From: an uncultured Clostridia bacterium
Lineage (GTDB): Bacteria > Bacillota > Clostridia > TANB77 > CAG-508
Length of the DNA stretch: 64,000 nucleotides
Direction: 5' to 3'
NCBI GenBank assembly: GCA_947573445.1
Contig: CANPFR010000006.1
Span: forward strand, 14,560-78,559
Shown one piece after another: positions 1-64,000 of this stretch. Within the stretch, counting starts at the first letter, position 1, and each line of letters begins with the position of its first letter. Made by a program: the position numbers and the translations under genes. The notes beneath the pieces are model-generated. The model was not told where the DNA came from. It ran no database searches and worked only from the letters and a program-made list of their open reading frames with translations.

Positions 1-242
1 TGTCGGGTGTGTATGTCATTTTTAATGGGGCATCAATTGGTGTAGCAATTGGAATTGCGATTTTAATTTATTCTGTGATGGATATTATCGAAGGAGTTAT
101 TTTCCTAAGAAATGTTGATTCAATTTTTTAAAAATGTAGAAACATGTTATAATTTGTAAATAAATTTCAAAAAACACTTGAATATTCTAAGTGGATTGTG
201 ATATACTCTTATTCGAGTAAAAAAAGAAAGGGAGAAGATAAA

Positions 243-1679
243 ATGAAAGTTTTAAGAAAAACAAAAATAGTAGGTACCATAGGACCAGCTAGTGAAAAAA
301 AATTAGAAACATTATTTGACACAGGATTAAATGTTTGTCGAATTAACTATTCTCATGGAAGTTATGATGAGCAACAAGAAAAAACAGAAGAAATTATTCG
401 TTTGAGAAAAGAATTAGATTTACCAATTGCAATGCTTCTTGATATGCAAGGTCCAGAAATCAGAACAGGAATGCTCGTAACTGGAAAAAATGAAAAAATC
501 CAATTAGAAGATGGCCAAAAATTCACCCTTGTATGTGGGGAAGATATTGTGGGTGATAAAACACAAGTTTCTGTATCTTATAAGGATTTATATAAAGATT
601 TAAAAGCAGGGGCAAAAGTTTTAATTGATGATGGAGCTATTGAACTAGTAGTAGACGCAATCAATGGAACCAATATTGAATGTACCGTAGTTCATGGAAA
701 TGGCTTAGGCAGTAGAAAAACAATGAATTTACCTGGTACAGCCATTCGTTTGCCAGCATTAAAACAAAAAGATATTGATGATTTAAAAACAGCTTGTGAC
801 CATGACTATGATTTTGTTGCAATTTCTTTTTGCAGAAATGTGGATGATATCAACCAAGTTAGAAAAGTATTAGATGAAAATGGTGGAACAGATATCAAAA
901 TCGTAACAAAAGTAGAAAATGTTGAAGGTTTAAGCAATATGGAAGAAATCGTAGAAAAAGCTGATGTCCAAATGATTGCACGTGGTGATATGGCAACAGA
1001 AACTGATTTTACAGAGCCACCAATCATGCAAAAGAAATTTATTAAGTTATGTAACAAAGCTAATAAATCAGCTATTACAGCAACACAAATGTTAGAATCG
1101 ATGACACATCAACCATTACCAACGAGAGCAGAAGCAAGTGATGTGGCTAATGCTGTATATGATCGAACAAGTGCTTTAATGCTTTCTGGTGAATGTGCGA
1201 TGGGAGAATATCCAGTAGAATGTGTGGCAACAATGGATAAAATTTCAAGAAGAATTGAAGGAACAATTGATTACTGGAAAAAATTTGAAGAAAACACAGA
1301 TATCAATTTAAAAGATTTAGAAGATAATATTGCTTATTCTGTTTGTGTGATTGCTAAAAATATGAAAGCAGATGCGATTGTTTGTTATACAAATTCAGGA
1401 GATACTGCTAGAAGATTAGCAGGTATGGGAGCTGGTTGCCCAATTTTAGCAATTACAGATAATAGAAGAACGTTTAATCAATTGGGAATTGTATGGAATG
1501 TTTTCCCAGTTTTAGTAGAAGGAAATGATGATAAAACAAAAGTAATCAAAGCAGGAATTGAAAAGTTGAAAGCCAAAGAAATTTTAGAAACAGGAGATTC
1601 TGTGATTGTTGCTGGAGGAAAAGACTTTATGGATGGCGTATCTGCAAGTAAACAAATTGGCGGATATGTAAAAATTTAA
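243..1679 (+). CDS. pyk: pyruvate kinase
   Basis: N-terminal MKVLRKTKIVGTIGPAS...MLDTKGPEIRTG-like motifs typical of pyruvate kinase across ~480 aa. ATG at 243 follows RBS AGGGAG. The ORF-track start at 198 is a GTG without an RBS. Confidence 0.9.
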   Translation: MKVLRKTKIVGTIGPASEKKLETLFDTGLNVCRINYSHGSYDEQQEKTEEIIRLRKELDLPIAMLLDMQGPEIRTGMLVTGKNEKIQLEDGQKFTLVCGEDIVGDKTQVSVSYKDLYKDLKAGAKVLIDDGAIELVVDAINGTNIECTVVHGNGLGSRKTMNLPGTAIRLPALKQKDIDDLKTACDHDYDFVAISFCRNVDDINQVRKVLDENGGTDIKIVTKVENVEGLSNMEEIVEKADVQMIARGDMATETDFTEPPIMQKKFIKLCNKANKSAITATQMLESMTHQPLPTRAEASDVANAVYDRTSALMLSGECAMGEYPVECVATMDKISRRIEGTIDYWKKFEENTDINLKDLEDNIAYSVCVIAKNMKADAIVCYTNSGDTARRLAGMGAGCPILAITDNRRTFNQLGIVWNVFPVLVEGNDDKTKVIKAGIEKLKAKEILETGDSVIVAGGKDFMDGVSASKQIGGYVKI

Positions 1680-1742
1680 GGAAATGATAGCGTTAGTTTG
1701 ATGCTAACGAGCAAAAGAAACTGTAAAAAACTAAAATATTGT

Positions 1743-1785
1743 GCGAGAAATTTTGAGTAATGTCCCAAATTTCTCGCATTTTTTT
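1743..1785. terminator. bidirectional rho-independent terminator between convergent pyk and J-domain gene
   Basis: Stem GCGAGAAATTT / AAATTTCTCGC with loop containing GTAATGTCC, followed by a T7 run. A homologous element occurs at 7166-7210. Confidence 0.55.
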
Positions 1786-1816
1786 GAGAAGATAGCGTTT
1801 TTTTACAGTCTCTTTT

Positions 1817-2479
1817 TTAATAGGAATTTTCCAATTCAAAAATCGTATTTTGGGAATCGGAAAAAGTAGTATTTTCATAGGTTTGAAGCAAGTCATATAA
1901 TAAATCATCAAGAGTTTTTAAGTCATTCTCTTCGTAAATGTCTGGGGGGGCAAAGGGAATGTTGGTAAAATCGGTATCATCGTATTTTTCAACTGTATTA
2001 GTGGTATTTAGCGTATTGGTGGAAGAATTGGTATTATTGCTGTTTAAGTAATATTTTACTTCAATTAAATTAATTAAAAATAAGGCTAAAAACAAAATGA
2101 TAATTAAAATAAAAGCTTGTAATTGCTTTTTTCTGTCAAGTTTATTAAATTTTTCAGCTAGCCATTTTGAAAAAGTCCATTTTTGTTCCCTATCTGGTGG
2201 AGGATTGGTTGGATCAGGTGAAGGGGAATGAGGCTCATAGGTTGTATAATACAAGTTTGATGTGACAGTTGGAGTTAAAAATTCGTCATATTCAGCTTTT
2301 TTTTCAGGATTTGACAAAATGGCATAAGCTTCATTAATTTCTTTTATTTTATGTTCTGCAAATTCCTTGTCGCCTCGATATAAATCAGGATGATATTGTT
2401 TTACCAAGGCTTTATAGGAACTTTTGATTTGTTGCTTAGAAGCATTTTTTTGTATTTTCAATATTTCATAGTAATTCAT
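1817..2479 (-). CDS. DnaJ (J-domain) membrane protein
   Basis: N-terminal J domain (YYEILKI...HPD tripeptide...[10 protein letters not shown]), then a Pro-rich linker, one hydrophobic TM segment and an Asn/Thr-rich tail. Confidence 0.7.
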
Positions 2480-2587
2480 AATTTTCTCCTACTTTTATTA
2501 TAAAATAAAATTTGCAAAATTTCAAGGAATATTGACGATTTTTGAGCACATGTGCCTAAAATCCATAAAATGGCGTTTTTTATGAGT

Positions 2588-2700
2588 AAGGAATGAAAAA
2601 TGATTCATTTTTAGAAAAGAATGCTGTAATGAACCTGTAAATCACTCTGGTGTACATAAAAACACAGGGTGTCAGGAAACAGTGTTGACATTTTATGTAA
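2588..2700. repeat. copy of intergenic repeat family (GAATGAAAAATSATTCATTTTT...ACATAAAAAYACA...)
   Basis: About 70% identical by eye to 15132-15235. Begins with the palindrome GAATGAAAAATGATTCATT. Confidence 0.45.
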
Positions 2701-2785
2701 ATTATGATACAATAAAAGTAAGAAATGGTTTGTTAGAAACTTTTTTATTAAAAATTCTATTTCCAAAAATTAAAGGAGGAAAATT

Positions 2786-3226
2786 ATGTTACGGATGCTG
2801 AAAAAAGTTTGGGGAAAGCTACTGTATATTTATTGGTCTGTACTGTTGTTTTGGTGGTGTGATTTAAGGACACCAATAGAAGTGTTAGGAGGATTTCTTG
2901 TAGCTTTTAGTGTTTACTTGGCTGCCAAGTTTTGTGAGCCATATTTAGATGCCTGGATAGAAAAATGGCTAGAAATTGGGATATCTTTTTGGGGCATAAA
3001 ACGTTCTCTTCGGCTTTTGCCAGGATATGCGGATGCAAGATATAAGGCGTACTTTTCACAAAATAGATTAGAAAAAGTAGCTTTGTATAATGAAAAAATA
3101 GGAAAAATACAAGAAATCGGAAATGCGTATTGCGAGGAATTATTAGCAAAGCGATTTCCACAATTTGTAAAAAAATGGATTTTACTGAAACAAGCTCAAA
3201 TTCAAAGCTATTCCGAACAAGATTAG
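2786..3226 (+). CDS. hypothetical membrane protein
   Basis: Strong RBS AAAGGAGGA 7 nt upstream of the ATG. Hydrophobic N-terminal half. No recognisable family. Confidence 0.4.
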   Translation: MLRMLKKVWGKLLYIYWSVLLFWWCDLRTPIEVLGGFLVAFSVYLAAKFCEPYLDAWIEKWLEIGISFWGIKRSLRLLPGYADARYKAYFSQNRLEKVALYNEKIGKIQEIGNAYCEELLAKRFPQFVKKWILLKQAQIQSYSEQD

Positions 3227-3321
3227 GAGCCCTTTGGGGCTCTTAATTTTTGGTCAAAAATACTTGACAAAGAAACGTATGTTTGATAAAATAATCCAAA
3301 TATCAAAAAGGGAGAATGAAA

Positions 3322-3786
3322 ATGATAGAAAAATTAAAAGATAAATATGTATTTTTTGATGTAGATGGAACATTGGCAGAATATCGTTATAATGACCATG
3401 TTAGTGGTAAAAATAATTGGGGAGGCCAAACCTGGGAAGAATTATTTTTTGGTAATGTGTTTGTCAATAATCGTCCCTTGAAGACAATGGTTAAATTAGT
3501 TGAAAAATTAAACCCAGAGAAAGTTTTTGTTTTAGGAGCGATTACCACGAATCACGAAATAGAAGAAAAATATGAATGGTTTGCAAAATATTATCCAACC
3601 ATCCCTAAAGAACACCTAATTTTTGTGGCTGACTCGTCTTTAAAAGTAATTGCCTTAGAAGAATATGCCAAAAAGCTAAAAATTGCTAAAGATGAAATCG
3701 TTTTTATTGATGATAAACATGCCACCATTCGTCAAACAGAAGAAGCAGGATTTAGATCTTATCATGTGACTTCTTTTATGGAGTAG
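3322..3786 (+). CDS. HAD-superfamily hydrolase (5'(3')-deoxyribonucleotidase-like)
   Basis: FFDVDGTLAEY motif I of HAD phosphatases. The second ATG (3322) has better RBS spacing than 3316. Confidence 0.55.
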   Translation: MIEKLKDKYVFFDVDGTLAEYRYNDHVSGKNNWGGQTWEELFFGNVFVNNRPLKTMVKLVEKLNPEKVFVLGAITTNHEIEEKYEWFAKYYPTIPKEHLIFVADSSLKVIALEEYAKKLKIAKDEIVFIDDKHATIRQTEEAGFRSYHVTSFME

Positions 3787-3823
3787 GTGGAGGAGAAAAA
3801 ATGAAAAAATCTTCCAAAATGAC

Positions 3824-3852
3824 TTGCATTTTCGAAAAAACTCTGATATAAT
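3824..3852 (+). promoter_or_regulatory. sigma-A type promoter for rpsB-tsf
   Basis: TTGCAT, 17-nt spacer, TATAAT, about 115 nt upstream of the rpsB ATG. Confidence 0.5.
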
Positions 3853-3969
3853 AACCACGTTAAAAACACACATAGTGTTAGCCAATCAAACGTGTGCTAT
3901 GAAAATAGTGTTTGAGAGCGTTAAAAAATGCTATGGAGGAAATAAACAAAAATAAGGAGGAATTAAAAA

Positions 3970-4743
3970 ATGGCAGTTGTTGCAATGAAACAATTATTAG
4001 AAGCAGGTGTTCATTTTGGACATCAAACAAGAAGATGGAATCCTAAAATGGCGGAATATATATTCCAAGCTAGAAATGGAATTCATATTATCGATTTACA
4101 AAAAACATCAAAAAAATTAGATGAGGCATATAGCTTTGTAAAAGAGCAAGCCGAAGAAGGGAAAAATGTTCTTTTTGTAGGAACAAAAAAACAAGCTCAA
4201 GAATGCATCAAAGAAGCAGCAATCAGATGTAATATGTACTATGTAGACCAAAGATGGTTAGGTGGTATGCTTACAAACTTCAAAACAATTCAAGGAAGAA
4301 TCAATCGTTTAAAAGAATTAGAAGCAATGAGCGAAGATGGTACATTTGATGTATTACCAAAAAAAGAAGTGATTGGATTAAGACATGAAATGGAAAAATT
4401 AGAAAATAATCTTGGTGGTATCAAAGAAATGAATGAAATGCCAGGTGTTATGTTTGTTGTTGATCCAAAAAAAGAATATAATGCAATCAAAGAAGCAAGA
4501 AAATTAGGAATCAAAGTAGTTGGGTTAGTTGATACAAATTGTAGCCCAGAAGATGTAGATTATCCAATTCCAGGAAATGATGATGCTATAAGGGCAGTCA
4601 AATTAATTGCAGATGTTATGGCAAATGCAGTCATTGAAGGAAGACAAGGAGAAGATGCTATTGTTCCATTGAACGAAAACGAAGAAGAATCCCAAGAAGA
4701 AGTTACAGATATGGAACAAGTTGTAGAAAGCAGTGAAGAATAA
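3970..4743 (+). CDS. rpsB: 30S ribosomal protein S2
   Basis: [27 protein letters not shown] is a canonical S2 N-terminus. RBS AAGGAGGA. Confidence 0.95.
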
Positions 4744-4837
4744 ATAAAAAAAGAGGGGGAGGTCTTGACCACCCCTTGATTCACACAAAATTCATGTAAA
4801 AAGTGAAGATAAAAAAGAAACAAGGAGGAAAATCAAA

Positions 4838-5713
4838 ATGATAAGTGCAAGTTTAGTGAAAGAATTAAGAGAGAAAACAGGTGCTGGAATGATGGAGTGT
4901 AAAAAAGTCCTAACAGAAACCGATGGAGATATGGAAAAAGCAGCTGAGTTATTACGTAAAAGAGGGATTACTAAAGCCGCCAAAAAATCAGGAAGGGTTG
5001 CGGCAGAAGGCTTAGTTATGGTTTATGTATCAGATGATAATAAAGTAGGAAGCATTATTGAAGTAAATGCAGAAACGGATTTTGTAGCGAAAAACGAAGA
5101 ATTTAGAGAATTTGTAAAAACGGTTGCTAAAATAGTAGCAGATACAAATCCTGCTGATGTAGAAGCGTTATTAAATATGAAATATACTGATTCAAGCAAA
5201 ACAGTAAGCGAAGTTTTAACAGACAAAATTGCTACGATTGGTGAACATATGTCAATCAGAAGATTCGAAAGATATGAAGGAACAGGATTAATAGAAGGTT
5301 ACATTCATGGTGATGGAAGAATTGCAGTATTAGTTGATTTTGAAGAAGGTGATTCAGTATTAGCCAAAGATATTTGTATGCAAATTACGGCAGCTAATCC
5401 AGAATATTTAGAAAGAAGTCAAGTGCCAGAAGAAAGAACTAAAAAAGAAATGGAAATTTTAAAAGAACAAGCAATGAATGAAGGAAAACCAGCTGAAATC
5501 GCAGAAAAAATGGTACAAGGAAGAATTGGAAAATTCTATTCTGAAATATGTTTGCTTGACCAAGCTTTTGTCAAAGATTCTAATGTAAAAGTAGGCGACT
5601 TGATTACGAGCAAGAAAGCAAAATTAAATCGTTTTGTTCGTTTTGAAAAAGGGGAAGGCATTGAAAAAGCAGAAGAAAACTTTGCAGAAGAAGTTATGAA
5701 ACAATTACAATAA
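4838..5713 (+). CDS. tsf: elongation factor Ts
   Basis: MISASLVKELREKTGAGMMECKKVL is the canonical EF-Ts UBA-like N-terminus. The gene is immediately downstream of rpsB. Confidence 0.95.
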   Translation: MISASLVKELREKTGAGMMECKKVLTETDGDMEKAAELLRKRGITKAAKKSGRVAAEGLVMVYVSDDNKVGSIIEVNAETDFVAKNEEFREFVKTVAKIVADTNPADVEALLNMKYTDSSKTVSEVLTDKIATIGEHMSIRRFERYEGTGLIEGYIHGDGRIAVLVDFEEGDSVLAKDICMQITAANPEYLERSQVPEERTKKEMEILKEQAMNEGKPAEIAEKMVQGRIGKFYSEICLLDQAFVKDSNVKVGDLITSKKAKLNRFVRFEKGEGIEKAEENFAEEVMKQLQ

Positions 5714-5736
5714 TAAAACAAAAAATAGAAAATAAG

Positions 5737-5780
5737 AACAGGAAGGGACTTCTTGAAAGATGTTACCTTCCTGTTTTAAA
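5737..5780 (+). terminator. rho-independent terminator after tsf
   Basis: Stem AACAGGAAGG / CCTTCCTGTT followed by TTTT. Confidence 0.5.
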
Positions 5781-5797
5781 ATCGAAGAAGGAAGAAA

Positions 5798-6535
5798 ATG
5801 AGAAATATCAAATTAACCATCGAATATCATGGGAAAGGATTTAATGGTTGGCAAAAACAACCAAATCAGTTAAATATTCAAGGCGAAATTGAAAGGGCGA
5901 TTAGCTTAATCACAGGAGAGAAAATCGAATTGATTGGATCTGGTAGAACAGATGCAGGTGTCCACAGCTTAGGGCAAGTTGCTAATTTTAAGACGAATTG
6001 TGAAATTCCAATTGAGAAGTTTGCTCTTGCCATTAATTCAAAATTGAAAAAAAGTATTCGCATCAAAATGGCAGAAGAAGTGGAAGAACGTTTTCATAGT
6101 CGTTATTTTGCACATAGCAAGAAATATCGTTATGTGATTAATCATTCATCAACTGGTACAGCGATTTATCGCGAGTTAGAATATCAATTTCCATTTGCTT
6201 TAGATATTCAGAAAATGCAAGAGGCTGCGAAATATTTTGAAGGAGAGCATGATTTTGCAGGATTTAAAGCAAGTGGGACAAGTAGTAAAAATAGTGTCAG
6301 AAAAATATTCAAAGCAGAAGTTTTTCAAAAAGGAGAAAGAATTTTTATCGAATTAACAGGAAGTGGTTTTTTATATAATATGGTGAGGATTATTGCGGGG
6401 ACGTTGTTAGAGGTCGGAATGGGAAAGATTTTACCAGAAGAAATTCCTGCCATAATAGCAAGCAAAGATCGAAAAAGAGCTGGAAAAACTTTGCCAGCAG
6501 TTGGATTATACTTAGTGGAAGTATTTTATTCTTAA
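5798..6535 (+). CDS. truA: tRNA pseudouridine(38-40) synthase
   Basis: MRNIKLTIEYHGKGFNGWQKQ...GRTDAGVHS is a TruA signature including the catalytic Asp context. Confidence 0.9.
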   Translation: MRNIKLTIEYHGKGFNGWQKQPNQLNIQGEIERAISLITGEKIELIGSGRTDAGVHSLGQVANFKTNCEIPIEKFALAINSKLKKSIRIKMAEEVEERFHSRYFAHSKKYRYVINHSSTGTAIYRELEYQFPFALDIQKMQEAAKYFEGEHDFAGFKASGTSSKNSVRKIFKAEVFQKGERIFIELTGSGFLYNMVRIIAGTLLEVGMGKILPEEIPAIIASKDRKRAGKTLPAVGLYLVEVFYS

Positions 6536-6580
6536 AATATTGTTTCTAAAATCACCAAAAATGAAGAAGAGGAATACTAT

Positions 6581-7132
6581 ATGGTAAAAGGATTAATAAA
6601 TTTAAGGGGGAAATGGTATATGACTGATTTATTAATTGCTTTTGTCATTCCAATTCTGGTAGCAATTGTGGCTGCTATTTTGCAAACGTTGCTAAATTGT
6701 CCATTTAAAGTGGCGGGAATTGTATTTGTAATTGCGATTATAGTGGCATTGGTATTAGGTGGTTCTTTAATTCTAATTGCTTTAGCATGGGTTTATACAT
6801 TACTTGCATTTATTGTAGCATTTATCATCTGTAAATTTTTTAAGTGGGAATGTAAAAATAATAATTGTATGTGTTGTAGCAATACCAACAATACCAATAA
6901 CACGGCTAATGGAAATACGGGTAATAATAATGTAGGGAATAATAATTCTGGTAATAACAATACAGGAAATAACAATTCTGGCAATAATAATATTGGTAAC
7001 AATAATAGTGGCAATAATAATACAGGTAATAATAATGCAGGTAACAATAATTCTGGTAATAATAATGGAAACAATAACAATAACAACAACAATAATAACA
7101 ATAACCACTGTTGCAGATGTTGGAGAAGATAA
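6581..7132 (+). CDS. membrane protein with Cys cluster and Asn-rich (G-N-N-N-x) tandem repeat tail
   Basis: Two N-terminal hydrophobic helices, then CKNNNCMCCS, then about ten 5-aa NTGNN/NSGNN repeats and a poly-Asn run, ending in HCCRCWRR. An alternative start ATG at 6620 has RBS GGGGG. Confidence 0.5.
   Translation: MVKGLINLRGKWYMTDLLIAFVIPILVAIVAAILQTLLNCPFKVAGIVFVIAIIVALVLGGSLILIALAWVYTLLAFIVAFIICKFFKWECKNNNCMCCSNTNNTNNTANGNTGNNNVGNNNSGNNNTGNNNSGNNNIGNNNSGNNNTGNNNAGNNNSGNNNGNNNNNNNNNNNNHCCRCWRR
6919..7105 (+). repeat. 15-bp coding tandem repeat (ggtaataataatNNN) plus (aat/aac)n tract
   Basis: Directly visible periodicity in the DNA. It encodes the Asn-rich tail of the 6581-7132 ORF. The antisense ORFs 6793-7204 are artefacts of this repeat. 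Confidence 0.8.
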
Positions 7133-7165
7133 AAGAGGGGGCTTTTTGAAACAAACTCCATATTG

Positions 7166-7210
7166 TTGCGAGCGAAATTTGGGTAATGTCCAAATTTCGC
7201 TCATTTTTCT
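7166..7210 (+). terminator. rho-independent terminator, homologous to the element at 1743-1785
   Basis: Stem GCGAGCGAAATTTGG / CCAAATTTCGCTC with loop GTAATGT, followed by a T-run. Confidence 0.55.
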
Positions 7211-7244
7211 GAGGAAAAATAGTTTTTTAAATGACTCTTTTTTT

Positions 7245-7273
7245 GCATAAAAATCCCATTAATTGCCACAATA
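7245..7273 (+). promoter_or_regulatory. possible forespore sigma (sigF/sigG-type) promoter upstream of gpr
   Basis: GCATA, 17 nt, CACAATA resembles the -35 GnATA / -10 CAnnnTA pattern of sigG/sigF promoters. gpr is sigF/sigG-dependent in Bacillus. Confidence 0.3.
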
Positions 7274-7293
7274 TTTATGAGGTGATTTGATAA

Positions 7294-8226
7294 ATGATGG
7301 ATTTTAGAACAGACATGGCAGTCGAAAGACGTGATTTGTATCGAAAGGCAAATCATATTGAAAATGAAGTTGATGGTGTAGAATGTGAAGAAGAAGAGTT
7401 AGATGACATCAAAATTACACGTGTAAAAATAAGCAATCAGCAAGGAGAGCAAGCTTTACAAAAACCGATTGGGAATTATATTACGATTGATGTCAAAAAA
7501 ATTAATAATATTGCGACTGAAAAAGAAGACCAAATTGTAGAGGTGATTGCAAAGGAATTAGCAGCAATTGTTGACAAACATATTAAGAAACAAGAAGAAA
7601 TCATGATTGTGGGACTTGGAAATTTATATTCTACTCCAGATAGTCTTGGATCTCGTGTGGTCAATGAAGTAGAGATTACAAGACATATTAAGATTTATTT
7701 GCCACAATATATTGATGAAAATACAAGAAGTATTTCTGCGATTTCTCCTGGTGTGCTTGGTACAACTGGAATTGAAAGTGCAGAAATTATCCGAGGTATT
7801 GTTGATAAAGTCAAACCTAAAATGATTCTTGCAATTGATAGTTTGTGTTCCAAAAATGTGAGCCGAATCAATAAATCAATTCAAATTTCTGATACAGGAA
7901 TTGTGCCAGGTGGTGGTGTTGGAAATGCACGTGATGAATTATCGGAGAAAACTCTTGGGATTCCAGTTGTTGCGTTGGGTGTGCCAACAGTTGTAGAAAT
8001 GGCTTCAATCACAAATGATTGTTTAGATTTATTTATTGAAGATTTGCAAAAAAAAGCAGAATCAAATGATGTGTTAAACAAATTAAAAGATGAAGACAAT
8101 TATCAAAGAATCAAAGAGGCCTTGATTCCAAATGATTATAATTTTATTGTAACACCAAAAGAAATTGACGAATTAATTGATGCTATGAAAGATATGATTG
8201 CCAGAGGTATTAACGAGGCTTTGTAG
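7294..8226 (+). CDS. gpr: germination protease (spore endopeptidase Gpr)
   Basis: MMDFRTDMAVERRDL...GLGNLYSTPDSLGSRV matches the conserved GPR N-terminal RTDLAVE region and GLGN motif. Confidence 0.85.
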   Translation: MMDFRTDMAVERRDLYRKANHIENEVDGVECEEEELDDIKITRVKISNQQGEQALQKPIGNYITIDVKKINNIATEKEDQIVEVIAKELAAIVDKHIKKQEEIMIVGLGNLYSTPDSLGSRVVNEVEITRHIKIYLPQYIDENTRSISAISPGVLGTTGIESAEIIRGIVDKVKPKMILAIDSLCSKNVSRINKSIQISDTGIVPGGGVGNARDELSEKTLGIPVVALGVPTVVEMASITNDCLDLFIEDLQKKAESNDVLNKLKDEDNYQRIKEALIPNDYNFIVTPKEIDELIDAMKDMIARGINEAL

Positions 8227-8285
8227 GTAGAAAATGTCACACAAGAATTTTTTCTCTTGTGTGACTAACACCCATTTTTACTAAA

Positions 8286-8822
8286 ATGAATATGATACTA
8301 TATATTTCTGAAAATAAGGGAGGCTCCAAAGTGAAATCAATTTGCATAAAAACCAATAATCAAGAAATGATTGAGTACTTAATTACTACATTTGAAAAAT
8401 TGCCAGTCAATTTTTGTATTTCGAATTATCGATTTAAAATCTATGATAATATTATTCTGCATGATGTAGAACGAAATGAAAATGAATTTTATGAGATTGT
8501 TGCCATTGTTTTGAAAAGTGCAATCGAGAGATTTTATGAAAAAGAAATGATTCGAAAATGCATCAAACAAAATTATTTTTATTTAAACGAGATGGAACAA
8601 AAATATGTTTTAAAAATCAGTAATCAAATTATGAATTTGCCAGATAATAAAATTGGTTACAAAAATAAGCTTTTAAAGAATCTGGTAAAACAATACATCA
8701 CAGATAACAAATCAATTGTGATGGATGGATTTGTAAATTTTAGAACCAAGTCATACAAAGATTTATTAGACAATATTGTCGAAGTATCTGTTGTGAGTTT
8801 TTTAGAATTGACCTCTTTTTAA
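8286..8822 (+). CDS. hypothetical protein (possibly YtxC-like sporulation protein)
   Basis: Position directly after gpr and a vague resemblance to the YtxC-like family. No solid motif. Confidence 0.35.
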   Translation: MNMILYISENKGGSKVKSICIKTNNQEMIEYLITTFEKLPVNFCISNYRFKIYDNIILHDVERNENEFYEIVAIVLKSAIERFYEKEMIRKCIKQNYFYLNEMEQKYVLKISNQIMNLPDNKIGYKNKLLKNLVKQYITDNKSIVMDGFVNFRTKSYKDLLDNIVEVSVVSFLELTSF

Positions 8823-8861
8823 AAATACTTTCCAAAGACCTAATTTATATGTTATAATAAA

Positions 8862-9564
8862 TTGGTTAGGAGTGTTTTGAAAATGTCAATTTTTATCATT
8901 AAAATAATAGCTTGCATAACAATGGTATTGGATCATATTAAATATGCTATTCCGGAAACTCACTGTTTTGCAACTCAATATTTGGGCAGAATCGCTTTTC
9001 CGTTGTTCGCTTTTTTAGTGCGGGGAAGGTTACAGCCATACCAGTAATTTAAAAAAATATGCTAAAAGATTAATGGTATTTGCCATTTTCTCACAAGTAC
9101 CATTCATGTTATTTCGAACTCTTGTTGGAGAATGGCGTATGCTCAATATTTTATGGACTTTATTGTTGGGATTATTGGCTATTGTAGTATGGGATAAATT
9201 GGGAAAAAGGTATGATTGCTCAATTCCATTGGTTATTCTAATTTGTTTGCTTGGAAAATATCTGCAAGTAGATTATGGTTGGTATGGTGTTTTGTGTGTG
9301 TTTGTCTTATATTTATTCCGTGAAAAAGGAATGCTTAGAATTGTGGCATTCAGTATTTTGAACGGAATTTATTATTATCCAAGATTATTAACAGATGATT
9401 CGACAAGTAGTTTGGTTTCCTACATTTGTGCAACTATTCCAGCTGTTTTGTTGCTTTTTTACAATGGGAAATTAGGAAGAAAAACCAAATATTGGTATTA
9501 TCTCTTTTATCCAATTCATATGATTCTATTTTATGGAATCTATAGAGTAATCTATTTGTTGTAG
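8862..9564 (+). pseudogene. TraX family membrane protein, interrupted by +1 frame break near 9021
   Basis: The N-terminal part (ACITMVLDHIKY...AFPLFAFLV) continues in the +1 frame as EGYSHTSNLKKYAKRLMVFAI..., typical of TraX proteins. The break lies within 9019-9047 and contains CGGGG. Confidence 0.6.
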
Positions 9565-9635
9565 AAATAAAAAAATACTTGAGAAATTTTAAAGAATGTG
9601 TTAAGATGAAAAGGAATAGTGAAAAGGAGGAAAAA

Positions 9636-12032
9636 ATGAAAATTAAAAACCAAATTAAAATCACACTTATTTTTATTATGTTAATATTATTTCCAATATT
9701 AGCATTTGCGGAAGAAGAATTCGTTTTACCGCAATACACAGAGGAATACAAACAATGGCTAGCATTGCCAGAAGAAGAAAAGCAAAAATGCATGGAACCA
9801 CAAGCGTATGAAACGATAGATGATTCTTCTGAAAATGTAACATTTTCAGAAGATAGGAATTTGAATGCATCAGCATCTAATTTGCCTTCTAGTTATCAAC
9901 GAAATGATTATGGAAGTGTAAAAGATCAAGGCGGTTCAAATGCTTGTTGGGCTTATTCAGCAGCTACGATGTTTGATACGAATTATGCTGTTACGAATCA
10001 AGCAACACGCAAAATATTTTCCAATCTACATATGGATTATATGACTTCCTACCAATACAATCAAAATGGATTTAATCGAAGAGTTGATTCAGGGGGGAAT
10101 ATTCAAATTGCATTAGCTTATGCTACCAATGGTATGGGAATTGCTTTAGAATCAGAAATGCCATTTAAAATTGATGCAACAACAATGGCAAGTGTGCCAA
10201 TTCAAGCAAAAGTTAATGATTATATTGAATTATCTGGCCAGTCTCAAATGAAAGATTATCTTTATCGATATGGTGTTATTTCGGCGTTTACTTATAGTGG
10301 AGGAAGTGCTTTTTATTCTGTTTCTTCTGCTTCGGATTTGTTTAATAATCCCAATTTAGCGTATTGCTGTGATCAAAATATTACAGCCAATCATGCAGTA
10401 ACTTTAGTTGGCTGGAATGACAATTATACCAATGCTAGTTTTCCAAATAAAAAAGGTGCTTATCTTGCCTTAAATTCATATGGTGCCAATTTTGGAAATA
10501 ATGGTCTATATTACATTTTCTATGATGATATTTTTGTTAATTCTAAAACTTATGCAGCTACCAATACAAGCGATATTAAATATGATTATCTGTATCAACA
10601 CGATCCTTATGGTTCTACTGCTCATGCAGGTTATACAACTGGAACTTATGCTGCTAATGTATTTACCAAAAAAGATACAAAATATACGGAAACGATAACA
10701 GAAATAAGTTCTTATTTTCCAACTGCTGGGGAAATAACGATTTATATTAATGCAAATGGAGCTGATGTCAAAACAAGTAGTGCAACTAAAACAGTGAAAA
10801 CAACAATTACAAAGCCAGGGTATCATACCATCCAATTAAAAGAAGCAGTTCAAGTAAAAGGGGAAAAATTTGCTGTTGGTATTCGATATCCAGATTATAT
10901 GTCAGTTGAGCTTCCAACGCCAAGTGGTTGGTGTTCAACGATAACTTCAAGTTTAGGCGAAAGTTACATATCAAAAGATGGTGAACATTATTTTGATGCC
11001 CAACAAGCTTATACACAATACAAATATGCAAATGCTTGTATCAAAGCATTTACGAAAAAAGGTGAACCAATCAAAACAGAACCACCAAAAGAGAATTTAC
11101 CAGTTTCAGGTTATCATGATGATTTGATAAACTATGTATTTGATTCTCAATATTATGCAGATCATAACCCAGATTTATATATTGCCTATGGTTACAACGA
11201 ATCAGCCCTAAGAAATCACTGGAATACTTATGGAATTGCAGAAGGAAGACCTGCTTCACCAGTGTGGGATCCCAATTATTATGTTTCACAAAATTTGGAT
11301 TTAGCCAAAGCGTTTGGACGTGATTATATTGCATTGTACAATCATTTTATGAATTATGGTTATGCAGAATATAGAAAAAGTTCACTAGAATATGATGCGA
11401 GATATTATAGAAGTCACAATAATGATTTAAAAAATATGTCTTCCATGGAATTGATTAGACATTATTCTATTTTTGGAAAAAATGAATTAAGAAGAGCAAG
11501 CCAAAAATATGATATAACTAGGTATTTATTTGATCCACAGGTATATGCTACTTGTAATCCAGATGTTCGAAATGCGTTTGGTAACAATGAATATTTACTA
11601 AAGAAACACTGGTATGAGTTTGGAATCAGGGAAGGAAGAATTGCTAGTTTCTTATTTGATGCGAGATATTATTTAAGAAATAATAAGGATTTAGTAAATG
11701 CCTTTTCACAAACTAATTATACAGCAGCATATTACCATTTTATTGAATATGGATTTACGGAGCAAAGACAAGGAAATGCTTTATTTTCTACGACCTATTA
11801 TTTGGCTCAAAATACAGATTTGAGAAAAGCTTTTGGTGAAAATTGTTTAAAAGGTGTTAATCATTTTTATCACTTTGGAAGAAGAGAGAGAAGAAGAACA
11901 GCTCAGCGTTTTAATGTAATTGCTTATCGTTCCAAAAACAAGGATTTACAAAATGCTTTTGGTGGAAATTATGAGCAATATTGGATGCATTATTTGCAAT
12001 ATGGTCAATATGAAAATAGAATTTGTTTATAA
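9636..12032 (+). CDS. secreted papain-like (C1) cysteine peptidase with C-terminal ~36-aa repeat module
   Basis: Signal peptide MKIKNQIKITLIFIMLILFPILAFA. Catalytic Cys context QGGSNACWAYSAAT, giving the C1 peptidase assignment, with the active His inferred near NHAVTLVGW. About eight C-terminal repeats of Y..N.DL..AFG.N...L..H....G..EGR are shared with the 13288 gene. Confidence 0.75.
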   Translation: MKIKNQIKITLIFIMLILFPILAFAEEEFVLPQYTEEYKQWLALPEEEKQKCMEPQAYETIDDSSENVTFSEDRNLNASASNLPSSYQRNDYGSVKDQGGSNACWAYSAATMFDTNYAVTNQATRKIFSNLHMDYMTSYQYNQNGFNRRVDSGGNIQIALAYATNGMGIALESEMPFKIDATTMASVPIQAKVNDYIELSGQSQMKDYLYRYGVISAFTYSGGSAFYSVSSASDLFNNPNLAYCCDQNITANHAVTLVGWNDNYTNASFPNKKGAYLALNSYGANFGNNGLYYIFYDDIFVNSKTYAATNTSDIKYDYLYQHDPYGSTAHAGYTTGTYAANVFTKKDTKYTETITEISSYFPTAGEITIYINANGADVKTSSATKTVKTTITKPGYHTIQLKEAVQVKGEKFAVGIRYPDYMSVELPTPSGWCSTITSSLGESYISKDGEHYFDAQQAYTQYKYANACIKAFTKKGEPIKTEPPKENLPVSGYHDDLINYVFDSQYYADHNPDLYIAYGYNESALRNHWNTYGIAEGRPASPVWDPNYYVSQNLDLAKAFGRDYIALYNHFMNYGYAEYRKSSLEYDARYYRSHNNDLKNMSSMELIRHYSIFGKNELRRASQKYDITRYLFDPQVYATCNPDVRNAFGNNEYLLKKHWYEFGIREGRIASFLFDARYYLRNNKDLVNAFSQTNYTAAYYHFIEYGFTEQRQGNALFSTTYYLAQNTDLRKAFGENCLKGVNHFYHFGRRERRRTAQRFNVIAYRSKNKDLQNAFGGNYEQYWMHYLQYGQYENRICL

Positions 12033-12047
12033 ACAGGAGCTAAGAAA

Positions 12048-12719
12048 ATGCAAGCTTTAAAGGTGTTTTATGAAGATAATCATGTGATTGTTGTAGAAAA
12101 GCCGAATAATGTACCATCACAAGCGGATAAAACGGGTGATGAGGATATGTTAACAAAAATCAAAGAATATATGAAAGAAAAGTATCATAAGCCAGGAAAT
12201 GTGTATCTTGGTTTGGTTCACCGTTTGGATAGACCAACTGGTGGGATTATGGTATTTGCCAAAACGTCTAAAGCAGCGGCTAGATTGAGTGAGCAAATCC
12301 GCAATAAACAAGTACAGAAAAAATATTTAGCGATGTGTGATGGAAAACCAGAAAAAGCAAAGGATACTTGGTGCGATTTTTTGCTGAAGACAGAAAGAAC
12401 CAATACAAGTAGAGTGGTTCCAGAAGGAACCAAAAATGCGAAAGAAGCAATTTTGGATTATGAAATTCTAGCATATAAGGAAAAAACGAATTTATCGGTT
12501 GTAAAAGTAAATTTACGAACAGGTAGACATCATCAAATAAGAGTTCAATTTGCTTCCAGAGGCTATAGTTTGTATGGTGACCAAAAATATGGAGTCCGTG
12601 GAAGAGGAAAGCAATTAAGACTTTGGGCGTATTATTTAAGTTTTTATCATCCAATCACAAAAGAGAAAATGGAATTTGAAGAGATTCCAGAAATGTTTTT
12701 GCAGAAAAAATTGTCATAA
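12048..12719 (+). CDS. RluA-family pseudouridine synthase
   Basis: HRLDRPTGGIMVFAKT is the RluA catalytic motif. Size 223 aa. Confidence 0.85.
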   Translation: MQALKVFYEDNHVIVVEKPNNVPSQADKTGDEDMLTKIKEYMKEKYHKPGNVYLGLVHRLDRPTGGIMVFAKTSKAAARLSEQIRNKQVQKKYLAMCDGKPEKAKDTWCDFLLKTERTNTSRVVPEGTKNAKEAILDYEILAYKEKTNLSVVKVNLRTGRHHQIRVQFASRGYSLYGDQKYGVRGRGKQLRLWAYYLSFYHPITKEKMEFEEIPEMFLQKKLS

Positions 12720-12775
12720 ATTTTTGACTTTGGCATATATATTAATAAAAGCATCAAATGTAAAGGAGGAAATTT

Positions 12776-12889
12776 ATGAAAAAATTTTTAATTGGAATGA
12801 TTCTAATTGGGACAATCCTAAGCGTTGGATTTTTCATTGGCTTATTATACAATTTTGTTATGCTATTACAAACGCTAAGTGGAGGATGA
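12776..12889 (+). CDS. small hydrophobic peptide (37 aa)
   Basis: Not in the ORF track, which omits ORFs under 60 aa. Near-perfect RBS AAAGGAGGA 7 nt upstream of the ATG. Encodes MKKFLIGMILIGTILSVGFFIGLLYNFVMLLQTLSGG. Confidence 0.35.
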   Translation: MKKFLIGMILIGTILSVGFFIGLLYNFVMLLQTLSGG

Positions 12890-13287
12890 AAGGGAGAAAT
12901 CCCTCTTACATAAAAATCAATTCCAATTTTCTTGACATTTTTTGCGAAATTTATTAAAATAAAAATAGAAGAGAAAAAGGCAATTTGCAGAAGTGGAACT
13001 CTACTTTTGTAAATTGACTTTTTTACATTTTTTGATGAAAAATGACTAAAAAACAAAATAAAACGCTATAAACGACATTTAATTATGTTTTAGAGGCATA
13101 AAATCGAAGGGTATGAGAAAAAAGAGAAGACAAAAGAAGAAGGGGGGAAGCAAGGAATAAGAAGATAATTAAATGATTGCTAAAACAAATTACAAAAGTA
13201 GTGTAATTAAAAATATGCGGATTAAAAAAACTTTACAAAGTAAAAAGTAAATGATATAATAAAACCAAAAAAAGGAGGATATTTTTT

Positions 13288-15075
13288 ATGAAAGTACAAA
13301 AAAAGATTTTATTTTTGTTTTTTTTACTTCTGATGGTGTTTTCAGCAAAATGTTTTGCTGTTTCAGAAGGTGAGAAAATTGTTTGCCATGATGTAACAAC
13401 AACTATGCCACAAGTTAGCCAATCTTCTAGCGAAGAGGAAGATCCACTTTATCTCAAATTTTCGAATATGCCATCTGTTAGTACAAGTGCATCAGGGGAT
13501 CGTATAAGCAGTTTGATTGCAACCTATCAAAATGAGACAACAGCAGTTGGAATTGATGTTTCTCGTTTTCAAGGGGACATTAATTGGAAAGCAGTTGCCG
13601 ATTCAGGCGTTAAATTTGCGATAATTCGATGTGCCTATCGAGGTTATGCAGCGGAAGGAAATATTGCCATCGATCCTAAATTTGAAGCGAATATAAGAGG
13701 GGCATTGGAAAATGGAATTTATGTTGGTGTTTACTTTTTTTCAACAGCACTTAATGAAGCAGAAGCACTTCAAGAAGCTGCAGTTACGCTTGATTTAATA
13801 CAAGGTTATGATGTGAAATTTCCAATTGCTTACGATTTTGAGTATTTTAACGATGTACCCAATTATCGAACCAATGGTTTGTCAAAAGAGCAGTTAAATG
13901 CCAATGCCAAAGTATTTTTGGATTATATTAATAGTAGAGGTTACCAATCGTCTCTTTATGGTAGTACTAATTATTTAAATAACACATGGAGTCCTGCTTT
14001 ACGTTCTTCGTACGATGTTTGGGTGGCTCATTATTATGTTGATAAACCAACTTATGGTGGTCAATATGCGATGTGGCAATGTACAGATAGAGGAAGTGTA
14101 CCAGGTATTAGTACAGTAGTGGATGTGGATATTGATTATCAATATTATCGTTCGTTTAATAATACGAATGTAGCAGCATGTTTGTTTAATGCAACCTATT
14201 ATGCGGATCGTTATTCCGATTTAAAAGCGGCTTATGGTTACAATGCATCCGCTTTGGAAAGTCATTATGAAACATTTGGAAAACGAGAAGGACGTAGTGC
14301 TTCACCAGCGTTTGATCCAGTGTATTATGTGAATCAATATACGGATTTGAAACAAGCTTTTCGAACTGATTACAGGGCGGCATTTAACCATTTTGTAAGT
14401 TATGGAATTTATGAAGGAAGGCAAGGAAGTAAATATTTTTCAGCAACCGATTATTTAAACTATCATGGAGATGTGAAAAAAGCTTATTATGGTAGTAGAA
14501 CAGGGGCTTTGTTCCATTTTTGGCATTTTGGTATTTCAGAAGGAAGACAAGGGAGCAGTCAATTTCGTGTAAAGAATTATTACAATTCACAAAGTAGTTA
14601 CACAAAAAAGAAATTAGGGACAGAATACATAAAATATTATGCTTTAGCAGAAGGTGGACAACCAATTCATGACCCAGCGATTGATATTACTAATTATTTA
14701 TTTGATGCAAATTATTATGTGAGTCAATATGAGGATTTAAAACAAGTTTTTGGCAATCATGTAGCAGCTTTAAAAGAGCATTATGAAACATTTGGAAAAC
14801 GAGAAGGACGTAGTGCCAGTCCAGTATTTGATCCAGTGTATTATGTGAATCAATACACAGATTTGAAACAAGCTTTTCAAACCGATTATGTGGCAGCATT
14901 TAATCATTTTGTAAATTATGGAATTCATGAAGGAAGAAAAGCAAGCAGTCAATTTAATGTTCAAAAGTATATTAGTTATTACAGTGATTTACAAGCAGAA
15001 TTTGGACCAAATCTTTCAAAAGCGTTAGAGCATTATATATTATTTGGAAGAAAAGAAGGTAGAAAGTCAGTTTAG
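13288..15075 (+). CDS. secreted GH25 muramidase (lysozyme) with C-terminal ~36-aa repeat module
   Basis: Signal peptide. GIDVSRFQGDINWKAVADSGVKFAIIRCAYRG is the GH25 catalytic-domain opening. The C-terminal repeats are the same family as in the 9636 gene. Confidence 0.8.
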   Translation: MKVQKKILFLFFLLLMVFSAKCFAVSEGEKIVCHDVTTTMPQVSQSSSEEEDPLYLKFSNMPSVSTSASGDRISSLIATYQNETTAVGIDVSRFQGDINWKAVADSGVKFAIIRCAYRGYAAEGNIAIDPKFEANIRGALENGIYVGVYFFSTALNEAEALQEAAVTLDLIQGYDVKFPIAYDFEYFNDVPNYRTNGLSKEQLNANAKVFLDYINSRGYQSSLYGSTNYLNNTWSPALRSSYDVWVAHYYVDKPTYGGQYAMWQCTDRGSVPGISTVVDVDIDYQYYRSFNNTNVAACLFNATYYADRYSDLKAAYGYNASALESHYETFGKREGRSASPAFDPVYYVNQYTDLKQAFRTDYRAAFNHFVSYGIYEGRQGSKYFSATDYLNYHGDVKKAYYGSRTGALFHFWHFGISEGRQGSSQFRVKNYYNSQSSYTKKKLGTEYIKYYALAEGGQPIHDPAIDITNYLFDANYYVSQYEDLKQVFGNHVAALKEHYETFGKREGRSASPVFDPVYYVNQYTDLKQAFQTDYVAAFNHFVNYGIHEGRKASSQFNVQKYISYYSDLQAEFGPNLSKALEHYILFGRKEGRKSV

Positions 15076-15330
15076 AAAAAAACAACTAATGTAGGGGCTG
15101 GAGTTTAATCCACCCTCTACAGAGGTTGTTTTGTGTTTTTGAATGAAAAATCATTCATTTTTGCATAAAGATGCCTTAAAACGCCTCTAAATGCGTTAGA
15201 GACACATAAAAATACAAGGTATCAAGAAAATGGAAAAATGAAATGTAGGGGTTGGATTTTGGTTCGCCATCCCAGGAATTGTTTTTTATTTTCAAATGAA
15301 AAATCATTCCTAAATAATATAAAAGGTTAT
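15076..15330. repeat. tandem 1.5 copies of an intergenic repeat unit containing a terminator-like hairpin
   Basis: aatgtaggggYtggaKtt...hairpin...ttttt followed by gaatgaaaaatcattc occurs at 15088 and 15244. The first hairpin, AACAAC...GTTGTT with a T-run (15082-15140), probably terminates the GH25 gene. Confidence 0.5.
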
Positions 15331-15441
15331 GATTTTGTATGGGAGGCAGAAGGACGATAATCGGTTAAATGAAAAGAAAGCCTTGCTTTTTTTTAAAACA
15401 AATGATATGATTTTTTACAAATATTGAGGAGTTTTTTAAAC

Positions 15442-16077
15442 ATGGGAATGTCAATTGAAGAATATAAAAAAATTGTGCTACAGCAAGAGGGAGGCAAAAG
15501 AAAAAGTGCAGTTCGCCAATTGCAAGGAAAAATTAATCGTGAATTAGGCAAAAATTTCGAAGAGCAAATTGAGGCAATCGCAGAAATTTACAAATTTGAC
15601 AAAATGGCAATTGTTGAGAAAACACCAGAACCAATGAAAATTCTGAAACATATTGAGAATGGACGTTTTGAAACTGTTTTTTTAAAATCTGCTCAACCAG
15701 ATTTTAAAGGCACCATAAAAGGGGGCAGAACGGTTGTGTTTGATGCTAAATTTACAGAATCTACAGCAATTTCCTATCAAGCACTAAGTGACCACCAACG
15801 AGAGGTTTTGATGCAATACGATGAATTAGGGGCAATGGCATTTGTTTTAGTTGGTTTTGCAGATGGGAATATGTATAAAATCGATATCAAAACTTGGAGA
15901 AACATGAAAGAAATATTTGGTCATAAACATATCAAACAACAGGAGATGGAGGAACACCAGCTAAAAGCACAACATGCCCCAAATGGCATGATTGACTTTT
16001 TGGGGATGTATCCAAAAAAGAGTAAGGAGGGAAAATATGGGGAAAATGAAAAATTTAATGGCAAAAATGTCAGATGA
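15442..16077 (+). CDS. recU: Holliday junction resolvase RecU
   Basis: PDFKGTIKGGRTVVFDAKFTE...HQREVL...AFVLVGF matches the RecU PD-(D/E)xK core (GK.i.FEAK.T...FPL.n...HQ). Confidence 0.7.
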   Translation: MGMSIEEYKKIVLQQEGGKRKSAVRQLQGKINRELGKNFEEQIEAIAEIYKFDKMAIVEKTPEPMKILKHIENGRFETVFLKSAQPDFKGTIKGGRTVVFDAKFTESTAISYQALSDHQREVLMQYDELGAMAFVLVGFADGNMYKIDIKTWRNMKEIFGHKHIKQQEMEEHQLKAQHAPNGMIDFLGMYPKKSKEGKYGENEKFNGKNVR

Positions 16078-17672
16078 AGTTAAAGAATTGGTAAAAAAAT
16101 TTCCAGTCACAATGCTTATCGTTGTATTTATCACGTTGCTTTTAGTGACAGTGGATATGCATGTTTTAGGAAATATGAGCCATATATTAGATAAAATATA
16201 TGTATTTTCTATGATTTGGACCATAGGGACGATTTTTACAGAAACGTGGTTTGTCAAAAAGACAAATCGAATGATAAGTTATGGATTAACAGCAGGCATC
16301 AGTTTGGTATTTGTTCAGATGTTGACATCTTCTGAGATAACAAAAGGCCAAGAAGAGCTTGTTTCTCGATTTTTGGCGGCATATATAATGATTCTTATTT
16401 GTTTTAGTATTTACAAATCGATTAAAAATGCAGAATTGAAATTGGAAGAATATATTCTCCAATTATTTCGAGATTTATTTAATATGACAACTACTTACCT
16501 GATTTTAAACATTGGTGTGGTAATGTTAACAGGCATTTTTGTACAATTGATTTTAGATGGCAAATGGCGGAGATATGATAGGGCGTTTGATGATATTATT
16601 AGTTGGTTTATTTTATGTACCATCAATGATTTATAGTTTTTCTGGTATTTCCAAAAAAGGTGTCAATTCTTTTATCAAAGGCTTGGTTTTATATGTATTA
16701 TTGCCCTTGATAACAATTGCAATTGCGATTATTTATTTGTATATTGCTAAAATTATTTTATTAAAAGATATGCCACAAAATACGATTTATCGAATTTTGG
16801 CTAGTATTTTTGTTGTGGCATTTCCTGTTTGGAATATGGCGAAAAATTATCAAGAAGAAAAGCCATGGTTGGGGAAAATTGCGAAGGGGTTGCCTTATGT
16901 TTATGCACCATTTATTTTGCTTGAGATTTATTCGATTGGGACAAGAATACAAGAATTTGGTGTTACTCCAATGCGATATGTTTCGTGCTTATTTATTGTA
17001 TTTCAAATAATGGTACTTTTCCTTACATTTTATCGTAAAGGCGAGAAAATAGAGTATCTTTTTATGGGAACAGTGGTGCTTGTTGTGATTTTGTTTGTTT
17101 CACCTTGGCATTATGAAAATGTATCCAATTGGAGCCAAAAGGGAATCCTAGAAAGGTTGATGCCAGAAAATACGAGTTTTGATTCTTTGTCAGAAGTAGA
17201 AAAAGGACGTGTTAGTAGTGCTTATGAGTATTTGAAGTACGAGGAAAAGGGAAAAAAGTGCATTCCTAGTTATTTGAGTGAGGAAGAAAAAGCAAAAATC
17301 GAGGAATACAGCAAGTTCGATAACAGAGATACAGCATATCCACTGTATGTTTCAGTGGAATGCGAGTTGGAATTAGCACTTGAGGAATATTCGAAAATAA
17401 CATATGTGAGTGGGGGAAATGAGCAAGAGAAAAAAGCTATTATACAATTAAAAAAGAGTGGCAGAGAAATTGATTTGACAGACAAAATCGAGGAATTAAT
17501 ACACCAAGAGAATAAAAATCAAATGGAGTTAGAGGAAGATTTTGCAGAAAATAATATGGTTCGAATTAGTGAAACAGAGGATTTATATATTTCCAGATGT
17601 TCATTTAGTTATGATAAAACGCAACAAAAGTTCAATTATTTGCGTGTGGAAGGGTATATTTTGGAAAGATAG
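16037..17672 (+). pseudogene. large polytopic membrane protein (DUF4153-like), two overlapping ORFs separated by a +1 frame break near 16558
   Basis: ORFs 15992-16636 (frame 2) and 16557-17672 (frame 0) overlap by 80 nt. The hydrophobic sequence continues across the break if one base is removed at ATGG[C]GGAG. Start 16037 has RBS AAGGAGGG. Confidence 0.5.
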
Positions 17673-17704
17673 TAAACGGAAATGTTAAAAATAAGAAACA
17701 AAAA

Positions 17705-17733
17705 AACGATTCTTTTGGGGAATCGTTTTTTTT
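17705..17733 (+). terminator. rho-independent terminator
   Basis: Stem AACGATTC / GAATCGTT with loop TTTTGGG, then T6. Confidence 0.7.
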
Positions 17734-17881
17734 GGGGGGTGTTAGAAAAGTATGTGAAAATTTATTTCAATTGTGTAAATTTGTGTGATTCTTCATAAAA
17801 TCTTAATAATTTCTCTATTTTTTCTTCATAAATTTTGTGTTATAATAAGTTTATGCAAATCAAGTAAAGAGGGGAAAGGAA

Positions 17882-18577
17882 ATGTACAATATTTTAGTTT
17901 GCGATGATGATAAAGAGATTGTTCAAGCAATTGAAATTTATTTGAATGAGAAAGGTTATAATATTTTAAAAGCATATGATGGTGCACAATGTTTGAAGAT
18001 TTTGAGGGAAAATACCGTACATTTAATTATATTGGATATTATGATGCCACATATGGACGGCCTAGAGGCTTTGGGGCGTATTCGAGAAGAGAAAGAAATA
18101 CCTGTGATTATGTTATCTGCTAAATCAGAAGATGAAGATAAAATCAGTGGATTAGATTTGGGGGCAGATGATTATGTGACAAAGCCATTCAATCCAATGG
18201 AATTGATAGCAAGAGTCAATTCATGTATTCGAAGATACACCAAATTTGGTATGTTAACAGAAGAAGAGAACCAACCAATTTATCAAACAGGTGAATTGAG
18301 GATGGATGATAATTTGAAAAAAGTCACAGTAGATGGTACAGAAATTAAGTTAACACCAACAGAATATAACATTTTATTGTTTTTAATTCAGAACAAAGGA
18401 AAAGTATATTCCATTGAACAGATTTATCAAAATGTTTGGGAAGAGGAAGCCTTTGGTGCAGAAAATATCATTGCTGTTCATATTCGTCATATTCGCGAAA
18501 AAATTGAAATCAATCCCAAAGAACCTAAATATTTAAAGGTAATTTGGGGAATTGGATATAAAATAGAAAAAATATGA
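17882..18577 (+). CDS. OmpR-family response regulator
   Basis: Receiver domain (VCDDD...LDIMMPHMDG) plus C-terminal winged-helix (trans_reg_C-like). Confidence 0.85.
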   Translation: MYNILVCDDDKEIVQAIEIYLNEKGYNILKAYDGAQCLKILRENTVHLIILDIMMPHMDGLEALGRIREEKEIPVIMLSAKSEDEDKISGLDLGADDYVTKPFNPMELIARVNSCIRRYTKFGMLTEEENQPIYQTGELRMDDNLKKVTVDGTEIKLTPTEYNILLFLIQNKGKVYSIEQIYQNVWEEEAFGAENIIAVHIRHIREKIEINPKEPKYLKVIWGIGYKIEKI

Positions 18578-18592
18578 GAAGGAGGAAAAAGT

Positions 18593-20731
18593 ATGAAGGA
18601 AAGTAAATTATTAAAATGCATAAGTTATTTGTTAGTTCCTATTTTAGTTGCTATGATTGGGATATCAATGTTATCCAACTATGTACAAAATAATGAAAAT
18701 GTGTATAGTAATGAAAGTGAATACTTCCGAACGGATGGTTTTGTTTCAAGGTATATGAATATTTTATCTAATTTTGCAGATCGATTAATTTATCAAAATG
18801 ATACATTGCCAACTTGCTATGATGGTGAAATTCAGATTTGCTATTTAGATAATAAACGTTATGGTAATGTTGAATTTGAGAATTGTTATGTCTTAATTTT
18901 GTATCAAAATAAGGCAATTACAAATGTTGAACTAACTTCTAATACGGACACAATCGAGAAAATTTTAACGTATATTGCCCAAAACCAAGATAGTAAAAAA
19001 GTGAATATTTTGCAAGGAAATATCGAATCTAATTCGGATATTATAAGCAATAAAGGGATTAAATATTTTGACTATTTTGAGAAAACGTATTACACCATAG
19101 AAATGCCAGATGAAATGAAAATGATCATGCAAGAATCAGAGGCAATGGATTATTTAGAAGAAACAGAGGAAATAGCAGAAGTAGAGACACAAAAACGTCA
19201 GTATGTGACAACGAAGATTCAGGATTTTAGTGTGTATAGTTCATATCAAGAAAAGATTCAGGAGAATTTGGATGAACAAATCATCCGAGGATTTTTGAGT
19301 CATTATGAAGCCTGGGGAGAGAATATTTATGTTATTTTACCAGTGTGTTCAACATTATTATTTTTGATTTTTGTTTACTTAATCATTAGTGTTGGTCATA
19401 CCAAAGGAAAAGAGGGAATCGATTTAAATGATTTGGATAAAATTCCATTAGAAGTAATTGTTTTGTTTCTGTGTGTAGGTTTTTGTATAGTGGGGTGTGG
19501 CTTGGGAGCTTTCGACATGCTAATGGGAATTTCAGAGGATTTTGAGTTATTAATTAGTTTGTTGATAATGTCTTATGTAATTAGCTACATAATTTGTGCA
19601 ATTTTGTTTGATACTATTGTCAAACGAATTAAGGCAAAGACATTGATGAAAAATACATTATGTTATAAAGGATGTCAATGGTGTTTTGGAATTGTCAAAA
19701 AGACAAAATGCAAAATCAAAGAAACTTGGGAACAGATGACAGAATCAATGGATATTGTGAAAAAGCTAGTTTTAGTGAGTGCTGGATATGTTGTAGTAGC
19801 TATTGTTTTAGTAGCGATTTTCCAAGAATTTGGTATTTTATTAGATTTGGGGTTAGCTATTTATATTTTTTATAAAATTATAGAAAGAATCAACTGTTGT
19901 ACAAGAATTGAAACCCATTTGAGAAAAATGTACAAAGGGGATAATACAGCAAAACTAAATCCAGAAGAATTCACCAAAGAATTTCAAAAAACAGTGGAAT
20001 ATATTAATGATATTTCCAATGGTTTTGAAAACGCGATTCAAGAAGGGATTAAAAGTGAAAGATTGAAAACAGAGTTGATCACCAATGTGTCACATGATAT
20101 TAAAACACCATTAACTTCGATTATCAATTATGTGGATTTATTGAAAAAAGAGCAAATTGAAAATGAGAAAGTAAAGGAATATATCCAAATTTTGGAGAAC
20201 AAATCACAAAGGCTAAAAAAATTGATGGAAGACTTACTCGAGGCATCAAAGGCGTCTTCTGGAAATGTGAAATTGAATATGGAAAAAATAAATGTAGGAG
20301 AACTAATTAAACAATCAACAGGTGAGTTTGAGGATAAATTCAAAGCAAAGAACTTAGAAGTGATGTATACGATTCCAGAAGAGGCAGTTTGGATCAAAGC
20401 AGATAATCGTTATATGTATCGTATTATTGAGAATATTTTTAGCAATGTCTCCAAATATAGTATGGAACATTCAAGAGTATATGTGGATGTTGAGAAAAGA
20501 AATCAAAAGGTATATATTGCTGTGAAAAATATTTCAGAAGATGTTTTAAATATTTCGGAAGAGGAATTGATGCAACGTTTTGTTAGGGGAGATAAGTCTA
20601 GAACAACGGAAGGAAGCGGACTTGGTATTTCCATTTCAAAGAGTCTAGCGGAATTACAAAAAGGAAGTTTGGCTCTTAAAATCGATGGTGATTTATTTAA
20701 AGTAGAATTGATTTTTGATACAATAGAATAG
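18593..20731 (+). CDS. sensor histidine kinase
   Basis: N-terminal TM/extracellular region, H-box SHDIKTPLTSI, and a C-terminal HATPase region (GSGLGISISK). Confidence 0.85.
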   Translation: MKESKLLKCISYLLVPILVAMIGISMLSNYVQNNENVYSNESEYFRTDGFVSRYMNILSNFADRLIYQNDTLPTCYDGEIQICYLDNKRYGNVEFENCYVLILYQNKAITNVELTSNTDTIEKILTYIAQNQDSKKVNILQGNIESNSDIISNKGIKYFDYFEKTYYTIEMPDEMKMIMQESEAMDYLEETEEIAEVETQKRQYVTTKIQDFSVYSSYQEKIQENLDEQIIRGFLSHYEAWGENIYVILPVCSTLLFLIFVYLIISVGHTKGKEGIDLNDLDKIPLEVIVLFLCVGFCIVGCGLGAFDMLMGISEDFELLISLLIMSYVISYIICAILFDTIVKRIKAKTLMKNTLCYKGCQWCFGIVKKTKCKIKETWEQMTESMDIVKKLVLVSAGYVVVAIVLVAIFQEFGILLDLGLAIYIFYKIIERINCCTRIETHLRKMYKGDNTAKLNPEEFTKEFQKTVEYINDISNGFENAIQEGIKSERLKTELITNVSHDIKTPLTSIINYVDLLKKEQIENEKVKEYIQILENKSQRLKKLMEDLLEASKASSGNVKLNMEKINVGELIKQSTGEFEDKFKAKNLEVMYTIPEEAVWIKADNRYMYRIIENIFSNVSKYSMEHSRVYVDVEKRNQKVYIAVKNISEDVLNISEEELMQRFVRGDKSRTTEGSGLGISISKSLAELQKGSLALKIDGDLFKVELIFDTIE

Positions 20732-20756
20732 AAAAAATGAATAGGAGGGATAAAAA

Positions 20757-21272
20757 ATGGAGACGAAAAAAGGGCTTCAAGAGAAAATTGCAAAAGGATT
20801 GGCGATAATATATGTTGTCAGTTTGACATGGATTATTTTGTTTAAAATGCAGTTCCCTTTTGAAAATTTGCCACAAATACGTCATATTAATTTGGTGCCA
20901 TTTGCAGAGTCTGCTGTTGTGAATGGAAAAATTGATTTTGATGAAATCATTGGAAATATTTTAATTTTTATTCCAGCAGGCTTGTATTTGAATATGCTTA
21001 AGAGAAATTGGAGTTTTTTTAAAAAAGTAGGGTTGATTGCGGGAATTAGTTTGAGTTATGAAGTTTTACAATATCTCTTTGGGATTGGAGCAACCGATAT
21101 CACCGATTTGATAGGGAATACATTGGGCGGTGTTGTGGGCTTGGGAATGTATAGGTTATTTTTGAAAATAGGGAAAACGGAAGCCCAAGCTAATCGAATT
21201 TTGACGTTTTTAGCTAGTATAGGAACGATGTTAATGCTTTCTCTTTTGCTCCTTTTAATTGTGATGAATTAA
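20757..21272 (+). CDS. VanZ family protein
   Basis: LVPFAES...IGNILIFIPAGLYL...GATDITDLIGNTLG is the VanZ-like pattern. Confidence 0.6.
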   Translation: METKKGLQEKIAKGLAIIYVVSLTWIILFKMQFPFENLPQIRHINLVPFAESAVVNGKIDFDEIIGNILIFIPAGLYLNMLKRNWSFFKKVGLIAGISLSYEVLQYLFGIGATDITDLIGNTLGGVVGLGMYRLFLKIGKTEAQANRILTFLASIGTMLMLSLLLLLIVMN

Positions 21273-21282
21273 AGAAAAATAA

Positions 21283-21318
21283 ACCTGCCAAGGAAAACAA
21301 ATGGCAGGTAATTTTTTT
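21283..21318 (+). terminator. rho-independent terminator
   Basis: Stem ACCTGCCA / TGGCAGGT followed by AATTTTTTT. Confidence 0.7.
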
Positions 21319-21428
21319 GCTTTCAAAAAAAGAGAGAAAAAAGAAATATTTTTATGAAAATATTTGATTTACTAAAAAAAATATGATATACTACTGACAA
21401 ATTTGTTATTTAAGGGGAGGAAAGAAGA

Positions 21429-24152
21429 TTGAAAAAGCTTCAAAACGATGAACTACAAGAAAGTCTTGACTTTTTGGGATTAGATTTAGACAAGGTGCCA
21501 AAGTTTATAAAAGATGCAACAATTCCAAGTTTTAATACATCAAGATTGAATAATGACAAAGATTTAAAAGTTTATAAGTTTGTTCCAATTAGTGAAATAG
21601 AAATCTTAATTACTCCTTGTTTAAGAAGTGATGACATGCATAAAAAAATGGCAGAAGCCTTGCCATTAAAGTGCTTTTTGAATATAGATGGAGATGAAGA
21701 TGAAATTGCGATGTTCAAAACATTTTCTAAAATTCTAAGAAATACCCCAAAAGAGGAAGTCGAAAAAATTGAACAAATGCAAGAGAGTTTTGGGGGAAAA
21801 GTACCATTTAAAGTTAAGTACAATCGTGATCACTTATGGCAGATTTATTATTCGGAAGAGTCAGAAAAATATTTTATGTTGGTTTGCACAAAAGAGCAGA
21901 TTTTTGCGGAATTCTTGTATTTGCTGAAGTGTCAAGTGGAGTTGAGTAAAAAGAAAAGCAAGATATCGCCTAAAATTTATGTTCCCATTAATTATATGGG
22001 ATATAGTGAACAGATTTTAGAGAAAAATGAAATTTCAGATATTGAAAATTATTTATGGTTGTTTACTAAAAATTGGCCATTAATATTTGAAGTGTATAAT
22101 GAGAAAAATGAGGTTTCTTTACATGTTGTAGGAGAAACATTTGTATATCGTAATATCAAGAGTAGTTATAAAATGATTTTGGATTCAACAGAAGAGGCGA
22201 TCAAATTTTATAAATTGTTAAAAGCATTGTTTATTTTACAAACAGAAATCAAAGGTCAATATACATTTGAGACGCGAATTGATAGTAGTGATGGATTAAG
22301 TATGTATTTGTCAAAAGTGGAAATTACATTTAATAGTTTGACTAACTTTATCAAAAATGAGTTTTTACTAGCGGATTATGAAATTAAAAAGCAGAATAAG
22401 GAAATGATAGAGCTCCAAAAAAGTTTGACCCAACTAAAAGAACAAGTCAAGGAAAAAGAAGAAGAATATTTGCAAAAGCAAAAAGAAATTTCGACTTATT
22501 TAGAATGTAAAAAAACTTTTATTGGAAAAGTGAAATATTTCTTCAAGTCTAATAAAAAAAGTAGTAAGCCGACCAAAATTCAAGTTGCAAAGGAAAATCA
22601 AGAACAATTGCTACAAGAGCTTGATGCAGAACCGATCAAAAATTTGATTGAGGAAAAAGAATATTATACAATAGAAGATTTGGTTACAATTTATACGTTA
22701 CATGAAAAAGGTGAAAAAAATTATAAAAATTTAAAACAAGATAGGAAAGCATTGGAATTGAAATTGGAAAATATTACATCAAAGGTACGCAATGCAAACC
22801 AATACATAGAACAAATTGACAAACACAAAAGGAGCATTTTTGATTTTTGGAAATTTGCTAATAAAGATGAAAAATTGGCTTTAGAAATGGCAGATGACAA
22901 AGAAAACGAAAACGAACAAAAAGCACAAAAAAAATCATTTGATTTTGAAATGGATTTTGAAAAATTGGGGGAAGACGTAGACCATTTGCAAAGAAAGAAA
23001 TTGTCTAATGAAGAAAATGACAGTTTATTTATTGCCCAAACAGAATTGTTGCATTATGTTAATATGGTGCGTTTGAACAAAATTGTAAAATATGATTTAG
23101 AAGATGTACTTTATGAACTAAAAGAGGAGTTCAATGAAGATCGCTTGGTGATTGCCAGTGAAACATTTGATATTTTTGGGAACATATCAGAAAATAATCA
23201 AAAAGTAAAATACATTGGAAGTCGAAGCCATAGGGAAAGTGAAAAAAGTAAATTTAAGATTATGAATATTAATCAAAAAATTGATGTTTTTGATTTCACT
23301 GAAAAAATGCAAAGTATAGTTAATTTTCTAGAAGGTGCAATTCCTAAAATTACCGCTACTTATGATATGCCACTTTACAAATTGGTACCAATTTCCAGAA
23401 ATATCGAACAAGATGAATTTGAACTCTATAATATTAGTGTAGAAGATGAATTGCAAAATTACGAAGAAAATGGAGAAGGAGCCTATAATTTAATTTGTTT
23501 AAATTATAAAGAAGGAATGCCACTTCTGTATTATACAAATGCTATGTTTTATGATAATTTAAATAAAACTTTACCAATTGGCATGAATTTATGTTCTAAA
23601 GTGTTAATTGATAATAAAAGGTTAGAATTTGTACTAGTTAACAAAACAAAATTCAGAACTAATTCGTATTTTAACAAAGAAGCAGATAGTAATCCAAAAT
23701 CAAAAGATATTTTTGTATATGAATATGATGTATTTCTAAAAGATGAATCAGCAGGAAATACAAGAAATGAGCTATTATCAGCAAGTGAACCCCATGTTCC
23801 AGAAAATGCATTGGAAGTTCAATTAGAACAGGAAGAAAATGCATTTATGAATACAATGGAAGAAGTTAGCAGTTTTGAAGAAGAAACAATGGAAGAAGAG
23901 ATTTTGGAAAACATAGAAGCAATTGAAACACTAGAGGAAATGTCACCAGAAAGGAAAGAGGAAATCAGTTCAGAAATCTTAGTGCAAGAAACATTTGCAA
24001 AAATGCAGGAAGACAAACAAGAAGAAATAGGTGTTAATCAATCCAAAAAGCTCTTAAAGATTCAACAAAAATTGGAAAAAGAATTAGAAAAACAAAAGAA
24101 GAAAGAAGAAAAAATCAAGCAAAAATTAGAAAAGAAGAGTAAAAGAAGATAA
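21429..24152 (+). CDS. hypothetical 907-aa protein with central coiled-coil and Lys/Glu-rich C-terminus
   Basis: TTG start after RBS GGGGAGGAAAG. Long ORF with charged low-complexity tail (KQKLEKELEKQKKKEEKIKQKLEKKSKRR). No recognisable catalytic motif. Confidence 0.4.
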   Translation: MKKLQNDELQESLDFLGLDLDKVPKFIKDATIPSFNTSRLNNDKDLKVYKFVPISEIEILITPCLRSDDMHKKMAEALPLKCFLNIDGDEDEIAMFKTFSKILRNTPKEEVEKIEQMQESFGGKVPFKVKYNRDHLWQIYYSEESEKYFMLVCTKEQIFAEFLYLLKCQVELSKKKSKISPKIYVPINYMGYSEQILEKNEISDIENYLWLFTKNWPLIFEVYNEKNEVSLHVVGETFVYRNIKSSYKMILDSTEEAIKFYKLLKALFILQTEIKGQYTFETRIDSSDGLSMYLSKVEITFNSLTNFIKNEFLLADYEIKKQNKEMIELQKSLTQLKEQVKEKEEEYLQKQKEISTYLECKKTFIGKVKYFFKSNKKSSKPTKIQVAKENQEQLLQELDAEPIKNLIEEKEYYTIEDLVTIYTLHEKGEKNYKNLKQDRKALELKLENITSKVRNANQYIEQIDKHKRSIFDFWKFANKDEKLALEMADDKENENEQKAQKKSFDFEMDFEKLGEDVDHLQRKKLSNEENDSLFIAQTELLHYVNMVRLNKIVKYDLEDVLYELKEEFNEDRLVIASETFDIFGNISENNQKVKYIGSRSHRESEKSKFKIMNINQKIDVFDFTEKMQSIVNFLEGAIPKITATYDMPLYKLVPISRNIEQDEFELYNISVEDELQNYEENGEGAYNLICLNYKEGMPLLYYTNAMFYDNLNKTLPIGMNLCSKVLIDNKRLEFVLVNKTKFRTNSYFNKEADSNPKSKDIFVYEYDVFLKDESAGNTRNELLSASEPHVPENALEVQLEQEENAFMNTMEEVSSFEEETMEEEILENIEAIETLEEMSPERKEEISSEILVQETFAKMQEDKQEEIGVNQSKKLLKIQQKLEKELEKQKKKEEKIKQKLEKKSKRR

Positions 24153-24164
24153 GGAAGTGATAAC

Positions 24165-24585
24165 ATGATTTCACAAACTAAAATAACAGTAAGATACGCA
24201 GAAACAGATCAAATGGGAATTGTTCATCATTCAGTTTACCCAATTTGGTATGAGGCAGCAAGAACAGAAGCCATCAAAAAAATAGGAATGACTTATTCTA
24301 CACTAGAAAAAAATGGTGTCATGATACCATTGGTAGAACTTAATTGTAGATACATTTTTCCTGCTGAATATGAAGATGTTTTGACCATTAATGTTGAAAT
24401 TGCTAAATTGACGCCAGCAAGAATTGTTTTCAATTATCAAATTTTTAAAACACGGCACTGAAAAACCAATGAATACAGGAAGTACAGTACATGCCTGGGT
24501 GGGAAAAGATTTGAAACCAATTAATTTGAAGAAACAATATCCAGATTTATTTGAAAAAATATTGGAATTGGCAAATCATGAATAA
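24165..24585 (+). pseudogene. acyl-CoA thioesterase (4HBT/YbgC-like), +1 frame break near 24453
   Basis: The ORF stops at FKTRH*. The C-terminal thioesterase sequence GTEKPMNTGSTVHAWVGKDLKPINLKKQYPDLFEKILELANHE continues in the +1 frame. The break lies within AAAACA[C]GGCACTG. Confidence 0.6.
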
Positions 24586-24599
24586 AAGAGGATGTAAAA

Positions 24600-24782
24600 A
24601 TGAAAGAAATATTAGTAACAATCGGAGCAATCATCGTTGCTTTAGGGGTAAAAATGATATACGATGCTCGTCCAATTGCCAAAACCTATTTTAGTTTTGG
24701 ACAAGAAAATGAAGCAGTTATTCGGACTGAAAATAATGGGGTTTTTATTAACCATATTGGGCGGATTTTTGTTGTATTATAA
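24600..24782 (+). CDS. small hypothetical protein (60 aa, one TM)
   Basis: RBS AGAGGATG. Hydrophobic N-terminus. Confidence 0.3.
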   Translation: MKEILVTIGAIIVALGVKMIYDARPIAKTYFSFGQENEAVIRTENNGVFINHIGRIFVVL

Positions 24783-24814
24783 TGTTTAATTCTGCCAAAG
24801 AAAGGAACATACAG

Positions 24815-26437
24815 ATGAAAATTAGATTTGAAAATAACACATATGAAATACCAGAAAAACAATCGATTAAAGAGTCTTTTGCTTATTCAGAGGATTGCAT
24901 AGCAGCTAGATACAATAATTCGATTGTATCACTCAACCAGCTAATTGACAAAGATGGTCATATTGAATGGGTTAGCCGAAAAGATAAAGATGGGCGAATC
25001 ATTTATATTAGAGGCTTATTGTATATTATGAGCAAAGCATTTTATGAGTTATATCCAGAATCTTATTTGACAGTTAATTATCAATTAACAAATGCGATGT
25101 TTTGTGAAATTGAAAATCAGGAACTGACGCACGAAATGATCGCTCAAGTGAAAGCGAAAATGCAGGAAATCATTGAGCGTGATTTACCGATTCGAAAAGT
25201 AGAAATGTCACCAGAAGAGGCTAAGGCTTTTTATGCAAAGGCACAATCCAATCGAGGTAGGCTTCAGACAGATGTTGATAAAGAAAAGGTTTCACTGTAT
25301 TATTGTGAAGATTTTTATCATTATTTTTATGGTGTGATGCCAATTTCAACAGGATTTGCCAAAATCTTTGATCTTAGCAAATTTCGAAATGGCTTTTTAG
25401 TCCAATATCCAAGTTTGACAGAAGCTAATCAGCTGACAAAAAACAAAGAATCTTTAAAAATCATTTCTGCTATGAATGAATATGACGAATTATATAAACT
25501 CATGAAAATTAATACCGTATATCGCTTAAACAAAAAAATACAAGATGGAAAAATCAAAGAATTAATTTTATTTTCAGAAGCCATTCATGAAAAGAAAATT
25601 GCAGAAATAGCAGGAAAAATTAAAGAAAGAAAAGATGTCAGAATGATACTCATAGCAGGACCGACATCTTCAGGAAAAACTACTTTTGCTGGTAAATTAG
25701 GGATGGCACTTCGTGTTCAAGGCATCAAACCAGTGACCATTTCAGTGGATAATTATTTTGTTGAAAGAGAACAAAATCCATTGGATGAAAATGGAAATTA
25801 TGACTTTGAATGCCTTGAAGCTATTGATGTAGATTTGTTTAACACACAACTGTTGGATTTGCTTTCTGGCAAAGAAGTCGAACTACCTACCTTTGATTTT
25901 ACAACAGGCCATAAGCAATATTTGGGACACAAACTTCGTTTAGAAGAGGATCAGATATTAATAATAGAAGGAATTCACTGTCTAAATGATGAATTAACCA
26001 ATCAAATTGATAAAGAACACAAATTCAAGATCTACATTAGTGATTTAACCGTTTTAAACATCGATTACTACAATCGTATTTCAACTACAGATACAAGGCT
26101 GATCCGAAGGATTGCAAGAGATTATCAATTCAGAAATTATTCTGCTTTGCATACTTTGAAAATGTGGAGTTCAGTTAATAGGGGAGAACAAAAATATATT
26201 TTTCCTTATCAAGAGGAAGCGGATTGCATGTTTAATTCATCAATTTTATACGAATTGGCTGTGTTAAAAGATTTTGTTATGCCATTACTAGAAGAAATTG
26301 ATGATACCAACCCAGAATACAGCGAAGCCAGAAGACTAATTGAATTGCTACGCTATTTTAAATCGGTAAAAGAAATTGATTTAATTCCGAATAATTCACT
26401 TTTACGTGAATTTATTGGAGGAAGTATCTATGAATAA
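24815..26437 (+). CDS. uridine/nucleoside kinase family protein with N-terminal TGS (ThrRS-like) domain
   Basis: Central P-loop IAGPTSSGKTTFAGKL in a uridine kinase/PRK-like fold. N-terminal ~250 aa TGS-like domain. Start chosen at MKIRFENN with RBS. Confidence 0.6.
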   Translation: MKIRFENNTYEIPEKQSIKESFAYSEDCIAARYNNSIVSLNQLIDKDGHIEWVSRKDKDGRIIYIRGLLYIMSKAFYELYPESYLTVNYQLTNAMFCEIENQELTHEMIAQVKAKMQEIIERDLPIRKVEMSPEEAKAFYAKAQSNRGRLQTDVDKEKVSLYYCEDFYHYFYGVMPISTGFAKIFDLSKFRNGFLVQYPSLTEANQLTKNKESLKIISAMNEYDELYKLMKINTVYRLNKKIQDGKIKELILFSEAIHEKKIAEIAGKIKERKDVRMILIAGPTSSGKTTFAGKLGMALRVQGIKPVTISVDNYFVEREQNPLDENGNYDFECLEAIDVDLFNTQLLDLLSGKEVELPTFDFTTGHKQYLGHKLRLEEDQILIIEGIHCLNDELTNQIDKEHKFKIYISDLTVLNIDYYNRISTTDTRLIRRIARDYQFRNYSALHTLKMWSSVNRGEQKYIFPYQEEADCMFNSSILYELAVLKDFVMPLLEEIDDTNPEYSEARRLIELLRYFKSVKEIDLIPNNSLLREFIGGSIYE

Positions 26438-26765
26438 AAGAAAGGATGATTTTGTGAGGAAATTTACTGTAATTGATGAAGAATTTACATGTGAAAATTG
26501 TGGTAAGCATGTTCCCAAACTTGGTTATTCTTGTAGAAATCATTGTCCATATTGCTTGCATTCCAAACATGTGGATATCAATCCAGGAGATCGAAGTGAA
26601 AAGTGTCATGGATTATTGAAACCAATTGGTTTGGAGATCGATAGCCAAAAAGGATATGTCATATTATTTCAATGTGAAACGTGCCAAAAAATTACGAAAA
26701 ACAAATCGGCAGAAGATGATAATACTGAATTAATTATCCAATTATCGGCAAAACCAATTATCTAA
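26430..26765 (+). CDS. RNHCP domain-containing protein
   Basis: CENCGKHV...CRNHCPYCLHSKHVD is the literal RNHCP Cys-rich motif. Overlaps the previous stop (ATGAATAA). Confidence 0.6.
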   Translation: MNKRKDDFVRKFTVIDEEFTCENCGKHVPKLGYSCRNHCPYCLHSKHVDINPGDRSEKCHGLLKPIGLEIDSQKGYVILFQCETCQKITKNKSAEDDNTELIIQLSAKPII

Positions 26766-26780
26766 AAGGAAGGAAAAACA

Positions 26781-27248
26781 ATGCAAAAGAAAACTGTTCT
26801 AAGAATTGTCATTCTTGCATTAATTGTAGTATGGATGACAACGATTTTTAAGTTCTCCAATCAAAATGGAGAAACCTCGAGCAATTTAAGTAGAAATGTT
26901 GCTAGTATTTTTGTGTCAGATGAAGCCAAAGTTGATATCCTTGAGCCTTACATTCGAAAAATAGCACATTTATCGGAATATGCTTGTGGTGGTGTACTTT
27001 TTCTATCGTTGTTTTTGACATATGCTCTATCAGATGCCAAACGAATGCTATTTTCTTTATTGATAGGAATCGAATATGCGGCATTGGATGAAGTTCATCA
27101 ATTATTTATTGCAGGAAGAGCTGGCAAACTGATAGACGTACTCATTGATACCATTGGTGTTGCACTAGGCATTTGTGTTTGGATGCTGATTTGTAAGCTT
27201 ACCATGAAACAATGGAAAAAAAGAAAGGATGGCGTTTCACATCAATAA
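26781..27248 (+). CDS. VanZ family protein
   Basis: IRKIAHLSEYACGGVLF...DEVHQLFIAGRAGKLIDVLIDTIG is the VanZ-like core. Confidence 0.6.
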   Translation: MQKKTVLRIVILALIVVWMTTIFKFSNQNGETSSNLSRNVASIFVSDEAKVDILEPYIRKIAHLSEYACGGVLFLSLFLTYALSDAKRMLFSLLIGIEYAALDEVHQLFIAGRAGKLIDVLIDTIGVALGICVWMLICKLTMKQWKKRKDGVSHQ

Positions 27249-27258
27249 GAAAACAGTA

Positions 27259-27814
27259 ATGAAAGGATGCTTGGGAATGTTATTTTTGCTATGGTTTACA
27301 GTTGTTTATGTGTTTTCCAGTCAAACAGGCCGTGAATCTAGCAAAGTAAGTGAGCAGGTGACCAGAGAATTGTTAAAAATGAAAGATACACTTTCCATCG
27401 TCCTAGAAAATGATTTCAAAGAACTTACAATCAAACGGAATTCAAGTAAATCCAATTACCAATGAAAGAGTGGATAAATGGGAATTATCCATTCGAAAAT
27501 TAGCTCACTATGTATTGTTTGCAACTGGTGGCATGATTTTATATGTTGCTTTGCATTATTTTGAAGTGAAACATGATTTACTAATTCCCATTTTTTTGGG
27601 AATGTTACTTGCTTGCTTGGATGAATGGCATCAGTTTTATTCATCCAATCGAGGACCAGGTTTGTTAGATGTTGGGTTAGATAGTTTGGGAGTTATATCA
27701 GGAGTCTTAGTGACTGCGGTATTGACTAAGTTGATTAATCGATTGAAAAAAGGAGAGAAAATATATGATAAATTTCAAAAAAAGAATTGCACAAAAAATT
27801 GCAAAAGTAGTTGA
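27259..27814 (+). pseudogene. VanZ family protein, +1 frame break near 27436
   Basis: The N-terminal TM segment plus ...KELTIKR continues in the +1 frame as ...GIQVNPITNERVDKWELSIRKLAHYVLFATGG...DEWHQFYSSNRGPGLLDVGLDSLG (VanZ core). The only CGG in the break window is at 27436-27438. Confidence 0.55.
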
Positions 27815-29469
27815 TTTGGAAGAAACCATACAAGAATACATTGAAATACCACCAAATCCAGAAATGGGAGATTATGCATTTCCATGTTTTCGTTTGGCCA
27901 AAACGCTAAAAAAGTCGCCACAAGAAATTGCAACTTACATTCAAAGTAAAATGGAATGTGAAGAGGAGATAAAAGAAGTAAAAATAGTTGGTGGTTATTT
28001 GAATTTTTATGTCAATCCAACAATGTTAATTGAAAATGTGTTGCGAGAAATAGAAGAAAAACAAGAGCGTTATGGTTCGTCAAACAAGGGAAATGGTCAA
28101 AATATCATTGTAGAATATTCTTCTCCCAATATAGCCAAGCCATTTCATATTGGGCATTTGAGGAATACGATTATTGGAAGTAGTCTGTATAAAATTTATC
28201 AATTTTTAGGTTATCATACAATAGGAATCAATCATTTGGGAGATTATGGAACTCAGTTTGCCAAATTAATTGAAGGATATAAACGTTGGGGGGAGGAATA
28301 TTCGATAGATGAAAATCCCATCCAAGAATTGACTAAAATCTATGTTCGCATCAGTGATTTGTGCAAAGAAGATGAAACCGTTTTGGAAGCTTGCCGAGCT
28401 AATTTTAAAAAGTTAGAAGAAGGTGATACTTATTGCACAGAATTATGGAATAAATTTCGAGAAGTGAGCCTAAAAGAATTTCAGAAAATATATGAATTAT
28501 TGGATGTTCATTTTGATTCTTGGAATGGAGAATCATTTTATATGGATAAAATAGCTGAAGTGGAAAAAAGATTGGAAAAGGCAGATGTGTTAATTGAATC
28601 AGAAGGGGCCAAAATCGTAGATTTAGAGGATAAAGGACTAGGGGTTTGTATGATTCGCAAAGCCGATGGTACTACAATTTATGCAACACGAGATTTAGCA
28701 GCTATTTTATATCGAGCTGAAACATACGATTTTGATCAGTGTTTATATGTGGTTGCGTATGAGCAGAATTTACATTTTAGACAAGTTTTTGAAGTGGCTA
28801 AACATTTACAAATACCTGAAAAGTGTGTTAAAGGATTGGAGCATGTTCGTTATGGTATGACCAGATTAGCCACTCGGAAAAATGTCAACCCGTGAAGGAA
28901 CTGCTATAAAAGTAGAGGATTTATTGCAAGAATCCATTTCTAGAGTTCAGAAGATTATCGAAGAAAAAAATCCTGATATGCCAAATCAGGAGGAAGAAGC
29001 TAAAAAAATTGGAATAGGAGCCATTATTTTTAATAATTTGTGTACGAACATTATTAAAGATCAAATATTTGATTGGGATACAGTCCTTAATTTTAATGGG
29101 GAGACAGGGCCTTATATTCAATATATCTATGTACGTACCCAGAGTGTTTTGGAAAAAGCAGGGTATGTGCCAACGATGAAGGAAATCGATTTTGAATTGT
29201 TGACAGATAGAGCAAGTCTCCAAGTTATTTCGCATTTATATGAATTTGGGGATGTTTTAGAAGCAGTTGTGGACAAGAAGGAACCATCTCTTTTGGCAAG
29301 ATATTTGATTAATCTGAGTCAAAGTTATAGCAATTTTTACAATGAAAATAAGATTGTAAGTGAAGATAAATTACTTACCAATAGTAGGTTATACCTTACT
29401 AAATCTGTTGGAACAGTACTCAAAATTGGTTGCACCTTATTGGGGATTAAAATGCCAAATAGGATGTGA
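27765..29469 (+). pseudogene. argS: arginine--tRNA ligase, +1 frame break at 28870-28893
   Basis: N-terminal part (HIGH motif PFHIGHLRN) is ORF 27765-28895. The C-terminal anticodon-binding part is ORF 28882-29469. The KMSTR(E/K)G motif is restored by removing one base in CACT[C]GGAAAAATG, either the C or one A of A5. Confidence 0.85.
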
Positions 29470-29593
29470 GATAAGTTTTCCGTAAAAAAATTATGTAAAT
29501 TTTCAAAAAACTATTGAAATTAATAGAAAAATATGGTAAAATAGAATTACAGAAGGTGGGGAACGGAAATAAAAAAGAATAGGGGGGTTTTAA

Positions 29594-30298
29594 TTGGAAG
29601 AGAATCAATTAACACTTCTATTTAATATATCAGATGTTAAACAAATGTCAGAAAACAGTTTAAATGCAAAATTCAAAAAATGCATGGTTTCTGTGGCAAG
29701 TAGAACACTTGATATATTAGGTGGATTAGTGGGATGTGTATGTGTGATACCGATTATGATTGCGGTTATCATTAGTAATATGAGAGATAAGGATTTCGGA
29801 CCAATCTTTTTTACCCAAGAGAGAATTGGGAAAAATGGAAAGCTATTTAAAATGTACAAGTTCAGGACAATGGTAAAAGATGCTGACAAAAAATTAGAAG
29901 AATTATTAGCAACAGATGAAATGGCACGAAAAGAATATCAAAAATATAAAAAATTAAAAAATGATCCAAGAGTCACCAAATTTGGTAAATTTTTAAGGAA
30001 AACAAGTTTAGATGAATTTCCTCAATTTTTCAATGTATTAAAAGGAGAAATGACATTGGTAGGGCCTAGGCCATATCTTCCAAGAGAAAAGGAAGATATG
30101 GGAGAATATTATTCTTACATAATTCAACACAAGCCAGGTGTAACAGGGTATTGGCAAATTACTGGTAGAAATGATGTGACTTTTGAAAATAGAGTGGATA
30201 TTGATTTTAAGTATCATTACAAAAAATCCTTGTCCAATGATATTAAAATTTTGTTGATAACAGTATTAGTAACCATAAAGAGAAAAGGTGCGATGTAA
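29594..30298 (+). CDS. sugar transferase (polyprenyl glycosylphosphotransferase, WbaP/CpsE C-terminal domain type)
   Basis: KFRTM...LDEFPQFFNVLKGEMTLVGPRP is the bacterial sugar transferase signature. TTG start at 29594, or ATG at 29648. Confidence 0.75.
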   Translation: MEENQLTLLFNISDVKQMSENSLNAKFKKCMVSVASRTLDILGGLVGCVCVIPIMIAVIISNMRDKDFGPIFFTQERIGKNGKLFKMYKFRTMVKDADKKLEELLATDEMARKEYQKYKKLKNDPRVTKFGKFLRKTSLDEFPQFFNVLKGEMTLVGPRPYLPREKEDMGEYYSYIIQHKPGVTGYWQITGRNDVTFENRVDIDFKYHYKKSLSNDIKILLITVLVTIKRKGAM

Positions 30299-30315
30299 TA
30301 AATAAGAAAAGGATT

Positions 30316-30364
30316 TGGGCTGAACGATACTCCGAAGAGTAGAGTTCAGCCCAGGTTCTTTTTT
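30316..30364. terminator. bidirectional terminator between sugar transferase and CDF transporter genes
   Basis: Stem GGGCTGAAC / GTTCAGCCC followed by a T-run. Confidence 0.65.
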
Positions 30365-30365
30365 A

Positions 30366-31226
30366 CTATACAGGATTGACATGAATGATGACTTTATTGA
30401 TTTTTTCAAGTGCTACAATATCTTGTTCTAAATGATCGGCGAGGTCATGACTTTCAAAGGTGCTTAGATTTCCATCCACAGAAATTGTCAAAATGACAAC
30501 ATAGTGATACCCAATGGGCGTTGCATATAAATCGCTGACATCTTTGATTTTATCATGCTCTTTGACAAGGGTTAAAATGTGATGTTTGGTTTCTTCATCT
30601 AAGGAAATGTCCATTAAAACATTGTAACTTTCTATTAAAATTGAGAAACCAGAGATAAAAATCCAAATGGAAATTAAAGTTCCAGTGATACCATCAAAAT
30701 AGAAAAATCCTAGTTTTCCAAGTAAAATAGAAAGTAAAGTAAATGTTGTTACAACACAATCGTTTCGGTGGTCTTTGTAAGAAGAGAGTAAAAGAATGCT
30801 ATTATGTTGGTGATAGAGTTTTTTGGTGTAACGGTATAAAGTAAATTTGGTAAGGATGGTAATGATACAAACCAGTACGAGAATCCATGAAAAAGTAAAA
30901 GTTGCTTTGTGAATTAAACTTAGGATAGAATCGATCAATAATTTTAGTGATACAATTAACATTGTAATACTGATAAACAGTGAAAAGATATATTCTGCTT
31001 TCCCATGTCCAAAATTGTGGTTCTGGTCTTCTGGTTCACTGGCGATTTTGTTGCCAATAAAAGTCATAAGAGAAGCCAAAATATCTGATGCACTGTTAAA
31101 ACTGTCAGCAATCATAGATTGGCTATGACTTGCAAAGCCGATTAATCCTTTGATAATTAGCAGAAAAATATTTCCTAAGATTCCTGCAATTCCAGCATTT
31201 TTGATAGATTGAAATTTTTGTTCCAT
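30366..31226 (-). CDS. cation diffusion facilitator (CDF) family transporter
   Basis: The GILGNIFLLIIKGLIGFASHSQSMIADSFNSASD TM1-2 signature, plus a C-terminal cytoplasmic domain. Confidence 0.8.
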   Translation of the reverse strand: MEQKFQSIKNAGIAGILGNIFLLIIKGLIGFASHSQSMIADSFNSASDILASLMTFIGNKIASEPEDQNHNFGHGKAEYIFSLFISITMLIVSLKLLIDSILSLIHKATFTFSWILVLVCIITILTKFTLYRYTKKLYHQHNSILLLSSYKDHRNDCVVTTFTLLSILLGKLGFFYFDGITGTLISIWIFISGFSILIESYNVLMDISLDEETKHHILTLVKEHDKIKDVSDLYATPIGYHYVVILTISVDGNLSTFESHDLADHLEQDIVALEKINKVIIHVNPV

Positions 31227-31363
31227 AAAATTACCTCAATTATTTTTTAAAAGTTTCACTACATTATATGAAAATATCTGATAAAAATCAATAAAAAATG
31301 TTGAAATTTTTTTGATTTACCATTATAATATATAAAATAACGATTTTTAAAAAGGAGACAAAG

Positions 31364-32347
31364 ATGTCATTTATTGAAGAAATAAAACAAAGAGCCAAGC
31401 AGAATCACAAAACGATTGTTTTGCCAGAGGCAATGGATACAAGAATTTTAAAGGCAACAGAGATTATTTTGTCTGAAAAAATATGTGATATTGTGTTAAT
31501 TGGTCAAGAAATGGAAATAAAAAACAAGGCGAGAGAAGAAAACATCAATATTGAAGGGGCTAAGCTAATTGACTCCACAATAGACAGTAGAGCTACAGAA
31601 TATGCTAAATTATTGGCTGAAATAGATAAAACGGTCTCCCTAGAAGAAGCACAGGAATTACTTAAAAATCCAGTCTATTTTGGTATGATGATGGTAAAAG
31701 CTGGAGATTGTGATGGGTTTGTTTCTGGGGCTATGAATACTACTAAAAATATTCTAAAAACAGCAATGCGCATTTTCAAAAAACAAGGAACGAAAATTTT
31801 ATCAACAGCTTTATTGATGCTTGTTCCTAATCAAAAATATGGTTCTAAAGATGGAGTATATATTTTTTCAGATTGTGCATTAAATGAAAATCCAGGTTAT
31901 TTGGCGTTATCTGAAATTGCAATTTCTTCTGCCAAAACATATGAGAAATTTACCAATCAAAAAGCTAAAGTGGCAATGCTTTCTTATGCTACATTAGGGA
32001 GTGCTAAATCCAAATCGACTGAAAAAGTTATTAAAGCAACAGAAAGAGTGAAAGCCAAATGGCCAGAATTGATAATTGATGGTGAAGTACAAATTGATAC
32101 AGCGATTGTGCCAGAAGTAGCAAAAGTAAAAGCACCAGACTCACAGGGAAAAGGCGAAGCGAATGTGTTAATATTTCCAGATATCAATGCTGGGAATATT
32201 GGTTGCAAATTAGTAGAACGATTGGGAAAAGCACAGATGTTTGGACCACTTTGTCAAGGTTTGGAAAAACCAATTAATGATTTGTCCAGAGGATGTTCCG
32301 TGGCAGATATTGTAGGAACTATTTTGATAACAGCGATTCAATCCTAA
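31364..32347 (+). CDS. pta: phosphate acetyltransferase
   Basis: MSFIEEIKQRAKQNHKTIVLPEAMDTRILKA is a Pta N-terminus. Size 327 aa. Confidence 0.9.
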   Translation: MSFIEEIKQRAKQNHKTIVLPEAMDTRILKATEIILSEKICDIVLIGQEMEIKNKAREENINIEGAKLIDSTIDSRATEYAKLLAEIDKTVSLEEAQELLKNPVYFGMMMVKAGDCDGFVSGAMNTTKNILKTAMRIFKKQGTKILSTALLMLVPNQKYGSKDGVYIFSDCALNENPGYLALSEIAISSAKTYEKFTNQKAKVAMLSYATLGSAKSKSTEKVIKATERVKAKWPELIIDGEVQIDTAIVPEVAKVKAPDSQGKGEANVLIFPDINAGNIGCKLVERLGKAQMFGPLCQGLEKPINDLSRGCSVADIVGTILITAIQS

Positions 32348-32366
32348 TAAAAGAAAGGAGAAAAAG

Positions 32367-33542
32367 ATGGAATTAAACAAAAAAAATATGAAAAAAATAA
32401 TCGGTATCATTACATTCGCAATTGTGTTATATTTCCTTTTGCAAAATGTGGGGACTGTTAAACAGGTAATTGGTAATATTCTGGGTATTTTGTCACCTTT
32501 TTTGATTGGAGCAGGTGTTGCTTTTATTTTAAATATTCCGATGAAATTTTTGGAAGGAAAATTATTTAAACCCAAAAAAATGAAAAATGGAAAGGTAAAG
32601 CAAAGTAGATTAAAAAGACCTGTTTCGATTCTACTTTCCATTATTTTGGTTTTATTAATTATCAGTTTTGTTATTAAATTAATCATACCACAAATTATTA
32701 GTGTAATTGTAATGTTTGCAAGTGAGGTGCCATCACTTTTATATGACCTAAAAGACTGGGCCATTGAGATGACAGAACAATATCCAGATATCAGTAATCA
32801 AATAAAGGGAATTGAAATCAATTGGGATAAATTGACCAATGATGCGATTAACTTTATTACTAATATTGCGAGTGGGTTGGTGACATCATCAATAGGGTTT
32901 ATCGTTTCTTTAATTGGAGGAATTTTTGATACTGTTATTTCACTTGTTTTTGCAATTTATATTTTAGGAAGTAAAGAGAAATTAGGAAAGCAATTTGAAA
33001 AAATAGTAAAAGCGTATTTGCCAGAAGACAAGGCAAAATACTTATTGGAAATTGGTTCTTTGTCCAAAAATACTTTTTGCAATTTTATTACAGGACAATG
33101 TATAGAGGCTATGATTTTAGGAATTTTATGTTTTATTGGTATGACGTTATTGAAAATACCATTTGCGGCGACAGTTTCAGTAGTTGTTGGGGTAACGGTT
33201 TTGATTCCAATGATTGGAGCCTTTATTGGAATGGTGGTTGGAGCTGTTTTGATTGTTTCTATTTCACCAATAAAAGCACTTGTTTTTGTCATTTTTATAT
33301 TGATTTTGCAACAAATTGAAAACAATGCGATTTATCCAAAAGTTGTGGGCGATTCAGTTGGACTTCCAGGTATGTGGGTATTAGTAGCAGTTGTTGTAGG
33401 TGGTAGTTTGGGAGGTGCTTTAGGTTTATTATTAGGACTTCCAACAGTTTCTGTTTTATATAGTATCTTTAGGAATGATGTCAATCAGCGATTGGAAAAA
33501 AAGAAAAATCTGACAGATAGGAAAAAAAGTGATGTCTTATAA
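32367..33542 (+). CDS. AI-2E family transporter (PerM-like)
   Basis: Eight TM segments. NAIYPKVVGDSVGLPGMWVLVAVVVGGSLGG is the conserved AI-2E motif. Confidence 0.8.
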   Translation: MELNKKNMKKIIGIITFAIVLYFLLQNVGTVKQVIGNILGILSPFLIGAGVAFILNIPMKFLEGKLFKPKKMKNGKVKQSRLKRPVSILLSIILVLLIISFVIKLIIPQIISVIVMFASEVPSLLYDLKDWAIEMTEQYPDISNQIKGIEINWDKLTNDAINFITNIASGLVTSSIGFIVSLIGGIFDTVISLVFAIYILGSKEKLGKQFEKIVKAYLPEDKAKYLLEIGSLSKNTFCNFITGQCIEAMILGILCFIGMTLLKIPFAATVSVVVGVTVLIPMIGAFIGMVVGAVLIVSISPIKALVFVIFILILQQIENNAIYPKVVGDSVGLPGMWVLVAVVVGGSLGGALGLLLGLPTVSVLYSIFRNDVNQRLEKKKNLTDRKKSDVL

Positions 33543-33569
33543 TTCAATAGGAATGCAGTTATTATAATA

Positions 33570-33606
33570 GAAAGCCCATATAACATGGGCTTTCTAAGAT
33601 TTTTTA
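33570..33606. terminator. bidirectional terminator
   Basis: Stem GAAAGCCCAT / ATGGGCTTTC followed by a T-run. Confidence 0.65.
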
Positions 33607-33616
33607 GCTCAAAGAG

Positions 33617-34033
33617 TTATTTTTCGCACTCGCAACCTTCCTCGATTGATTCGAAGTGACTATCACAACATAAATCAACCCCTTTTAGACATTTTCCTTC
33701 TTTTTTGCAATGTTTGCAAATTTTTACGTGTTCTACACGGTTTGCCCAAATATCAATTGCATATTTTTTATCAGCACAAAGAGGGCCAAAAACAAATTCA
33801 CCTTCTTTGTTTGTAAAACTATGAGAAACTGGTTTTCTACCATGTTTTGTTACTTCTATTAATTTTACAACAGCATCTCTAACAGGCTCATTGCAAGAGT
33901 CTTTTACAACACCAAAAATAACATTTCTATGGTCTTCTTCCAAGTTTATTTCTAAATCAAATTGTTTTCCGGTCTCAATGAAACCGTCAATGTCAATCAT
34001 GTGTTTTTTTTCAAAATCAAAATCCATTTCCAT
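33617..34033 (-). CDS. small Cys-rich hypothetical protein (beta-sandwich-like N-terminus, CxxC-rich tail)
   Basis: DAVVKLIE...TNKEGEFVFGPL resembles a carboxypeptidase-regulatory-like fold. The C-terminus CKHCKKEGKCLKGVDLCCDSHFESIEEGCECEK carries 9 Cys. Divergent from the giant gene. Confidence 0.4.
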   Translation of the reverse strand: MEMDFDFEKKHMIDIDGFIETGKQFDLEINLEEDHRNVIFGVVKDSCNEPVRDAVVKLIEVTKHGRKPVSHSFTNKEGEFVFGPLCADKKYAIDIWANRVEHVKICKHCKKEGKCLKGVDLCCDSHFESIEEGCECEK

Positions 34034-34173
34034 ATTAATCCATCCTTTTTTAAAATTTGGGATATATCCCTTACTTTAATATTATGTAAAATCATCTAAA
34101 AATGAGACACTTTTTTCCAAAAAATGACAGAATTTCCAAATATTACAAATTCATTACTTTTTCAGAAAATGTA

Positions 34174-34203
34174 TTGACAGAATCATCCATTTTTTAATAT
34201 AAT
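34174..34203 (+). promoter_or_regulatory. sigma-A type promoter of giant surface protein gene
   Basis: TTGACA, 18 nt, TATAAT. RBS AGGGGAGGA precedes ATG 34264. Confidence 0.55.
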
Positions 34204-34263
34204 AAAGTCGATTGTTAACATTAACTGATGTTACATATTTTAAAGAAAAAAGGGGAGGAAAAA

Positions 34264-37200
34264 ATGAGAAAGAGAAATCCAGATAACATAGTTTCTAAGC
34301 CTACAAGAAGCCAGCATCGGCATAACATTAGCGGTTCTCATTATTACAATTATCATCATGTTAATTCTTGCAGGAGTAACAGCTTCGATTTTAATTAATA
34401 CGGGTCTTTTGAAAAATACAAAAGATGCGGTGCAATCTTATGAAAAATCAGAAGTAGAAGAAAAGTTAAGTGTAGCATTTGCAGCAGCATTTTCCAAGAG
34501 TGCTTTAAAAGGGGAAGATGTTACAGCTGAAAGTTTACAAGAAGAACTTGATAAAATCGGAATAGACGCAATTGTCTGGCCAGATGACGAAGATGAAAAT
34601 ATTTTACATATCCAAATTGGTGATAAAGACGGTGAATATACCGTTGACATCAATACAGGAACGATAACAGATGGCAAGAAAGATCCAGACAATCCAGAAC
34701 AGCCAACAGTAGATAATAAAGCACCAGTTATTACATTAGCAAGTAATCGAAACACAAATTGGTCACAAACAGCTAGTGTAAATGTATCAATTGTTGATAG
34801 TGGAAGTGGACTAGCCACAGGGGCAAGCATCAAATATGGATGGAGTACAAGTGCAACAACAGCACCAACAGATTATCAAATAGCTGATATCAGTACTTAT
34901 TCAGAAGGAAGTAAAAATGCATCTTTTACAGCTACTTCAGCTGGATTAACAGGAAAATATTATTTGTGGGTTGTACCAGAAACCTTAAAAGACGTAGCAG
35001 GAAATAGTCAAAAAGAGAAAAGAATTTCAACAGGAACTTTTTACTTAGATAACACAAAACCAGTTGTAATATCAGTAACAACCACTTCAAGCGATATCAT
35101 ATTAAGTGCAACAGATGAAATTGGAATTACAGGATATGCTGTAACCACAACCAATACAGCACCAGATTTAGCACAAACAGGAGGTATCGAAGGGAAAGAT
35201 GGTGTAGATAAATGGATTAGTTGTAGTAGTGTAACAGCCATTAATAATAAAAAATTAACTGGCTATGAACAAGGGACAACCTATTATGTATGGACACGAG
35301 ATGCAGCAGGAAATATTAGTTCAAGTAAGAGTGGTGAAACAGGAACTGGCACTATTACGAAACCGACAGAAGAAGATTTGAAATATACGGTAACATGGTC
35401 TAACACAGAACCAAAAGCAACTGTAAGCTTTACAACAACATCAGAATTCACAATTCAAATTAGTACAGATGGTGGGGCAACCTGGAAACAATATGAAAAT
35501 GATGCAATAACAGTAAATTCAGGAGAAGCAATTTATGTAAAATACGCAAAAGACAATACACATGGTGATCAATACATTGTTATAACACCAATCTTAGAAT
35601 ATACAATTGTTTATAATGGTAATGGGGAAACAACAGGAAGTACAGAAAATAGCTTACATCGTTACAATGAGGAAAAAGTATTAACCAGAAATGGATATAG
35701 TAAAACAGGTCATACATTCCAAAACTGGAACACAAAACAAGATGGAACAGGAATTTCTTATGAAGATGGTGCAAAAGTAAATAATTTAGCTCAAGTAAAT
35801 GGAGCAACGGTAACACTATATGCACAGTGGAAAGAAGTTCCAAATCCAAATACACCATATCGTGTAGAACATTATCAAATGGATTTGGATGGAAATTATC
35901 CAACCACGCCAACGGAAACAGAGAACAAGGCAGGAACTTCTAATACAGTAGCATCATCGAACAGTAAAAATTATACAGGCTTTACAGAAAATGAAGCAAA
36001 ACGAGAAAATGTAGGTGCTAACATTGCAGCAGATGGAAGTTTAGTAATTAAATATTATTATGCAAGAAACAAATATGAGTATACAGTTGAGACTGTAGAA
36101 GGTGTAACATCCACTGCTGAAAATACACCTTCTGGTACTTATTATTATGGAACAACTATAAAATTAAGAGCAACTTTAAATGATGGATATACATGGAGTA
36201 GTTGGGCCAGTAGCAATACCAGTTTGGTAGAAAATAAATCGCAAATTAATGCAAGCTTTACAATGCCAGCTGGAGCTATCACTATGACACCAAATGCCTC
36301 TCGAATGGAATACACAATAACGTATCATTTAGATGGAGGTACTTTGCCAGAAGGTAAAGAAAACCCAACTGTTTATACAGTTACTACTGCAGAAATTACT
36401 TTAACCAATCCAACCAGAAATGGCTATACATTTCTGGGTTGGACAGGAAGTAATGGACAAACGCCTCAAACAACAGTTAAAATTGCACCAGGAAGCACAG
36501 GAAACAGAACCTATACTGCCAATTGGCAGCCAGATAAACAAGCAATCAAAGTAGGGGATTTAGAGATTTATCAAGTCTATGGAGATGGGATTTATCGAGA
36601 TGAGGACTGCACAGAAAAAATGACAACAACTGAAAATCCAATCCAGCCATTACCAACTAAAGATGGGTATGAATTTGGTGGTTATTATACTGAAGAAAAC
36701 GGTGGCGGTACCCAAATGATTGATGAAAATGGCTATAAAACAACAGAATTTACCCCAACAACCAATCTTGAGAATTTGGAACTTTATCCACACTGGATTA
36801 AAAGAGGGGATGTAACCTACAAAATAGAACATTACAAAATGGGGACAAATGGAAGTTATCCAGAAAAAGCAACTGAAACGGAAAATCGTACAGGAACAAC
36901 AGGAGAAACTGCTGAATCAGCCCCAAAAACGTATGAAGGTTTTACAGAAAATGAAGCCAAAAGAGAGCAAGTAGGGGCTGCTATCATAGCAGATGGCAGT
37001 TTAGTGATTAAATATTATTACGAAAGAAATAAATATGATTTTATTTTACAAACACCTGATGAAGGTGCCCTAATAACAGGATGTTCAGCAACAGGTAAAT
37101 ATTATTATGAAGCAGATATTAACTTAGCCATAGCACCAGAAACAGGATACGAATTTACTGGTTGGATGAGTAGTAATCCTGATTTGGTGGGGCATATAAC

Positions 37201-40200
37201 TACTAATACAGGAACGTTCAAGATGCCAGCTGGGTCAATCACCATGACAGCGAAGATTGCACCAATTGAATATAAAATTGAATACGATTTGGCGGGTGGT
37301 AGTTTATCAGAAGGAGTAATCAATCCAACTAGTTATACTGTAACAACAACCGATATTTCGTTAAGCAATCCAATTAGACCAGGCTATACATTCCTTGGGT
37401 GGACAGGACATAATGGAGAAACACCAGAAACAACAGTTATTATTTCACAAGGAAGTACAGGAAATAGAAAATATATAGCTAATTGGCAAGCCAAAACTTA
37501 CCAAATTGAATATGATTTAGCAGGTGGAAGGTTACCAGAAGGAGTAACAAATCCAACAACTTATACAACAATAACAGGAGAAATTACATTAAATAATCCA
37601 ATCAAAACAGGTTATACCTTTTTAGGTTGGACAGGAAGCAATGGAACAGTACCAGAAACAACGGTTAAGATTTTGCCAGGAAGTACAGAGGATAGAAAAT
37701 ATACAGCCAACTGGCAAGCAGAAACATATGCAATAAAGGTAGGGGATTTAACAATCTATCAAATCTATGGAGAAGGGATTTATCGAGATGAAACATGTAC
37801 AGAAAAAATGACAACAACTGAAAATCCAATCGAAGTGCCAACCAGAGATGGTTATGAATTTGGTGGTTACTACACCGAAGAAAATGGCCAAGGTAGCCAA
37901 ATGATTAACGAAAATGGTTATAAAACAACAGAATTTACCCCAACAACTAACTTGGAAAATCTAGAGTTATATCCACACTGGATTAAAAGAGGAGATGTAA
38001 CTTATAAGGTAGAACATTACAAAATGGGATTAAATGGACTTTATCCAGAAACAGCAACAGAGACAGAAAATAAAACAGGAACCACAGGGGAAACAGCAAC
38101 TTCTACTCCAAAAGGATATGAAGGATTTACGGAAGATACAAGTCGTAGAGAACATGTTGATGAACCTATTATAGCAGATGGAAGTTTGGTGATTAAGTAT
38201 TATTATGAAAGAAATAAATACAAATTTACAGCAGAAAGTTCAGAAGGGGTAATAACGACCTCAACAACAGAAGATGGAACTTATTATTATCAAGCTGATA
38301 TCAACTTAAGTGCTGGAGCAGAAACAGGGTATCGTTTCACAGATTGGAGTAGTAGTAATCCAGATTTAGTACCGAATATCACAACTGCCAATACTACTTT
38401 TATGATGCCAGCTGGAGATATTACTATGACAGCAAATGCTTCAATTATAGAATATCAGATAACCTATGATTTAGTAGGTGGAACATTGACAAAAGAAAAC
38501 CCAGCCACATATAATGTTAAAACGAAAACGTTTACTTTAAATAATCCTACCAAACAAGGTTATCATTTCCTAGGTTGGACTCAAAATAAGGAAGAAGAAC
38601 CAACAGCTGAAGTCACTATTTCACAGGGAAGTACAGGTAACAAGACCTATACAGCAAACTGGGAAGTCATATCTTACGAAATTAAGTATGAGGGAATAGA
38701 GGGAGCTTCTTTCCCAAATGGAAATAATCCAACGAGTTATACGATAAATACAACAGATATTACCTTAAAAGCTCCAGCAAAACCAGGTTATCGATTTACT
38801 GGTTGGACAGGTAGCAATGGTACAACAGGACAAGTCAATGTAACCATTTCACAGGGAAGTACAGGTGACAAGACCTACACAGCCAACTGGGAAGAAGAAA
38901 CGTATAACATTAATTATGAGTTAAATGGAGGAACATTGCCAGATAATGCACCAAATGCTTATACTGTTACATCAGAAGAAATTATCTTACTTAATCCAAC
39001 CAAAGTGGGATACACTTTTACTGGTTGGACAGGTAGCAATGGTACGACCCCACAAGAAGAAGTAAGAATTTCACAAGGAAGCACAGGTCATAAAACATAC
39101 ACAGCTAATTGGCAAGTGAATGGATATACTTTTACATTAGGAAGTACAACAGGAGTATCAACCGAAGGAAGTACACGGCACAGGTACATATACTTATGGT
39201 ACACAAATTAATGTAAAAGCAACAGTAAGTCCAGGTTATACTTGGAATGAATGGGAAAGTAGTAATCCAGATAAAGTAGGAAATTCGCAAGATTTAGAGT
39301 ATACGTTTACCATGCCAGATTGTGCTATTACAATGGTGCCAAAGGTAATATCCAACCAATATACAATTACGTTAGACAACCAAGGGGCAACAACAGCAGG
39401 AACTGGTAAAATATATGAAAAATTCAATACAGGTATTTATTTAGACCAAGAAAATGCGAAAGAAATGACTGCTACAGAAAATGCAATCACAATACCAACG
39501 AGAGAAGGTTATACTTTTGGAGGATATTATACAGAAAAAGCTGGAGCAGGAATCCAGAGGATCAATGCTGATGGATATAAAGTAACAACCTTTTTACCAA
39601 CAGAATATACAGCAGATGCAACATTATTTGCACAATGGTTACCAGATGGAGCTACCAAATATAAAGTGGAACATTACCAAATGGATTTAAGTGGAGCTTA
39701 TCCAGAAACGGCAACAGAAACGGAAAATAAGACAGGAACTACAGGAGAGAAGGCTGAATCAGTAGCTAAAAGGTATCCAGGATTTAGTGAAGAAGAAGAA
39801 AGAAGAGAAAATGTAGGAGCAGAGATTTTAGCAGATGGAAGTTTGGTGATTAAATATTATTATGCAAGAAATCAATATCAATATATATTAGGAAATGCAG
39901 AAGGAATTAAAACAACAGAAGGAAGCTCAGAGTCAGGAAGTTACTATTATGGAGCAACGATTTCATTAAGTGCAATCGTGGATACTGGTTACAGATGGAG
40001 TAAATGGACCAGTAGTGATGTAACTTTACTACAAGATATTTTAACACCAACAGCTACTTTTACGATGCCAGCAGGCGATGTTACAATGACACCAACCGTT
40101 ACAGCGAATGAATATAGCTTTACTTTAGGGTCTGCTGTAGGGGTATCTACAAAAGATAGTTCGCAATCAGGAAATTATCCATATGGAGCAACGATTACAT

Positions 40201-43200
40201 TAAAAGCGACACCATTAGAAGGTTATACTTGGAAAGGATGGATTAGTAGTGATACTAATTTAACAGGAAATATAGAAACACAAGAGGCTACCTTTACAAT
40301 GCCAGCAGGCGATGTTACAATGACACCAACGGTACAAGGAAATGCCTATACGGTTAATTACTACAATGGAGAAGCAAGTTTAGGGTCTTCTGTTCATACC
40401 TATGGAACTACTCAGAATTTGAAAACTATAACAGAATTAAATGGAATGCAAGATGGATTTGAATTTTATGGATGGGCGATAGATGGTTCAACGACTAGAG
40501 CATATACAAATGGTGAAAGTGTTAATAATTTGGTAACAGAAGCAGAAGGAACTATCAATTTATATGCTATTTGGAAACGAGATGTAGTCTTTTATTCAGG
40601 AGCCAATGGAGCTAATCGAGAAACAGTAGCACAGTATTATAACCCAAAAGAGGCAACGTATTTGACAACTGCTCCAACAGCGATTTCAACGTTAGATGGC
40701 TGGCAAAGCTTAGGTTGGAGATCAGATGATGTGGCAGGTGACAAAGAAATAGAAACTGGAAAAACAACCAATTCAAATGCAACGGAATTTTATGCAGTTT
40801 ATAGTAGGGAAGCTAATTTCTATTCTGGAATTAATAAAGCAGTAGTACAAAAAGCGACGCAATATTATAGTGCAAGCAATCGATATCAAGTAGTAACACC
40901 AACGGAGCCAACAGAAATTGCTTCTTGGACGATAACAGGTTGGCGTGATGATACAACGGCAGGACAGTCAGAAATAGCAACAGGCTCTACAATTGATTCA
41001 AGTGTAAAGGAATTTTATGCAGTATATCAAAGAACATTGACAATTCAATATGATGCAAATGGAGGAGAAGGAGAGGTTCCAAACCAAGACAGTATACAAT
41101 ATTACAATACCAATGGAGCCATAACAAGCCCAGTTTTTGCTTTACGTACAAATCAATTTGCTTATACAGGCTATAACTTTGTTGCTTGGACAGAGGCACC
41201 TAATACAGGAACTCAATATTTGCCAAATGCAAACTTTACATTTGCAAATCCAGTGGGAACACAGAATACGAGTAAGACATTTTATGCAAAATGGAGTACA
41301 GGTGAATATGAGATAACTTATGTATTAAATGGAGGTGCTCTTCCACAAGGAGAAAACAACCCAAGCAAGTATAGTATAACATCGGATGATATTAGATTAA
41401 ATAATCCAGTAAAACAAGGATATACTTTCACTGGTTGGACAGGAAGCAATGGGGCAACACCACAAAAAGAGGTAGTCATTCCTCAAGGAAGTACAGGAAA
41501 TAAAACTTATACAGCAAATTGGGAAGCTAATGTTTATGAAATTACGTTAAATACCCAAGATGCAAAAGAGTCAGGTACAACACACTTATATGAGAAATAT
41601 GGAGAAGGTGTTTCTTTAACAGAAGATTGTGCTAAATTTGTGAGTACAATTACCATTCCAACCTATGATGGATATCGATTTGGAGGTTATTATTCAAAAC
41701 AAAACGGGGAAGGAACTCAAATGATTGATGCAACAGGAAAAATCACTTTTTCAGCAACAGCCTTTCTAGAAGATACTACCTTATTTGCTAATAAATTACC
41801 AGCAGATGGAATTGGTTATACAGTAGAACATTATTTAATGGATACAAATGGTAATTACCCAAATGAAGCGTCATATATAGAAGAAAAAACAGGAACAACT
41901 GGAGAGGTAGCAATTTCGAGTGCTCGACAAGACGAAGGATTTGAATTAGCAGAGAGTAATAATGTAGGAGCTAAAGTTTTGGGAGATGGAAGTTTAGTTA
42001 TTACATATAAGTATTCGAGAAATCAATATGAATATACACTACAGCCTGTAGTAGGAGTAGATACGAGTAAAGGAACACAGTCAGGAACGTATTATTATGG
42101 ACAAACGATAAATTTGAAGGCAATTGTAGAAAGTGGATATAGATGGAGTAATTGGACAAGTAATGATACAACATTAAACACATCTGAACAAGAAACCAGT
42201 TTTGTAATGCCAGCAAAAGATATTATTATGACGCCAAATATAATATTAACTTCGTATAATATAACTTATGATTTGACAGGAGGTCAGTTACCAGCAGGAA
42301 CGACAAATCCAAGTACTTATACAATAGTATCTAGTGAAATTACGCTAAAAAATCCTGTAAAAGAAGGATATACCTTCATAGGATGGACAGGATCAAATGG
42401 AACAGAACCGCAGACCACGGTTAGGATTCCAAAAGGTAGTACTGGAAGTAAGCAATATACAGCAAATTGGAGAGAAGTTACGTATAACATAGAATACGAC
42501 TTAGATGGAGGCCAATTGCCAAATGGAGTAACCAATCCAACATCATATACAATACAATCTGAAGCAATTACATTAAATAATCCAACTAAAACAGGTTATA
42601 CATTTATAGGATGGACAGGAGCAAATGGAATAGAACCACAGACTACTGTTACAATACAAAAAGGAAGTATGGGAGACAAAACTTATAAAGCTAATTATTT
42701 AGATGCTACTGCACCAACAATCACATTAGGAACAAATGGAAATACAACTTGGTCGAAAACAGCAAGTGTAACGGTAACATTAGCAGACAATATAAGTGGT
42801 TTGGCAACAGGTGCTGAAATACAATATGGATGGAGTCTAAGTAATGAAGAAGAACCTTCAACGTATACAACTGCTAATATAAATAGTTATTCATCAGGTG
42901 CCAAAAGTGCAACCTTTATAGCGACAGCTAGTGGCTTAACAGGAAAATATTATTTATGGATAAAACCAAAAATTTTAAAAGATGTTGTAGGAAATACACA
43001 AACCCAGTTACAGAAATCGACTTCAACTTTCTATTTTGATAATACACCTCCAGATGCAACATTTAGTACGAGTGATGGAAATTATATGATAGAGACAACT
43101 TCAAGTATAGCGTCAATTTCTACGAAAGTTACAGTAACTGATGCAGGAGGAAGTGGCGTATTGGCTAGTTCATTAGGATATGCATGGACTAATAGTAATA

Positions 43201-64000: not shown

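Follow-up and report, generated by a model that had tools for sequence, protein, structure and literature searches.

Choline-binding (PF01473), CWB2, SLH, LysM, SH3b and ChW repeats or domains form the ends of phage lysins and of wall hydrolases that are secreted, and these known wall modules each attach to a wall polymer in a multivalent manner. Choline-binding, LysM and SH3b modules, as well as CW_7, hold other wall hydrolases on the wall in this way and concentrate them on their substrate. The CW_7 units of Cpl-7 are three-helix units of 42 residues situated C-terminal to a GH25 domain, in which a conserved Arg and Glu participate in muropeptide binding (PMC5705596). In the window (i.e., the whole 64-kb stretch of DNA analysed here), two neighbouring genes, encoding a secreted C1 (papain-family) cysteine peptidase and a secreted GH25 muramidase, both end in a tandem array of a repeat that is an undescribed and unannotated family in the databases and literature searched, even though the kind of module is itself known (Table 1).

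Table 1. Features of the two repeat-bearing genes and the region between them (window positions)
Feature	Position	Strand	Basis
C1 cysteine peptidase gene	9579..12032	+	ORF
Likely true start of C1 peptidase	ATG at 9636 (M20)	+	64%-identical homologue P0245 aligns from aa 38 on
Predicted Sec signal peptide of C1 peptidase, MKIKNQIKITLIFIMLILFPILAFA	9636..9710	+	read from sequence
C1 peptidase repeat array, 7 units, aa 521-817	11139..12029	+	unit alignment, HMM, 126-nt DNA register
C1 units 1-3	11139-11264, 11265-11390, 11391-11528	+	unit alignment
C1 units 4-7	11529-11654, 11655-11783, 11784-11909, 11910-12029	+	unit alignment
rluA, RluA-family pseudouridine synthase (PF00849)	12048..12719	+	PseudoU_synth_2, E 3.4e-34
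Terminator-like hairpin 3′ of rluA	12981..13016	+	consensus scan only
Promoter-like site, TTTACA, 17-nt spacer, TATAAT, TG extension	13232..13260	+	consensus scan only, 11/12 matches
GH25 muramidase gene with C-terminal repeat array	13288..15075	+	ORF
Predicted GH25 signal peptide, aa 1-24	13288-13359	+	Sec-type by inspection, ...MVFSAKCFA/VSE
GH25 domain, aa 89-274	13552-14109	+	Glyco_hydro_25, E 1.1e-33
GH25 repeat block 1, r1-r3	14185..14562 (14185-14310, 14311-14436, 14437-14562)	+	alignment, HMM
Degenerate unit and flexible linker, aa 426-471, FRVKNYYNSQSSYTKKKLGTEYIKYYALAEGGQPIHDPAIDITNYL	14563..14700	+	weak alignment to units
GH25 repeat block 2, r4-r6	14701..15072 (14701-14826, 14827-14952, 14953-15072)	+	alignment, HMM

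The Pfam-A scan of the two window proteins returned catalytic and lectin-like domains only, i.e., Peptidase_C1 (aa 112–315, E 1.4e-11) and Lectin_like (aa 338–492, E 3e-23) in the peptidase and Glyco_hydro_25 in the muramidase, the latter also displaying the catalytic-type motifs GIDVS and AYDFEY in its sequence. These domains bear out the enzyme assignments made in a preliminary description of this DNA, which had also correctly placed rluA as the only gene between both hydrolases. The rluA gene begins 16 nt past the stop codon of the C1 peptidase, and the promoter-like site lies 28 nt ahead of the first codon of the GH25 gene. Upon inspection, the peptidase start displayed a basic n-region, a hydrophobic core and an AFA cleavage-type motif (...LILFPILAFA/EEE), and we infer from the Sec-type N-termini that both proteins are exported. 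No sortase signal (LPXTG with a membrane anchor) and no match to another known anchor domain was found in either protein, the last repeat unit forming the C-terminal end of each; the sole LPxSG string lies in the pre-repeat linker without a membrane tail, and sortase anchoring was rejected.

A prophage origin of both genes was rejected as well, since the flanking genes are the housekeeping genes tsf, truA, gpr, ytxC, rluA and recU. A public protein (P0236) is identical to the window muramidase, and a genome scan with the muramidase as query retrieved no relative. At 80 EF-Ts loci from metagenome-assembled genomes of uncultured gut Clostridia (e.g., Candidatus Scatovivens; 77–78% EF-Ts identity), the repeat was absent and the gene order was not shared.

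Unit alignment revealed a period of 42 aa (126 nt) in both proteins, and the length of about 36 aa given in the preliminary description was thus wrong, while its array boundaries (11118–12029 and 14188–15072) were essentially right and its consensus agrees with the one derived here (i.e., FDxxYYxxxNxDLKxAFGxNxxAxxxHxxxYGxxEGRxxSxx). The peptidase carries seven units (per-unit HMM E-values of 1e-6 to 6e-18), of which the one at 11391–11528 measures 46 aa and has a shortened helix2–helix3 loop and an additional 8-aa tail. The muramidase carries six good units (aa 300–425 and 472–595) and one degenerate unit in between, and the first two units of block 2 (14697–14945) form an internal duplicate of 14181–14429 in block 1 (80% nucleotide identity). 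Correspondingly, identity amounts to 62% for r1/r4 and 81% for r2/r5, and to only 30% for r3/r6, with r6 having no special similarity to r3. A repeat HMM built mostly from units of other proteins matched the two window ORFs with E-values of 4e-95 and 5e-93 (1e-6 to 3e-20 per unit) and none of the remaining ORFs of the window; the presence of the repeat in both ORFs is not due to chance. At the DNA level, Tandem Repeats Finder failed to detect the array because the copies are too diverged.

A three-unit AlphaFold2 model (pLDDT 97.3, pTM 0.88), providing evidence for GH25 block 2, predicted each 42-residue unit to consist of three helices and neighbouring units to pack as a rigid block. A second model, covering aa 296–595 of the muramidase, reached a pLDDT of about 90–98 across block 1 and dropped below 50 at model residues 147–166 (the degenerate unit and linker), so that the GH25 array is predicted to comprise two helical blocks connected by a disordered linker. 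Foldseek found no structural analogue of these models in the PDB. Among 2,021 aligned units, Y6, D12, H27, G32, E35 and R37 were near-invariant. Several conserved positions (D/N2, D12, D/N20, G18 and G36) lie where helices begin or end and could have a structural role only. The pattern of conservation is no proof of a binding site.

The repeat regions of both window proteins yielded nothing with Pfam and NCBIfam at E≤1, and the repeat of 115 relatives (74 homologues and 41 viral proteins) yielded nothing with Pfam at E≤1e-3. None of the CW_binding_1, CWB2, SLH, LysM, SH3b, ChW, PG_binding_1 and SPOR models matched the repeat region, the repeat has no model in PHROGs and no match among PDB sequences, and the literature searched, the incomplete coverage of which makes this a weak negative, does not describe it. 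The unit profile matched 19,150 cluster representatives (E≤1e-3, protein clusters at 50% identity). Among 304 fetched members with repeat hits, copy number ranged from 1 to 19 units per protein (mode 8), the array was C-terminal in 204, and 211 had a Sec-type N-terminus according to a simple heuristic.

In Bacillota, the repeat is mostly C-terminal and resides in signal-peptide proteins. Partner domains among the 74 top members were GH25 (12), YkuD (6), Amidase_3 (5), NlpC/P60 (3), M23 (2), Glucosaminidase (2), Phage_lysozyme2 (2) and an endolysin-like domain (1), and further family partners include Amidase_2, polysaccharide deacetylase and SH3_3. Overall, the peptidoglycan-active partner set comprises GH25, YkuD, Amidase_2, Amidase_3, NlpC/P60, M23, GH73, GH24 and VanY, next to non-wall partners such as CAP, astacin, transglutaminase-like, ricin lectin, RHS and anthrax-lethal-factor-like domains and the C1 peptidase with its lectin-like domain. 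RTX proteins carry shorter repeat subtypes, and so do glycosyltransferases (GT2, GT4, WsaF and WbsX) that appear to be cytoplasmic and have the repeat at their N-terminus, including some within an rml and Wzm/Wzt O-polysaccharide cluster. In giant viruses, these subtypes are present in glycosyltransferases, a methyltransferase and a sugar reductase. Since the proteins with the glycosyltransferase-linked subtype lack signal peptides, the superfamily is not confined to the cell surface.

A two-unit DNA motif with a 126-nt period matched at least 120 contigs of IMG/VR. Every one of the 134 loci fetched encoded the repeat, typically as two units at the extreme C-terminus of the protein. The carriers include endolysins with Amidase_2, GH24, GH73, Amidase_3, GH25 or VanY catalytic domains, which match PHROG endolysin families, as well as minor tail protein L homologues and a secreted protein encoded by a prophage, which likewise end in two units. 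Among cultured-phage records, only 1 of 50,697 carried the repeat.

We lean towards the reading that the window arrays are multivalent binders of a wall or glycan polymer that tether both enzymes to the cell surface. The 42-residue units in series would pack into rigid helical blocks, and the array would make non-covalent, multivalent contact with a repeating envelope polymer (peptidoglycan or a wall-linked glycopolymer). Once exported by the Sec route, the muramidase and the peptidase would thereby be retained at the wall of the producing cell and enriched where their substrate lies. Points against this reading are the helix-end location of several conserved residues, the lack of signal peptides in the glycosyltransferase-linked proteins and the single carrier among the cultured-phage records. 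The family displays several traits of non-covalent wall-binding modules, i.e., carriers with Sec-type N-termini, many peptidoglycan-active partners, a position at the endolysin C-terminus and variable copy number, and shares with carbohydrate-binding modules an association with enzymes of glycan-polymer synthesis and cleavage on either side of the membrane. The preliminary description had proposed a shared targeting role (such as cell-wall, S-layer or glycan binding) and possibly a new anchoring family, to be checked by a profile search and by structure prediction of three units, both of which were run here. This proposal is supported in part. The occurrence in signal-peptide proteins with many different catalytic domains active on peptidoglycan, in endolysins and in tail proteins of phages is as expected for wall targeting, and no model covers the repeat; however, the glycosyltransferase and giant-virus sugar-enzyme fusions make "wall anchor" too narrow a term for the superfamily, which is better described as a glycan-polymer-binding repeat. 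It recurs in wall hydrolases, in endolysins and tail proteins of phages, in RTX exoproteins and in glycosyltransferases that build polysaccharides. Only tentatively can this be extended to a helical superfamily of glycan binders that has so far gone unrecognised and adopts a new fold, spanning bacteria, phages and giant viruses and both membrane sides, in which the invariant Y, D, H, E and R would form one sugar or phosphate site per unit. Polymerising glycosyltransferases might then hold the growing chain via the repeat, by which hydrolases and endolysins would find their substrate and phage tails would adsorb.

Alternatively, the array could be a passive rigid spacer, or a scaffold for oligomerisation or protein docking, without any glycan or wall ligand, as would fit the confidently predicted rigid packing, the many conserved helix-cap and core positions, and the wide range of cellular settings in which the repeat is found, cytoplasmic glycosyltransferases among them. 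We nevertheless deem this unlikely, given that the partner enzymes overwhelmingly act on glycan polymers, that the two-unit tail of 84 residues ending phage endolysins and tail proteins sits where a binding domain rather than a spacer is classically found, and that a mere spacer has no need for near-invariant Y, H, E and R. The ligand might also be non-self, with the Bacillota 42-aa subtype targeting host mucin, dietary glycans or the wall of competitors, and with both enzymes serving as exoenzymes for adhesion, foraging or attack rather than as tethered autolysins. The source organism is indeed a gut bacterium and the non-wall partners listed above would suit such roles, but phage endolysins and prophage proteins must recognise the envelope of their own host bacterium and the census is dominated by peptidoglycan-active partners, rendering this improbable too.

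That the repeat would be a diverged member of the CW_7, choline-binding, CWB2, SLH, LysM, SH3b or ChW families is suggested by a superficial likeness to CW_7 (PMC5705596), yet is highly improbable in view of the empty Pfam and NCBIfam searches. Moreover, hhalign of a 140-unit profile against two authentic Cpl-7 repeats (sequence taken from PDB 5i8l and 4cvd) returned a probability of 0.13%, and Foldseek retrieved neither 4cvd nor 5i8l, although both are among the PDB sequences. The statement in the preliminary description that the repeat matches no known wall-binding repeat therefore stands.

If multivalent binding by the repeat is true, it would constitute a major unannotated wall- or glycan-targeting module, present in at least 19,150 clusters of proteins grouped at 50% identity, and would explain the surface retention of many secreted enzymes in gut Clostridia. 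The 84-residue unit could then provide a compact targeting element for engineered lysins against hard-to-culture gut anaerobes, and the copies in glycosyltransferases of O-polysaccharide clusters and of giant viruses would suggest that glycan chains are held in a common manner while they are being built. At the least, the repeat merits a domain-family entry, as thousands of proteins now carry annotations that leave the C-terminal third blank.

Compared with known systems, the repeat resembles choline-binding, CWB2, SLH, LysM, SH3b and ChW modules in being a short tandem repeat at the terminus of secreted wall hydrolases and phage lysins, but is predicted to be all-helical, whereas their folds are mostly largely or wholly beta. 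Some members combine the repeat with SH3_3 or PG_binding_1, and these modules are therefore not interchangeable copies. Armadillo-type solenoid repeats also have about 42 residues and three helices per unit; this likeness in unit length and helix count is a lead only, as Foldseek against the PDB gave no armadillo or solenoid protein and no Pfam armadillo model hit the repeat. With CW_7 (PF08230; PDB 4cvd and 5i8l), the repeat shares 42-residue three-helix tandem units behind a GH25 muramidase, varying copy number, fusions with Amidase_2 and other lysins, and a conserved Arg and Glu. In contrast, the PF08230 model had no hit in the window proteins (E≤1) or in the 74 and 41 relatives, and CW_7 units form individual bundles with linkers of 6 residues between them, whereas the units described here are contiguous and predicted to form a rigid block. 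Finally, the PhaLP 2.0 survey concludes that many of the unknown domains found next to a lysin catalytic domain probably are wall-binding domains yet to be characterised (PMC13237592). The repeat-bearing IMG/VR endolysins fit its "[catalytic domain]-[unknown domain]" class, part of which would receive a name if the binding is true; while PhaLP 2.0 leaves the repeat undefined, its family, consensus, predicted fold and distribution are given here.

The C1 cysteine peptidase and the GH25 muramidase both start with a Sec-type signal peptide (read by inspection) and both devote their C-terminal third to the tandem repeat. In line with the preliminary description, the genes follow each other in the order C1 peptidase, RluA-family gene, GH25, and the consensus proposed there was recovered (i.e., FDxxYYxxxNxDLKxAFGxNxxAxxxHxxxYGxxEGRxxSxx). 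The repeat length of ~36 residues had to be corrected, however, since the real period is 42 residues (126 nt), which also predominates among relatives (the distance between neighbours in 473 of ~970 pairs; 60 residues comes second). A repeat HMM drawn almost wholly from units of other proteins gave E-values of 4e-95 and 5e-93 with these hydrolases and matched no further ORF of the 64-kb window. Since P0245, a 64%-identical homologue of the C1 peptidase, aligns from residue 38 only, the true start of the peptidase is probably the ATG at 9636.

Coordinates of the hydrolase genes, their repeat arrays and viral proteins carrying the repeat (L numbers denote fetched loci)
Feature	Position or entry	Strand	Basis or remark
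C1 cysteine peptidase gene, lectin-like domain	9579-12032	+	ORF + Pfam
Repeat array, C1 peptidase	aa 521-817, nt 11139-12029	+	seven units
RluA-family pseudouridine synthase gene	12048-12719	+	
GH25 muramidase gene	13288-15075	+	
Repeat array, GH25 muramidase	aa 300-595, nt 14185-15072	+	six good units and one degenerate
Minor tail protein L homologues with repeat	L186 6256-7344, L083 8573-9559, L136 6090-7067		Phage_tail_L, phrog_18
Largest viral group, example	L109 2285-3382	-	similar ORFs in L133, L125, L185, L168
Giant-virus BFVD entries, among others	G9E5K5, A0A3G5AB74, A0A3G5A882, A0A3G5AAF2, A0A3G5A8D1		Foldseek

Within the GH25 gene, a 249-nt block occurs twice (14181-14429 and 14697-14945, 80% nt identity) and shares 62% identity with the first two peptidase units. 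Moreover, unit identity between the two proteins depends on position (57% for first with first unit, r1/r1; 50-55% for r2 with r2/r5; 40% for last with last), which points to the copying of whole arrays rather than of single units.

A prophage setting of both genes was rejected, as their surroundings are housekeeping genes (tsf, truA, gpr, ytxC, traX, rluA, recU and a two-component system). By consensus match only, a promoter-like site immediately precedes GH25, and rluA is followed by a terminator-like hairpin. The source is an uncultured gut Clostridia bacterium of low GC (32%), whose EF-Ts is 77-78% identical to that of MAGs such as Candidatus Scatovivens; among 80 related tsf loci, none encoded the repeat or shared the gene order. 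Directly upstream of the C1 peptidase, a TraX-family ORF (9073-9564) covers no more than positions 64-216 of its 217-position model, and may thus lack its N-terminus or have a wrongly assigned start. Beyond the two-component system, on its downstream side, a 907-aa ORF (21429-24152) had no Pfam match at E<=1e-4. Elsewhere, two adjacent giant ORFs (34358-39211, 1617 aa; 39312-49484, 3390 aa) hold many Listeria-Bacteroides repeats (Flg_new, Flg_new_2) and neither an LPXTG motif nor the 42-residue repeat; presumably they are large proteins of the cell surface with a different mode of anchoring. Finally, uvrA is seemingly split (50035-52864) into a 614-aa ORF with UvrA interaction and DNA-binding domains and, after it, an overlapping 370-aa ORF in a different frame, suggesting a frameshift or sequencing error near 51750-51880.

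The AlphaFold2 model of the last three good GH25 units (r4-r6; 76-row alignment) reached a pLDDT of 97.3 and a pTM of 0.88, with three helices per unit (approximately residues 3-9, 11-17 and 21-35). Given this high pTM, the predicted packing is a rigid one in which the units keep fixed positions relative to one another, unlike loosely strung beads. Modelling of the entire GH25 array (300 residues; pLDDT 89, pTM 0.53) yielded two confident three-unit blocks, with the disordered joining stretch located in the degenerate unit. Over 2,021 units, Y6 and G32 were invariant, and H27, R37, D12 and E35 were 97-98% conserved. As D/N2, D12 and D/N20 are located before or at the start of the three modelled helices, and G18 and G36 come after the second and third, we infer that this conservation is probably in part structural.

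When a 42-position profile from the window's 14 units was searched against representatives of 50%-identity clusters, 19,150 representatives matched at E<=1e-3 (9,208 at E<=1e-10 and 2,158 at E<=1e-30), and fetched members with repeat hits carried 1 to 19 units per protein. Three subtypes could be discerned, i.e., one of 42 residues in Bacillota proteins, one of 40-41 residues in large RTX-like proteins of Alphaproteobacteria, and one of 38 residues, located N-terminally on glycosyltransferases without signal peptides (GT2, GT4, WsaF-like, WbsX). With all subtypes taken together, 211 of the 304 fetched members had a Sec-type N-terminus (heuristic) and 204 carried the array C-terminally. The partners in the 74 top members were GH25 (12), YkuD (6), Amidase_3 (5), the Listeria-Bacteroides repeat (5), NlpC/P60, CAP and transglutaminase-like domains (3 each), and astacin, phage tail lysozyme, M23, glucosaminidase and C1 peptidase (2 each), while other searches added Amidase_2, polysaccharide deacetylase, SH3_3, ricin lectin, RHS and phosphodiester glycosidase. 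P0266, a Mesorhizobium WsaF-like rhamnosyltransferase with N-terminal 38-residue repeats (L215 7054-10712), is encoded in an rmlABCD and Wzm/Wzt ABC-transporter polysaccharide cluster, and its upstream neighbour (313 aa, function unknown) has one unit as well.

At least 120 IMG/VR contigs matched a two-unit DNA motif with units 126 nt apart, and among the matches listed, all 134 fetched loci encoded the repeat, usually in a protein of 310-470 residues that ends in exactly two units. The catalytic domains in 41 viral representatives of these matches were Amidase_2 (7), phage lysozyme (4), glucosaminidase (3), Amidase_3 (2), tail lysozyme (2), GH25 (1) and VanY (1), and the proteins bearing them match PHROG endolysin families. 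Four of the 41, homologues of minor tail protein L, end in 1-3 units, which hints at a role in host-surface adsorption. The largest viral group (~67 loci among the matches listed) combines a signal peptide, a ~230-residue domain that neither Pfam nor PHROG recognises, and two units at the C-terminus; since its gene is located between prophage integrase and repressor, the product resembles a surface protein expressed during lysogeny. Records of cultured phages hardly ever carry the repeat (1 of 50,697). When predicted viral structures were searched with Foldseek, the model matched proteins of giant viruses (Hyperionvirus, Fadolivirus, Harvfovirus) at 26-40% identity, among them GT2/GT1 glycosyltransferases, an FkbM methyltransferase and a dTDP-sugar reductase.

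This partner pattern is characteristic of a non-covalent cell-envelope-binding module, because the repeat accompanies many unrelated peptidoglycan-active catalytic domains on exported proteins, is C-terminal in phage endolysins, occurs on phage tail proteins and varies in copy number, and because the two window proteins have no LPXTG sortase signal and no match to any other known anchor domain. Building on this signature, we propose as the somewhat likelier reading that the arrays tether both enzymes to the producer's wall, where multivalent, putative binding of a repeating polymer would hold them. Possible alternatives are that the arrays are purely structural or scaffolding, or that they bind host or dietary glycans. 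Alongside the proposed tethering, the fusions to glycosyltransferases and giant-virus proteins lead us to argue that the ancestral property is glycan-polymer binding in general and not the wall as such, which broadens the wall-targeting idea put forward initially. The repeat is notable as a family of this size without any annotation or structure, spanning gut Clostridia, the phages of these bacteria, O-polysaccharide synthases and giant viruses.

The earlier impression that the repeat fits none of the familiar wall-binding repeats held: Pfam-A and NCBIfam detected only catalytic and lectin-like domains in both window proteins and left the repeats without a match at E<=1. Likewise, Pfam placed no repeat model on the 74 strong homologues or the 41 viral proteins, PHROGs holds no model of the repeat, no PDB sequence matched the repeat profile at better than E=0.59, and a full-text literature search did not find it described. 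In function, the nearest counterpart is the CW_7 repeat of the pneumococcal phage lysozyme Cpl-7, which is muropeptide-binding (PMC5705596) and, like the window repeat, has 42 residues and three helices and stands behind a GH25 domain. Membership of CW_7 was rejected on all three tests (Pfam model, profile comparison and structure search), with hhalign of a 140-unit profile against the authentic Cpl-7 repeats (PDB 5i8l and 4cvd) giving a probability of 0.13%; the window repeat thus constitutes a family of its own, though of the same module type. PhaLP 2.0 regards many unknown domains joined to catalytic domains of lysins as probable wall-binding domains yet to be characterised (PMC13237592).
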